A DNA stretch of 64,000 bases from Macrostomum lignano (taxonomy: Eukaryota): NCBI GenBank assembly GCA_002269645.1, contig NIVC01002359.1, positions 117,001 through 181,000 of the forward strand. The letters run 5' to 3'. The notes beneath the pieces were generated by a model. That model had not been told where the DNA came from and did not search any database. It worked only from the letters and a program-made list of their open reading frames with translations. Positions 1 through 64,000 of the stretch are shown here, piece after piece. Every line of letters begins with the position of its first letter. The stretch's first letter is position 1. The translations under genes and the position numbers were made by a program.

Positions 1-448
1 CTAAATTGACTTGTATTTATACACAGCAAATAATTCAATGCCAGCTTTGACTGAAAGCTTTTCATTGTGAATCTGAATGGCCCAATGTGTCGCATTGTAG
101 CCCCCGACAAAGGCTTTTAAACTGGGACCGATTGCTTCATTTGTCTTTTTCTGCTCTGCCGCGCTTGTAAATTTCTGAAAAAGAAATGTTTGCGCCACTG
201 ACGAGGCCGTGGAGATGCTAGGCTATTATGAAAAATTGCTCATCCACGAGGCGTTTGAAGCTGCGATGCTTTGAATTCGATTTTCAGCTCCCCGACAGGC
301 AGCAGTTTCAGCTCATTAGCTGTTTAGATTGAAGCTCCATTGTTGAGCTGAATTGTGCAGTTCTGCTATTGCCTTCTTGTAGGCTCTCACAATAACAGGA
401 TTCAGCTCTTTTTAAATAGGGCTCGACACCGTTTGCTGTTAGATAGGA

Positions 449-1052
449 GCAGTCCAAGGATCTGGAAGGGTGGCAGGTGGAGCAGCCAGAGGATCTGGGA
501 GGGTGGCGGGTGGAGCAGCCAGAGGAGCTGGGAGGGTGGCAGGTGGAGCAGCCAGAGGAGCTGGGAGGGTGGCGGGTGGGTCAGCCAGAGGATTTGGGAG
601 GGTGGCGGGGGATCAGCCAGAGGAGCTGGGAGGGTGGCGGGTGCAGCAGCCAGAGGATCTGGGAGGGTGGCAGGGGGGGGACCAGCCAGAGGATCTGGGA
701 GGGTGGCGGGTGGGTCAGCCAGAGGATCTGGGAGGGTGGCGGGGGATCAGCAAGAGGATCTGGGAGGGTGGCGGGGGATCAGCAAGAGGATCTGGGAGGG
801 TGGCGGGGGATCAGCAAGAGGATCTGGGAGGGTGGCGGGGGATCAGCAAGAGGATCTGGGAGGGTAGCGGCGGACCAGCCAGAGGATCTGGGAGGGTGGC
901 GGGGGACACCAGCCAGAGGATCTGGGAGGGTGGCGGGGGATCAGCAAGAGGATCTGGGAGGGGTAGCGGGGGACCAGCCAGAGGATCTGGGAGGGTGGCG
1001 GGGGATCAGCAAGAGGATCTGGGAGGGTGGCGGGGGACCAGCTAGAGGATCA
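449..1052. repeat. G-rich minisatellite, ~27-30 bp unit (GGGAGGGTGGCGGGGGATCAGCAAGAGGATCT)
   Basis: Tandem copies are visible directly and explain the three overlapping repetitive ORFs 355-1130. Confidence 0.95.
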
Positions 1053-1797
1053 GGGAGATCATTAATTATTGAGCAAGACCAATTGAGTAACCAATCGAGC
1101 ATTTTTACATTTTTCCCCTACCAAATGTAGCAAGCGACCGAACGAGATCTCAGTTTCATTGTACAAGCTTTTACTGCATTTAGTTGCTGACAACTTTTTA
1201 ATTGTAATCCAGTGTAAGAAATGTACTTGAACAATAAATGATCCACGCTACGCACTACCAGGCCGAGTAATCCAATAAAAAAATAAAAAATGGAGTTAAT
1301 ATTTTGTATTAAAAGCAACAGACTAGCTGTTGAAATAAAAAATTTATACCAACCGAATTTGAACGAAATGTGGGCTGGAGGCTTGGGCCTTTTCTCTCTT
1401 GCTCGCTATGAACACGCGCTGGATTTGGGTTTTTCAAGTTTTCCTGTTTTCCTGCAATCTTTAATTTTCAATAATATCTTTTTGAGCACTTTTGAGTCTG
1501 AGGCAGTCTGCAGTCAGCAAAACAGAATGAAGATGCCAATTTAATAGATCTGCTTTTAGAAATTCAGAGACTTAATCATTATCGATTCATTATCTTGTAA
1601 ATAAATGACTCTTTTTAACTTTCCCATTATATAGACGAAAACGCTAATTTTGCTACTGAAAAAGAGTAGATAAGCAAGTTTTTATAGTTTAAACATCGGC
1701 GAGTATCTGTGTCATAGGTGCCAGAGTGTGTGCCATGAATGCCAATTTGTCATGACTAACGAGTATTAGAGGTCAAAAAAGTGATGTACAGTATTTG

Positions 1798-1912
1798 TAG
1801 TTCATCCAGCTGTAAAATGGGTGCCAGTATTAGCTGTGGTAATTGAGTGTGTGGCGACCCCCTCCCCCCCCCCCCCCCCCCGACTTCTTGGACTGAACAG
1901 CCGTACGCAGCT
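1798..1912 (+). mobile_element. 5'-truncated copy of the CORE-type SINE found at 19140-19397
   Basis: TTCATCCAGCTGTAAAATGGGTGCCAGTATTAGCTG...GGACTGAACAGCCGTACGCAGC matches the reverse complement of ~19185-19280. Confidence 0.8.
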
Positions 1913-2055
1913 TTTAATCTATTATTATTATTTTAGTCATAGGTTGAAGCTGGGAGCGATATCAAATCAAAAGTTAGCAGTCGGCTGATTCCTAGAAATG
2001 TGCATATTTATCAAGAATTACTAGCGTATGTACTTTAGAATTGCCTGCAGCTTAC

Positions 2056-3976
2056 CATTGCCAATGTCAATAAGTACATCGTTAGCTCGCTGCGTGATGT
2101 CGCACTGTGTTTCAATTTTCTGTTCATCAGATAGTCCGTCAACTTTGTGTATGAACACTTCGAATTTAATCTTTGGATTAACCGAGTAGGCGCCGCTAAC
2201 GAGAACTTTCAGCCGATCAATAGCGTCAATGTATTCGTCTTGAGCGTCGATAACGAATACAATAGCGCCAGTGCTGGAGAAAGTGTCGTTGGCATCGAAC
2301 ACGTCGTTCATGTAGTCAATGTGGCCCGGCACGTCCCATACGGAGAACTGGATAAATGAGCAGTCGGACACCTCTGCGGGAATTTAGACAGAGTGGACTC
2401 ATATGAGACCGCTTGCTCACCTGCTACACGCAAACTCTATCTGCGACTGTCTAAAGCTCGTTCATCTGAGATCCAATTCATCTACCTAAAGGGCCAGATA
2501 GGGAATTTAGCCCTTGTCTGTGGGCCAGATGCGAGTGGAAAGGAAAGGGAATGGAAGACAAAAGATGAGAAAAGAGAGGAGAGGCAGGAAATGGTATGAG
2601 AGAAAAGATAAAAGAGGAGAGAAGAGGGGAGAGAGGGGAAAGAAAAAGAGAAGGGCGAGGGGAGAGGGGAAGAGAAGGGAGAGGGGAGAGAAGAGAGAGA
2701 GGATAAAAAGCTGAGCAGAGACACAAACCTTGAGCGGGCCGGATTGCCATTGTGAAGTTTCAAAGGACCGGAGTTCGCCGACCCTTAATTTGATACTTAG
2801 AGTTCTTTCCATTCACTCACCATCTTTCTGAATTTTGCAAGTGCTCTCGAGAAACAGCGTCTCATTGGGGCTCATCTTGTGGAACACCACTTTTTGGATA
2901 GAAGATTTGCCGCTCCGCCTCATTCCCATAACTAGAATGCGCGGCTTCTCGTCCGCGGCTGCCGACGCGCCGGCGACACCGCTACTGGACGACATGGCGC
3001 CGACACCGACTCCGTTGACGGAGGCGACACCAGCCTGCGTTGCAGTTACGAAATTTAAGTGGGAATACAACATTAATCAAGGCAAAGATTTAATATCATA
3101 AAAATAGATGATCTATTTACACAACCGAATGTGGGATCTATCTACACAACCAAATGTGGGATCTATCTACACAACCGAATGTGGGATCTATCTCTACACA
3201 ACCGAATGTGGGATCTATCTCTACACAACCGAATGTGGGATCTATCTACACAACCAAATGTGGGATCTATCTACACAACCGAATGTGGGATCTATCTCTA
3301 CACAACCGAATGTGGGATCTATCTCTACACAACCGAATGTGGGATCTATCTCTACACAACCGAATGTGGGATCTATCTACACAACCGAATGTGGGATCTA
3401 TCTACACAACGGAATGTGGGATCTATCTCTACACAACCGAATGTGGGATCTATCTACACAACCGAATGTGGGATCTATCTCTACACAACCGAATGTGGGA
3501 TCTATCTACACAACCGAATGTGGGATCTATCTCTACACAACCGAATGTGGGATCTATCTTTACACAACCGAATGTGGGATCTATCTCTACACAACCGAAT
3601 GTGGGATCTATCTCTACACAACCGAATGTGGGATCTATCTCTACACAACCGAATGTGGGATCTATCTCTACACAACCGAATGTGGGAAATGTGGAATCTA
3701 TCTACACTATCAAATGCGGGATCTATCTACACAATCGAATGTGGGTTCTAACTACACTATTAAATGCGGAATCTATTTGCAAGTTTTTCCTGCAAATTAG
3801 ATGAGATTTTCCCAGAAACGATAAAACTGTGAAAATCAGCAGTCCCCCCAGCTCACCTGATCGTACCCATACTGCACGGGGAAGCTACCAACAACGTAAC
3901 TGCCAACTGTGGCTTCCTCTTCAACAGCGGCGGCTGCCCCTAGCTGCTGCTGCTGTGGCTGTTGCGCTGCTGACAT
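2056..3976 (-). CDS. RRAGC: Rag GTPase of the RagC/RagD subfamily, first three exons; C-terminal exons not found in the window
   Basis: Exons 3976-3857 (MSAAQQ...[11 protein letters not shown]), 3034-2821 and 2373-2056, all GT-AG with matching phases (0, 1). Motifs: P-loop [46 protein letters not shown] and [18 protein letters not shown], all typical of RagC/D. C versus D cannot be resolved. Confidence 0.93.
2470..2790 (-). mobile_element. MITE-like dispersed repeat with CT-rich core, copy A (RagC intron 2)
   Basis: Shares the left-end block GGTCCTTTGAAACTTCACAATGGCAATCCGGCCCGCTCAAGGTTT and the right-end block ATCTGGCCC...GGCCCTTT(G)AGGTA with copies near 5330, 13600-14345, 16853-17715 and 42902-43802. 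Confidence 0.7.
3108..3780. repeat. 27/29-bp minisatellite (TCTACACAACCGAATGTGGGATCTATC) in RagC intron 1
   Basis: Direct tandem copies; source of ORFs 3108-3804. Confidence 0.95.
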
Positions 3977-4609
3977 AGTTCGCAATAGCAATCCAAGCTT
4001 TTTTCACATAAATAATATTCGATCGATTCAAATGTATATAATAGACCTGCCAATCTGAGTACTAACCGCAACCAACTTTGCTTAACTTAGCCTAATAAGG
4101 CCAGCAACCCAATACTGTTATTTATCATCAAAATACACAATAGCTAAGATAATACTAATGCATCATATTAAAAATAGTAAAAAATAAAATATATAAAGGT
4201 AAGCAGCTCAAATTCATAATGCGAGTAGGAATGCCAGATGCCAAAGATATATAATATATTTACTCTGGCTACATTCTTACACAGTAATTCTAAACCTAAC
4301 AAATTTAGTTACTCGCAAACTCTAAAGTTACCAAGCGTCTAACACGCAGTCTAAGTACGTACAAATAAGAACAAAATTATTCACGGGAAAAATTGAAAAA
4401 TTCAAAGCATGAGATTAACGGTTAGTGCGAATGGCTAAATTCAACACTGAATTTGATGAATAAACAGCGCAAATGAAATTTCATAATTCCAAATTAACAT
4501 GCTGACGCGATAGATTGAAAGCTGAAAAAAGGTTCCATTTTATAGCATTAATGTAGGAATGGATTAATGGAATTCTGGATGCCTCAACAGTCGCTACTGT
4601 TGGGGCACA

Positions 4610-4611
<2 letters not shown>

Positions 4612-4665
<54 letters not shown>

Positions 4666-4740
4666 TAGTGTCTGTCTGTCTGTCCGTCTGTCTTAGTATC
4701 TGTCTGCCTGTCTGTCTGTCTTAGTGTCTGTCTGTCTTAG

Positions 4741-4777
<37 letters not shown>

Positions 4778-4790
4778 TAGTGTCTGTCTA

Positions 4791-4825
<35 letters not shown>

Positions 4826-4858
4826 TAGTGTCTGTTTGTCTTTCTGTCTGTCTGTCTG
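4612..4858. repeat. (TGTC)n microsatellite with TTAG interruptions
   Basis: Seen directly, between IVD and RagC. Confidence 0.95.
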
Positions 4859-5060
4859 TATTAAATAGCCAGCCGTTGGCCACTATCTTATTTTAATAGT
4901 TCCCCTTCCAGCTATATCTAAAAGACACAGACAAAAGTACACATGAAAATAATTAGCTGTACAAGTGAAAATAAAACAGACAAAAACACTACTTGGAAAC
5001 GCAGGCAAGGCGCAAATCTCAATCAAACGCAGAAAATAACACAGCATTTTAATCTACAAA

Positions 5061-8000
5061 TTAAGATTTATAAATATTGTTAATAGCCCGACCAATAACT
5101 AGGCGTCGAACCTCGGACGTGCCGGCGCCAATTTCGTACAGTTTAGCGTCGCGCAGCAGCCGGCCAGCCGGGTATTCGTTAATATAGCCGTTGCCGCCCA
5201 GGATTTGAATGGCGTCCAGGGCCGACTGAGTGGCATCTTCGGCGCATTTCAGTATCACTCCGGCGCAGTCCATAGGCTGTCGCGAGCCCTGAGATGGAGA
5301 TAATAGGTTTCGAAGGAAGTATTAGAAGGGCCGGTCTATCCGGCCCTCCGGTCCTTTGAAACTTAGCAATAGCAATCCGGCCCGCTCAAGGTTTCTGTCT
5401 CTTTTACAGATACTCGTACTAAAATAACTAAAAAAATAGTTATTCCACTAGTATCCATGGTCTCTTCTCAGGTCTCTCTTTCTCTCCTTTTCTCTTATCT
5501 CCCTTCTTCTTACCTCTCCTCTCTTTTCTCTCCCTCTCCTATCACCTCTCGTCTATCATCCCCCTCTGTACACACTGTTGTACTCTCGTGCAGCAACCCT
5601 TACTTAACTTCCCAATTTTGCGACATCTTTTACACGCTATATATCTTTGGCCATCGTGGACACTGTGGTGAGCCACCAACACCCTGCTCTGTAGACACTG
5701 CAGTGAGACGCCTACACCCCCTCTGTGGACACTGCGGTAAACCGCCTGCATCCCCTCTGTGGACACTACGTAAACCGCCTACACCCACTCTGTGGAAACT
5801 GCACTGAGCCGCCTACACCTCATCTCATCCGTAACCCCCTGATCTCCATAGGTTTTACTTGCCTATCCAAAAGGTTCTACTGTTGACAATATGTTGAGTG
5901 AAGCCCACCATACATGCGCAACCCGCCTGATTTACACTGGCCATGCGACTTACTTTTTGACCAAAAATGCGACTTACCTGTGAAAGAAACCCTAACGCAA
6001 TTTTGGGTAAACGGCAGGAGTAACTATGACTGTCTTATAAGGGCTAAATGCCTCGTCATCCAATTAGTTCTACGTCTGTATTCTTTAGGCTGGGCATTTT
6101 TGCGACTTACCCCTTGTCCACCACAATTTACGGTGGCCAGATCGGCCAGGTCGGCCAGCAGTTGCGCATGTATGAAGCCCACCAATAACTAAACTGTAAA
6201 TATATATACATATAACAGGTGTAAACACACACAGCCACTCACCTGAGCCAGAGCCCTAGCAACAGAATAAACGTAGCACCGACCACTAGTCAATCGGCAA
6301 TACATATCGGCCATTTTGCCTTGCAACAATTGAAACTGCCCAATAGACTGGCCAAACGCTTTGCGAATGTGGGCATATTGGAATGCGGTATCGCAGGCGG
6401 CCTGCATAATACCCAACGGCCCGGCAGACAATAGCAGCCGTTCAATGTCCAGGCCGGACATCAGCACGTACACGCCACCGTCTAGGCGGCCCATGACCCG
6501 ATCAGCCGGCACTCGAACTCCGTCGAATACCAATTCGCCCGTGTTGCTACCCCGCATGCCAAGTTTGTCCAGCTTGCGAGAACAACTGAAACCGGGCGAG
6601 TCTCGCTCTACTAGAAATGTTGTAATACCGTGCGCCCCAGCCTCCGGTTTAGTCTTGGCGTACACCACTATTACATCCGCGTCTGGACCGTTGGTGATCC
6701 AAAATTTGCTGCCATTCAGCACGTAGGAGCCGTCAGACTGACAAAGAGAGATATTTTCGAAAAAATCATCACTGAAGATACCTTTTAGTCTGAATATTTA
6801 ACTCTTGTTGCTGAGTAGCCCTTGCCTAATACTGGCTTCAAGACTCTTTGCTGAGTAGCCCTTGCCTAATACTGGCTTGAAGACTCTTTGCTGAGTAGCC
6901 CTTGCCTAATACTGGCTTCAAGACTCTTGTTGCTGAGTAGCCCTTGCCTAATACTGGCTTCAAGACTCTTGTTGCTGAGTAGCCCTTGCCTAATACTGGC
7001 TTCAAGACTCTTTGCTGAGTAGCCCTTACCTAATACTGGCTTCAAGACTCTTGTTGCTGAGTAGCCCTTGCCTAATACTGGCTTCAAGACTCTTTGCTGA
7101 GTAGCCCTTGCCTAATACTGGCTTCAAGACTCTTGTTGCTGAGTAGCCCTCGCCTAATACTGGCTTCAAGACTCTTTGCTGAGTAGCCACTGCCTAATAC
7201 TGGCTTCAAGACTCTTTGCTGATATATCGTGTGGATTCATTACTTTATCTTTTTTTTAAACTTTATAAACCCCAATAAACGGAAATTCCCCAGAGTAAAT
7301 AAAGTTAGTATCGCCATTATTACCTGCTTGTCGGCGCGCATAGTCATCGACACAACGTCGGACCCGGCATTTGGTTCCGACATTGCTAGCGCGCCAATCC
7401 ATTCGCCGCTAATTAATTTCGGCAGGTAACGGCTCTTCTGCTCGTCGGTGCCGTGTCGGACAATCTGATTGACGCACAGGTTCGAATGGGCTCCGTAGCT
7501 TAGGGCCACTGCGGCGCAGGCCCGGGACATCTCCTCCATTACGATGGCGTGATCCAGGTAGGAGGCGCCCAGGCCACCGTACTCCGCTGGGGAAATTCCA
7601 TGGTAAAGGTGGTGATTCTTTATGAGAGGGTAGGGATTCTTGATGGGAGGGTAGGGATTCTTGATGGGAGGGTAGGGATTATTGATGGGAGGGTAGGGAT
7701 TCTTGAAGGGATAGTAGGGATTCTTGATGAGAGAGTAGGGATTCTTGATGGGAGGGTAGGGATTCTTGATGAGAGGGTAGGGATTCTTGATTGGAGGGTA
7801 GGGATTCTTGATTGGAGGGTAGGGATTCTTGATGAGAGGGTAGGGATTCTTGAAGGGATAGTAGGGATTCTTGATGAGAGAGTAGGGATTCTTGATGGGA
7901 GGGTAGGGATTCTTGATGGGAGGGTAGGGATTCTTGATTGGAGGGTAGGGATTCTTGATTGGAGGGTAGGGATTCTTGATGAGAGGGTAGGGATTCTTGA

Positions 8001-11000
8001 TTGGAGGATAGGGATTCTTGATTGGAGGATAGGGATTCTTGATGGGAGGGTAGGTATTCTTGAAGGGTCAGTAGGGATTCTTGATGAGAGAGTAGGGATT
8101 CTTGATGGGAGGGTAGGGATTCTTGATGGGAGGGTAGGGATTCTTGATTGGAGGGTAGGGATTCTTGATGAGAGGGTAGGGATTCTTGATTGGAGGATAG
8201 GGATTCTTGATTGGAGGATAGGGATTCTTGATTGGAGGGTAGGGATTCTTGATGAGAGGGTAGGGATTCTTGATTGGAGGATAGGGATTCTTGATTGGAG
8301 GATAGGGATTCTTGATGGGAGGGTAGGTATTCTTGAAGGGTCAGTAGGGATTCTTGATGAGAGAGTAGGGATTCTTGACGGGAGGGTAGGGATTCTTGAT
8401 GGGAGGGTAGGGATTCTTGATTGGAGGGTAGGGATTCTTGATGAGAGGGTAGGGATTCTTGATTGGAGGATAGGGATTCTTGATTGGAGGATAGGGATTC
8501 TTGATGAGAGGGTAGGGATTCTTGATTGGAAGGTAGGGATTTTTAATTGGAAGGTAGGGATTCTTGATTGGAGGGTAGGGATTTTTAATTGGAAGGTAGG
8601 GATTCTTGATTGGAGGGTAGGGATTCTTAATGGGAGGGTAGGGATTCTTGATGAGAGGGTAGGGATTCTTGATTGGAGGATAGGGATTCTTGATGAGAGG
8701 GTAGGGATTCTTGATTGGAAGGTAGGGATTCTTGATTGGAAGGTAGGGATTTTTAATTGGAAGGTAGGATTCTTGATTGGAGGGTAGGTATTCTTGATGG
8801 GAGGGTAGGGATTCTTGATTGGAAGGTTAGGGATTCTTGATTGGAGGTAGGGATTCTTGATGGGAGGTAAGGATTCTTGATGGGAGGGTAGGGATCTTTG
8901 ATGGGAGGGTAAGGATCTTTGATGGGAGGGTAGGGATCTTTGATGGGAGGGTAGGGATCTTTGATGGGAGGGTAAGGATCTTTTATGGGAGGGTAAGGAT
9001 CTTTGATGGGAGGGTATGGATCTTTGATGGCAGGGTAGAGAATTTCAATTGGAGGCTGGAGTGGGGGGGAGGATTGACTGGAGGCGAAGATCGTTGGTTT
9101 TTTCAGAGAGATACTTCGTCTTAATTAGTGATTAGAAGCCCCCTAATCGAAGTGGGAAATGGAGGCCTTTTGCAAAAATTATAAAACTTACTGATTTAGT
9201 TTTGCCCAGTATCAAAATGTATACTCGTAAATACATATGTATTTATTGAGCTCATATAAATAGATTATTATCATACTTACTAGGCGCTGTAACACCAAGA
9301 ATTCCAAGTTCTCCACACTGCCTCCAGAACTTCTGCAATAAAAAAGTTTTTAATAAATTTGTTGGCTTTTTTCTAAATCAAATTTTAAATTTTGATTTGT
9401 CCTTACTACATTACCTTAATGTCTTTGAAGTCATTTTCAGCATCAATTTGTTGTGCCTTTGGAGCCAACTCTTTCTGGCAGAATTGAAATATAGTTTGGC
9501 GCAACTAAAAAGGAGAATATAAAATTTGTTAAGCAACTAAAAAATTAAAGAAATAATTCTTAACGAATTAATCACAATTAAAACAAATGAATTTTTCCTA
9601 TGTAACATTATTTTCTTTTCATGGGATCTTTGATGGAAGGGTAAGGATCTTTGATGGGAGGGTAGGGATCTTTGATAGGAGGGTAAGGATCTTTAATAGG
9701 AGGGTAGGGATCTTTGATGGGAGGGTAAGGATCTTTACCTTACCCTTTTACCCTTTACCCTTACCCTTTACCCTTTACCTTTACCTTTACCATATTGATG
9801 GCGTAAGGAAAAACTTAGCTATATATAACTTCATCAGCTTTGTACAAATGGAGCAAAGAGAAATCCATTATGTAATATATGACCTGGATGGCCACATACT
9901 TTGTTGCCTCAACTGGTTATGGAAGCAAAGCAATAATGCCCATAGGCCTTAACAGTTTTATAAGCAAGCAAAAATTATTAGAGCTTAGCAGGTTTGCACT
10001 CCATAGTTCAGATCATGGCAGGCATAGGCTAGAATGAAAATTCATGTTTTTTCAATTTTACACTAATGTAAAATAAATAAAATTTTTACACCAAGACTAA
10101 AATTGTTTATACGTCATTTTTTAAAGAATATATATTTTTAGGAATTCAAAACTTTTATTAAACTTTAAAATGGCTGTTTTTTGCTAAAAACTGATTTTCT
10201 TTGTTTTAATTTTGACTTTCTTGTGATTACATTATTATTTTCTAGTTTAGTTTCTGATTTTTTAAAGAGCTTTCAACGTTGGTTGATATTTAACTACATG
10301 TTTACATTAGCCTTGAACTTGGCTATTTTTTGTATACCAACTACGTACACTTCATGTTGAACTTGAAAATTATATACGCCAAGTGTATGCCAAGATTGTC
10401 AGCAAGACCAAAAATACACTGGAAAATTCTTGCATAAAGGAATAGAAAATTCTGGAACCACCTTCTGGACTATGGTTTATACTAAAGAATAAAATTATAA
10501 TGAAAACTTAAATACATAGGCCTATACAGTGTGCATTTAGAATTTAGATGCCAATTATAGTAACAAGTACAATCTCTAAGCATGTATTTCAATCCTATAT
10601 TTTACAGACTATTGATTGAGTAACAATCTTTACCTATAAAAATCAAAACTCTGTCTGTCTGTCTGTGGACAAATTACTTTGTTTATGTAGTAGCGGTACC
10701 TTATTTCTAGGAATTATTGTTTTTGAACTAACGCGAAAATTAATATTCTTTTGTTATAATACGCAAAATATTCTCAAGTTATAAGAGTTTGTTTTAAATA
10801 TACGCGATTTATTGGTATAAATAGGAGAGAGCTGAAGGGATGGAAGAATAACTCGTTTGTTAGCTATAAGCTCAAAACGTGTTCGATAAACATTCTCAGA
10901 TCTTTGCTCATTTTAAAAAGGTATTGAAAGTCAGAATTGGGAATTCATGCAGAGAGAGTACTAAGAATAATCGCTGTGACCCTCTAATCTTGGTAACGCC

Positions 11001-11862
11001 CAGACTGGAGAGAGAAAGTACATATACCAGTAAGACCGCTCAGGCCATATACTAAGAACGCTACCAGACTAATACATAAGACGCTACCAGACTAATACAT
11101 AAGAACGCTACCAGAAACGCTACTAAAAATGCTACCCAGAAAATACATGAGATTCTAAGAAACAGTTAGAAATACTAAAAGCAGAATTTAGTATCAGCAG
11201 TATAAATTCGATAGCAGGGAATTTGAAGGCCTGTCCCTGTCACAACTTGGTAACAGCGGTGAAATCATTTGTAGGGACAGAAGTTACCCCTGGAACATTT
11301 ACATATATAACAAAAAAATCAAGTCACAATTTACAGCTTAGAAAAATCTTGGGATAACAAAGTGTCTTCAAAAAATGGTCACTTTGTCATCTAGATTTCT
11401 AACCATTTTTGGTATGACAAAGTGTCCAAAAACCATGGTCACTTCATCATCTAGATGATGAACTGGTAGGATAACAGTGTCTAGGAACTATATAGGCCTA
11501 CCCAAATAAAAATTAAATAATTACAAATTCATGCCAAAAGTCTTTTATACATATTACAATATATTTAAACAAACATGCATAGGCATAGGCCTAGCCCAAA
11601 CCTAATTATTAAAATAGGCCTACAATATACACATACTACATAGTCACTTTGGTTTTGATGCATCAATTTTTACCTGCTTTTGTTCATCTGTAAGTCCATA
11701 AAGCTCATCATTAATTGGAAAGAACTCAGTAGAGTAAAGGCGGGTAGAGCTTGAATTTAAACTAAAACTGCAGGACTTGCCTAACTTCTGAAGAAATTGT
11801 CTTGCACTAGGCCTAGCAGAAGTGCATACTTGGGAATGAAGTACTGGCCTAATAAATTGCAT
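5061..11862 (-). CDS. IVD: Isovaleryl-CoA dehydrogenase, mitochondrial; six exons, 438 aa
   Basis: Exons 11862-11674, 9504-9415, 9332-9281, 7586-7324, 6737-6243 and 5288-5061; all GT-AG, phases consistent, 1317 nt total. Motifs: [51 protein letters not shown] (IVD-position catalytic Glu), [36 protein letters not shown]. The N-terminus is an Arg/Ser-rich presequence. Confidence 0.97.
5325..5660 (+). mobile_element. MITE-like CT-core repeat, copy B (IVD intron 5); right end degenerate
   Basis: CCGGCCCTCCGGTCCTTTGAAACTTAGCAATAGCAATCCGGCCCGCTCAAGGTTT at ~5340-5395 followed by a CT-rich tract. Confidence 0.55.
5909..6174. mobile_element. 266-bp hAT-type MITE carrying a 28S rRNA-like fragment
   Basis: Perfect 14-bp TIRs CATACATGCGCAAC (5909-5922) and GTTGCGCATGTATG (6161-6174); perfect 8-bp TSD AAGCCCAC (5901-5908, 6175-6182). 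Confidence 0.9.
6005..6068 (+). other. 64-bp fragment resembling the conserved eukaryotic 28S rRNA core around the R2/I-PpoI site (not an rRNA gene)
   Basis: GGGTAAACGGCAGGAGTAACTATGACTGTCTTATAAGGGCTAAATGCCTCGTCATCCAATTAGT versus the recalled conserved 28S GGGTAAACGGCGGGAGTAACTATGACTCTCTTAAGGTAGCCAAATGCCTCGTCATCTAATTAGT: 55/64 identical without gaps. Confidence 0.85.
6803..7222. repeat. 39/42-bp minisatellite (GCTGAGTAGCCCTTGCCTAATACTGGCTTCAAGACTCTT) in IVD intron 4
   Basis: Direct tandem copies. Confidence 0.95.
7612..9035. repeat. 21-bp G-rich minisatellite (GGGATTCTTGATGGGAGGGTA) in IVD intron 3
   Basis: Direct tandem copies; source of ORF 7549-8787. A short block of the same family lies at ~9623-9735 in intron 1. 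Confidence 0.95.
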
Positions 11863-13596
11863 TACTATTATTTAAAGTATTAAATAATTTTACTCGTATT
11901 AGAATTAAATAAAGTGTTTCACGAACAAAATGCTGTGATCAAGTGCCGGCAAACTAATATTGTAAGTTTGTACTTGTAGTAATAATGTTAATATTTTTAC
12001 ACTTAGGTAGAAATACTACGGCGTTCGAAGAATATTTAACATATTTTAAAATATGGAAACCCAGTGACTAATAACAAATACAAACTGTAAATTAGGGAAA
12101 ATCATACTATTCCTTTCTAAAACTAGACCACACAGTTTTTTAAAAAATTATTCTATGGATGATATACAGGTGAGAAATGTCTAGAAAAAGAATTTTTCAA
12201 ATAATTGGTGCCCAATATTCGAATTCTGTTATTCACATCTATATTTTGACCTTGTTTGATATTTGGACAAATCTATCAAACATAAAAATAGATTTGGACA
12301 TAATTTAATCTATAATAAGCTAACGCCTCCTAGCTACTATTGTTTATTGTTGCCCTCTACATGTAGTGCCAGCTTGCAGACTTAAGTTACGGGAAACTAC
12401 GTCTCTTAAAAAATGTTTACGAGGCTTATTTTCGCCGAAAAAAACACTACGTAGATAGGAAGCTATTATTTTTCAGCACAATAATGTTATTGCTTACGAT
12501 AGGAGTCAGAACCAATGTTAAGGTTGTCTAGCCATCACTAAAAATGTAGAAAAAAGAACCACAGAATTTGGCAATCTTTTCGAATCGTTCGTTTAGTTAT
12601 TTCCGGAATTATTTCGCCCTCTATTCAAGGGTGGTGGGGGTTTGTAGGAGATCTGAGATTACCTAATTATAAGGCTATTTTGCTCTAGTTAGGCCTATAT
12701 CTTCCTATATGATAAAAGAGAATATGAAAAATTGATTAGCAATTAGACCTCTTATCATTCTAGATTTTTTCTTTGATAAAATTTATTCCTAATGACAATT
12801 TTTCTTTTAAGGTAGCTCTGTGCCAAATAATTTTTATTGCTTTTTTTCAAAATTAAAAAATTATTCCTAATGTGATTCCTAATTTTTCATATTTTGTTTA
12901 ATAGGTAAAATCAGGTAAAAATAATGTTAACATTTTATTTCTATGAAACAGATTCAAATACAAGTTTTACCAGTATTTTTGAATTTTGGTTGTTTTGTCC
13001 CCAGACATTTCACCCCCAGACCATTTTGCCCAGGCATTTTGGCCAAAATGGTAATTAATTATGTGATTTATAAATATAGCCATACTATGCATCTCTTTAG
13101 CTCACCTAGTAGGCCATTACTAACCTAATACTAAACCTATTAGCAACCTAACCTAATGTATCTTACAGTGGCATAGCCAGAGTTAGTGGCTTACTTCTAC
13201 ATATTGCTGCATATATATATTATAAAGGCACATTTGAGCCATTCATTTTATACTATTATCCACTTACTTATAAAATAGGCTAAATTATCTTAGATACTAT
13301 TCTTCTATACAACTTCACAATTACAACCAGATTCTTGATCAACTTATTTTCAATCTTGATTTTTTATTAAAATTTTTGGTCAATCTTGCTTAAAAAACAA
13401 AAATCTAATCTCAGTTGGACTCTATAAGATAATGCAGTATCTACATAGGAAAAACTTTTTTCTATTTGTATTTATCTAAGCTGTTAAAACCTAGTGGATT
13501 TTGAATACCAGGAATTCCAATCCCTAGAACTGCAAACATTGATATTGTTGGCTGGGATACTACGCAGAATCTCAGGCAGTCTCTCTGACTCTAAAA

Positions 13597-14098
13597 CATG
13601 TATTGGCAAACTCTGGTCTCTGCCTTTGACTCTCCTCTTTTTCCTCTTTCCTCTCTTCCCCTGTTTCTCCTATCTCTTGTCTGTTCACTCTCATCTTTGC
13701 TCTCTCATCCCCCTCTTTTTATCTGTCATCTTAACTTCTTTATTGTCTTATATTTTCTCTCACCTCTCTCTTCTGTACTCTTTTCTTTCCCCTCTTTTGA
13801 CTCCTCACTTTCCTTTCTCCTTTCTTCTCTTCTCTTCTATCTTCTATACTCTCTCCCTCTCTTGTCTCCTATCTTCTCTCTCCACTTTTTTCTTTTCTCC
13901 TTTATCTCTCATCTCTCCTTACATCTCTCATCTCTACAACCCTATCTCTTCTCTCTTCCTTTTACTCTCTCATATCTCCTTCCACCTCTGCTCTCTTCTC
14001 CCCTGTCTCCTCTATCCTCTCATCTGCAGCTCTCTGCTCTCTTCTCTCTCCACTCTCCCCTCTTCTTTCTCCCCTCTTCTCCCCTTCTCTCTTTCCCT

Positions 14099-14178
<80 letters not shown>

Positions 14179-14345
14179 CCTCACCCCTTCATTTATCTTA
14201 TTTTCTTCTATCTTTTCTCTTATCTTCTCTATCACCTCTCTTTTTGAATCATCTATTCCTTCTTCATTCCATTCTCATCTGCCCCTCAGCCATGAGCTAG
14301 ATTCTTTATTTGGCCTTTGAGGTAAAACTCTACCCATCCCTGCTT
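13597..14345 (+). mobile_element. MITE-like CT-core repeat, copy C, with internal (CT)n at ~14104-14172
   Basis: Left GGCAAACTCTGGTC, long CT-rich core, right ATCTGCCCCTCAGCCATGAGCTAGATTCTTTATTTGGCCTTTGAGGTAAAA, which matches 43733-43785. Confidence 0.6.
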
Positions 14346-15029
14346 GGAAAACCAGTTTGTGGGATGTAGTACTCTCATGGTTGTTCTCATGCTTTGATCA
14401 CGTTATCTTTCTTACCAATTTGCAGCCTTGAAAAGAAATTATGTATCTTCAGCTCCATTGCAATCTGCATCAGTCTAACAACCAAGGAAACACACATTTC
14501 TTAGAAGGCTATTTAAATTTTAAATTACCTTTAAGAGAAACTTAGAATTTCTATAGTATGACTAATTTAGTAGGGTTGTATTGCATTGCGTTGCCTTTTT
14601 ATAAATCTTTCGCTTTTACAAACCATGCTGGATTGCCTTGATTTGCCAATTGCTATCCACTGTTAAACTGCTGCAGAGTTTGCCTATATAGAGGGCAGTG
14701 ATTATAATTTCTCACTAAACTATTATGGCTAAACCAAAATGTAGCCTCTCTATTGGGGTGCAAAGAAGGCTATAAATAAAGCTATTCCAAAACATTGTAT
14801 ATTTGCTATGTATATTCAGCCCTATTGCCTGACCCTTTGTCTGGCTCAAGGTGCATAGTGCCATTTAGGATTAAATTTGAGACTCAAAATATTACAGGAT
14901 TTTGTCAATATAGTTGACAATAATTGTCTATGTCAAATTTGAAAAGAATCAGTAGAAGTAAAGTAGTGCTATGGAGGATTTAGTGAAAAAATGCATTTCT
15001 TTAACAGTTTTTTTTTGCTTTTTAGGTAG

Positions 15030-15200
15030 AAAGACTTGGATTAAGGAAATTTTAAGGTAGCCTAAGTTATTCGCCAAAGTGAGTTTAGGGTGGGTGCAAA
15101 ATTTGGTATAGTTTGGTTGAGCAATTTGGGAGTCCATAGCAATAAAAATTGTATATACATAGACACACAGACAGACAGAGTTTTCATTTTTATAGGTAGA
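15030..15200 (-). mobile_element. Non-autonomous Helitron-like 5' fragment
   Basis: The minus strand starts A|TCTACCTATAAAAATGAAAACTCTGTCTGTCTG and continues ...TGCTCAACCAAACTATACCAAATTTTGCAC. The same head occurs on the plus strand at 10627-10666. No 3' end found. Confidence 0.4.
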
Positions 15201-15213
15201 TATAGCTTATCCA

Positions 15214-15341
15214 TAGTGGCATAGCCAGGGTGGGGGCCGTGCCCCCCCCCTTTCTAAGCACCAAAAGTGGCAATGGCATATGGCATGGCCAGCCAAGCCA
15301 ACCTGCCCCCTCCCCAATTGAAATTCCTGGCTATGCCACTA
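15214..15341. mobile_element. 128-bp hAT-type MITE
   Basis: 16-bp TIRs TAGTGGCATAGCCAGG / CCTGGCTATGCCACTA; 8-bp flanks CTTATCCA / CTTATCTA (7/8). A lone similar left end lies near 13166. Confidence 0.85.
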
Positions 15342-16186
15342 CTTATCTATATACTAAAAATTGAATCTACCAGTATATTCCATGCTTTCTGCATTGATCA
15401 CCTAGTATCACATAGCATCACCTAGGCCTAATATAAATTATGCAATAGATATCTTTCTCTCCATGCTTTTAAGTTTCTATACCACATAGGAAAAAAACTT
15501 TCTATAAGTACATATTTTATAGTTTATGTTGTTTATTACTGCCTAAGCTGTCTCAATAATTGCTATTATAGTTGTCTCTTTGTAAAGCCTAATTGATAGT
15601 CAAACAAAAATGGAGAAATTGTTTATCAAAAAGACAAATATATGATTATATAGATTTTATATGTTGATTCTGGTCTATCAAAAGGTATATACATGAATTT
15701 TGTAATAAATATTTAGGTAGGTATTTAAAAACAAATGTTTGCATATTAGTTCTTGGTTTTTAAACCAATCAAAATATTCTGAATTAGAGTTAAATTGAAT
15801 AGACAGAGAGTCAGTGGGGCATAGTGCCCAAACATAAAATATTTATAAGACAACTGGGGTTGAGTGCACATAATGGAGGGGTGAAATGTGACTTAAGAAA
15901 GAGGCAAGAATGGAGAGCAGAGCCAATCAAAGGGAGTGAGGAAGAGAAATGAGCTTAAACAAACTTAAACTATACAGAGAGAGAAAACATAGATAAGTGA
16001 AGATGAACTGAAAAAATGACTAAGAAAGTTGCAACAAATCTTTACACAAAAGATTTTCCTAGACTATGTTTAATTATATTTGTTTGTGTATTTCTTGCAG
16101 TTATGTCTTATCTAAATTCATTAGTATCTTACTCAGCTAGAGCCTTGGTACTTAATTGGATTATAACTTCATTTCAGCTGGTTGAA

Positions 16187-18061
16187 ATGTATTTGTACTT
16201 TGAATTCACTGACACTGTGAAAAACCTTCTGTTCAAGGGCTGGAATGCATCAACACCATCAGGTGAGAATAACATTTTGTTGCTTGATTTTTCCTAGTTT
16301 GTCAGCTTCTGCAAGACAATGTTTGCATTTTTATAACATACCATTTATTTTCTTACTTTTAGGCTTGATTATAGTATGCCTGATTGCTGGCATTGTCACG
16401 CTGCTATATGAACTGTTGATGTCATATCATGAGATTCTAATGACCGCCGCTAACAATTTCAATGCTCGCTACCAGACTAGCGTGTCTACTAATAGGCACA
16501 TTGGCGGCCCACGCGTGAAGTAAGCTGCTTCACTTGCAACTTGTAATGCCATGTAATATATAGATAACATAAATATAATGATACATTGATTGAATTATAG
16601 GTACAACAATGCATACAATATTCATAATTGATTAAATTGATTGATTCAAAGAGTAATAGTGCGGTAGATTGTGAAGTTTTTTTATATTCCTATTTACTAC
16701 TTAGAATGTCTAGCACTGAAGTACTACTAGCACTGGGGCTAATTATCGTCTCAATGAGTGAGTTCTCCAATAGTCAGTTAAAACAAAATTATACAAAATG
16801 TGCAAAATATTTAGATGCGCGATTTTCAAAGAAATACACCCTTTCACAATAGCTTACAGGTGACTGCGGACCAGAGGGGAGAGAGAGGAGGGAAGAGAAA
16901 AGAGAGAGTAGAAAGGAGAGCAGGGGTGTCGCCACCCGGCGAAGACAGGGGGGCATGCCCCCCCCAGTGAAAGCTATGGGGTGGACATGCCAATGCTTTC
17001 CCCCCCCCCTCCCACACACACAACCTTGTGACCCGTTATGAAAATCAATAACTTTGCTTCAGGGTGACAAAATATAGCGCCTGCGGCACCAAATTGAGTG
17101 CCCGAGGCGCTAAAATGAGTGTCTGCGGCGCTAAAATGAGTGCTTGCGGCGCTAAAATAAGTGCCTGCGGCGCTAAAATGAGTGCCTGCGGCGCCGAAAT
17201 GAGTGCCCGAGGCGCTAAAATGAGTGTCTGCGGCGCCGAAATGAGTGCCCGAGGCGCTAAAATGAGTGTCTGCGGCGCTAAAATGAGTGCCCGAGGCGCT
17301 AAAATGAGTGTCTGCGGCGCTAAAATGAGTGCCTGCGGCGCTAAAATGAGTGTCTGCGGCGCTAAAATGAGTGCCTGCGGCGCTAAAATGAGTGCCTGCG
17401 GCGCTAAAATGAGTGCCTGCGGCGCCAAAATGAGTGCCCGAGGCGCTAAAATGAGTACTGATGAATGAATATCAGTATGAATACCGATTCTGAAAATAAT
17501 GTACATGTACAATTTTTGACTTGGCCCCCCCCCACCATAAAATCCATGGCGACGCCCCTGAAGGAGAGGGGGGAAGTGAGAACAGACGAAATTGGAGAGG
17601 AGAGAAGAGAGGAGACAACAGAGAAGAGAGCTGAGCAGAGACAAACCTTGAGCGGCCCGGATTGCTATTGTGAAGTTTCAAAGGACCCGAGGGCTGGAAC
17701 GGATCGAGAGGCTTCGCGGGCTTCTACTTATAGTAGCATGCAGCTAATCTATGCAGCACTACAGTGTGCTCTAATCCTACACGATGCACTCCGCAGACTG
17801 GCCTACGCGACAATGTCAAGCGCAGTGTACACAGTCCGGGTACTGATCTCCATGCTGCTAATGTTGGCTGTGATGACCTACAATGCGTGGATTTTCCTGT
17901 CAGTCGTGCTTGGCAGCGCTGTCGGCTACTTTTTGTCCCCGTTGGCGCGTCGGGCATTTCGCCCCTGCATTGCCGCCACCTTCTCCACTGCCGCTGCGGA
18001 TGATGCAGCTGTTGACGTATTCACCACCTCTGCCAGCTCTGCGCATGAGCTCAATGACTGA
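16187..18061 (+). CDS. SLC31A: Ctr/SLC31 copper transporter; three exons identified (an upstream phase-0 exon may exist)
   Basis: Exons 16178/16187-16262 (MYLYFEF...LLFKGWNASTPSG), 16363-16519 (TM1, IVTLLYELL) and 17734-18061, GT-AG with phases 1 and 2 consistent. TM2 MxxxM motif MLAVMTYN and TM3 GxxxG motif GSAVG are present. Confidence 0.9.
16853..17715 (-). mobile_element. MITE-like CT-core repeat, copy D, interrupted by a nested hAT MITE (Ctr intron 2)
   Basis: Left-end block at ~17630-17700 and right-end block (TCTGGTCCGCAGTCA on minus) at ~16860-16875; the GA-rich core is split at 16921-17560. Confidence 0.65.
16921..17560. mobile_element. 640-bp hAT-type MITE with an internal 21-bp tandem array (~17070-17456)
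   Basis: TIRs CAGGGGTGTCGCCA / TGGCGACGCCCCTG (13/14); perfect 8-bp TSD AAGGAGAG (16913-16920, 17561-17568); internal unit GAGTGCCTGCGGCGCTAAAAT. Confidence 0.9.
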
Positions 18062-18065
18062 CTAA

Positions 18066-18592
18066 CCGGCTCACTTGCTCACTCACGGACTTACTCACTG
18101 ACTGACCTAGTGACTGACTGACTGACTGACTGACTGACCTAGTGACTGACTGACTGACTGACTGACTGACCTAGTGACTGACTGACCTAGTGACTGACTG
18201 ACTGACCTAGTGACTGACTGACTGACCTAGTGACTGACTGACCTAGTGACTGACTGACCTAGTGACTGACTGACTGACTGACTCACTGACTCACTCACTG
18301 ACTCACTGACTGACTCACTGGCTCACTCACTCACTCACTCACTCACTGACTGACTCACTGACTGACTCACTTACTCACTGACTGACTCACTGACTCACTG
18401 ACTCACTGACTGACTCACTGACTCACTCACTCACTCACTCACTGACTGACTCACTGACTGACTCACTGACTCACTGACTGACTCACTGACTCACTGACTC
18501 ACTGACTCACTCACTGACTCACTCACTGACTCACTCACTGACTGACTGACTAGCTCACTCACTCACTCACTGACTGACTCACTGACTGACTG
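18066..18592. repeat. (ACTG)n/(ACTC)n compound microsatellite just after the Ctr stop codon
   Basis: Seen directly. Confidence 0.95.
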
Positions 18593-19139
18593 AGAATCTT
18601 GCAGTCAATCAGAAGAAATAAGTTTTGATCGATAGAATTTACACTGTTATACGAATTCAAATTCTCCACACGAAATGCCGCAAGTGGCTCAGCAATTGAA
18701 TTGCTTTGCTTGATTGATCGATTGGCAAAAATTCAATGCGATTGTTTTGCATATTTGTGATGTTAATTAGCTTGCCCTGCTGAATATTAATTGTCATTCT
18801 ATTCTGTATGTAAAGACAAAATGCTTCGAGAGAAACAGTCACAATTCTTCCTTGCCTGATAATTCCAATCGCTTCTCTCTTGATGATGGATGATTTTGTA
18901 ATACTAGTGCCTAACAAGCATCAAGAATAGTTTTACTGTACTACTCATAAGTAGCAGCATTATGTGATTTTAACATTTGGATTTTTACACAAAATTCTCA
19001 CTAGATTGTAAACATACACTGTATTATGTTATTTAGATTAGATTTTTAAATATAATAGTGCGGTTATAATTAAAAATACATTCGCTGGTTCTGCCGGATA
19101 TTTTTTCTACGCAATATAACTTAAAATCTGAACATGGAA

Positions 19140-19397
19140 TAACTTGCTCCCGACTCCTAATAGCTATTGCGCTGCGCATCTGAAGGCTGCGTACGGCTGT
19201 TCAGTCCGTGGACTGGCGGGTCGCCACACCCTCAATTACCCCAGCTAATGCTGGCACCCATTTTACAGCTGGGTGAACTGAAGCAATGCAGAGTTAAGTG
19301 TCTTACTCAAGGACACAAATTGTTTCGAGTGGGTTGGGAATCGAACCCCCGACCTTCAGTCATGAGTCCGACGCTCTAACCACTAAGCTACGACTCC
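19140..19397 (-). mobile_element. tRNA-derived SINE with a CORE-like central domain
   Basis: Minus strand: A box TAGCTTAGTGG, B box GGTTCGATTCC, then GTGTCCTTGAGTAAGACACTTAAC...CTTCAGTTCACCCAGCTGTAAAATGGG, which aligns with the MIR/CORE consensus. Second partial copy at 1798-1912. Confidence 0.75.
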
Positions 19398-20834
19398 TGG
19401 CTAGAGAGGGAGAGATACGCTGCATAGATAGGCGTTGCTCAATGATCTGCTGTCGGCTGAAATCTAATGGAACCTACCCTCAACTTGCTAATGTCAAATG
19501 AGAAATGGCCGGCGGCCTCTGTCTCATGCACACTGCACAGCATGCGGCAGTAATGGTGTTTGACACTTGACAGCAAGTCAAGCGTGCAGGGAGGTAAGCT
19601 TAAACAATGTATTAAGCAAGGCAAGCAGTGGCGGTGTGGAGACGCGCGGACCTGTGAAATATGATAGATGGAGCTGTTGTCAGGGAAGCTGGACTAGCCC
19701 AAGCTTCACAGCATGCCTTGTTAAGGGGGGTTTTGAGTTGCTCAAATAAACACCGCCGCTCTACAAGCGCTCGTCTCTTTTTTTAGGACCGATTTGACAG
19801 ATCACTTGCGGTGGGGGCAGTCAGTGATCGATCGCCCCGCGTGCTGGTTACGCGGGAAGTGGGGCACCCTCTCAATGATCAAAGCGCATCAGTTCTGCCG
19901 CACTGTTGTGCAGTATGGCTGATTGCTAATATGCTAATGTATAGTTAAATAGAAGCTTCATTGTATGTTGCCGATGGTCAAAGGGGTTGTGCCGCTTCTT
20001 ACGAGTAGTAGGGTAATTTTGAGCTACTCATATTGAAATTGAAACCGAGCATTGCACTATACTCGGTAGCTACAGAGCAAATTCTGTTGACAGCTATCTA
20101 ATCAATAGAAGGTTAATATGAAGCGATATTTTAAGCTAATGGCCAAGGTCACGACAGCTTTATATTAGCCGCATTGATTGAATTATGGTCCAAGATATGG
20201 TGAAGAGCACTGCTGCAACAGTCTTGTATTTGGGGGACTTGGGGGAGAGACTTGGATGACGCAACCCCGCCTCATTGTTTGCAGAGAAGGTACGAGCCCG
20301 GCTCTATATGAAGGCATACGTACGAGTATTGTATTGTATAAGTGATTTCGAATAAATGATTCAGCGCATTCTCCACCTGCAGTCTCCGAGGGAGAAAATG
20401 TACATACCTAATTTTGGGGGTATGTAGCGGATATGAGAAGAGGCTCAGACCAGTATAGGAAATTATTCAAATCCGCCTCTGAGTGCGCGCGCATCCATGC
20501 ACCTTTGCATATACTGTATACAACAATTAGTGTTTCGAGTAGGAAATTTTCGTCTCCGACAGAGAATGTACATGACTGGCTGTTGTATAGAATGTTTCAA
20601 TTACAGCGGGACTGTCGTGTAGAAGTAGATTGGGGATTAATGTACATATATAGAAGTAGACACTACATATAGAAGCACGCAGTGTACATATAGAGGTACA
20701 TTGGGGAATTAGATAGGGATTAATGTACATATACAAGTAGACATAGAAGTAGACAATGTACATATAGAATTGGGAATTGATAGGGTTTATTGTAGTACAT
20801 AGCAAGACTATAAACTAGATAAGTCACTCACAGT

Positions 20835-21063
20835 TAGGGATTCCAAAATCCCGACATTTTACAATCCCGGGATTGAATAGTCCCGAAATCCCGATGCTGT
20901 TGAAATCCCGGGATTCAAAATCCCGGAATCCCGGTGCTTTTGCAATCCCGGGATTAAAAATCCCGGGATTCGATTCCCAAAAAAATCCCGGGATTCAAAT
21001 CCCGGATTTTTGGCCCCAATCCCGGGATCCCGGGATCCCGGGATCCCGGGATTGGAATCCCTA
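20835..21063. mobile_element. 229-bp hAT-type MITE built from AATCCCGGGATT palindromes
   Basis: 12-bp TIRs TAGGGATTCCAA / TTGGAATCCCTA; perfect 8-bp TSD CTCACAGT (20827-20834, 21064-21071). Confidence 0.92.
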
Positions 21064-21544
21064 CTCACAGTCGCCGCCGAAGCGCGAGAACCCTGGGGTT
21101 AAGACCATAGACTGTACGAGCTAGCTTCTGCTGCTCCCAAACGTTTGTTTGCAGCAGCAGCTAGTGTCTGTGGCTTAAACCCCGGGTTTTCGAGGCCTTA
21201 GAGACGGCCGCTAAATAATATAGAATCTGTGGGTTAAGGCGTCACTTCATGTGACAAATTTTACAAATTAAACTTTTTTTGAGCTTCCGTGACACTAAGC
21301 TTTTTTGTAGGCAAGCATCGCTAAATACACGTAAAAAGCAAGCCTTCATAGACTCTATTATTCTGTGCTCTATATACTCTATAACTCTATATAGTGGCCT
21401 TGTACCAGAGCCCAAGGCACTGCAAACCGCAGGAGTCGCTTAAAAACTCGGAGATTTTTTCCAAGAAACTTCAAGCAGGGGCCGCTGCGCCCCCCTTGAC
21501 CTTCTCTGGATGAATCTTCTAATTGCTGTTAAGCAATAATCTCG

Positions 21545-21733
21545 ATGTCAGTTGGGGCAGCTGCCTGTTCCGCGTTGGCCTGCATCTCCGTTGGCCTGAC
21601 AATAGTCTTGCTGCTTACCATGACAAAACGTCACGTCAATCAGGTGGGGGATCTGCATTCGTGCATTGCACAACAGAAGACTGCAGCTACAGCAGAAGCT
21701 CTTATGCAAAGACGAGAGGCAGCTCCACCCTAG
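21545..21733 (+). CDS. Candidate small membrane protein or terminal exon (one hydrophobic helix plus a polar tail)
   Basis: 62-aa ORF MSVGAAACSALACISVGLTIVLLLTMTKRH... with exon-like composition; possible AG acceptor at 21532-21533. No family recognised. Confidence 0.25.
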   Translation: MSVGAAACSALACISVGLTIVLLLTMTKRHVNQVGDLHSCIAQQKTAATAEALMQRREAAPP

Positions 21734-23189
21734 CAGCTGCGTTCACTCACTCAGCAACTTCTGCTGCCTGTCTTGATGCACCGTCTGTCAAAGGGGCCGA
21801 TGGCGCTGCCTACAACGCGCCCTCTCATTATTGACACCCTCGAGTGCGGCTGGCCCTGACAGGCAGGAGTGGCCTCTCTGTGTCTCCCACTCCACCTAAT
21901 CCAGATCCTGTCCTGTCAGGGTATAAGCCACTTTTGAATAGAAGAGCTAGCTAGGGCCGGGGCGCGCCTAAAAATGAAGAGGCCCTGTGTGACAGCAACC
22001 GATTGGGAGGAAACTTAAGGGATTATATCGCTTTTGCAGGTTGTGGCGTGCCGTTACACCGACCAGGCGCTAACTCCTCCCACTTCCCCTCTCTCATCTT
22101 CCTTCCTAGGCTACAGAAGGACTGGCAGATTGCTAGCGGTCCATCAGCCCAGCTGCATCTTCCTTCACAGAGTCTCCTCAACACCTCGACAATTCTCGCC
22201 GTTGCTTTTGACCACGCAGAGATGGGGGGAGGGGCAGGCTGCCTATTGATGGAAGCACGAATGACGGCTTGATTGACACCCGGCTTTTGAAAACGCTTTT
22301 TTATAAGATAGCTTTTTTTATATGATGAGACGGCGCAGAGACTGCATGACAGTCAGGATCAGGGACTCCTCGTCTGCACGCGATGCCATGCGCCGCAAAC
22401 AAACACCTCAATGAATGAGGGAACCAACAGCTAATTGTTGTTCCCCCCTGGCTTGCTAATGTCGCGGCAGCTGAGGCGTTTGAAATACGCTGATTTTATA
22501 GTTTTGGTTTTGGCGCCCAGGCAGAGATTTCTTGCTTGTCTGGCAATGCTTGAGCCTGAGATGCCTTCTTCTTCAGTAATTCTGAAATGCGTAGTTAATA
22601 CTGTCTTAGGAAATTAATATCGCGACTGAGGGATTGATTGCAAATTCAAATATGATATCGATGGGAGCTTCATGAGATTCTGGGTCTCTCATTGCAGAGA
22701 TACGAGTATATTAGATATATGCCAGTGCAAGCAGCAGTAGTCATTCAAAAAGGAAACCCTTTGATGCGGCACCACTTGTTAGTCAGCCTGCCTCATGAAT
22801 TATATAGCAAACAACCAAATCAACCATTTTGATGCGTGGAGTGCTGAGATTCTATCAGCTAATTTTTGGGATGAAGTCCTTTTGATGATGAAACGATGAA
22901 TCATCCACCCGCGAGAACCTCGGAGAGGCTTGAGCCAAATTTTGAGTTGCTGAATTTTCTTTTTGCCCGAGCTTATGCAGAAATTTCGATGACGCGGTGA
23001 CAAAATGATGCACTCGTGTATTCTGATAGCTCGCAACTCATCAATCAGTCAGTGCTTGTATTCGCGAGTTTGGCTGAAAGATTACTCCTACTAATTCCCA
23101 CGCTATGGAAGGGTGAGATTTCCTCCCCTCAGTCTCATTCAACCCAGGCTGTTTATTGGTCAGATTTCCGCCTCTCAGTTTCATTCTTC

Positions 23190-23810
23190 TCAGGCTATTA
23201 AAGGGTGAGATCTCCACTCTTCAGTCTCATTCTTCTCAGGCTGTTTAGGGGTGAGATTTCCGTCTCTTAGGGGTGAGATTTCCGCCTCTCAGTTTCATTC
23301 TTCTCAGGCTGTTTAGGTGTGAGATTTCCGTCTCTCAGTCTCATTCTACCTAATCTGTTTAGGGGTGAGATTTCCGACTCTCAGTCTCATTCTACCTAAT
23401 CTGTTTAGGGGTGAGATTTTTGTCTCTCAGTCTCATTCTACCTAATCTGTTTAGGGGTGAGATTTCCGTCTCTCAGTCTCATTCTACCTAATCTGTTTAG
23501 GGGTGAGATTTCCGTCTCTCAGTCTCATTCTACCTAATCTGTTTAGGGTGAGATTTTTGTCTCTCAGTCTCATTCTACCTAATCTGTTTAGGGTGAGATT
23601 TCCGTCTCTCAGTCTCATTCTACCTAATCTGTTTAGGGGTGAGATTTTTGTCTCTCAGTCTCATTCTACCTAATCTGTTTAGGGTGAGATTTCCGTCTCT
23701 CAGTCTCATTCTACCTAATCTGTTTAGGGGTGAGATTTTTGTCTCTCGGTCTCATTCTACCCAATCTGTTTAGGGGTGAGATTTCCGTCTCTCGGTCTCA
23801 TTCTACCCAA
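23190..23810. repeat. 45/46-bp minisatellite (GGGTGAGATTTCCGTCTCTCAGTCTCATTCTACCTAATCTGTTTAG)
   Basis: Direct tandem copies. Confidence 0.95.
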
Positions 23811-24457
23811 TGTGTTTTCCAGTTCTGTGATTAAGGCTTGTGCTGGATAGGTTGCAAGGCCCGAAAACCAGTCAGCTATCATCAGCAGTAAATTTGGACA
23901 CCTCGACAGGTCTGTGTAATAAACAAAAATCAATTCTAACACTTGCATGGTGGTCTATTTGCTCCAGGATAAACAGACAGCAACAGGTTTTGCTAATCCT
24001 AGCTGTTGGCGGCATTGGTAGAGAGGCTTGGCTTTTTGCTTAATTCTGCCTTATCGCAGACTATAAGATGATAGAAAAATGCCACAGGGGTCGAGACCGA
24101 GATGTCTGAACTCGATTATCGGACGAATAGCAGTTGGTAACAGAGTGTATCAGGCAGTGTTCAGGTGAGAGGCTTACAGGATCAAAAACGGACACCGCCA
24201 AATCTGCTGGTGTCTGCAGCAGTCGGATCGGCCTGTGGTGATAAAAATTGACTGCAAAATTAAGTGAAAGTCAGGTTAATGCAGACGTTGCATGGGCCGA
24301 GTGTGCATTTAAAGAATGTGTTGCTTTCACTTCACCATCAGGTTTCAAGGTTTCAAGCAACATGTGTAAAATTTACAGAACCGTGATATACATGAGCCTG
24401 CAAAGCAATGCTTGACTAGCGAGTAGTTGAGCTTGCGGAGGGAGTGAGTTATAAATG

Positions 24458-25056
24458 TGAATCGTATCGAGAATCACTCTGTGAATCGTATCGAGAATCA
24501 CTCTGTGAATCGTATCGAGAATCACTCTGTGAATCGTATCGAGAATCACTCTGTGAATCGTATCGAGAATCACTCTGTGAATCGTATCGAGAATCACTCT
24601 GTGAATCGTATCGAGAATCACTCTGTGAATCGTATCGAGAATCACTCTGTGAATCGTATCGAGAATCACTCTGTGAATCGTATCGAGAATCACTCTGTGA
24701 ATCGTATCGAGAATCACTCTGTGAATCGTATCGAGAATCACTCTGTGAATCATATCGAGAATCACTCTGTGAATCGTATCGAGAATCACTCTGTGAATCG
24801 TATCGAGAATCACTCTGTGAATCACACAGAGAATCGCTCTGTGAATCACACAGAGAATCACTCTGTGAATCACACAGAGAATCGCTCTGTGAATCACACA
24901 GAGAATCGCTCTGTGAATCACACAGAGAATCGCTCTGTGAATCACACAGAGAATCACTCTGTGAATCACACAGAGAATCACTCTGTGAATCACACAGAGA
25001 ATCACTCTGTGAATCACACAGAGAATCACTCTGTGAATCACACAGAGAATCACTCT
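24458..25056. repeat. 24-bp minisatellite in two variant blocks (GTGAATCGTATCGAGAATCACTCT, then GTGAATCACACAGAGAATCACTCT)
   Basis: Direct tandem copies with a variant switch near 24815; source of ORFs 24373-25077. Confidence 0.95.
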
Positions 25057-25113
25057 AGCAGGCAGCTGAGGTGACATTTAAATCAACAGAACGGAAGCTC
25101 GCATCCTTGTAAT

Positions 25114-25813
25114 TGTTGGGCTGCGCCCTTCCAGTGTGTATGTACTCGTACTTTTGTTTTCAGTTTTCATGCCACCCCGCCCCGTCCCCCGTCTCGCGCC
25201 CGGGCCAGGGTTTGTGAGAGGCGTAAGTCTCAACCCTGGCCTAGCCCTTTGCACCCAGCCCCCGGCCCAATCTCTGTCCAATCTGGGTGCCCCCCCCCTC
25301 CCTCGTTGCCCGCCTCACCCTGGGGCTGCTCGTATTGGCTGGCTGGCTGATAAGCCGGCTGGGCCCCAGGGTTTGGCTCGCCGTCTCCATTCTGCCCCAC
25401 CCCTCCCCTTTTTTGTGTATTATTTAAATGCTAGCCCTGAGCGGGCTGCGCTCCACGTTTGCTCTCTATTGGTGTCCGCTTCGTTCTTACTGTTTTTGCG
25501 TTCATCGGCGTACCTCTGCCTTCGCGTGCCAATAACTGCTTCGGGCCAATAAACGCTTCGTTAGTAACTCGATATATCAAGAGGAGGTGAGCTCGAGCTT
25601 TCGTTCTTCTGGGTTGCCGCGTGGGGCCGGGATCTGCAGGGACCTGGGAACGGTGAACTCTCGCCGATCCCAGGGTGTTCGGTCAGGCGAACTCTCGCCG
25701 AACCGAGCGAGACAGGGTAGGAATAGCCGGGGTGAGGGCTGGGACAGGGGTGTCTCAGGCGGGGAGGGCCCGAACCTTGACCCGTCCAGCGGCCATTAGG
25801 CCGAGACACAACA
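25114..25813 (+). repeat. 5' LTR (700 bp)
   Basis: Appears identical to 33056-33756 except for one C in a C-run. Contains TATTTAAA near 25420 and AATAAA at 25548-25553. Confidence 0.97.
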
Positions 25814-25815
25814 AG

Positions 25816-25833
25816 TGGTGCCGTGACCAGGAT
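25816..25833 (+). promoter_or_regulatory. Primer-binding site complementary to the tRNA-His(GUG) 3' end
   Basis: TGGTGCCGTGACCAGGAT, 2 nt after the LTR. Its reverse complement ATCCTGGTCACGGCACCA matches the invertebrate tRNA-His 3' end plus CCA as recalled. Confidence 0.85.
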
Positions 25834-25937
25834 CAGCGGTCCTCTCCCCTGCTGTCCTGCCGTGTGTTTAGGGTTGTGTGTGTTGCCTAGTTTATTTGTG
25901 TGTTGTTTGCTTCGGTTGTCTCTGTGTTTTTGTAGCC

Positions 25938-26918
25938 ATGGCCAATTTAGACGATCTGATTGACGCCCTGACGGCGCGTCTGCAAAACGAACTTAATGTG
26001 GCACAGCGGGTGCCGAGGCCAAATAAGTACGTGCCCACACAGGACTTTGCCCTTTGGATGCAACAATTCACAGGGTATTGTGAGGCGGCTCATATTCTAG
26101 GGGATCAGCGCAAGCAGGCGCTGCTCAGTCTGCTTGACTTTAATACTGCTTTCAAGGCTGTTGCGAATCTTGAGTTGGCCGATGATTTGCCGTATGATGA
26201 GTTTGTTGAGCAGCTAGAGGCTAGGTTTGATGAGAATAGGACTGCTCAAGATTACAAGACCGAGTTCCAGAGTAGGAATCAGAAAGATGGCGAGCCCATT
26301 GAAGAATATGCAGACGTGCTCAAGGAGCTTATGAGAAAATCGTACCCAATGCTGCCAGCGGCCCAGCGAGAAGAGTTGGTGAAAGACAGGTTTTTGAAGG
26401 GGATTCGGGTGCCAGCCCGGGTGCTGGAGAGCGTGCTGCTGCAAGCGCCAGAGACGCTCCAGGACGCTATTAGGCGGGTGCGTCAAGTGAGGGCATCGTT
26501 GGCTCTGATGGAGCCCGAGGGCAAGCGAGCTGTGCACATGGTGGGGGGTCAGGCCGCAGCGGCTGGCAACAGCCAGGAGTCCAGGGCAGCCGCCGAGATA
26601 GCAGCTCTGAAAGCGGAAGTGGCTCAGCTAAAAGCAAGTGCTGCAGCGCCCACTGCGCCGATGGCGACAGCAAGGTCTGAGCAGCCAAAAGTGAGCTTGC
26701 AGCATCGAGCCCCTGAGCAGAGTCAGCAGCAGAGGCAGTGTGGTCGGTGCCTGCAGACAGGGCATACTACGGCTCGGTGCCGTAATGCAGTGGTCTGCCG
26801 GGAGTGTGGCCAGTCAGGGCACATGCGCAACCGCTGCTATCGTCGGTGGGACCAGTCGGGTTCGGGAAACGGATTGGGGGCTCGGCCGGGGCACCCGTCC
26901 GGGCCCCAGCGTCAGTGA
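25938..26918 (+). CDS. gag: Gag (capsid-like domain plus two CCHC zinc knuckles)
   Basis: GCCATGG start context; QKDGEPIEEYADVLKELMRKSYP...LVKDRFLKGI gag motif; knuckles CGRCLQTGHTTARC and CRECGQSGHMRNRC. Confidence 0.95.
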   Translation: MANLDDLIDALTARLQNELNVAQRVPRPNKYVPTQDFALWMQQFTGYCEAAHILGDQRKQALLSLLDFNTAFKAVANLELADDLPYDEFVEQLEARFDENRTAQDYKTEFQSRNQKDGEPIEEYADVLKELMRKSYPMLPAAQREELVKDRFLKGIRVPARVLESVLLQAPETLQDAIRRVRQVRASLALMEPEGKRAVHMVGGQAAAAGNSQESRAAAEIAALKAEVAQLKASAAAPTAPMATARSEQPKVSLQHRAPEQSQQQRQCGRCLQTGHTTARCRNAVVCRECGQSGHMRNRCYRRWDQSGSGNGLGARPGHPSGPQRQ

Positions 26919-26928
26919 ATCCGGGTGC
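26864..26928 (+). promoter_or_regulatory. -1 programmed ribosomal frameshift signal: G GGA AAC slippery site plus H-type pseudoknot
   Basis: The heptamer 26864-26870 is in the correct gag phase. A 6-nt spacer precedes stem 1 (26877-26885 / 26899-26907) and stem 2 (26891-26897 / 26922-26928). A -1 shift enters the pol frame (GKRIGG...). Confidence 0.85.
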
Positions 26929-29900
26929 ATCGGGGGCCGCGGCCTTGTCCCAGAGTGTGCTGAGTCGGCAGGGACTGGGCTATGTGGATGCACAGTTTAG
27001 GTTTGGGCCCCCGATTGCATGTCTGCTTGACAGCGGGGCCACCGTGTCGTTGTTAAGCAACCGTTTCCTGAAGTCTAAAAAAGCCGACATTGACTTATTG
27101 CCGAATTTGCCGAATTTTTCCGTTTTCGCTGCCAATGGGGAACCGATTGCTGTACATGGAATGGTGACGATGAAGTTTTCTGTTGGGGACACCGAGTTTT
27201 TGCACGAGTTCGCTGTGGTCGAGGAACTGGCTGTGGCATGTATTCTGGGCACTGACTTTTTCGTGAGACACGGGATGGCGATTGACTTTGCTAGGAATTG
27301 CTTGCAGACTGCATCCTGTGTGTATCCGTTTCGCTTATCAGCAGATAAGCCGCGTCTTTGCCGTCTGGTGCTGAGTCAGCCTGAGCAGTTCAATGCAGGT
27401 CAAGAGAAGGTGGTGCACGTCAGGTTGCAGAGAAGGGTTCCCTCTGGGGTTCAGTTCCTAGGCATTGTGGAGTCTGAGAGGAGAGTGAGTAACGAGCAGA
27501 TGGTGGCCAGATCGGTACAGATGCCTGACGGGGACGGTCGCTTGGCTGTCAGGGTGTTGAACACGTCAGGATGCAGTCTGTCATTAAGGAAGGGAAGCCG
27601 AATTGGTTGGTTCTCCCCAGTGGCGGCCCAGCAGCCAGCTGGGTGGCAGGTGAACTCGGTGGAGAGTGTCCGAGACGACTGGAACCCCCTCAGCGATGTC
27701 AAGGAGTGGGGAGGATGTGGCCTGACGGGCGATGAGAAGCACGAGTTTGAGCGCCTGATGGCTCGGAATCGTGATGTCTTTGCCAGGGATAGCTCGGAGT
27801 TGGGACAGTCACACTTGATGGCGCATGAGATTGACACCGGCAACGCCAAGCCAGTAAGTCAGCCCGCGCGTAGGATTCCACCGCGCTGGAAGGAGGAAAT
27901 TGATAAGCAGGTTGATGAGTTGTTGCAGCAGGATCGCATCTATCCCTGCTACTCTCCGTGGGCGAGCCCGATCGTGCCGGTTAAAAAGGCCGACGGTAGC
28001 TTGAGGTTGTGTCTAGACTATCGGCGCCTTAACGAGGTCACAGTGCCAGATCCTTACCCACCGCCGCGGATGGACGAGACGCTTGATGCGCTAGGAGGGA
28101 ACTGTGTTTTCTCGACGATGGATCTGGCCTCCGGCTATCATCAGTGCCCGATTGAGCCGAAGGACCAGTTGAAAACGGCGTTCGTGGTACCCAACAGGGG
28201 TCAGTTCGCCTGGAAGTGCATGAGTTTTGGCTTGCGCAATGCTCCCGCTACGTTCGCCAGGCTAATGTCTATGGCCCTGTCTGAGGTTAACTGGAAGGAG
28301 TGCCTGGTGTACTTTGACGATATAGTCGTGTTCGCCAAGTCGGTGGGTCAGCATCTCGAGCGATTGAAGCATGTTTTCCAGTGCCTGAGGGATGCCAATG
28401 TCAAGCTGAAGCCCGCCAAGTGTGTGTTCCTCGCAGAGCGGGTGAAGTTTCTGGGCCACATCGTCTCTCAGGAGGGGATCGCAACGGATCCGAGCAAGTG
28501 CGAGGAGATCCAGAATTGGCCGAGGCCATGTAGCGCCAAGAAGGTGCAGGCATTCCTGGGTACGTGCGCCTACTATCAGTCATTTATCCCGCAGTTTTCA
28601 GAGATTGCAGCGCCGCTGTATAGGTTAACCGCAGACGGAGTGAAGTTTGAGTGGGGTAGTGAAGAGGAGAGCTCGTTTTGCAGGCTGAAAGACGCTTTGT
28701 GTTCACCGAATGTGATGGCATTCCCGGATTTTTCGCCTGGTGCCGGGGAGTTCATCCTCGACACGGACGCCAGTTCGCGCGTCGGGCTGGGAGCCGTCCT
28801 GTCACAGCGTCAAGCAGATGGCCGTGAGAAGGTGATCGCTTACGGGTCTAGGATGATTCATGCGGCGGAGAAAAATTATTGCACCACCAGGTTAGAGTTG
28901 CTTGCCGTCGTGCACTTCGTCAAAAAGTATAGGTACTATTTGTTAGGTAGAAAGTTCACTGTTCGTTCAGACCACAAAGCTTTGCAGTGGCTAGCCAGTC
29001 TGAAGGACGTAGAGGGTCAGTGCGCAAGTGGCTTGAGTCGCTCCAGAACTTCGACTTTGAGATCATTCACAGGCCAGGCAAGGAGCACGGCAACGCTGAT
29101 TCGCTGTCTCGCAAGTACCGAAAACACGCTGGCCATGAGAGCTGCCCTAGCTGCCAGTTTAGCGAGAATGTGCCAGTAGTGAACGCGGTGTTTGGCAGTG
29201 GGCTGTCTTTGAAGGAAGTCCAGCAGGCGCAAGTGGCCGAGAAGAAGCTTGCAGCTGTCCGCTCCTATGCCCTGGACCCGGGTTCGAACCCCAGTGCGCC
29301 TAGAGTGATGTCGTGGGAGGAGCGTGTGCTGTGGGCACAACGGCAGCTGATAAGAGTAGAGTCTGATCTGTTGTATTTTCAGAGTCCCGGGAGTGGGTGC
29401 CAGAAAAAGATCTTGCTGCCGCCGGCTTTGCTGCCGAAAGTGCTCAGTGAGCTTCATGATGGGGTTGCAGGAGGGCACCTTGGGGTTAGGAAGACACAAG
29501 AGAAAGTGAAGGCGAGATACTGGTGGCCGGGGCTGAGTCGTTCCGTGGAAGAGTATTGCCGGAGCTGTGTCCACTGTGCGAAGGCGAAGCCTGGCGCAGC
29601 AACCGGGCGCCTTTGCAGCCAATCTGCTCGGAAGGAGCTTTCCAGAGGATCATGAGTGACATTGTCGGGCCGTTGCCCAAGTCCAGAGGTGGCAATCGAT
29701 TCGTGCTGACAATCCAGGATTCTTTTACTAAGTGGCCGGTGGCGGTGCCCTTGTCCAATCAGCGAGCCCCGACGGTGGCGCGAGCGATTTTTGATCACTG
29801 GATTGCGCACTTTGGTTGTCCTGAATTTCTAGTCACCGATAAGGGCACCAATTTTGAGTCGGCTTTGATGAAGCAGTTGTGTCGGTTGCTTGCCGTTAAG

Positions 29901-30800
29901 AAATGCAGAACGTCCTCCTATCACCCGATGGCTGATGGTCAGGCTGAGAGTTTCAATAAGACGTTGAAGTCAATGATCAAGTGCAGGATGAGTGAGTCGG
30001 TGGGCGAAGGAGACTGGGAGGATCTGATCCACCCGTCTCTCATGGCGTACCGTAGCAGCGTTCACAGAGGCACGGGGTACACCCCGTACTACATGCTGTA
30101 CGCCAGGGAGATGCGGCTTCCAGTGGACATTGGAACCTTGCCTGAGTCCATTCCTGCCAGTGCTCCGGCGTATGTTCAGTCATTAGGTAATAGTCTGGCT
30201 GAGGCTCATTCGCAGGTGCGGACCAACCTGCAGCAGTACCAGAGGAAACAGAAAGTGCTGTACGACTCAAGGGTGCGAGGCCCGGCCATAGAAGTTGGGG
30301 ATGCCGTCCTAGAATACTCGCCTGCGCTGCAGGCAGGGGAGGCAGCCAAGTTCCATTGCAATTGGAAGGGGCCGGCGAAGGTGTTAGAGAAGATATCCGA
30401 TTTGAATTACCGGGTAAAGCACGCCAATAGGGGAAAGAGCAAAATAGTGCATTATAATAATTTGCGAAAAGTACCCGAGCGGCCTGAGCAGTTCAGGTTG
30501 ATGAATAGGCATACGGCAGTGCAGCGCCGGTCGGCGCATCCGCCTGAGCCGGCAGGGTGCAGACAGGAGCCCGCGGGGCCGGCGACTAAAGAGCCGGAAC
30601 TTGAGGAGGAGGAGGAGTTTTACTCGTATGTGGTGCCACCAGTTGCCGTTGGGCCTCGGCATGGGATAGTAGGGCCGGGAACGCCAGTTGCGCCATGCGC
30701 ACCGGTGGCTCCAGCGGCGCCAGCCGTGTCTCCGCGCAGACTGCGCGAGCGTCGGGGTGTGCCCCCAGCGTATTACGGGAATCCGGTATTGTATCGTTAA
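26864..30800 (+). CDS. pol: Pol polyprotein (protease, RT, RNase H, integrase), split in this sequence by two single-base deletions
   Basis: Protease LLDSGAT; RT LCLDYRRLN, DLASGYHQ, YFDD; RNase H FILDTDAS, TRLELLAVV; integrase HDGVAGGH...CVHC, DIVGPL, TDKGTNF, GQAESFN, WKGPAKV. Frame breaks at ~29028 and ~29594. Confidence 0.95.
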
Positions 30801-31138
30801 TTCGCAGTGGGCTCACAAGGCGGTCGTCATAAATTGATTTTTAATATGCACTTGTATTAATGCCTCCACGCTGTTGTCTATGGTAGAAAGCCTAAAATAA
30901 CCTAAAATGAAAAAAATGATACAACCCCAAAGCACAAAAAAATTCATAAAATGGAACGCATGAAAAGCACATAAAAAACATTAAATGTATTAAAATTACA
31001 AAGTATGCTAGGCAAGAAGCGTTCTCAATCGTATTGTAAAATAAACATGTCATAGGATGGGTCAGGTCAGGGTCACAGTTGCTAGTCCGCAAGGCATAGG
31101 TAGTGATTGGGTTTAAATGTCATCATTGCAGGAGGACC

Positions 31139-32815
31139 ATGTCGTCGCCAACGACACCGACTGATTTGTATGGCGTGTTAGGCGTGGGTCGGACTGCTAA
31201 CTCTGCGGAGATTGAGGCAGCGTGTAGTCGTCTGTACTCAAAGCGGCCCCGCGTCTGTCCTGCCGAGGTAGAGTCTCCGGAGTCTCAGCGAGACGTGATG
31301 GCGATGTGCGTTTTATCTGACCCAGTGTTTCGGGAAGTATACGATCGGGTTGGAGAGGCAGCGTGTCAAGGGGTGTTAAAGTACGCCTACTTTTTCAATC
31401 CTCCCCCTGACGTTGAGTTGCCCGAGCAGGTCAGGTTAGCTTTGGCTAGTCTTAAGGGAAGCGCCGCAGGGGAAGCTCCAGTTCACGCGGAGATCCCAGC
31501 CGAGTTATTGGCTCCGGCTGCGCTTGCTGAGTGTAGGCGGCTGAGGGGTGCGCTGCTGGCGCGGTTGAGGGCTGGGGATAGTGAAGGAGCTTGCCTGGTG
31601 GTTCAGGAGGTGGCGAGGTTTCTTGATGGGGCTGGTGTGAGTGTGCCTGAGCAGTTGTCTAGATTCTTAGCAGTGTCTGTGTCGTTTCTGTGCAATCAGT
31701 ATGGGCGGAAGAGAGGTTCTGGTGGTGGTTCCGGGAGGTGTCGGAGGGTCCCGCCTTCGGTGCTGCAGGCGGCGTTTGAGTGCGTGTTGTTGGCTGTGCG
31801 GGGTTTTGAGCTGTGTGAGTTGGGGGGTCCCTTGTTGGGGAGGCTCCGGGGTCTGTCTCTCTTAGTGGATCCTGGCCTCGCGCGGCGCCCGGAGGAGGGG
31901 AGTGACGGGCCGCACCTTTCGCAGACTCCGCTGACGGCCCAGCGCGACTTGGCGACCGAAGAGTTAACGGGTGTCGACCCCGAGCAAGTACGACCGGCCG
32001 ACACGGTCCAGGAGGTCTCCCCCCGTGACGACCCGAATCAGCGCAAGGTCAGCTCGGCTAAGCGTCTCGTCGATGCAAAGGCATACCTAACGAGGCTGGG
32101 CCGGTCGATTCAGCCCGAGGACCTTCGTGGCGTGCGTCGATGTCTAGCGGCTGTAAACTCGCCGTACTGCCTGCGTCTAGAATGTCCCGTTGTCCGACCA
32201 CTGCTGCAAGACCGACGGATCGTGTTCGCCCTGGGCCTGAAGGCCAGTGCTGCACCGTGGTGGCCATCGCTGCGAGACGATGTACGACGATTTCTAGCGG
32301 GTAGCTGGCCGCGTGTCGTGGCGGTCGGCGAAGTCGAGCTCAATTGGGACGCTGAGAGGTCGCAGCGCCAGGACCAGTTAACGGCGGCGATGGAGCAGTT
32401 CTTGCTTGCCAAGGAGTTCGGCCTGCCGGTTTTGTTCCGAGTTGAAGGCGGCGAACCTGCCTGGGCGGTCGCCCTAGGATTCCTCCGGCAGCCGGAGTTT
32501 CAAGCGATGAGCGTCATGCTGGCCGAGGACCTGGACTTGCCGGAGGCCGTCGAGGCCGCGCTGGTGAGCAAGTGCCACGGGGTCTTCTTCGAGGTGTCCG
32601 CTCGGTGCCGAGGATCCCCGCGAGCGGTCCAACGGGCTAAGCGTCTCCCGCGGCAGCGCCTGCTAGTGACATCGGCCGCACCGTTTGGTGGAGACCCCAA
32701 GGACCCGACAGCCATCAAGTTCGTGCCGGAAGCCCTAGCGGACAGTGAATGTGATCGCAGGTACTGGACTCGACTGTTTGCGACCAACTGTAGTAGATTT
32801 TTTGGCCGATTGTAG
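31139..32815 (+). CDS. ORF3 cargo protein: degenerate J-domain, helical linker and catalytically degenerate TatD-like domain (558 aa from the ATG)
   Basis: Uninterrupted ORF with ACCATG start. J-like DLYGVLGV...EIEAACSRL...VLSDPVFREVYDRVGE (31163-31357). TatD-like from RLVDAKAYL (32063) through VVAVGEVELN, LAKEFGLPVLF and RLPRQRLLVTSAAP to TNCSRFFG. Domain calls are by eye. Confidence 0.82.
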   Translation: MSSPTTPTDLYGVLGVGRTANSAEIEAACSRLYSKRPRVCPAEVESPESQRDVMAMCVLSDPVFREVYDRVGEAACQGVLKYAYFFNPPPDVELPEQVRLALASLKGSAAGEAPVHAEIPAELLAPAALAECRRLRGALLARLRAGDSEGACLVVQEVARFLDGAGVSVPEQLSRFLAVSVSFLCNQYGRKRGSGGGSGRCRRVPPSVLQAAFECVLLAVRGFELCELGGPLLGRLRGLSLLVDPGLARRPEEGSDGPHLSQTPLTAQRDLATEELTGVDPEQVRPADTVQEVSPRDDPNQRKVSSAKRLVDAKAYLTRLGRSIQPEDLRGVRRCLAAVNSPYCLRLECPVVRPLLQDRRIVFALGLKASAAPWWPSLRDDVRRFLAGSWPRVVAVGEVELNWDAERSQRQDQLTAAMEQFLLAKEFGLPVLFRVEGGEPAWAVALGFLRQPEFQAMSVMLAEDLDLPEAVEAALVSKCHGVFFEVSARCRGSPRAVQRAKRLPRQRLLVTSAAPFGGDPKDPTAIKFVPEALADSECDRRYWTRLFATNCSRFFGRL

Positions 32816-33043
32816 AGTAGAATTGCGTTCTTAAGCCCGTTTTCAATTTTTGCGTACGCAATAGTTTGTGTCCCGTTTTCATTTTTTCGTTTTTGTTTTT
32901 TGTAATGCCGGCGATATCCACGCGTCGCGTCAAAGTTTTTCTGTTATTTTTCGGCCGTCGTTTCTTGAATAAACTTTTTTTCAGACTTGCTTGTTCATGC
33001 GTTGCTTTTTGCTTGACATCCCCTTTCTCCTCTTCTTTTTCTT

Positions 33044-33055
33044 GGAGGGGGAGGA
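33044..33055 (+). promoter_or_regulatory. Polypurine tract
   Basis: GGAGGGGGAGGA immediately before the TG of the 3' LTR. Confidence 0.92.
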
Positions 33056-33756
33056 TGTTGGGCTGCGCCCTTCCAGTGTGTATGTACTCGTACTTTTGTT
33101 TTCAGTTTTCATGCCACCCCGCCCCGTCCCCCGTCTCGCGCCCGGGCCAGGGTTTGTGAGAGGCGTAAGTCTCAACCCTGGCCTAGCCCTTTGCACCCAG
33201 CCCCCGGCCCAATCTCTGTCCAATCTGGGTGCCCCCCCCCTCCCTCGTTGCCCGCCTCACCCTGGGGCTGCTCGTATTGGCTGGCTGGCTGATAAGCCGG
33301 CTGGGCCCCAGGGTTTGGCTCGCCGTCTCCATTCTGCCCCACCCCTCCCCCTTTTTTGTGTATTATTTAAATGCTAGCCCTGAGCGGGCTGCGCTCCACG
33401 TTTGCTCTCTATTGGTGTCCGCTTCGTTCTTACTGTTTTTGCGTTCATCGGCGTACCTCTGCCTTCGCGTGCCAATAACTGCTTCGGGCCAATAAACGCT
33501 TCGTTAGTAACTCGATATATCAAGAGGAGGTGAGCTCGAGCTTTCGTTCTTCTGGGTTGCCGCGTGGGGCCGGGATCTGCAGGGACCTGGGAACGGTGAA
33601 CTCTCGCCGATCCCAGGGTGTTCGGTCAGGCGAACTCTCGCCGAACCGAGCGAGACAGGGTAGGAATAGCCGGGGTGAGGGCTGGGACAGGGGTGTCTCA
33701 GGCGGGGAGGGCCCGAACCTTGACCCGTCCAGCGGCCATTAGGCCGAGACACAACA
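33056..33756 (+). repeat. 3' LTR (701 bp)
   Basis: Direct repeat of 25114-25813; AATAAA at 33491-33496; followed by TSD TAAT. Confidence 0.97.
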
Positions 33757-35239
33757 TAATAAAACAATCAAAGAGCAGAGCACCCCCCCCCCCCCCTAAG
33801 CCACAGCAAAGCAAATCTATGGGAAGTCCTTTCGATACTGCAGCGCAGCATGTGGGGAAAATTTTGGATCGCATTCCCCCTAATAAATCAAGTTCCTAAG
33901 GGGTGGGGGTTTATGGGGGACCATGGCAATGGCAATAATAATTTTTCCTAACTGATTTACGATTCATTCAAAGCAATCTATATATAAAAAGCCTAGTGGC
34001 GGTGGTGGGCCCATGAGGGAGGGGGTGCGGCGGTCCCCGTTTGCGAGTCAAAGCTAACAGTTGTCATAAATCATAAACCTCGCGGCTTGGGCATTGAAGC
34101 AGAAATTAGCTCTGTTTATTATATACAATAAATATACATAGTTCTACAGTTGCGGTTTGTTCAACAGTCCTAAGGCCGGGGGCTATTTGTCAAGACTACA
34201 GCAATTAGCCACCCCTTCTGTCTGTTTGCTTGCGAGAGGGGTTCTGTTCAAGACTTGATAGTTGCAACTGTCAACTATTACAGAAATTGGATTAAAATAG
34301 ATAAACAGAGGCTCGCTTTCGTGGTTGCTGTCCTGTCTTCTCTTTCCCTCTATCTATTTGCAACTCTGTTTGATCATTGCCGCCGCAGTGTTCGCTGGTC
34401 TGTGGGCAAGAGTTGAAATTTAACCAAAAAAATTCTTCACAATAATAACGCTGCTTCTAATCAGCTTTAACGGTTGGGGCTTCGCGCTGTCTGTCTGTCA
34501 CAAATGTGAATATCAATGTGTTTTATCTCCATATGTGTGTTGTCTCTCGGCCTCTGTGAACTTGTGGCGGCTAAACCGCCGCGGCCTGTCACTGTCACCC
34601 CCCCCCCCTGTGCTGGAGATGACAGGCTGACAGGGCAGAGATACCGAGAGCCGCTTTCAAAGCAGTTTTGACAGGCGGTTTATCAAAAGCCCGACACACC
34701 AAAGCCGCACATCAGCTGGAGGCCGCCTTGAAAGCTATAGTAGTCAACTAAGCAGAATTCTCAGCCGTTCTGTCAGAGAGCTGACAGATAGGATCAGCCC
34801 CCCCCCCCTAAAGAGATTTCTTCCAGGGTTTGATTTCGGTGCAACGCTTGACAGTATAGTTTAGCCGCGCATTTTGCATTTTGCTTGTTGTGACAGCCAG
34901 CAATATTAGCTACCTCTTATTCTCTTAAAGATACCATGTTTTTCCTGCTTTTCCTATGCATAAGTCATACTGAATAGCGCAATAAAAACCTACTTACGAG
35001 TAGGCAAATAAAAATGATATATGATCCTAATGCTTACTAACAACTTGTTTACTAAGAATTGGGGTAAATAAGATTTTTATGCCTCCAAATCTGTGGGGTA
35101 GGAGAACTTGGGAAGCCGGGTGAGTCACTGAAGATTTTTATACAGTTTACACTCGTAAATCCCCTAAACTTGCTTTGAGGCTACCAGGCTCAGTCCCGTC
35201 TCTGAAGGTTAACTGCTAAATTCGGTGGGCCTGAATTGC

Positions 35240-35870
35240 CCCCATTCCCCTGAATTGACCCCCATTCCCCTGAATTGACCCCCATTCCCCTGAATTGACC
35301 CCCATTACCCTAAATTGACCCCCATTTCCCTAAATTGACCCCCCATTCCGCTAAATAGGCTCCCATTCTCCTAAACTGACCCCCATTCCGCTAAATAGGC
35401 TCCCATTCCCCTAAACTGACCCACCATTCCGCTAAATAGGCTCCCATTCCCCTAAACTGACCCACCATTCCGCTAAATAGGCTCCCATTCCCCTAAACTG
35501 ACCCACCATTCCGCTAAATAGGCTCCCATTCCCCTAAACTGACCCCCCATTCCGCTAAATAGGCTCCCATTCCCCTAAACTGTCCCACCATTCCGCTAAA
35601 TAGGCTCCCATTCCCCTAAACTGACCCCCCATTCCGCTAAATAGGCTCCCATTCCCCTAAACTGACCCACCATTCCGCTAAATAGGCTCCCATTCCCCTA
35701 AACTGACCCCCCATTCCGCTAAATAGGCTCCCATTCCCCTAAACTGACCCCCATTCCGCTAAATAGGCTCCCATTCCCCTGAACTGACCCCCATTCCCCT
35801 GAACTGACCCCCATTCCCCTGAACTGACCCCCATTCCACTGAATTGACCCCCATTCCCCTGAGTTAACCC
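35240..35870. repeat. C-rich minisatellite with 20-bp and ~40-bp units (CCCATTCCGCTAAATAGGCTCCCATTCCCCTAAACTGAC)
   Basis: Direct tandem copies. Confidence 0.93.
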
Positions 35871-37807
35871 TTCCCCGAATCCCATGAGTTGCCCCCCAGC
35901 ATCGACATGGGCCCGATCCCAGCATCACAACCCCAACCTCATACATATTTTACATCATGATCCCAACATTTCTGAACTGCTTCAATCCCGGATGCAAACG
36001 AATCGAGCCCCTGTCCGCCTAAGCTTTGTCCTCCCCCCTCCCAGCTCCATCCATTAAATAATCGGACCATCTTTACAAGGCAGGCCGGATATCCCCCCCA
36101 TCTTGTCTTGTCAAGCGGGAGACAGCACTGGACTCTCCCATCCTCCGATGTAGTGCGGTCCCCTGAACCGCCCTGGGCGGGTCATAAGCCGACTTTATAG
36201 CCTCAGACTGGCAGAACTAGAATATTATTGCCTCCCCACTAAGCCAAAGCGCCCCCTCCCAGCACCAACATAAGTTTGCGGCTCAAAATGTTTATACGAT
36301 CCCCCGCTGACGGGACCGGCCATCGCGAAAATCCTCGAGTCCAATCGTTCTTCCCCTCCCCCCTCCCCCTTCCGCCCGTGTATTATTAGCTATGTATACA
36401 CGTTGCTGTGCGATAATATAACTTGAGTTATATATTATTATTATTGGCATGCAAATGCTCGCTTTAGTGGGCTCGTGTTTATTGCCCCCCCCTCCCAACC
36501 CCCGCGAATGCACCAGCGGGAGTCATAAATTGCATTTATGCTCCAAGCTATAAGCCAGCCAGCAGCGCGGCTTCTTTGAAGCAGTCAATAATGCATGCGT
36601 ATGCATACTTGGGAGATGAAGGCTTGCAGTGCAGCTGAATGTAACACTGAGAGATTAGAATGGCAGTCGGTGATAATGTTGTTCTAAATTGCATGGCTTA
36701 TTCGAGTGTAAACTTACGAACTAAAAACGAAAGGATCCAGAAGGTAACTATAGAGACTTGTCTATGGTTATTTATCTAGAGACTTGTCTATGGGTATTAT
36801 AGACTTGTCTATGGATATTCTAGAGACTTGTCTATGGTTATCTAGAGACTTGTCTATGGTTATTTATCTAGAGAATTACCTAGAATACCTAGAATTCACA
36901 GTTTGAATTTACACAATTTGATACACTACAGTATACAAGCAAGTAAAAGTACAATTCAATAAAATAATTTCAGGAATCGGCGGTGCAGCCCCGTCTCGCG
37001 TTCTCGTCGGCTCTTTGAGCCAATAATTCAAAGCGGCCCCGCCTGATGTGTCCGTCTGTCTGTGTGCGTGCGCGGTCCCAGGGCCCGCCTGTCCGCCTGT
37101 CTGTCAGCGGGTCAGCTGTCTGATTGATCGGCGTTGCGTCCTTCGGAGGCGCGGTGCCCTCGCAGATGCGGAATGATGAATTGAGCGTTACTGACTGGCT
37201 ATCCCCACCCACAACAACTGCACAGACGGCGCTGCGGCTCATCTAATGGTAGCCGCCAGCCCACCCGCCAATCCAGCTTTTCTTTGTATTTCTTGGCAGT
37301 TTTGCATTTTGCGGCATTTCAAAAAGCAAGCGAACCGCCAGCGCGAAGCAACAGTCCACAGTCAGTTCCTGTGTGCACTGCGCCTGTCTGCGTGTGCCGC
37401 GGTGCCCAAGCCATCCATCACTCACTTCACCCTCCTCTCTCTCTCTCTTTCTCTCTGATATGCCTGCCCGCTTCCGCCACCCTGTCTGTCCGTCTGGTGT
37501 TTGCAGCGTTGAAGCTCCCCCTTGGCTGCTCCTGCCTCCTATCCTATGATGCTATGCTTGGTTGCTGTCGACTCCTGATCACCGGCTTGATTGACCGATC
37601 GCTTGTCATCGGTCGTCCTGCCCGGGCCTCTCTCTCTCTCCCTCTTTTTCCCTCCTGCTCATTACATTTTTGCTGAATAAATGCTTAATTGGAATGGCCT
37701 GCTATTGATAGATGGATAGGCAGCTGGATTGGAGGCTGTGAGACCGTTTCGGAATCAGAATTCTGAGAAGGATCTCACAAAATCCCTGCTCAAAATGGAG
37801 TTTCACG

Positions 37808-38638
37808 AGGGCATTTCTGTGGTGTCAGTTTGGTTGATGGTTTCTCAGATGCTGGGGTGTCAGTTTGGTCGATGGTTTCTCAGATGCTGTGGTGTCAGTT
37901 TGGTTGATGGTTTCTCAGATGCTGTGGTGTCAGTTTGGTTAATGGTTTCTCAGATGCTGTGGTGTCAGTTTGGTCGATGGTTTCTCAGATGCTGTGGTGT
38001 CAGTTTGGTTGATGGTTTCTCAGATGCTGTGGTGTCAGTTTGGTTGATGGCTTCTCAGATGCTGTGGTGTCAGTTTGGTTGATGGTTTCTCAGATTCTGG
38101 GGTGTCAGTTTGGTTGATGGTTTCTCAGATGCTGTGGTGTCAGTTTGGTTGATGGTTTCTCAGGTGCTGTGGTGTCAGTTTGGTTGATGGTTTCTCAGAT
38201 GCTGTGGTGTCAGTTTGGTTGATGGTTTCTCAGATGCTGTGGTGTCAGTTTGGTTGATGGTTTCTCAGATTCTGGGGTGTCAGTTTGGTTGATGGTTTCT
38301 CAGATGCTGTGGTGTCAGTTTGGTTGATGGTTTCTCAGGTGCTGTGGTGTCAGTTTGGTTGATGGCTTCTCAGATGCTGTGGTGTCAGTTTGGTTGATGG
38401 TTTCTCAGATTCTGGGGTGTCAGTTTGGTTGATGGTTTCTCAGATGCTGTGGTGTCAGTTTGGTTGATGGTTTCTCAGGTGCTGTGGTGTCAGTTTGGTT
38501 GATGGCTTCTCAGATGCTGGGGTGTCAGTTTGGTTGATGGTTTCTCAGATGCTGGGGTGTCAGTTTGGTTGATGGTTTCTCAGATGCTGTGGTGTCAGTT
38601 TGGTTGATGGTTTCTCAGATGCTGTGGTGTCAGTTTGG
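37808..38638. repeat. 35-bp minisatellite (GTGTCAGTTTGGTTGATGGTTTCTCAGATGCTGTG)
   Basis: Direct tandem copies. Confidence 0.95.
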
Positions 38639-40356
38639 CCGTTGGGTTCCAAAGCAACCCTGGCGTTATTCCATTCAGATTTAATGCCGGATTACTCAGC
38701 ATTCCATGAAAAAAACAGCTTCTGTCTGACAGCCAGCTACCTCTGCTCTCCGCTTGCGTGAGTGGCAGCGCAGCCGGAATCGCGGATGTCGTGGCGGCTT
38801 CGGGTCGCGCACCTTCTTTTCCTTTCACACCTTTCTCCTTCCCCACCCGGCTTCCTCAACCTGGCCAGCGCATCCGCCTTTTCTCCCATCCGGCCCCAGC
38901 ACCACCAGCGTGGAAACAATGGGGGGCGGCGGCTTGACACCCGCAAAGGCTGCCACGGCACAATGCGTCCAGATAGATTATAGGCGACGGAAAAACTCCC
39001 ATTTTCCTCTATACCGGCACAAGCTACTGCCAAAACCCGCCGACTGCAGCAACCAGCGGGACCTGCCAGGGAGAATGAATGGTTGGGGGAGCGACAAAGA
39101 GAAAGGGTGAACTCTCTTTCTCTCTCTAGCCAGTCAGCCCAGATGCCTTTCGTCGCCTCTCCATCGGTCTCATTTTTGCCGCTGTTCTCTCTAACCAGCC
39201 AAGGCCTGATTGTCCTCCCTCTTTCCTCTTGTCTGTTGATTTTTAGCGAGCGTCCTTCCTCACTCGCATCTCAAACACAGCTGGAATGAGAGGATTAGAT
39301 TAGCTAAGGTGCGGCAGGTAATTCTCCATGGCTCTCCCAGCCGGTCTCTGTATTGTTGAGACGCACAGACACCACACACACAGAATTTTCTGCCTTGAAT
39401 TTCCCTCAGTTCCCGCCTGCCTCTCACCTCCCGCCTTACCGCTCTTGCACCGCCGCTGGCGCTGACTGACAAGGGTGGGGGGCATGGCTTGGAGGCGGAG
39501 AGGCACTGGAGAGAAACGAGAGAAGCAACCCCCCACTCAGCTTTTGATCTTGCCGACAGCTGTCAATCAAGCGCAGCAGGCGGGGTTTGTGTCACGCAGA
39601 GGGGGGGACAATGCAGGCAGGCGCTGTCACTCTCTCTCTACCCCCTTCTAAGCCCTCCTAAGCCCCAAGCGCTGGGGCAGGCAGGGCTTCCAGAAATGCG
39701 TTTATCGCCTCTCGAGAGCCAGGATGATTGGCAGGTCGTCCCCCTCTCTCCTTCACTCAATCCACTCCAGCGGAGGAGCGGCAGAAGACTTAACAGTAGT
39801 TTGCTGTTCTGACGGTATTGACATATGGATGGATTTTGGGGGGGGGGGTTGCGGCGGCGGCGGCGGTTGAATTCGTTTGATGAGGCCCCGATGATGCTGC
39901 TTGCCTGAAGAGAATTAAGACCCCCACCCGTCCAACCCAGCCCCGGGGAGGGTTGGCAGGGTGTTCGCCAAACTGGAGCAAATCTGCCTATTAATGCTCT
40001 TTAATACAGGTAAGGAGACAAGAAGATCTCTGCTTCTGGAACTGTCTGGGGCCTGCACGCACACGCCTCGAACTGGGGGAAGGGCCCATGGTCCAATGCC
40101 AGTTGCCCACTGTAATTGCTAAGCTTACTAAGCCAGGTCTTTTCCCATTGGTCGAGGTGGGCTTCAACTGACACCGCCTCCCCCCCCCCTAGCCCCTGTC
40201 ACGGAGAATTATATTGAAAAGGCTAGGTGGAGAAGGAAGGAGGAGGTTAAGACTAGGATTGACACGGAGATCCCTTTGCTTAAACTATATACTGGACTCT
40301 CGCGAATTCTGCAGTCAGACAGTGCCATCAGGCGAGATTTAATCAATTAATTAGCA

Positions 40357-42172
40357 ATGTCAGCCGCCACAGCGTCTAATGCGAACTCGAGTGCAGCGAC
40401 GAAGAGCAAGTCGAGCTCGGCGGGAAAATGCAGCCAGCAGCGCAGTCAGTACCTACATCCGGACTTCTTGGAGGCCCCCAGTTGCTTGGTGAGTCCAAAT
40501 CCACCTAATTTGGTCTGCCCAAGAATAGCTCGTACAAGAGAAATTGAGACATGGCACTTAGAGGCCCTTATTCCAAAATCAGCTTGGTGGACTTAAGGAA
40601 TCGTGAGCTATAGCCCAAATAGAATGCAGTTTAAACCAAATTAGTTGCTGGTTTTCTGCACGTCTATAGCAATTAGCAAACCAAGTCATGGCAAAAAGGT
40701 ATACTTGGCACAGAAATCAATAATAGCCTTTTAGCTATAGACATATGGGCATTATTAGCGGCCGGGCTGCAGTCGTCAATGAGAGTTGAATCGTTGAATC
40801 GATGTGTCTATGGTCCAACTTGTAGCCAGAGTTAATCGTTGAATCGATGTGTCTATGGTCCAACTTGTAGCCAGAGTTAATCGTTGAATCGATGTGTCTA
40901 TGGTCCAACTTGTAGCCAGAGTTGAATCGTTGAATCGATGTGTCTATGGTCCAACTTGTAGCCAGAGTTGAATCGTTGAATCGATGTGTCTATGGTCCAA
41001 CTTGTAGCCAGAGTTAATCGTTGAATCGATGTGTCTATGGTCCAACTTGTAGCCAGAGTTAATCGTTGAATCGATGTGTCTATGGTCCAACTTGTAGCCA
41101 GAGTTAATCGTTGAATCGATGTGTCTATGGTCCAACTTGTAGCCAGAGTTAATCGTTGAATCGATGTGTCTATGGTCCAACTTGTAGCCAGAGTTGATCG
41201 TTGAATCGATGTGTCTATGGTCCTCGGAGCCAGCCATAGACACAGCGGGGAGACCTAGAGTGGCTGAGGCTGACTAAAGCAGTTAAGACCGGGCCAGGGC
41301 TGACAAACGCAGGCGAGCAATGAGACTGACAGCTCGTGCTGGTTATTCTCGGCCCAAAAGGAGATGAGGGAGAGGAAGGGAGAAGGAGAAAAAAATCCTT
41401 TAAAAAATGTCACTCCTCGTGAGAATGACAGATCCGCCTGTGCCCGTCCGTCAGTCAGTCAGTTTGCCTGTCTGTCTGTCTGTCTGTTTGCAGGAGTTTG
41501 CGAAGACGAAGGTGCGACGCCCCTGCCTGTGGGTAAACACGCAGCGCTTGGGCAAATGTGGAAGGATGAAGGAGAGTCAGGAGGCTGATGTTGGGAACCT
41601 TGGAGATGGAAGTGTGTGCAGGATGGTCTACCCCCACCCCAGACCCGCCAGAGCAATGATTGACACCTTTCCCGTCATACAGTCCCAAGTCCTGGTGACG
41701 GAATTTCGCTAATAGCTGATTAAGCGGCCCAGCCAGGTGTCACAGGGGCTGCCTGCCTGTCCGCCCTGTCTGTCTGTCTGTCTTTCTTTTCCTTTTGCGC
41801 CTGTCCTTCAGCAGAACCGATCGACTCGACATCTCCATGCAGCTATAGCCATCACTCTTCTGCGGGTTTCTGCCGCTCCAATAACACAGCACAAGAGCGT
41901 TGCGTAACTAGACTTTCTAGTTATGGGAGTCTGGGGGCGGATGGACTGTGGATGAAGAATAACAAACCCATCACGGCCCTTCAGTCTTGACTGTGTTGTT
42001 CTAAAAAATTATAAAATTAAAACAGCAAAAAAATGGATTTTCCTAATTCAAAATAATTCAATACGACTCGGTTGCCATGGGCTTTAGCGGACCAAGACTG
42101 CACCACGGAGTCTGGGGGGGGGCATTATTGATTGGCCGGCAATGTCAAAAGACAAGGCATTAATCATACAAG

Positions 42173-42249
<77 letters not shown>

Positions 42250-45200
42250 TCTCCATCTGAAAAGATAGATGATGGCCCGGCCAGCACCAGCATCAGTCAA
42301 TGCGGTCATTTATATTGGCAATTCCTCATTAGCCCAGCCTACTACAGATCCTAAATATTATAGTCAATGAATGAACTCAACTTACTCAACAGGTACAGTA
42401 TAGGGAGGCCTATTCAGCCAGAATGAATATCTGAGCCTTGAGCTGACAGGCCTGCAGGCCCCGCCATCTCCCCCCCTTCGGTCCCTATCAATCAATCGGT
42501 CCCCAGGTCCACAATTCCCCCCCCCCCCCAGTCACTCCCGAGCAGCGATATAAATAATGGGAGCATGATTGAGAAAGCCGTGTCAGTGGGGGGAGGCAAG
42601 CCCAACTTTATGCATGACGTGCATGAGGGGGAGGCAGGGAGGGGGCCCCGACCCCTCCGGCTTTGATTTATCGCTGCCCGCCTCCCCGACTCAAGCCGTC
42701 ATGAGCTCTGATGAATGAGGTCTCCCAGCCTCCGCTTCTGGACTGGACTTTGCGACCTCAGCCTTATTTTAGCGACTAGGGACTTGGGAAATGATCCGCG
42801 TTGAAAGCCTGAAGCGGTTTAGTCTGCCAAGTTAGAAATTGTTCACTTCCCTTGGTAGCTAGCAACACCTGGAACAGGGTCATCTTCTCTGCTCTAGTGG
42901 AACAGGGGTCCTTTGAAACTTCACAATAGCAATGCCAAGTTTTTTGTCTCTTCTCAGCTCTCTTCTCTCCTCTCTCTTCTCTCCTCTCTCCTCTCTTCTC
43001 TCTTCTCTCTCCTATTTCCCGTCTCCTCTCTCCTCTCTCTTCTCTTTTCTCTATTCTCTCTTCTCTCCTCTCTATTCTCTCTTCTCTCCTCTCTATTCTC
43101 TCTTCTCTCCTCTCTATTCTCTCTTCTCTCCTCTCTATTTTCTCTTCTCTCCTCTCTATTCTCTCTTCTCTCCTCTCTATTCTCTCTTCTCTCCTCTCTA
43201 TTCTCTCCTCTCTCCTCTCTTCTCTCTTCTCTCTCCTCTTTCCCGTCTCCTCTCTCCTCTCTCTTCTCTTCTCTCTATTCTCTCTTCTCTCCTCTCTATT
43301 CTCTCTTCTCTCCTCTCTATTCTCTCTTCTCTCCTCTCTCCTCTCTCTTCTCTTTTCTCTATTCTCTCTTCTCTCCTCTCTATTCTCTCTTCTCTCCTCT
43401 CTATTCTCTCTTCTCTCCTCTCTATTCTCTCTTCTCTCCTCTCTATTCTCTCTTCTCTCCTCTCTATTCTCTCTTCTCTCCTCTCTCCTCTCTCTTCTCT
43501 TTTCTCTATTCTCTCTTTTCTCCTCTCTATTCTCTCTTCTCTCCTCTCTATTCTCTTTTCTCTCCTCTCTATTCTCTCTTCTCTCCTCTCTATTCTCTCT
43601 TCTCTCCTCTCTCCTATCTCCGTCTCCTCTCTCCTCTCATCTAATCTCTCCTCTCCCTTTATCTCTCATCCCATCACTCATCTAGTCTTTCCTCTCATCT
43701 CTTCTCTATTCGCTCTCCTTTTCTCTCTGTCATCTGGCCCGCAGCCATGAGCTGGATTCTTTATCCGGCCCTTTGAGGTAAAAAAAAAAATTCCGACCCC
43801 TTGATCTCTACTTTCAATTTGATTTTTCTGCCTTTAACAAAAGCAGCAACTCTTCTGTCTCTTCACATTGTGGAAACGCGGCGCCGTCTGTCCCGCTGCA
43901 AATTTGGGGGGGGGGTTAAAGTGGCGAAAGAGGAAGATTGGTTTCTATTCCTGTGTCCGACTTCTGCAGTGCCTCATCACCACTCTCAGTGTGCTTGAGA
44001 GTACTTGAGAGCAGCGGCCGGGTCCTCGAGAAAAGTGAAATAAATTTCTCTAGCCAAACTCCAGAACTGGGCAGAGCTGAGAACGGCGGGGAAAATGAAA
44101 GAAACAAATTGATTTATTATTATTATTATTACAATACTATTACAGACCGACCCAAAGCAGAGTCCGCTCGCTCTGCTGGTGAAGACCTGCGACAGCATCG
44201 GCTCGGGCTCAGAGCATCACTCGGCTGCAACAACTGGCGCCAGCAGCGGCGCCTCCCGCTCCACCAGCCGTCGCTCCGCTGGAAGCCGGCCGCCGTCGGC
44301 GACCAACGCAGTCGATGCCGGAGCCCCGCCACCGCTGAAGCGGCCCGCCAGTCCCGCCAGCCGCGGCGGCTTCGGGCAGCCTCGCCCGGCTAAGCAGCGC
44401 TCGCCGCAGTCGCCGCCACCGCCGCTGCCGCCACCCCCGCCTCCGCCCCAATCGAATCCGTTGAAGTCAGCTGAGTCGCCGACTTCGGCTTCATCGGCTG
44501 CGGCGATCGCGGCGGCGATGGCGGCTGCCGCAGCTGCAGTTGCCGGAGGCGGCCCGCACCAGCAGCAGCAACAGCAGCATGCCTCTCCGCCGCTCTCCTA
44601 TCCGCCGATGTTCCCGCCTTTCCACCATCATCAGCCGCATCATCAGCAGCATCTGGCCACCTGGGGACTCGGCGCTGTGCCCGAAGGCCACTCGGCCGCC
44701 GTCTGCACCTGTCCGCACTGCGTCCACGCCCGGGCCCTGGTGGACTATCTCTACGCCTCGGCGGCGGCGGCCGCGGCAGCCTCAGCTGCGGCCGAAACCA
44801 GCACCGCGTTAACGACAACCAGCAGCAGCAGCAGCAGCAGCTCCGGCCAGCAGCAGCAGCGCCGCCAGCATTCGTCCCCGGCGCCGCAGACTCCCCAGGC
44901 CGAGTTCTGCATCTTCTGCGGCCGGCACTGCCCGACCCCGAGCAGCTGGTGCGGCACATGCGCTCGCACGAGTCGTCCTCGTTCGCGACGTCGGTTGCGT
45001 CGGCGCCGCCAGCAGCTCCGCAGCTCAGCCCGTTCAGCGGGCCGCCGTCTCCGCCACAGATGCCGACTTTGCCAACTTCGTCGTCGCATCATAACGCGAC
45101 GCTGGCTTACGCGGCCGCTGCCGCCGCCGCCGCAGCAATGCAGCAGCCGCATCAGCAGCACCAGCAGCTGGAGTCGATGCGCAAGTGGGCGGCAGCGGCG

Positions 45201-45299
45201 GCGGCGGCAGCGGCGGGCCCGGATCAGCGCTACCAGCCCTACCGCAGCCTTCTCGGCCGCCTGCAGTTCCCTCATTTCGGGGCGGCGCCCCTGGTCTGA
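40357..45299 (+). CDS. noc/ZNF503: NET-family (NocA/Elbow/TLP-1, ZNF503/ZNF703-like) zinc-finger protein; two exons, with an apparent one-base frameshift in the finger
   Basis: Exon 40357-40488 (...SQYLHPDFLEAPSCL) splices in phase 0 to 44146 (TDPKQSPLALLVKTCDSIG, the Sp motif). Also present: Btd-like CTCPHC, a C2H2 finger CIFCGRHCPTP-EQLVRHMRSH restored by adding one C at 44936-44939, and C-terminal RYQPY. Confidence 0.88.
40785..41222. repeat. 45/46-bp minisatellite in the NET gene intron
   Basis: Unit GTTAATCGTTGAATCGATGTGTCTATGGTCCAACTTGTAGCCAGA. Confidence 0.95.
42176..42246. repeat. (GA)n microsatellite
   Basis: Seen directly. Confidence 0.97.
42902..43802 (+). mobile_element. MITE-like CT-core repeat, copy E, with the core expanded into a 21-bp array
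   Basis: Starts CAGGGGTCCTTTGAAACTTCACAATAGC and ends GGCCCTTTGAGGTAAAA...TTCCGACCCCTTG; core unit CTCTATTCTCTCTTCTCTCCT. No TSD seen. Confidence 0.65.
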
Positions 45300-46049
45300 C
45301 TGGCTCAAGCAGACTGACAGATGAACAATCGCACCTTTCAATTCTCGACTAAACTCTCTCGCTTCCCATTGGCCTCCGCTTCATGAACATCGTGTAATTA
45401 CGCGTATTATTAGCGATATTCGGCCTGCATAGCAACGCTCTGCATACTTATAAGTATCGATTCGTCCCTGTATTCCTTCGCGCTTGGTTCTTGATGTACA
45501 CACAGCAACAGTAGCAGCAGAACTATAGAATGCGCTGTACCTGCTATAAGCTGAGTAAATTATAATAATAGTAACAGATTACTTATTTTGCATTAAGTCG
45601 GTCGATATTTTATATCTATGTATATGTACAGTATGTATGTATATATAATCATATAATCCTCTTCTTCAACCTCAAGAATAATTAGGTTAAATAAAGAGGC
45701 AAGTAAAGCAAAAAGTGCCAATCAACACTGCTAAATTGTTATATTTACAACCCTGCTGTCCTGACTAATGCAGCTTTGTCAGCTCTGTTTCAAATTAAAT
45801 AATTAGGTGATCAAAATAATCCAACTTGTGCTAAAGAATACCACGTTGGCTTGTTCTGTAATAACATTATGCAATATATAAACCTTCATACATTATAAAA
45901 AGTAAATATAAATATTTCATACAGTATGCAACTATCTCAGCGCTGAGATAAAAACTGCTAATGTGATCCATTACGTACCTATTCATCGGTTGCCTTGTTA
46001 TCCGATTGTTTTTTCTCTAAGAAACAGGTAGGGAAAATATGTCAAGAGA

Positions 46050-46690
46050 GTTACAGTTGTAGATAAGAGAGTGACAGTTGCAGATAAGAGAGTGACAGTT
46101 GTAGATAAGAGAGTGACAGTTGTAGATAAGAGAGTGACAGTTGTAGATAAGAGAGTGACAGTTGTAGATAAGAGAGTGACAGTTGCAGATAAGAGAGTGA
46201 CAGTTGCAGATAAGAGAGTGACAGTTGTAGATAAGAGAGTGACAGTTGTAGATAAGAGAGTGAAAATAATAGATAAGAGAGTGACAGTTGCAGATAAGAG
46301 AGTGACAGTTGTAGATAAGAGAGTGACAGTTGTAGATAAGAGAGTGACAATAATAGATAAGAGAGTGACAGTTGTAGATAAGAGAGTGACAGTTGCAGAT
46401 AAGAGAGTGACAGTTGTAGATAAGAGAGTGACAGTTGCAGATAAGAGAGTGACAGTTGCAGATAAGAGAGTGACAGTTGTAGATAAGAGAGTGACAGTTG
46501 TAGATAAGAGAGTGACAGTTGTAGATAAGAGAGTGACAGTTGCAGACAAGAGAGTGACAGTTGTAGATAAGAGAGTGACAGTTGCAGATAAGCGAGTGAC
46601 AGTTTTAGATAAGAGAGTGACAGTTGCAGATAAGAGAGTGACAGTTGTAGATAAGAGAGTGACAGTTGCAGACAAGAGAGTGACAGTTGA
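46050..46690. repeat. 21-bp minisatellite (AGATAAGAGAGTGACAGTTGT)
   Basis: Direct tandem copies. Confidence 0.96.
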
Positions 46691-47239
46691 GCATTATAGA
46701 AATGACAAGCAAGATATTTAAACAATTATAAACACTCGCTCTCTAATCGCTCAAATTCAATCAGATTAAGAGAATCAGATTCTCTTAGATTCTGATTCAG
46801 AATCAGAATCAGATTAACAGTATTTTGTTACCTGTAATTGCATGGTTGCTTAGAAAATATGCAACTTTATTTAGAAAAGAGAGAAAGCAAAAAGCAAAGC
46901 TAAAGTTTAGGCCAGCAGACTTTCCCACGGGTCTGTCGGTTTTGTCGGCAAAGATCAAAAGAAACGCTAAGCTCAGTACGAGTAGGAGTAAACTATATAA
47001 TCCAACCCTTGTTTACCCGTTTCGCTAAGCATTTTATGGAGAATTTGAAAGAAAATTTCGGGAAATGAGCGACTAAGCGGGCACTGCTAGGACTGGCTGA
47101 CAGACAGACAGGCAACCTGACCTGCGGTTAGAACTGTAAACTGAATGCTGATTGACTGACACTGAGAGTCAGGCAGATAGAATATGCAAATTGGGAGTGT
47201 TATAAAAGTAGTGGCAAATAACTTAATGCGATAGGAAGA

Positions 47240-47640
47240 TTAAGCTGAGAGTAAGGGGATGCAGTTGAGAAAATCAGAGAAGGAAATAGGAAGAGTCAGG
47301 ATTAAGCTGAGAGTCAGGGGATGAGACAAGCTGGGAGTCAGAGGATGAGATTAGAAGAGTCAGGAGAATTAGCTGGGAGTCAGAGGATGAGATTAAAAGA
47401 GTCAGGAGAATTAGCTGGGAGTCAGAGGATGCAGTTGAGAGAATCAAAGAAGGAAATAAAGAGTCAGAGGATGAGAAAGCTAAGAGTCAGAGGATGAGAT
47501 TAAGCTAAGAGTCAGAGGATGAGATTAAGCTAAGAGTCAGATGATGAGATTAAGCTGAGAGTCAGAGGATGAGATAAGCTGAGAGTCAGAGGATGAGAAT
47601 AAGCTGAGAGTCAGAGGATGAGACAAGCTGAGAGTCAGAG
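47240..47640. repeat. Degenerate ~22-24-bp purine-rich repeat (GAGTCAGAGGATGAGATTAAGCT)
   Basis: Imperfect tandem copies. Confidence 0.8.
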
Positions 47641-48087
47641 GAGAGATAGTGAAAGCTGGATATAGGAAGGGCGACTAGCTGATGCAGTCAGTCAGTTGAT
47701 CCTTTATCATTTCCCGGCGCCCACAGTCAGCAGTCGCAGTTTGTAGCGACAGTTCTGTCGGGTTTAGCTCGGTGGCCGGCATCTTCTGATCAAGAGGAGA
47801 GGCAGAGAGAGAAACTGATTGATTGATTGATTGATTGATGACCCGGTATGCGGCCGCGGCACCTTGTGGAAATCCAAATCGACGGACAGACGGAATTGAC
47901 GAGGCAAGAAAAATGGGTAAAGGAGAGGTGAAGAATGAACGAGCTGCAATCCTTGCGCCCCGGTTTTTTCTTTTAGTCTTTCTTCTGCTTCTTCTTCTTG
48001 GCCGTTGAGTTCAAGGAGTTCGAAGACATGGAAAATCTGGTAAAAGAAACTGCCTGGTGACTTTTTGATTCTGATATCCTGATAACA

Positions 48088-49298
48088 GCATGGCACTCCC
48101 CGGCATGGCACTCCCCGGTATGGCACTCCCCGGTATGGCACTCCCCGGTATGGCACTTCCCGGTATGGCACTCCCCGGTATGGCACTCCCCAGTATGGCA
48201 CTCCCCGGTATGGCACTCCCCGGTATGGCACTCCTCGGTATAGCACTCCCCGGTATGGTACTCCTCGGTATGGCACTCCCCGGTATGGCACTCCCCGGTA
48301 TAGCACTCCCCGGTATGGCACTCCCCGGTATGTCAATCCTCGGTATTTCACTCCCCGGTATGGCACTCCTCGGTATAGCACTCCCCGGTATGGTACTCCT
48401 CGGTATGGCACTCCCCGGTATGGCACTCCCCGGTATAGCACTCCCCGGTATGGCACTCCCCGGTATGGCAATCCTCGGTATGGCACTCCCCGGTATGGCA
48501 CTCCCCGGTATGGCACTCCCCGGTATGGCACTCCTCGGTATGGCACTCCCCGGTATGGCACTCCCCGGTATGGCACTCCTCGGTATGGCACTCCCCGGTA
48601 TGGCACTCCCCGGTATGGCACTCCCCGGTATGGCACTCCTCGGTATGGCACTCCCCGGTATGGCACTCCCCGGTATGGCACTCCCCGGTATGGCACTCCC
48701 CGGTATGGCACTCCTCGGTATGGCACTCCCCGGTATGGCACTCCCCGGTATGGCACTCCCCGGTATGGCACTCCTCGGTATGGCACTCCTCGGTATGGCA
48801 CTCCCCGGTATGGCACTCCTCGGTATGGCACTCCCCGGTATGGCACTCCTCGGTATGGCACTCCCCGGTATGGCACTCCCCGGTATGGCACTCCCCGGTA
48901 TGGCACTCCCCGGTATGGCACTCCCCGGTATGGCACTCCTCGTATGGCACTCCCGGTATGGCACTCCCCGGTATGGCACTCCCCGGTATGGCACTCCCCG
49001 GTATGGCACTCCCCGGTATGGCACTCCCCGGTATGGCACTCCTCGGTATGGCACTCCCCGGTATGGCACTCCCCGGTATGGCACTCCTCGGTATGGCACT
49101 CCCCGGTATGGCACTCCCCGGTATGGCACTCCCCGGTATGGCACTCCTCGGTATGGCACTCCCCGGTATGGCACTCCCCGGTATGGCACTCCTCGGTATG
49201 GCACTCCCCGGTATGGCACTCCCCGGTATGGCACTCCCCGGTATGGCACTCCTCGGTATGGCACTCCCCGGTATGGCACTCCCCGGTATGGCACTCCT
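48088..49298. repeat. 15-bp minisatellite (GGTATGGCACTCCCC)
   Basis: Highly homogeneous array with two one-base deletions near 48941-48953; source of the 400-535 aa ORFs. Confidence 0.97.
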
Positions 49299-49559
49299 TG
49301 ATTCTCTTTAACCGCACTCCAGACCCTGTATCCATAGAATTCCATGACAAAGGCGCGATCTCCTTGATCAATTATCATCAGCCGGGCAGTCGGTCGGGCT
49401 TTGATAAATCGAGCAATGCCTGAGGCTGCGGCGATGATGAAGGAGACTGGATTAGGGCGTGGTATGTTCAGACCTGCATGGCTTTTAAGATGGATTCCCT
49501 TTCCTGCCTGAATAGACAGCCTGCTGCAGATGCGGATCTCAGATTTCGAAAATTCCCAA

Positions 49560-50400
49560 TTTTCGACTCCGAAACCCCAGCTATTCGAATCCGAAAATCC
49601 CAACTACCAAATCCGAAATCCCAATAAATTTAATTCAAAATCCCCAATAAACCGAATCCAAAATCCCAACTATTCGAATCCGAAATCCCAACTATTCGAA
49701 TCCGAAATCCCAACTATTCGAATCTGAAATTCCAAATATTCGAATCTGAAATTCCAATTATTCGAATCCGAAATCCCAACTATTCGAATCTGAAATTCCA
49801 AATATTCGAATCCGAAATCCCAACTATTCGAATCCAAAATTCCAACTATTCGAATCTGAAATTCCAATTATTCGAATCCGAAATCCCAACTATTCGAATC
49901 TGAAATTCCAAATATTCGAATCCGAAATCCCAACTATTCGAATCCAAAATTCCAACTATTCGAATCTGAAATTCCAATTATTCGAATCCGAAATCCCAAC
50001 TATTCGAATCCAAAATTCCAACTATTCGAATCTGAAATTCCAACTATTCGAATCTGAAATTCCAATTATTCGAATCCGAAATCCCAACTATTCGAATCTG
50101 AAATTCCAAATATTCGAATCCGAAATCCCAACTATTCGAATCCAAAATTCCAACTATTCGAATCTGAAATTCCAACTATTCGAATCTGAAATTCCAACTA
50201 TTCGAATCCAAAATTCCAACTATTCGAATCTGAAATTCCAACTATTCGAATCCGAAATCCCAACTATTCGAATCTGAAATTCCAAATATTCGAATCCAAA
50301 ATTCCAACTATTCGAATCCAAAATTCCAACTATTCGAATCCAAAATTCCAACTATTCGAATCTGAAATCCCAACTATTCGTATCCGAAATCCCAATTATT
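49560..50400. repeat. 21-bp minisatellite (TATTCGAATCCGAAATCCCAAC-like)
   Basis: Direct tandem copies containing the ATTCGAAT palindrome. Confidence 0.93.
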
Positions 50401-51237
50401 CGAATTATTCTAGGATAAAAGTAAAGTCACAGTGGGTAGGCTTACTAACTGCTCACAGGGTCAGTGAACCCGACTGTCGGGCACATTGTCAGGCAGTTTT
50501 ACACAGCCATGTGACGCCACTAATCAGCAGCGACAATAAATCTATAAATTCGCTGGAATTAAATTGAAATCCAAGATAAGTCAGTCTACCCCATACCGCC
50601 CTCGCACTCCAGTCGGTGGAGCAATACGCTCATAAATCATCCGAACTGGCAGTGCGACCCCCCCCCCGCAATAATTAATCTGCAGCTACCAAATATTTCT
50701 TCGCGCTGCTCTCGCGACTGGCGAGGCAATAAACTTTCTTTCCCGAAATTCTTTGGCCGCGTCAAAAAAACTGTATCGGCTTTCACTGACAAGCGGCGGC
50801 CTCGCGCGCGCCCAAAAAGAGGAAAAATTCCCCCTGTCAATGTTGTGTTTTGGATTGTTACATATCTCTTCTTGGTCTCTGTGACTGCCTGCCTGTCTGC
50901 CTGTCTTTGCAGCAGGGCAGGGTGGGGTTCAGGAGAGGAAAGCGACAAGGACGCAGACAGGGAAATGATTAACGGGACGGGTCTCCCCAGCTTCATTTTA
51001 GCTTCCAAATTGTGGCCACTCCATCAAACAGAGCCTGAGCCGTTTGACCGATTGAGGCTGGGATGTGGCTCGAGCTGCAGTTTTACCCAGCGACTCGGCC
51101 ATTTGTGTAGATGCAGTCTCCCTGAGCTAGCGGCCGCTGTGTGCGTGACAGTCACTACTCTGTCGCTTGTACTTTCTATACATGTGGTGAGCCAGGCAGT
51201 CTTCCCTGACGCCCAGGTAGTCTTCCCTGATGCCCCG

Positions 51238-52925
51238 CTAGCCTCTCTTGGCGCCCCACAGCCTCTCTTGGCGCCCCACAGCCTCTCCTAGCGCCACGCA
51301 GCCTCTCTTGGCACCCCGCAGTCTCTCCTAGTGCCCCACAGCCTCTCCTAGCACCACGCAGCCTCTCCTAGCGCCCCGCAGCCTCTCTTGGCGCCTCGCA
51401 GCCTCTCTTGGCGCCCCACAGCCTCTCTTGGCGCCACGCAGCCTCTCTTGGCGCCCCGCAGTCTCTCCTAGTGCCCCACAGCCTCTCCTAGCGCCACGCA
51501 GCCTCTCTTGGCACCCCGCAGTCTCTCCTAGTGCCCCACAGCCTCTCCTAGCGCCACGCAGCCTCTCCTAGCGCCCCGCAGCCTCTCTTGGCGCCTCGCA
51601 GCCTCTCTTGGCGCCCCACAGTCTCTCTTGGCGCCCGCAGCCTCTCTTGGCGCCCCACAGCCTCTCTTGGCGCCCCGCAGTCTCTCTTGGCGCCCCACAG
51701 CCTCTCTTGGCGCCCCACAGCCTCTCTTGGCGCCCCACAGCCTCTCTTGGCGCCACGCAGCCTCTCTTGGCGCCCCGAAGTCTCTCCTAGTGCCCGACAG
51801 TCTCTCCTAGCGCCACGCAGCCTCTCCTAGCGCCGCACAGCCTATCCTAGCGCCCCACAGCCACTCTTGGCGCCCCACAGCCTCTCTTGGCGCCCCGCAG
51901 CCTCTCTTGGCGCCTCGCAGCCTCTCTTGGCGCCCCACAGCCTCTCTTGGCGCCCCACAGCCTCTCTTGGCGCCCCACAGCCTCTCCTAGCGCCACGCAG
52001 CCTCTCTTGGCGCCCCGCAGTCTCTCTTGGCGCCCCACAGCCTCTCTTGGCGCCCCGCAGTCTCTCTTGGCGCCCCACAGCCTCTCTTGGCGCCCCACAG
52101 CCTCTCTTGGCGCCCCACAGCCTCTCTTGGCGCCACGCAGCCTCTCTTGGCGCCCCGCAGTCTCTCCTAGTGCCCCACAGCCTCTCTTGGCGCCTCGCAG
52201 CCTCTCTTGGCGCCCCACAGCCTCTCTTGGCGCCACGCAGCCTCTCTTGGCGCCCCGCAGTCTCTCCTAGTGCCCCACAGCCTCTCCTAGCGCCACGCAG
52301 CCTCTCTTGGCACCCCGCAGTCTCTCCTAGTGCCCCACAGCCTCTCCTAGCGCCACGCAGCCTCTCCTAGCGCCCCGCAGCCTCTCTTGGCGCCTCGCAG
52401 CCTCTCTTGGCGCCCCACAGCCTCTCTTGGCGCCACGCAGCCTCTCTTGGCGCCCCGCAGCCTCTCTTGGCGCCCCACAGCCTCTCTTGGCGCCCCGCAG
52501 CCTCTCTTGGCGCCTCGCAGCCTCTCTTGGCGCCTCGCAGCCTCTCTTGGCGCCCCACAGCCTCTCTTGGCGCCCCACAGTCTCTCTTGGCGCCCCACAA
52601 CCTCTCCTAGCGCCGCACAGCCTCTCCTAGCGCCCCGCAGCCTCTCCTAGCGCCACGCAGCCTCTCCTAGCGCCCCACAGCCTCTCCTAGCGCCACGCAG
52701 CCTCTCCTAGCGCCCCACAGCCTCTCCTAGCGCCGCACAGCCTCTCCTAGCGCCACGCAGCCTCTCCTAGCACCCCACAGCCTCTCCCGGCGCCGCACAG
52801 CCTCTCCTAGCGCCACGCAGCCTCTCCTAGCGCCCCACAGCCTCTCCTAGCGCCGCACAGCCTCTCCTAGCGCCACGCAGCCTCTCCTAGCACCCCACAG
52901 CCTCTCCCGGCGCCGCACAGCCTCC
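51238..52925. repeat. 20-bp minisatellite (GCCTCTCTTGGCGCCCCACA)
   Basis: Direct tandem copies. Confidence 0.97.
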
Positions 52926-53784
52926 ACAAAGTTATGATCTCATTATTTTGCATCCCCAGTTTCTCGCTACTGCCTCGACTGGCGCCAAAAATCTCCACCA
53001 GAGAAAAAAGCCATGACTAAAAGCCAACAAGCAGCCGCAGCAGCAAAGAATAATTATCACGATTTCCCGCACACACCCGAAGCTCTCCCAACAGGCGGAT
53101 CTCAGGGTTGAGAGAGTTTTTTTTCCATTATTGAATAACGTCTGCGTGACCCAACAAGAGCGAGACCTGGGCTGGATTGATAATACGGCCTTCAGCTTTG
53201 AATTCACGGTTGAATTTCGAGAGAAAGGACCGAGACTTAAGTGGCTCAAGGCCGGCCAGTCGAAGTATAGCTCAGAGTTCTTTCTGTTGCTGCAAAAGCA
53301 AAAAATTGCCAAGGCGACTCCTCCCTCTACCCTGCTGTCAGCTGTCAATCAAATTATCAAAGACAGATGAATGAATGACTGCAATGACGACGGGCTGAGA
53401 GAGGGGAGGAAAATGGGAAATAATATGAGCCATGCCCCCTTATCCCCCGCGAACTCAGTTGTAATACTCGTATCCTATATATTAGTAATACGATTTGAGA
53501 CTTGTACGAGATGCCAGATTTCTATATCAGTTTAAGCAGGCCTTTTTTGGATTTCTAGCAATCATCATCAATCTCCTGTTTGTCTGGCTCCCCTCCCGCT
53601 GCTGCGAGTTTGCTTTCGCAATGTTGACTCTCAAGCCGCATTCTCTGCTTCCGTCAAGACAGGGCAGGACTGTATAGGCTCTGGTGAGCTCCTGCATGTT
53701 TGCTTTTCAAAGATGGGCTCAGTGTGAATAGGAGAAGGAATGGTAATTGGCATTGCCTATCGCAGCCCATCATTGTGCAGGATG

Positions 53785-54688
53785 TCTCAGGGTGTCAGGG
53801 TTCCAGGAGTCTCTGACGAGGGGTGTCAGGGTTCCAGGAGTATCTGACAAGGGGTTTCAGGGTTCCAGGAGTATCTGACGAGGAGTGCCAGGGTTCCAGG
53901 AGTCTCTGACGAGGAGTGCCAGGGTACGAGGAGTCTCTGACGAGGGGTGTCAGGGTTCCAGGAGTCTCTGAAGAGGGGTGTCAGGGTTCCAGGAGTATCT
54001 GACGAGGGGTGTCAGGGTTCCAGGAGTCTCTGACGAGGAGTGTCAGGCTCTCAATGCTGAACTAGATCTCATTCTAGTGAGGGTGTCAGGCTCTCACTCT
54101 AGTGAGGGACGTCAGGCTCTCACTCTAGTGGGGATGTCAGGCTCTCACTCTAGTGGGGGATGTCAGGCTCTCACTCTAGCGAGGGATGTCAGGCTCTCAC
54201 TCTAGTGGGGATGTCAGGCTCTCATTCTAGTGAGGGTGTCAGGCTCTCACTCTAGCGAGGGATGTCAGGCTCTCACTCTAGTGGGGGATGTCAGGCTCTC
54301 ACTCTAGTGAGGGATGTCAGGCTCTCACTCTAGTGGGGGATGTCAGGCTCTCACTCTAGTGGGGATGTCAGGCTCTCACTCTAGTGAGGGATGTCAGGCT
54401 CTCACTCTAGTGGGGATGTCAGGCTCTCACTCTAGTGAGGGATGTCAGGCTCTCACTCTAGTGGGGATGTCAGGCTCTCACTCTAGTGGGGGATGTCAGG
54501 CTCTCACTCTAGTGGGGGATGTCAGGCTCTCACTCTAGTGGGGGATGTCAGGCTCTCACTCTAGTGGGGGATGTCAGGCTCTCACTCTAGTGGGGGATGT
54601 CAGGCTCTCACTCTAGTGGGGGATGTCAGGCTCTCACTCTAGTGGGGGATGTCAGGCTCTCACTCTAGTGGGGGATGTCAGGCTCTCT
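53785..54688. repeat. Two adjacent arrays: 31-bp unit (~53785-54035) and 25/26-bp unit GGGATGTCAGGCTCTCACTCTAGTG (~54075-54688)
   Basis: Direct tandem copies; both units share TGTCAGG. Confidence 0.92.
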
Positions 54689-55529
54689 AAAGAGATTTCT
54701 AAAGGTCAAATATGACGTTTGTATATTAAATTGCACTGAGCACAAAGTAAATAAAATTAGCTACTAACAGTATGTACATATGGCTTGTGAAACCTGGACT
54801 CATTTTTCAATCACAGACGTGCAAAAAAGGCCAAGTCGTAAAATTTAACTGAATGCAACAATAGTATATATCAATTTCTTTTTTCCAGAAAATGCTTCTG
54901 GTCAGGGATGAAACAATAGAATGATGGGAGACTAAACCAATCGGGATACAAGGGGTTCAAATCAGAGCAGAGATGTATAGTCAAGATTCATCTTGTCAGG
55001 CAAATTAAAATATTTCGGGCAAATTTATATAATTTAACAGTTTTAAGCGAATAGAATGCTACTAGACCGTCAGTAGGATGGAGCGGATATTATATGGAAA
55101 AAAATAAATTATCAAGAGTATAAACGGAAGGAGAAATGAGTCGAAAAATAGTAGTTTAATATTAAATAAATAGACCACGGTATGTGCAGGTAATAAAATT
55201 TGAGAGACAGTCTTGCAGAACAGCAACAGCCAGCATGGGTAAATAAAAACAAATTAATTATTTATTCTGAACAACGGTGAAAGCATTGAAAATTCGAATC
55301 TCAGAATCATAGGTCTGACTGCAGTCTAATCTGACAGCTAATGTCAGTACATACACGTACTTGCACATCACACACAGATGAGCAGGTGTATGTCAGTACA
55401 GCAACTTCTTCAAATAGCACCAGTGGATTGTAGGCTATTATATGTAGCATTATTGTCCATCAAAGCAGGCCCGATGATAAATAACCTGCTAATCCTTTTT
55501 CCTTTAAACTGCGATAAACCTCGAGAACA

Positions 55530-56300
55530 ATTTTTCTGCACCTCATAACAGTGTACATTCATTATATTATCGATCTAATTTTCTCTACCTTTCGTAACAG
55601 TGTGCATTCATTATATTATCGATCTAATTTTCTCTATCCCTCATAACAGTGTACGTTCATTATATTATCGATCTAATTTTCTCTATCCCTCATAACAGTG
55701 TACGTTCATTATATTATCGATCTAATTTTCTCTATCCCTCATAACAGTGTACATTCATTATATTATCGATCTAATTTTCTCTACCTCTCGTAACAGTGTA
55801 CATTCATTATATTATCGATCTAATTTTCTCTACCTCTCGTAACAGTGTACATTCATTATATTACCGATCTAATTTTCTCTACCCCTAATAATGTACATTC
55901 ATTATATTATCGATCTAATTTTCTCTACCTCTCGTAACAGTGTGCATTCATTATATTATCGATCTAATTTTCTCTATCCCTCATAACAGTGTACGTTCAT
56001 TATATTATCGATCTAATTTTCTCTATCCCTCATAACAGTGTACGTTCATTATATTATCGATCTAATTTTCTCTACCTCTCGTAGCAGTGTACATTCATTA
56101 TATTATCGATCGAGTTTTCTCTACCCCTAATAATGTACATTCATTATATTATCGATCTAATTTTCTCTACCTCTCGTAACAGTGTACATTCATTATATTA
56201 TCGATTGAGTTTTCTCTACCCTTAATAATGTACATTCATTATATTATCGATCTAGTTTTCTCTACCCTTAATAATGTACATTCATTATATTATCGATCGA
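55530..56300. repeat. ~49-bp AT-rich minisatellite
   Basis: Unit approximately CATAACAGTGTACATTCATTATATTATCGATCTAATTTTCTCTACCCT. Confidence 0.93.
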
Positions 56301-56561
56301 ATTCTCTCGGATTTTCTGCCCTTTTTGCTTGTTTTCTCCTATTCATTTCAACTATTGCTACGCTCGTACATCACTTGTTAAGATCCATTCGATTTGATAC
56401 GTCGATTTGTCAAAGTTATTAAATGGTTTGCGAAGGTGCTCCACTCTAGACGCCTATCTCCTTAGCGACGGCTTCCAGTCCACTGTTGCTATGTATAGAA
56501 GTCCCTGGTCAGTCTTACTCATAGTCAGCTGTTCAGTTCGCCTGTCACTCAGTCAGTCCGG

Positions 56562-59500
56562 TCAGCCCTGGGAGTCCAGCCGCGGGTCCATGCTGGGCCG
56601 CAGCAACAGGCTGCCCTCAACCCAGTCATTTGGTTTCTCCAGCATCCGGGTCCACATCAGCGACTCGTGGCCACGAGCGTCCATGCAGGGGTAGCTGCGG
56701 TCTGTATGGCATGGGGGTTGTTTTGGAAACAGAGCCACAGAAGTAACCCACAACAAAGCAAAAATTCAGAGATCTTTCAAACTTTTCTTTACCAAAAAAG
56801 CAGCACGGACGGAAAATACTCCAAAGCTACTCAAAAGAAGTAACTATGGGAAGCTACCCGGAAGCTACCCAGAAGCTACACAGAAGCTACCAGGAAGCTA
56901 TCCAGAAGCTACCTAGAAGCTACCCAGAAGCTACCCAGAAGCTACCAGGAAGCTACCCAGAAGCTACCCAGAAGCTACCTAGAAGCTACCCAGAAGCTAC
57001 CAGGAAGCTACCCAGAAGCTACCCAGAAGCTACCTAGAAGCTACCTAGAAGCTACCCAGAAGCTACCCAGAAGCTACCTAGAAGCTACCTAGAAGCTACC
57101 CAGAAGCTACCCAGAAGCTACTAGGAAGCTACTAGGAATCTACTCAGAAGCTACCAGGAAGCTACCCAGAAGCTATCCAGACGCTACCCAGAAGCTACCT
57201 GGGAGTTACCCAGAAGCTACCTGGGAGTTACCCAGAAGCTACCAGGAAGCTACCCAGAAGCTATCCAGAAGCTACCCAGAAGCTATCCAGAAGCTACCCA
57301 GAAGCTACCTGGGAGTTACCCAGAAGCTACCCAGAAGCTACCAGGAAGCTACCCAGAAGCTATCCAGAAGCTACCCAGAAGCTACCTGGGAGTTACCAGA
57401 AGCTACCAGGAAGCTACCCAGAAGCTACCCAGAAGCTACCAGGAAGCTACCCAGAAGCTACCCAGAAGCTACCTAGAAGCTACCCAGAAGCTACCAGGAA
57501 GCTACCCAGAAGCTACCCAGAAGCTACCTAGAAGCTACCCAGAAGCTACCCAGAAGCTACCACGAAGCTACCCAGAAGCTACCCAGAAGCTACCAGGAAG
57601 CTACCCAGAAGCTATCCAGAAGCTACCCAGAAGCTACCTGGGAGTTACCCAGAAGCTACCAGGAAGCTACCCAGAAGCTACCCAGAAGCTACCTAGAAGC
57701 TACCTAGAAGCTACCCAGAAGCTACCCAGAAGCTACTAGGAAGCTACTAGGAAGCTACTCAGAAGCTACCAGGAAGCTACCCAGAAGCTATCCAGACGCT
57801 ACCCAGAAGCTACCTGGGAGTTACCCAGAAGCTACCAGGAAGCTACCAGGAAGCTACCAGGAAGCTACCCAGAAGCTACCCAGAAGCTACCAGGAAGCTA
57901 CCCAGAAGCTATCCAGAAGCTACCCAGAAGCTACCTGGGAGTTACCAGAAGCTACCAGGAAGCTACCCAGAAGCTACCCAGAAGCTACCTAGAAGCTACC
58001 TAGAAGCTACCCAGAAGCTACCAGAAGCTACTAGGAAGCTACTAGGAAGCTACTCAGAAGCTACCAGGAAGCTACCAGAAGCTATCCAGACGCTATCCAG
58101 AAGCTACCTGGGAGTTACCCAGAAGCTACCAGGAAGCTACCCAGAAGCTATCCAGAAGCTACCCAGAAGCTATCCAGAAGCTACCCAGAAGCTATCCAGA
58201 AGCTACCCAGAAGCTATCCAGAAGCTACCCAGAAGCTACCTGGGAGTTACCAGAAGCTACCCAGAAGCTACCAGGAAGCTACCCAGAAGCTATCCAGAAG
58301 CTACCCAGAAGCTACCTGGGAGTTACCCAGAAGCTACCAGGAAGCTACCCAGAAGCTACCTAGAAGCTACCTAGAAGCTACCCAGAAGCTACCCAGAAGC
58401 TACTAGGAAGCTACTAGGAAGCTACTCAGAAGCTACCAGGAAGCTACCCAGAAGCTATCCAGACGCTACCCAGAAGCTTCCTGGGAGTTACCCAGAAGCT
58501 ACCAGGAAGCTACCCAGAAGCTATCCAGAAGCTACCCAGAAGCTATCCAGAAGCTACCCAGAAGCTACCTGGGAGTTACCCAGAAGCTACCAAGAAGCTA
58601 CCCAGACACCATCAGCAGAAGCCATCAAAAAGTCACCCAGAAGTCACCCCTAGCAACTAAAGCCAGTGTGTTTCTGCCGCTACGGTCAGTCGCTCACCCC
58701 CAACGTTGAGGCGCACGCCGCCCAGGAAGTCGTTTCGACCGATTTTGACATGGTCCCAGACCGTCAGCTCCAGCGACCGGCCTTTCAGGTCACGCAGAGA
58801 GATATTCTCGAATGCCAGTATGGAGTTGAAGTTCGGATTCATGTCGCCTTTAACTATGGCGGATTTCTGCTTCACCCGGCTGCTTCTGGTGGCCCGGCTG
58901 TCCGGGTCCGGGTTGATCAGGTAGCTGTGGGAGTCAGGATTCGGAAGTTGCAGATCCCATGGTCACTCTCATGCTGAGCTTCCGGGATGTGAGGTTTGAG
59001 GGTTTATAGATTTGAGGATGAGGCTTAGATGAAACGAGACTTTGAGGATGTGAGACTTTGTTGAAGGATGCGAGACTTTGAGGATGTGAGACTTTGTTGA
59101 AGGATGCGAGACTTTGAGGATGTGAGACTATGAGGATGTGAGACTTTGAGGATGTGAGACTATGAGGATGTGAGACTATGAGGATGTGAGACTTTGAGGA
59201 TGTGAGACTTTGTTGAGGGATGTGAGACTTTGTTGAGGGATGTGAGACTTTGAGGATGTGAGACTTTGTTGAAGGATGCGAGACTTTGAGGATGTGAGAC
59301 TTTGTTGAAGGATGCGAGACTTTGAGGATGTGAGACTATGAGGATGTGAGACTTTGAGGATGTGAGACTATGAGGATGTGAGACTATGAGGATGTGAGAC
59401 TTTGAGGATGTGAGACTTTGTTGAGGGATGTGAGACTTTGTTGAGGGATGTGAGACTTTGAGGATGTGAGACTTTAAGGATGTGAGACTATGAGGATGTG

Positions 59501-62500
59501 AGACTATGAGGATGTGAGACTTTGAGGATGTGATACTTTGTTGAAGGATGCGAGACTTTGAGGATGAGACTTTGAGGATGTGAGACTTTGAGGATGTGAG
59601 ACTTTGAGGATGCGAGACTTTGAGGATGTGAGACTTTGAGGATGTGAGACTTTGAGAATGTGAGACTTTGAGGATGAGAGACTTTGAGGATGTGAGACTT
59701 TGAGGATGTGAGACTTTGTTGAGGGATGTGAGACTTTGAGGATGTGAGACTTTGAGGATGGCCGCCTTCAAAAAGTCAAGATGTCACAACATTCATAACA
59801 TTGTTATGAAATTCTAAATCAAATTTGAAGCGACGAACCCCCCCCCCCGCTCACCCTTTGACGTAGGGCGAGGCGCCGCTACCGGAACCGGCCAGGTTGC
59901 GGCAATTCTGCACCCACACTTCCAGGCGCCCACCGACCGGCTTGCGATCGTTGTGCTCAACTTTGCTGTTTGAGTCGTCCCTGGCCAGTTGGTTGGCTTT
60001 GATTAGCTCCCCGCTGACGTACCGGAGTGCCAGCATAATGTCGCCGCGGTACATCAGAGTCGGCAGCGGCACGGGAATTTCAACTCGCCTACCCAGATGG
60101 AGCACCTGAGGCCCGCCGTCGAAGCGGTAGTTCTCCATGGCGATGCGGGCCTCGCCAAGGAATACGTTCGAACCGAAGGTCAGGCTGTGCCACACAGACA
60201 CCTGCGGGAGAGGTTTAGACAGGCTGAAGAGTCACAGCTGAGTCACAAGGTGGGGAGCCACTCACAGCTGAGTGACAGGGTGGGGAGTCACTCACAGCTG
60301 AGTGAAAGGATGGGGAGTCACTCACAGCTGAGTGACAGGGTGGGGAGTTACTCAGGGTGGGGAGTCACTCACAGCTGAGTCACAGGGTGGGGAGTCACTC
60401 ACTGAGTGAAAGGCTGAGTGAAAGGATGGGGAGTCACTCACTGTTAATCAGCTGTGAGTGACTCCCACCCTGTCACTCACAGCTGATTAACAGGATGGGG
60501 AGTCATTCAAGCGTGAGACGGGCAAGTTAGAAGGCAGCAGCTTCCAGAACCGGTGACCCCCCCCCAGCCCAAAGCCCCAGGCCAGCCACCTGCAGAGTCC
60601 GGGTCTCCAGCTCGCTCTTGACAATATCGTAGACCAGCTGCTCGCTGTAGATGGGGTTGGCCGTGGCCCTCCTGGTCTGGGTCCGCCGCTTGGACCGCTT
60701 GGTCTTGTCCGGCAGCAGGTAGGTCTTCACGTACGGATTCGGCGGATTGCCGTCTAGCGCGTGCAAATTGCGGCACTGCACTACATTAACGGTGAAGCGG
60801 CGCTCTTTGTAATTGTACTGCAGGTTGACCTCGACCTCGCCGCTCGGCTCCGGAACGTGAGAGTAGGAGGCCTCGTTCTCGCTCACGTTGCTGGCCAGAG
60901 ACTCTCGGCTAGCCTGAGGTTAAGAAGGAGCCGGCCGGTTTGTTTGGACAGATTATCTTAGAATTCACTTAAAACTCGTAAAATTCTTTTCTCAAAATTT
61001 CTTTTAACTCCATCCCTCATTCTTTAACCATCCAATCCATTCCTTGTCCATCTGCACCCCCCTCTCGGAACAGCCACCTAACTCCCTGCCCATCTGCACC
61101 CGTCTGTCGGAACAGCCACCTAACTCCCTGCCCATCTGCACCCGTCTGTCGGAACAGCCACCTAACTCCCTGCCCAACTGCACCCTTCTCTCGGTACAGC
61201 CACCTCACTCCCTGCCCAACTGCACCCCTCACTCCACTCGGAACAAGCCACCTCACTCCCTGCCCATCTGCACCCCTCTCTCGTACAGCCACCTCACTCC
61301 CTGCCTATCTGCACCCCTCGCTCAGCCGTGCTGACTCAGACAGGTTTAAAATCGCTCGTCAAATACCAAATTCAAGACACAGTAGTCAATAAAAAAACGG
61401 TCGTAAAAACACGGGAAAGCAAAGTTAAAAACTGTTTTATAGGATTTTAAAAACACGTCCGGTGAGCTAAAAGAAGCAAAATTAAGAGACGAACTCGCAG
61501 AACCGCGGGCAGCGCCATGAAGCAGGACTTGCTGGGCAGGTTGCCGATACTCGAACTTCGACGTCGTTGATTTCGACAGTCGCTGCTGTCGTCAACGCCG
61601 TCCTCGCCGCCGCCGCTGCCGGTCGATGCGTCGGCATTCGGCAGCGGCAGTCGCAGTCGGTTCATAAAGGCGTTAGAGAGGCGTCGAACGCCAGAAACCT
61701 CGGGCGACTTTGCCCGCGCCGGAGACGCGTCGCTGGCAGCCGCCGATGCTGCGGCAGCCAGCGGCAAGTCCGGACAGGACGAAGAGGCCCGTCGCTGGGT
61801 GTAGCCGATGAGGAACTGCTGCAGGGTGCTGGCCGTGTTGAACACGTCCGTCAGGGACAAGCTCGACTCATCTTTGCCGTTGGATTCGATCGGCTTATCG
61901 TTGCGAAATTGCGTTATTGATTTTTTGTTAATATGCTGACACTATGGGCGCTATTTTAAATTACTATAAATTCGGCCAAGTACTAATTAATAAGTGTTAG
62001 TCAAGCAGCCAGAGAAGCGGTTACAAGTTTAATTTGTTATAATGGTTACGGAAACTCCATCTGAAATTTTAAAACAGCCAAGTGAAGCCGGAAATACCAG
62101 AAACACCGTTGATTCACCGGGCACCACCTGCCAGTCCTGACAGCAATTTTGACACCCTGACTGACAACCCCTGAGACTCTTGACAGACCCGACTGACAAC
62201 CACTGACTCCTACTGACACTCCTGACACCTACTGACACTCCTGACTCCTACTAATACTCTTGACAACAACTTACAACCCAGATAAAATGTTGGTAATCAG
62301 AAAAAAACTTCGAGCAGCCGGTTGCAGAAAGACAAAGCGGATTTCGCCGCGCTCACCGTATCTGCCATCATCAGGTTGCCGCCCCGTCTGGGCTGCCGAA
62401 AGCCCCCAAGTTCCGAGCCAGGAGTCGAGCCGAAGCTGCCAGCGCGCATGGCCTGCTCAATCAGGATGCCGCCATTGTCCAGTTCGTCCAGGTTTTGACC

Positions 62501-62524
62501 GGCCATGGACACGGAGTCGTCCGG
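56562..62524 (-). CDS. SYTL: Synaptotagmin-like protein (Slp/bitesize family) with C-terminal tandem C2 domains; 5' part incomplete
   Basis: Exons 62524-62357, ~61935-~61495 (boundaries uncertain), 60913-60590, 60201-59855, 58924-58698 and 56701-56562 with consistent phases. C2A: GEVEVNLQY...NPYVKTYLLPDKTKRSKRRT. C2B: SPYVKGYL...RSLELTVWDHVKIGRNDFLGGVRLN. Slp-type tail MDARGHESLMWTRMLEKPNDWVEGSLLLRPSM. Confidence 0.88.
56843..58606. repeat. 10/11-bp minisatellite (AGAAGCTACCC) filling the last SYTL intron
   Basis: Direct tandem copies. Confidence 0.97.
59035..59760. repeat. 16-bp minisatellite (GAGGATGTGAGACTTT) with 23-bp variants, in a SYTL intron
   Basis: Direct tandem copies. Confidence 0.95.
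60228..60510. repeat. ~30-bp intronic repeat (GGGTGGGGAGTCACTCACAGCTGAGTGACA)
   Basis: Several imperfect copies. Confidence 0.85.
61040..61315. repeat. 42-bp intronic minisatellite (GGAACAGCCACCTAACTCCCTGCCCATCTGCACCCGTCTGTC)
   Basis: Direct tandem copies. Confidence 0.9.
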
Positions 62525-62569
62525 CTGCGCAGTTCAAAATTCAGATTTAAATTTTTTAATTTACCATTG

Positions 62570-63570
62570 AAAAACCGACACCGATATTGTAAAACCAACA
62601 CTGACATCGAGAAGGCGAAAAAACATAGAGAAACAAGAAACCGACATCGAGAAACCGACACCGACATCGAGAAACCGATACCGACATCGACAAACCGACA
62701 CCGACATCAACAAACCGACACCGACATCGAGAAACCGACACAGACATGAAGAAACCGACACAGTTTTTCGGGAAACGAGAAATCGACATCAAGAAACCGA
62801 CATCGACATCGAGAAACCGACACCCGACATTGAGAAACAAGAAACCGACATCGAGAAACCGACACCGACATCGAGAAACCGACATCGAGAAACCGACACC
62901 GACATCGAAAGACCGACATCGACATCGACAAACCGACACCGACATCGAGAAACCGACCGACACAAATCAAGAAACCGACACCATTTTTCGAGAAACGAGA
63001 AACTGACATCGAGAAACCGACATCGAGAAACCGACATCAAGAAACCGACATCAAAGAAAACGACATCGAGAAACCGACATCGAGAAACCGACCGACACAA
63101 ATCAAGAAACCGACACCATTTTTCGAGAAACGAGAAACCGACATCGAGAAACCCACATCAAGAAACCGACATCAAGAAACCGACATCGAGAAACCGACAA
63201 TCGAGAAACCGACATCGACATCGACAAACCGACACCGACATCGAGAAACCGACCGGACACAAATCAAGAAACCGACACCATTTTTCGAGAAACTAGAAAC
63301 CGACATCGAGAAACCGACATCGAGAAACCGACATCAAGAAACCGACATCAGAAACCGACATGGAGAAACCGACATCGAGAAACCGACATCGAGAAACCGA
63401 CCGACACAAATCAAGAAACCGACACCATTTTTCGAGAAACGAGAAACCGACATCAAAAACCGACATCGAAAACCGACATCGAGAAACCGACATCGAGAAC
63501 CGACATCGAGAAACCGACATCGAGAAACTGACACCGACATCGTGAAACCACACCGACATCAAACCGATAT
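62570..63570. repeat. Complex repeat of AAACCGACA(C/T)CGA / CATCGAGAAACCGA motifs
   Basis: Interleaved 6-14 bp subunits with higher-order blocks. Confidence 0.92.
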
Positions 63571-63645
63571 TGAAAACTTTCAATAACACTTCAAGGAAAA
63601 CATATTAACATGCATCCATTTCTGGCAGGAAAGCTACGTTCTTAC

Positions 63646-63895
63646 CAGAATTTCCTCGTCTGGTCTGGTGAGTGCACCGTGATGGAGACGGAGGCTGGAC
63701 TGTCTGGGTGACTCTTGCTCGTTGACTCAGCGCGGATGCAGCCGGCGGCGGCGCGGCGGCGCGGCCGCGGCCTCTTGTCCCTTTCTGGTCCTTCCGCGCC
63801 TTCTGTCTTTCAGCCTGCTTCTCAGCCTCCAGCTGCCTCTGACGCTCCTCCTGCTCAGCTTTCTTCTGCTCTCGCGCTGCGCTCTTCCTGTACGA
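63646..63895 (-). CDS. Probable upstream SYTL exon (charged coiled-coil), with a frame inconsistency
   Basis: TTTCCAG acceptor and CTG|GTAAG donor. It reads SYRKSAAREQKKAEQEERQRQLEAEKQAERQK..., but a phase-0 join to ...PDEEIL|PDDSVSM needs 252 nt and only 250 are present. Confidence 0.5.
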
Positions 63896-64000
63896 CTGGA
63901 AAGTTTTCGATTGGGCGGGTCTGACAGCTTACAGACTGAAAACTTACAGACTTGACAGATTTTACAGACTTGACAGACTGACAGACTTACAGACTTGACA

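Follow-up and report, generated by a model that had tools for sequence, protein, structure and literature searches.

A modular J-domain protein encoded behind the integrase in one clade of Macrostomum lignano gypsy retrotransposons

One clade of gypsy retrotransposons in the genome of the flatworm Macrostomum lignano carries an accessory gene, ORF3, that codes for a J-domain protein. A comparison of the families has shown that this protein is modular, with a J domain, an acidic linker and a helical domain, plus add-ons that are specific to single families. In the window (the whole stretch of 64,000 nucleotides of contig NIVC01002359.1 that was analysed), we confirmed that ORF3 is a real, intact, non-env gene in a complete Ty3/gypsy element.

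The element spans positions 25114-33756 and, like all the features given below, is on the forward strand. It is framed by a 4-bp target-site duplication, TAAT, identified from the flank sequence (25110..25113 on the left and 33757-33760 on the right). As in other Ty3/gypsy elements, paired TG...CA LTRs (25114..25813, 700 nt, and 33056..33756, 701 nt), target-site duplication, primer-binding site, polypurine tract (33044..33055) and gag followed by PR-RT-RH-IN are all present. The primer-binding site read from the sequence (25816..25833) starts with TGG and is presumably of the tRNA-His type. Gag (25938..26918) has CCHC knuckles (Pfam Retrotrans_gag, E=7.8e-5; zf-CCHC, E=0.023), and pol (26786..30800) is in the -1 frame relative to it, with a slippery heptamer at 26864. 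In the assembled copy, pol is distributed over three frames (26786-29179, 28951-29655 and 29490-30800), with Pfam matches to RVT_1 (4e-33), RNase H (3e-29), Integrase_H2C2 (1e-22), rve (2e-8) and Integrase_p58_C (6e-9). The LTR pair has no mismatches and one 1-nt indel, and 41 matches to this LTR were found genome-wide. We take the element to resemble the Gmr1/Osvaldo cluster of Ty3/gypsy. Forty families of Gmr1/Osvaldo type have been listed in M. lignano (PMC12801592). The heat-inducible, HSE-bearing LTR family of this species was considered and rejected as an identity for the element, the published Mlig-id38 LTR being different (337 nt); no canonical heat-shock element was detected in the LTR of the window's family (family A), nor in partial downstream stretches of the related families B-H. 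The gene identifiers of family G do not appear in the heat table, where a different set of identifiers is in use.

ORF3 (31139..32815; ATG at 31139, stop at 32815; 558 aa) begins after the integrase stop (30800) and an A/T-rich spacer of 338 nt (30801..31138), and it ends before the polypurine tract. Contigs from four public runs (four studies) span the gene, with no indel inside it among the matches listed, and those of two of these runs join the integrase to it. The protein starts with a J-like domain (aa 9-69) that has a conserved extension to ca. aa 105 (31163..31453; Pfam and PDB sequence match), followed by a five-helix domain (aa 129-245, 31523..31873) with a basic loop (aa 190-203) and without a confident known fold, a disordered linker (aa 246-308, 31874..32062; pLDDT<50 across aa 236-325) and a predicted TatD-fold pseudo-nuclease (aa 309-558, 32063..32812). 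The J-like and TatD-like modules had already been proposed in a preliminary description of this DNA (as aa 21-85 and 321-570, numbered from the upstream stop, 13 codons 5' of the ATG), and both are confirmed here. The Pfam matches of the window protein, to DnaJ over aa 9-69 (E=0.0025) and to TatD over aa 359-535 (E=5.5e-5), are both under the curated cut-off, which the proteins of sister families pass. The top match of the PDB sequence search was DNAJB13 (E=6e-5). A structural check pointed in the same direction: the AlphaFold2 model (mean pLDDT 61.7) has four helices in the J region, and the best 15 Foldseek matches listed (E<0.001) are TatD-family proteins or a related yeast amidohydrolase (best E=1e-6; TM(target) 0.68-0.72). 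The middle of the protein, first seen as helical or of low complexity, is indeed helical, but it contains a folded domain (pLDDT 88), the five-helix one. A hydropathy scan revealed no env features, i.e., neither a signal peptide nor a TM anchor (highest 19-residue hydropathy 1.49; N-terminus 0.46). Furin-type R-x-[KR]-R motifs, reported as absent in the preliminary description, do occur twice (aa 200 and 499), but they are meaningless since there is no signal peptide. An env-bearing (errantivirus-like) gypsy element was also rejected, the model resembling TatD and J domains and not a fusion glycoprotein.

At least eight gypsy families of the genome (A to H), with integrase identities of 47-61%, have a J domain and the same helical domain directly behind the integrase. 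All seven J-bearing proteins of families B-H are above the Pfam DnaJ cut-off (E=1e-12 to 6e-18), as are the TatD modules of B and C above theirs (E=3e-8 and 1e-7). The fusion of J and TatD modules was first taken to be the architecture; the conserved core is instead the J plus the helical domain, with the basic loop in the latter and an acidic linker between the two, and TatD is present only in A, B and C (3/8). The HPD motif is found in seven families and is missing only in family A, in which the loop has become KRPRV in the 26/26 loci where the region was found, so that the J-like domain of the window is a pseudo-J domain. Its branch is also long (1.37 vs 0.08 for B and C). The loss of key residues holds for the TatD site and, in family A, for the HPD; with the HPD kept in the other seven families, the J domain is not a decoy in general. 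Two sister lineages, I and K, have no ORF3, which makes it an accessory gene and an essential role in particle assembly, as once suggested, unlikely. The integrase tree (66 columns) is resolved for D+K only. All ORF3 families come from one genome, and the sole relative outside is one fragment of 166 aa. The comparison also shows that dozens of M. lignano gene models annotated as "J domain-containing protein" are transposon genes.

Between the J and helical domains, a SIM-like motif appears in six of the families (B, C, D, E, F and H, not in A or G), with nearly identical wording in four of them (hhISDD[ED]). The pattern (a hydrophobic core, then S and an acidic run), which we take to be that of a SIM, was composed after viewing the sequences, and chance matches turn up in 1-14% of the shuffles of an individual protein; weight is therefore given just to the position and wording that the families have in common. 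A complex prediction with a host SUMO-like protein and the family-B peptide scored 0.29, under the mark of 0.34, and is given no weight. Family G alone (1/8) has an HP1-like chromodomain (Pfam E=1.5e-12; best PDB matches Swi6, CBX5, CBX1 and HP1, E=1.4e-10 to 2e-8), placed between the J and the helical domain and in an ORF separate from the integrase. When it is aligned with Swi6 and CBX5, two of the three positions that we assume to form the aromatic cage are aromatic, with V replacing a Swi6 Y at the third.

The TatD module resembles the TatD/YcfH/TATDN nucleases (PF01026) in its TIM-barrel fold and sequence profile but differs from them in the replacement of five to six of seven metal/catalytic residues, the reversed charge and the fusion to J and helical domains. 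Among the seven columns used as reference (H-x-H, E, H, H, E, D), invariant in 21/21 canonical TatD proteins, one is kept in family A (E398 in the window) and two in B and C, and the net charge is +5 to +8 (+8 in the window) vs -3 to -17 in canonical TatD. Judging from these residues, the module is probably catalytically dead, and the model suggests that the barrel fold was retained. G+C-rich codons (GC3 0.68) may contribute to the positive charge.

The five-helix domain adds a new domain. Pfam and PDB profile searches and the Atlas were blank, a fold search of PDB and BFVD gave nothing at E<=0.001, and the best VIA Z was 8.0 (B12-cap helical domains included), which is usual for helical bundles. 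Its profile had three matches, all in M. lignano. A search of representatives gave 12 matches, namely three M. lignano models, the 166-aa fragment, six canonical TatD and two J proteins. The TatD profile retrieved 89 proteins, all of them canonical-length TatD (best 29%), and no relatives were found among 3002 candidates of a TatD-region search or 598 of a metagenome scan. This lack of outside relatives is weak evidence, since the collections searched are thin in invertebrate transposons.

ORF3 is under purifying selection, both within family A and between the sister families B and C. The preliminary description had deduced its maintenance from an unbroken frame in a young element, an argument that is worthless with identical LTRs; the real evidence is dN/dS, which is well below 1. 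Against two diverged copies, family-A ORF3 gave values of 0.33 and 0.28 (Fisher p 9e-5 and 2e-5), with 23 and 21 amino-acid changes where neutral simulation using the observed transition bias predicted 35.8 and 32.7 (P=0.0002 and 0.0004). For the J region, dN/dS was 0.15 (p=0.002) in one of these comparisons and 0.60 (p=0.27) in the other. Between B and C, it was 0.06 for the J domain, 0.03 for the helical domain and 0.13 for TatD, with dS near saturation. The survey of family copies that had been proposed together with this test recovered ORF3 in 21 of them (10 unbroken and 11 broken or cut). Only 3/20 family-A integrase matches are in open frames of >=1338 aa, i.e., pol is broken in 17/20 in this assembly.

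An acceptor-like site precedes ORF3 in all eight families. Its YAG is immediately 5' of the ATG in F, G and H, 1 nt away in E, 7 nt in A (CAG at 31129-31131, at the end of the spacer) and 16 nt in D; B and C have a common TTGCAG/TG and no in-frame ATG close by. Inside the 5' LTR there is a splice-donor-like AG/GTGAG (GT at 25587), used as donor in a database gene model, itself a prediction. The message for ORF3 may be subgenomic and spliced. Among the contig ends listed for the four public runs, none joins an LTR donor or spliced leader to the acceptor; as contigs drop rare forms, this speaks neither for nor against splicing. A deleted copy was rejected as a spliced copy, its junction (29590/31016) not being at the acceptor, and two loci into which other elements had inserted were uninformative.

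We favor, with a probability of roughly 0.45, a reading in which ORF3 acts in the nucleus, where it delivers host Hsp70 to RNA or silenced chromatin, by analogy with the polyomavirus large T antigen. The latter likewise begins with an HPD-bearing J domain, behind which short docking motifs lie in a disordered linker, and recruits Hsc70 through the HPD, as described in the available text of PMC11720896 and PMC13254874. T antigen is, however, a replication protein of a DNA virus, with origin-binding and helicase domains, and its homology to ORF3 is limited to the J domain, so the comparison is one of working mode. It reportedly releases E2F from Rb. ORF3 would act as a targeted J-domain co-chaperone: the SIM-like motif would dock it on SUMOylated silencing proteins, the chromodomain on H3K9-methylated chromatin and the basic dead TatD on the nascent RNA or RNA:DNA hybrid of the element. 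Once placed by these modules at the silenced copies, the HPD loop would trigger host Hsp70, the repressive complex would be pulled apart and the element transcribed. The available portions of the sources describe SUMO-SIM recruitment of SetDB1/Wde in piRNA silencing (10.1101/533091), disruption of the piRNA machinery by Hsp70 with release of transposons (10.1101/423210) and action of TATDN2 on R-loops (PMC12754012). Anti-silencing was among the functions first suggested and, although conjectural as before, it gains support from the chromodomain and SIM-like motif of other families. A fuller version, to be taken as tentative, is a transposon-encoded chaperone adaptor whose J domain would direct Hsp70 against SUMO/HP1-type silencing complexes on element chromatin, while its address labels (a SIM, an HP1-like chromodomain or a dead nuclease) replace one another in the course of an arms race between element and host. 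Family A would be a derived form. Since it lost the HPD and SIM-like motif and kept the J fold, helical domain and TatD barrel under selection, the most probable role of its protein is that of a shield or scaffold that binds but does not cut nucleic acid, and it would not drive Hsp70 itself. Against the main reading, the two motifs on which it rests are precisely those missing from the protein of the window, and the helical domain, the only part present in all families, has no matched fold or partner.

It seems rather unlikely that ORF3 is a Rev/CERV-like regulator, translated from a spliced message and binding unspliced element RNA in the nucleus through the basic helical domain and dead TatD, with Hsp70 remodeling or exporting the RNP. 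The acceptor-like site in all eight families, the basic loop and the basic pseudo-nuclease would fit, and CERV of the C. elegans gypsy-type element Cer1 is such an accessory nuclear protein made from spliced mRNA, which the available text of PMC10309623, on whose description our comparison is based, presents without a J-domain, TatD or chromodomain. However, the chromodomain and SIM-like motifs point to chromatin, and the loss of an export factor should not come easily, yet ORF3 is missing from lineages I and K; an element with no spliced message would, though, have no need of one. TatD binds nucleic-acid ends, and the hepadnavirus reverse transcriptase is chaperone dependent, in line with Hsp70 being recruited for RT folding or particle assembly/uncoating while the dead TatD caps cDNA/RNA ends against host nucleases. 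Viruses and phages are also described as encoding J proteins to hijack Hsp70 (PMC13254874, in part). We give this alternative, which takes up two further ideas of the preliminary description, a smaller chance, since it leaves the chromodomain, SIM-like motif and basic loop unexplained, ORF3 is dispensable in two lineages and TatD is missing from 5/8 families. Improbable too is a role in guiding and unpacking the integration complex, with chromatin modules as tether to chosen chromatin, in the manner of the chromovirus integrase chromodomain, and Hsp70 dismantling the complex after strand transfer. Chromodomains are known accessory domains of LTR elements, and that of chromovirus integrases is gypsy-borne like the HP1-like one of family G (PMC6338049, available text), but the latter differs in its place outside the integrase ORF and in being limited to one family; moreover, ORF3 is a separate frame, unfused to the integrase, and 15 family-A insertion flanks had no common target sequence. 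That the family-A protein is a true decoy, its HPD-less J blocking host J-protein/Hsp70 pairs and its dead TatD the host TatD nucleases, is very unlikely: both key motifs are lost with the folds kept, one of the two J-region comparisons indicates constraint and Pam16 is a known example of a pseudo-J protein (PMC13254874, available text), but the other comparison does not, the ancestral state has the HPD (7/8) and the long J-domain branch fits relaxation equally well. Neutral cargo from a captured host mRNA, intact only through the youth of the copies, would fit the identical LTRs, the 11/21 damaged ORF3 copies and the rotifer extra ORFs, reported in the accessible part of PMC5408684 to show no departure from neutrality, but it is refuted, unless the tests fail on larger sets, by dN/dS values well under 1 at both levels of divergence, with ORF3 kept across families whose integrases are ~50% identical and pol broken at least as often.

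Literature searches found no prior description of a J-domain or TatD extra ORF in LTR retrotransposons, in agreement with the novelty claimed in the preliminary description. The closest cases are other captured domains. In LTR retrotransposons of bdelloid rotifers, ORF3 (DEDDy exonuclease or GDSL esterase) is likewise a nuclease domain of host type that was captured and occupies the place of env, family specific and gained or lost, but according to the available text it keeps its catalytic residues and has no J-domain, TatD, SIM or chromodomain, while in the flatworm the nuclease appears dead and selection is clear (PMC5408684). The AlkB m6A demethylase of orchid Ty3/gypsy elements, also a captured host domain and proposed to counter host surveillance, is an active plant enzyme unrelated in domain to ORF3, as far as the available part of PMC9289625 describes it.

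LTR retrotransposons with extra ORFs have been described before; in the present case an entire clade retains a selected J-domain protein and swaps chromatin-type modules around it, adding a new five-helix domain and a putative retroelement-borne pseudo-nuclease. Little is understood of the means by which transposons of animals actively oppose piRNA/SUMO/H3K9me silencing, and ORF3 is a concrete, modular candidate, with natural controls built in (HPD, chromodomain and ORF3 itself, each present or absent) in an animal that has transgenesis and RNAi. If the fuller, tentative version of the main reading is true, ORF3 would be an animal transposon anti-silencing protein working by chaperone-driven disassembly, and the HPD-less, TatD-bearing form of the window would have gone over from disassembly to shielding.

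A complete Ty3/gypsy element occupies positions 25114-33756 of the window (forward strand), with LTRs of 700 and 701 nt (no mismatches, one indel), a TAAT target duplication, PBS and PPT, and, by Pfam, gag followed by PR-RT-RH-IN. Its pol is spread across three frames, breaks peculiar to individual copies or to the assembly, since three of the 20 integrase matches of the same family (family A) lie in frames of at least 1338 aa. Of the family-A loci, 15 extend as far as the 3' LTR terminus, and all of these differ in their flanks; the family has therefore spread recently. A 24-bp minisatellite (24373-25077) directly adjoins the insertion, and other tandem arrays, with units of 11-49 bp, are abundant in the window, where no other long non-repetitive ORF was found apart from this element.

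Between integrase and PPT lies ORF3 (558 aa; 31139-32815, forward strand), an open reading frame that the preliminary description took for a non-env gene with J-like and TatD-like modules, and so it proved. Taken alone, the sequence matches are weak: the J-like part (aa 9-69) scored E=0.0025 in Pfam and E=6e-5 against DNAJB13 in PDB, the TatD-like part (aa 309-558) E=5.5e-5 in Pfam. However, the 15 matches with E<0.001 listed in a fold search with the ORF3 structure model are TatD-type structures, and a four-sequence profile matched 12 TatD chains at E<0.001. Neither a signal peptide nor a membrane anchor appeared in a hydropathy scan. ORF3 is matched at 98-100% identity by database proteins, gene models that bear the label Macrostomum lignano, and it is covered by contigs from four public runs, for which no indel is listed. 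Family-A ORF3 was found on 21 contigs, unbroken on 10 and broken or cut on 11. One copy (L008) has a 1.4-kb internal deletion that removed most of integrase and left ORF3 intact; in another (L007, 4050-4674) the 3' LTR is rearranged and gag begins again after it, a tandem or nested arrangement.

Genome searches with ORF3, its family-B relative and the DnaJ profile, with one to four loci fetched per group, placed a J-domain ORF directly after integrase in eight gypsy families (A-H), the integrase cores of which are 47-61% identical. TatD is added in A, B and C and missing from D, E, F, G and H; A and B are sisters in the integrase tree (100/99), built without C, which fits a single TatD gain. 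Helical-domain matches in the genome number 21 for D, 26 (matches) for F and six for H, with three matches for E and 21 equal-scoring DnaJ matches for G, counts that overstate copy number because the assembly is described as redundant (PMC12801592). In B and C, each copy read contains one interruption, a stop or a frame break; the D-H examples are open. Common to all eight is a ca. 115-aa domain with a basic loop (cross-family E of 1e-9 to 1e-2), modeled as five helices (pLDDT 88, pTM 0.80), that gave no confident match in Pfam or PDB profile searches or in structure-fold searches. More diverged helical-domain matches (35-65%) suggest further families (genome G000, C94:932407, C2590:48778, C1319:219265, C2039:3681, C543:345025, C2146:129238, C1982:173851, C24:819638 and C487:401108). 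Family G ORF3 (L039, 603-1601, reverse strand) carries between J and helical domains an HP1/Swi6-like chromodomain by sequence match (Pfam E=1.5e-12; best matches Swi6, CBX5 and HP1); this ORF is entered as a stand-alone 328-aa host protein in two public gene models (PAA78660.1, PAA83624.1). A SIM-like motif, by a pattern set post hoc, is found in the linker of B, C, D, E, F and H and not of A or G. The genome also contains an intronless SUMO-like gene in seven equal-scoring copies, six in opposite-strand pairs on three contigs (L049-L051; G000 C1551, C1565, C2589 and C2596).

Both modules had been thought to have lost their key residues, which is true of family A but not of the J-domains of the other families. 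All 26 family-A loci showing the region lack HPD, and the J-domain of this family is on a long branch; B-H keep the motif, all seven above the Pfam cut-off for DnaJ. The seven metal/catalytic columns of TatD, invariant in 21 of 21 canonical proteins, are reduced to one in A (E398) and two in B and C, several having become Lys or Arg, and the module has a net charge of +5 to +8 (A, B, C) versus -3 to -17 in canonical proteins. The only relative found outside M. lignano, P0004 (a 166-aa TatD-like fragment on a 1.2-kb contig), has a dead active site as in family A; being at best 51% identical to that family, it comes from another lineage. Since the losses are common to A, B, C and P0004, the barrel died early and was kept anyway. 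Among database sequences the barrel comes closest to bacterial-type TatD, at ca. 30%, too distant for a donor to be named.

Two lineages inside the clade are without ORF3, which is therefore accessory and has been lost on at least two occasions. Lineage I, the closest to A (integrase 73-81% identical), had no J, helical or TatD match in the four loci fetched, three of which reach the PPT, and lineage K, sister of D (100/100), lacks ORF3 (one of two loci fetched). ORF3 was also absent from two loci at 40-41% integrase identity. The integrase-PPT stretch of lineage I is different and G+C-rich, without J, helical, TatD or Pfam match (L041, 2006-2746, reverse; L042, 722-1412, forward; L044, 1803-2544, reverse), and may represent a cargo gene that decayed or was replaced. 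In D, F and K the region from the last ORF to the PPT contains G+C-rich tandem repeats (L035, 560-1227; L038, 1-677; L045, 1175-2097).

That ORF3 is maintained had been argued from its unbroken frame, which is uninformative alone because the LTRs are identical; the claim stands on the comparison of copies. Against two 96% copies, taken as they stand, dN/dS was 0.33 and 0.28 (p 9e-5 and 2e-5), and 23 and 21 amino-acid changes were observed where a neutral simulation with the observed transition bias expected 35.8 and 32.7 (P=0.0002 and 0.0004). The signal is clear in the helical domain (0.13, 0.24), mixed in the J part (0.60, 0.15) and not significant alone in the TatD region (0.47, 0.35). Between B and C, with dS near saturation, values were 0.06 (J), 0.03 (helical), 0.13 (TatD) and 0.09 (integrase end); inside B, one comparison restricted to TatD did not reach significance (0.62, p=0.32). 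The window ORF3 is thus real and selected.

As for expression, YAG stands directly before the ATG in F, G and H, one base before it in E, 7 bases before in A and 16 in D; TTGCAG|TG is common to B and C, in which no in-frame ATG lies close to where the J domain starts. The chance of a YAG per family is ca. 6% within 1 nt and ca. 43% within 16 nt, so that the case for an acceptor rests on E-H and B/C. A predicted gene model (P0005) joins an LTR donor at 25587 to the ORF3 acceptor. From these signals we infer that ORF3 would be expressed by splicing into an acceptor before its ATG. Alternatively, the message could arise through the trans-spliced leader of M. lignano, reported to end in ATG (PMC8629364).

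The constant parts would be a J domain that triggers Hsp70 and the helical domain, and the variable ones (SIM-like motif, HP1-like chromodomain, basic dead nuclease) candidate addresses in nuclear silencing. SetDB1/Wde is reported to be recruited by SUMO-SIM contacts in piRNA silencing (10.1101/533091), Hsp70 to be able to dismantle the piRNA machinery, freeing transposons (10.1101/423210), T antigen to engage Hsc70 with an HPD J domain (PMC11720896, PMC13254874) and TATDN2, a TatD-family member, to act on R-loops (PMC12754012). Because of the SIM/SetDB1, Hsp70 and T-antigen precedents and the address-like modules, the reading we favor, at a probability of roughly 0.45, is that ORF3 would bring Hsp70 to silenced element copies. 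The window's own protein is the weakest case for Hsp70 recruitment: in family A, HPD and SIM-like motif were lost together and TatD was kept, suggesting that the protein moved toward a shielding or scaffolding role. ICP22, without HPD, is reported still to recruit Hsc70 (PMC13254874). An RNA export factor, like CERV of the C. elegans element Cer1, is an unlikely reading and a chaperone of reverse transcriptase or particles somewhat more so; the targeting of integration is less likely still, and a pure decoy improbable. Neutral cargo is hardly credible.

The architecture had been called undescribed, and we found no report tying a J-domain/DnaJ or TatD ORF to a retrotransposon in the literature covered, with Repbase, GyDB, subscription journals, bioRxiv supplements and an earlier classification paper by the authors of the M. 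lignano LTR survey outside its scope, any of which may already record the ORF. Term searches never tied DnaJ or TatD to an element in the main text and five supplements of an M. lignano LTR survey (PMC12801592), nor in the searched text of PMC13524379, PMC5408684 and PMC6431247. Extra ORFs in gypsy elements are reported as a known kind (PMC5408684, PMC6338049, PMC10309623); what appears new here is an accessory gene with a J-domain that is modular, under selection and shared across a clade. The window ORF3, the function of which we infer, belongs to a larger, so far undescribed system.

What the first reader, a model, noticed from the sequence alone, without database searches (positions are those of the whole stretch)
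32063..32815. ORF3 TatD-like domain looks like a pseudo-nuclease
Aligned by eye to TatD: the DxHxH motif is DAKAY, GxHP is GLKA, GExGLD is GEVELN (Glu kept), the IH motif is LFR, and LETDSP is VTSAAP. Nearly all metal ligands are replaced while length, spacing and the terminal N..RFFG are retained. Coordinated loss of catalytic residues in an open frame suggests selection for a non-catalytic nucleic-acid-binding or decoy role.
Basis: partly seen in the sequence, partly recalled or inferred. Interest (0 to 1): 0.72.

Follow-up and report, generated by a model that had tools for sequence, protein, structure and literature searches.

The report
Retrotransposon carrying a disarmed TatD nuclease
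A young jumping gene, most likely from a flatworm, carries an extra intact gene built from a DNA-cutting enzyme and a chaperone domain that both lack their usual working parts, suggesting they were kept as binding modules rather than as enzymes.

Summary
32063-32815 is the C-terminal 250 residues of ORF3 (31139-32815, 558 aa) in a complete, very young Ty3/gypsy LTR retrotransposon (25114-33756; LTRs differ by one indel; 4-bp target duplication). A 99%-identical protein is named from Macrostomum lignano. The domain is TatD-derived (Pfam E 7e-6; 30 of 30 Atlas hits TatD; model Z 25-29 to TatD structures, partly circular). It keeps 1 of 8 active-site residues, the bridging Glu; 72 of 83 reference TatDs keep all 8. 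A 49%-identical relative of unknown origin (P0003) keeps the same Glu, lacks the other four sites it covers, and shares replacements (Arg126, Glu155, Asp156, Glu177), so the state is old and maintained. Against a simple 'DNA decoy': known TatD DNA-contact residues are also changed. Against 'certainly dead': the kept Glu is the one essential residue in TATDN1, and conserved carboxylates could rebuild a site. Best reading: a metal-free barrel used as a binding module in an accessory protein of the element. No paper on TatD in retrotransposons was found; enzyme capture as ORF3 is known.

The parts
25110..25113 (.). Left copy of 4-bp target-site duplication (TAAT)
25114..25813 (+). 5' LTR, 700 nt, TG...CA; TATA-like box 25421, AATAAA 25548, donor-like AG|GTGAG at 25587; no canonical heat-shock element
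25816..25833 (+). Primer-binding site, starting TGG 2 nt after the LTR (match to tRNA-His is recalled, not tested)
25938..26918 (+). gag (Retrotrans_gag E 9e-5, two CCHC knuckles); first ATG read from the sequence
26786..30800 (+). pol (PR-RT-RNase H-IN order) in three overlapping frames: 26786-29179, 28951-29655, 29490-30800; two frame breaks near 29025 and 29600 in this copy
30801..31131 (+). A-rich spacer (37% A, AATAAA at 31040) ending in a splice-acceptor-like AG at 31130-31131, used by both database gene models
31139..32815 (+). ORF3, 558 aa from ATG 31139 (571 codons stop to stop); no transmembrane-strength segment (max 19-residue hydropathy 1.49)
31160..31384 (+). J-like (DnaJ) domain without HPD (RPR at 31244); best solved match DNAJB13, E 3.4e-6, which itself has HPL
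31385..32062 (+). Middle region of ORF3, no Pfam family; weak Atlas lead to ARM-like helical repeats (0.84, below the reliable range). Contains an in-frame GT..AG stretch 31637-31924 (288 nt) skipped by both gene models
32063..32812 (+). TatD-derived TIM barrel with degenerate active site: K6 (32078), Y8 (32084), K60 (32240), E90 kept (32330), R126 (32438), A154 (32522), T203 (32669), A205 (32675); shared new residues E155, D156, E177
32816..33040 (+). T-rich 3' untranslated stretch (47% T) with AATAAA at 32968
33044..33055 (+). Polypurine tract
33056..33756 (+). 3' LTR, 701 nt, identical to the 5' LTR but for one base in a C run
33757..33760 (.). Right copy of the target-site duplication (TAAT)

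Best explanation
ORF3 is an accessory gene of a Ty3/gypsy retrotransposon, assembled from two captured cellular domains that have each lost their working motif: a J domain without HPD and a TatD barrel without its two-metal site. SHOWN: it lies inside the LTRs, is open, is TatD-derived, keeps 1 of 8 site residues, and shares this state with a 49%-identical relative. INFERRED: (1) it is expressed from a spliced subgenomic RNA (donor in the LTR, acceptor 7 nt before the ATG); (2) basic side chains at former ligand positions (K6, K60, R126) pair with the kept E90 and with E155/E177 and stand in for the metals, keeping the barrel folded; (3) the barrel has no TatD-type nuclease activity and acts as a binding module through a remodelled face; (4) the protein helps the element, most likely by binding its RNA/cDNA particle or host proteins that process or silence it, the J-like domain supplying a protein-protein contact that cannot stimulate Hsp70. 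The ligand is not identified.
For: Element anatomy. Site loss 7 of 8 against 10 of 26 other conserved columns (p 0.02, or 0.005 without pattern-fixed columns); 72 of 83 references keep all 8. ORF3 and P0003 form a clade (SH-aLRT 99) on a stem of 3.5 substitutions/site with tips 0.8 and 1.04 (quick tree), yet ORF3 has no stop in 571 codons. 29 of 74 positions where ORF3 has a residue rare in TatD are shared with P0003, among them R126, E155, D156, E177, W95, C182. In the group II enzyme QatD the equivalents of T203 and A205 (E194, D196) are needed for activity, several ligand mutants fail to fold, and E. coli His62 (K60 here) is reported essential (PMC13434339, passages); in TATDN3 D218A cuts activity 30-fold (PMC10085689). 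J-like domain lacks HPD. Both database gene models use the acceptor at 31131. Spliced ORF3 messages are typical of LTR elements (PMC5408684).
Against: No activity or binding was measured. In TATDN1 single mutants of the Asp and two His ligands barely mattered and only the Glu kept here was needed. Conserved carboxylates E155/D156/E177 may form a new metal site; I could not inspect model coordinates, and the beta7 register carrying E177 differs by two residues between aligners. The evidence for long-term maintenance rests on one fragment (P0003, 166 aa) whose genomic context is unknown; P0001/P0002 are 96-97% copies and add nothing independent. This copy is so young that its open frame alone shows no selection. 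TatD DNA-contact residues are changed, so nucleic-acid binding rests only on net charge. The splice use in P0001/P0002 is by gene predictors and may lack transcript support.
Confidence: 0.55

Rival explanations
1. Rewired enzyme: the kept bridging Glu and the new conserved carboxylates (E155, D156, E177) bind Mg/Ca and give a weak or different hydrolase, for example trimming 3' ends of the element's cDNA or RNA, as proposed for DEDDy ORF3s.
For: E90 kept in both ORF3 and P0003; only its Ala mutant cut both TATDN1 activities, and all site mutants kept residual activity. E155 sits next to the lost beta6 His, at the position of a residue in TATDN1's putative third metal site (mapped by motif). 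P0003 has a His two residues after R126. Active-looking 3'-5' exonuclease ORF3s are known in bdelloid LTR elements.
Against: All five His, the beta8 Glu and the beta8 Asp are lost together, not singly; R126 occupies a metal-ligand position in both sequences; the His in P0003 is Glu in ORF3; group II enzymes need the beta8 carboxylates.
Confidence: 0.15
2. The pseudo-TatD (or the J-TatD fusion) arose and was selected as a host gene in Macrostomum; the retrotransposon picked it up recently as a processed copy and carries it as a passenger. P0003 would then be the host gene or its relative.
For: T-rich 3' stretch with its own AATAAA after ORF3 resembles a captured mRNA end; P0003's context is unknown; the element is very young; degenerate TatD paralogues occur in cells (P0005, 1 of 83 references); the best J match, DNAJB13, already lacks HPD.
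Against: No host-like J+TatD protein was found at 313-998 aa, 137-438 aa or 439-2000 aa, though these word-based searches also missed P0003; the only near matches are element copies (P0001 continues into LTR sequence); ORF3 codon GC resembles pol (third-position GC 0.63-0.68 against 0.66).
Confidence: 0.17
3. Neutral decay: a once-active captured TatD is degenerating without function, and the frame is open by luck.
For: 20-33% identity to any TatD; no function shown; this copy's pol is itself broken.
Against: No stop in 571 codons after several substitutions per site; loss concentrated on site residues while Gly/Pro/Ala/Gln/Asn scaffold positions are kept; shared new residues with P0003.
Confidence: 0.05
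4. TatD-like decoy: the barrel binds the same substrates as host TATDN1/2/3 or APE1 (ssDNA ends, AP sites, R-loops) in the old pocket and shields retrotransposition intermediates from them.
For: Fold and length kept; net charge +8, above all 83 references.
Against: In TATDN1 the metals engage the phosphate, and His77, Arg119 and Arg151 contact DNA; their positions hold K60, A97 and E128. The segment shared with P0003 is charge-neutral in both.
Confidence: 0.08

Closest known systems
TatD family, group II (HxH: YcfH, YjjV, TATDN2, TATDN3; PMC10085689)
   Same: TIM-barrel fold, length and motif spacing; bridging Glu; best sequence and fold matches are group II (S. aureus YcfH E 3e-5, human TATDN3 E 0.0016 in one stretch 82-251, E. 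coli TatD E 0.17; Z 29.1 for 6l25, 24.9 for TATDN1)
   Different: Neither HxH nor (G/A)xN; 7 of 8 site residues replaced; DNA-contact residues changed; fused to a J-like domain; encoded by a retrotransposon. Donor clade not resolved: no eukaryotic TatD sequence was available for the tree. From recall only, the N-terminal half looks TATDN2-like.
Enzyme-type ORF3s of bdelloid rotifer LTR retrotransposons (DEDDy 3'-5' exonuclease, GDSL esterase; PMC5408684)
   Same: Non-envelope ORF3 between pol and the 3' LTR, captured from a cellular enzyme family; a 3'-5' exonuclease family in one case; function untested
   Different: Those LTR ORF3s keep their catalytic residues (only GDSL derivatives of Athena-L lack them); different fold; no J domain; TatD is not mentioned (0 occurrences)
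Pseudonucleases that keep RNA binding (Maelstrom/EXD1, as described in PMC5408684; fungal RNase II-like pseudonucleases, PMC8097288 abstract start)
   Same: Nuclease fold retained after loss of catalytic residues
   Different: Host genes, other folds, binding shown experimentally; here binding is only inferred
J-like proteins without HPD (DNAJB13/RSPH16)
   Same: Best solved match of ORF3's N-terminus (E 3.4e-6); motif already altered (HPL)
   Different: Only about 20-fold better than canonical DnaJ2 (E 8e-5), so descent is not shown; ORF3 has RPR and lacks the DnaJ C-terminal domains
M. lignano Ty3/Mdg4 families (Mag, CsRN1, Gmr1/Osvaldo, Mdg3; PMC12801592)
   Same: Same likely host and superfamily
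   Different: Clade of this element not determined; no heat-shock element in its LTR; the paper does not mention TatD, DnaJ cargo or extra ORFs in the main text

Membership tests
TatD nuclease | TatD-type (beta/alpha)8 barrel / sequence homology | tested here: met
   Pfam E 7.2e-6, NCBIfam E 3.8e-5 (both under curated cut-offs), Atlas 30 of 30; model pLDDT 92, Z 23-29, rmsd 2.2-2.6 A over 235-240 residues for the top 9 rows, all TatD-type (model built on a TatD alignment, so partly circular; single-sequence model pLDDT 40)
TatD nuclease | N-terminal HxH (group II) or (G/A)xN (group I) | tested here: not met
   K6-x-Y8
TatD nuclease | Bridging Glu in GExGLD | tested here: met
   E90, also in P0003
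TatD nuclease | Two His ligands of the second metal (beta5, beta6) | tested here: not met
   R126 and A154; R and S in P0003
TatD nuclease | beta8 E-T-D carboxylates | tested here: not met
   T203-S204-A205; A-S-G in P0003
TatD nuclease | Phosphate-contacting His of GxHP | tested here: not met
   K60-A61; not covered by P0003
TatD nuclease | Metal-dependent 3'-5' exonuclease / AP-endonuclease activity | not testable with these tools
   needs assay
TatD pseudo-enzyme | No substitute metal ligands in the pocket | tested here: inconclusive
J-domain co-chaperone | J-domain homology | tested here: met
   NCBIfam DnaJ E 4e-7 over profile 1-73; PDB E 3.4e-6
J-domain co-chaperone | HPD motif | tested here: not met
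   RPR at 31244
Ty3/gypsy LTR retrotransposon | Two LTRs TG...CA, target duplication, PBS, PPT | tested here: met
Ty3/gypsy LTR retrotransposon | gag then pol in PR-RT-RH-IN order, RT closest to Ty3 | tested here: met
   (Ty3 RT E 1e-85)
Ty3/gypsy LTR retrotransposon | Clade (Mag, CsRN1, Gmr1/Osvaldo, Mdg3) by RT tree | not testable with these tools
   no reference RT set available
env-type ORF3 | Transmembrane anchor / fusion-protein homology | tested here: not met
   max 19-residue hydropathy 1.49; no env family hit
HSE-bearing M. lignano LTR families | Canonical nGAAn inverted arrays in the LTR | tested here: not met
   0 matches, also 0 with up to 2 mismatches; a 19-nt LTR start not found in the paper's 5 supplements

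The most novel reading that the evidence does not exclude
ORF3 is a purpose-built double pseudo-enzyme that counters host defence: an HPD-less J domain acting as a dominant-negative on the DnaJ/Hsp70 step that keeps PIWI proteins stable in flatworm stem cells (DNAJA1-SMEDWI-2 in a planarian, review PMC11663942), joined to a disarmed TatD barrel that grips the element's RNA or cDNA. It would be a retrotransposon-encoded suppressor of piRNA silencing made from captured host domains, in an animal with transgenesis and RNAi.
Probability: 0.08. Interest if true: 0.88.

Novelty: new variant of a known kind. Interest (0 to 1): 0.55.

Why it matters
Extra ORFs of LTR retrotransposons other than env are largely unexplained. 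This one is unusually readable: two recognisable host domains, each stripped of its catalytic or activating motif, one of them kept so over a long evolutionary distance. That argues that some captured enzymes serve transposons as binding modules, and gives a concrete candidate for an accessory or anti-silencing factor in a tractable model animal. It would also be a natural catalytically dead TatD, useful for asking what the barrel does without its metals. The weight is limited by resting on one young element family plus one distant fragment, with no ligand or activity shown.

Tried and rejected
Word-based homologue searches found nothing for full ORF3 (0 of 8000 scored) or the domain (0 of 3053); the profile search of longer proteins gave 2 of 8000 (P0001 and an ordinary bacterial TatD). 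These searches missed P0003, so they are weak evidence of rarity. Cluster membership and source of P0002-P0012 could not be looked up, so P0003's origin is open. Single-sequence fold failed (pLDDT 40). Phage search: 5 records at 25-35% identity, unannotated; viral fold library: one TatD-like match (Yasminevirus, 18%). The tree cannot name a donor: only prokaryote-type references, the careful search did not finish, and the join with P0005 is flagged as long branches meeting. Heat-shock link (tempting because of the J domain and PMC12801592) rejected: no HSE in the LTR. env rejected. No tRNA or Rfam match in the window. The middle region has no Pfam family and only a sub-threshold Atlas lead. 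Composition values for gag and integrase were computed out of frame and are not used. RNA downstream of the gag-pol slippery-like heptamer folds no better than shuffles (z -0.1). No complex prediction was run, as no specific partner is claimed.

Full report
Context. The finding lies in a complete LTR retrotransposon at 25114-33756. Its LTRs (700 and 701 nt, TG...CA) differ by one base in a C run, it is flanked by a TAAT duplication, and it has a primer-binding site and a polypurine tract. gag, protease, RT, RNase H and integrase follow in Ty3/gypsy order, and Ty3 RT is the best solved match (E 1e-85). pol is in three overlapping frames in this copy, with breaks near 29025 and 29600. A database protein 99% identical over 94% of the domain is named by UniRef as a Macrostomum lignano 'J domain-containing protein' (P0001), so the host is most likely that flatworm. 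P0001 and P0002 are chimeric gene models whose other parts do not match this window and probably come from other copies.

The observation. ORF3 runs 31139-32815 (558 aa; 571 codons stop to stop, against at most 297 in 2000 shuffles). Its last 250 residues match TatD in Pfam (E 7.2e-6), NCBIfam (E 3.8e-5) and the ESM Atlas (30 of 30 hits, 0.93), all below family cut-offs as expected for a degenerate member. I aligned it with P0003 and 83 references: 77 of the 80 loci (one too short and two near-duplicates left out) and 6 of the 9 TatD-like proteins. AlphaFold on this alignment gave pLDDT 92, and the top nine structural matches are all TatD-type (Z 23-29, next 19; Foldseek agrees). This is partly circular, since the single-sequence model failed. 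72 of 83 references keep all eight, 10 keep six or seven, and one (P0005) keeps one. Of 26 other columns conserved at 85% or more, 16 are kept (Fisher p 0.02). Leaving out the columns fixed by my search pattern gives 0 of 7 against 12 of 19 (p 0.005).

Is the state maintained? The exhaustive search of 1.84 billion representatives gave 12 hits: two near-copies, P0003, and nine ordinary TatD-like proteins at 26-38%. P0003 (166 aa, 49-51% identical) covers five of the eight sites. It keeps the Glu, has Arg at the beta5 His as ORF3 does, and lacks the other three. It shares 29 of 74 residues that are rare in TatD, including W95, R126, E155, D156, E177 and C182. In a quick tree the two form a clade (SH-aLRT 99) on a 3.5-substitution stem, with tips of 0.8 and 1.04. 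Neutral decay over such distances would not leave an unbroken frame. The limit is that P0003's genomic context is unknown, so the selection could have acted in an element or in a host gene. The same tree cannot name a donor, having no eukaryotic TatD. Profile scores against solved structures favour group II (YcfH 26.9 bits, TATDN3 21.2, TATDN1 17.6, E. coli TatD 14.6).

Is it dead? Mutagenesis cuts both ways. In TATDN1 only Ala at the bridging Glu cut both activities; single Asp and His ligand mutants were mild, and His77 mattered for AP cleavage (PMC10085689, passages and one section). In TATDN3 the Asp mutant lost 30-fold. In QatD the two beta8 carboxylates were needed, several ligand mutants did not fold, and E. 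coli His62 is cited as essential (PMC13434339, passages). ORF3 has lost all of these together, so TatD-type catalysis is unlikely (my estimate about 0.8). But E155, D156 and E177 are conserved with P0003 and could form a new site; the register of E177 differs by two between aligners.

What would it bind? The positions of TATDN1's DNA contacts (His77, Arg119, Arg151; mapped by motif through the E. coli alignment) hold K60, A97 and E128, so binding in the TatD manner is doubtful. The domain's net charge is +8, above all 83 references (mean -10.6, sd 4.9, maximum +6), but the excess lies in the first 85 residues; the part shared with P0003 is neutral in both, and GC-rich codons favour Arg.

The rest of ORF3. 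Residues 8-82 are a J-like domain (NCBIfam E 4e-7) with RPR in place of HPD; the best solved match, DNAJB13, has HPL (E 3.4e-6, only about 20-fold better than canonical DnaJ). That HPD is needed to stimulate Hsp70 is established knowledge, recalled. So both captured domains lack their working motif. The middle 220 residues have no family. There is no transmembrane segment, so this is not env. An acceptor-like AG 7 nt before the ATG, used by both gene models, and a donor-like site in the LTR suggest a spliced message; both models also skip an in-frame 288-nt GT..AG stretch. These are predictions. The LTR has no heat-shock element, so it is not among the heat-induced families of PMC12801592 (parts 1-2 of 6 read, passages, supplement 1 whole, term search of all 5 supplements).

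Mechanism. Best reading (0.55): an accessory protein in which a metal-free TatD barrel and an HPD-less J domain act as binding modules for the element's particle or for host factors that process or silence it. Rivals: host pseudo-enzyme carried as a passenger (0.17), rewired carboxylate site (0.15), TatD-like substrate decoy (0.08), neutral decay (0.05). The boldest reading, interference with DnaJ-dependent PIWI stability, rests on a planarian result seen only in a review (PMC11663942, passages) and has no direct support here.

Novelty. Capture of enzymes as non-env ORF3 is known from bdelloid rotifers, where the DEDDy and GDSL domains keep their catalytic residues (PMC5408684, passages). I found no paper placing TatD in a retrotransposon: searches (21 of 21 listed; 30 of 30; 30 of 6,028; 20 of 2,312; 25 of 366; 11 of 13; 20 of 314), judged from listings and abstract starts, plus term searches in PMC12801592, PMC5408684 and PMC8775202 (0 occurrences). 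The library omits subscription journals, Repbase and GyDB, and the earlier M. lignano classification paper was not seen; from recall, TatD-like domains may be annotated in invertebrate repeat entries, so the capture itself may be known to curators. Verdict: real, a new variant of a known kind, interest 0.55.

Noticed in passing
window 31160-31384: ORF3's N-terminal J-like domain lacks HPD (RPR), so both captured domains are pseudo-forms; best solved match DNAJB13.
   Followed up: yes
window 31637-31924: In-frame 288-nt stretch with strong GT..AG ends inside ORF3, skipped by both database gene models; may give a shorter isoform.
   Followed up: partly
window 26864-26870: G GGA AAC heptamer in the gag frame inside the gag/pol overlap, fitting a -1 frameshift site; downstream RNA folds no better than shuffles.
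   Followed up: partly
window 29025 and 29600 (approx.): Two frame breaks in pol of an element whose LTRs are near-identical; real mutations or assembly errors, not resolved.
   Followed up: no
window 24312-25058: The element inserted about 50 nt from a 24-nt/12-nt tandem repeat array.
   Followed up: no
window 25813-33055: CpG observed/expected 0.90 inside the element against 0.59 and 0.69 in the flanks.
   Followed up: no
window 6189-6797 (-) and 17465-18061 (+): Host coding pieces: acyl-CoA dehydrogenase (Pfam E 2e-21) and Ctr copper transporter (E 1e-13).
   Followed up: no
P0005: An unrelated-looking degenerate TatD (1 of 8 site residues kept) resembling actinobacterial TatDs; suggests independent pseudo-TatD lineages in bacteria.
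   Followed up: partly
PMC6962438 figure legend: A 'TATDN2' gene is listed among transposon-related genes (POGK, ZMYM1) inside the giant squid Hox cluster, a hint that TatD-like genes ride mobile elements in other invertebrates.
   Followed up: no
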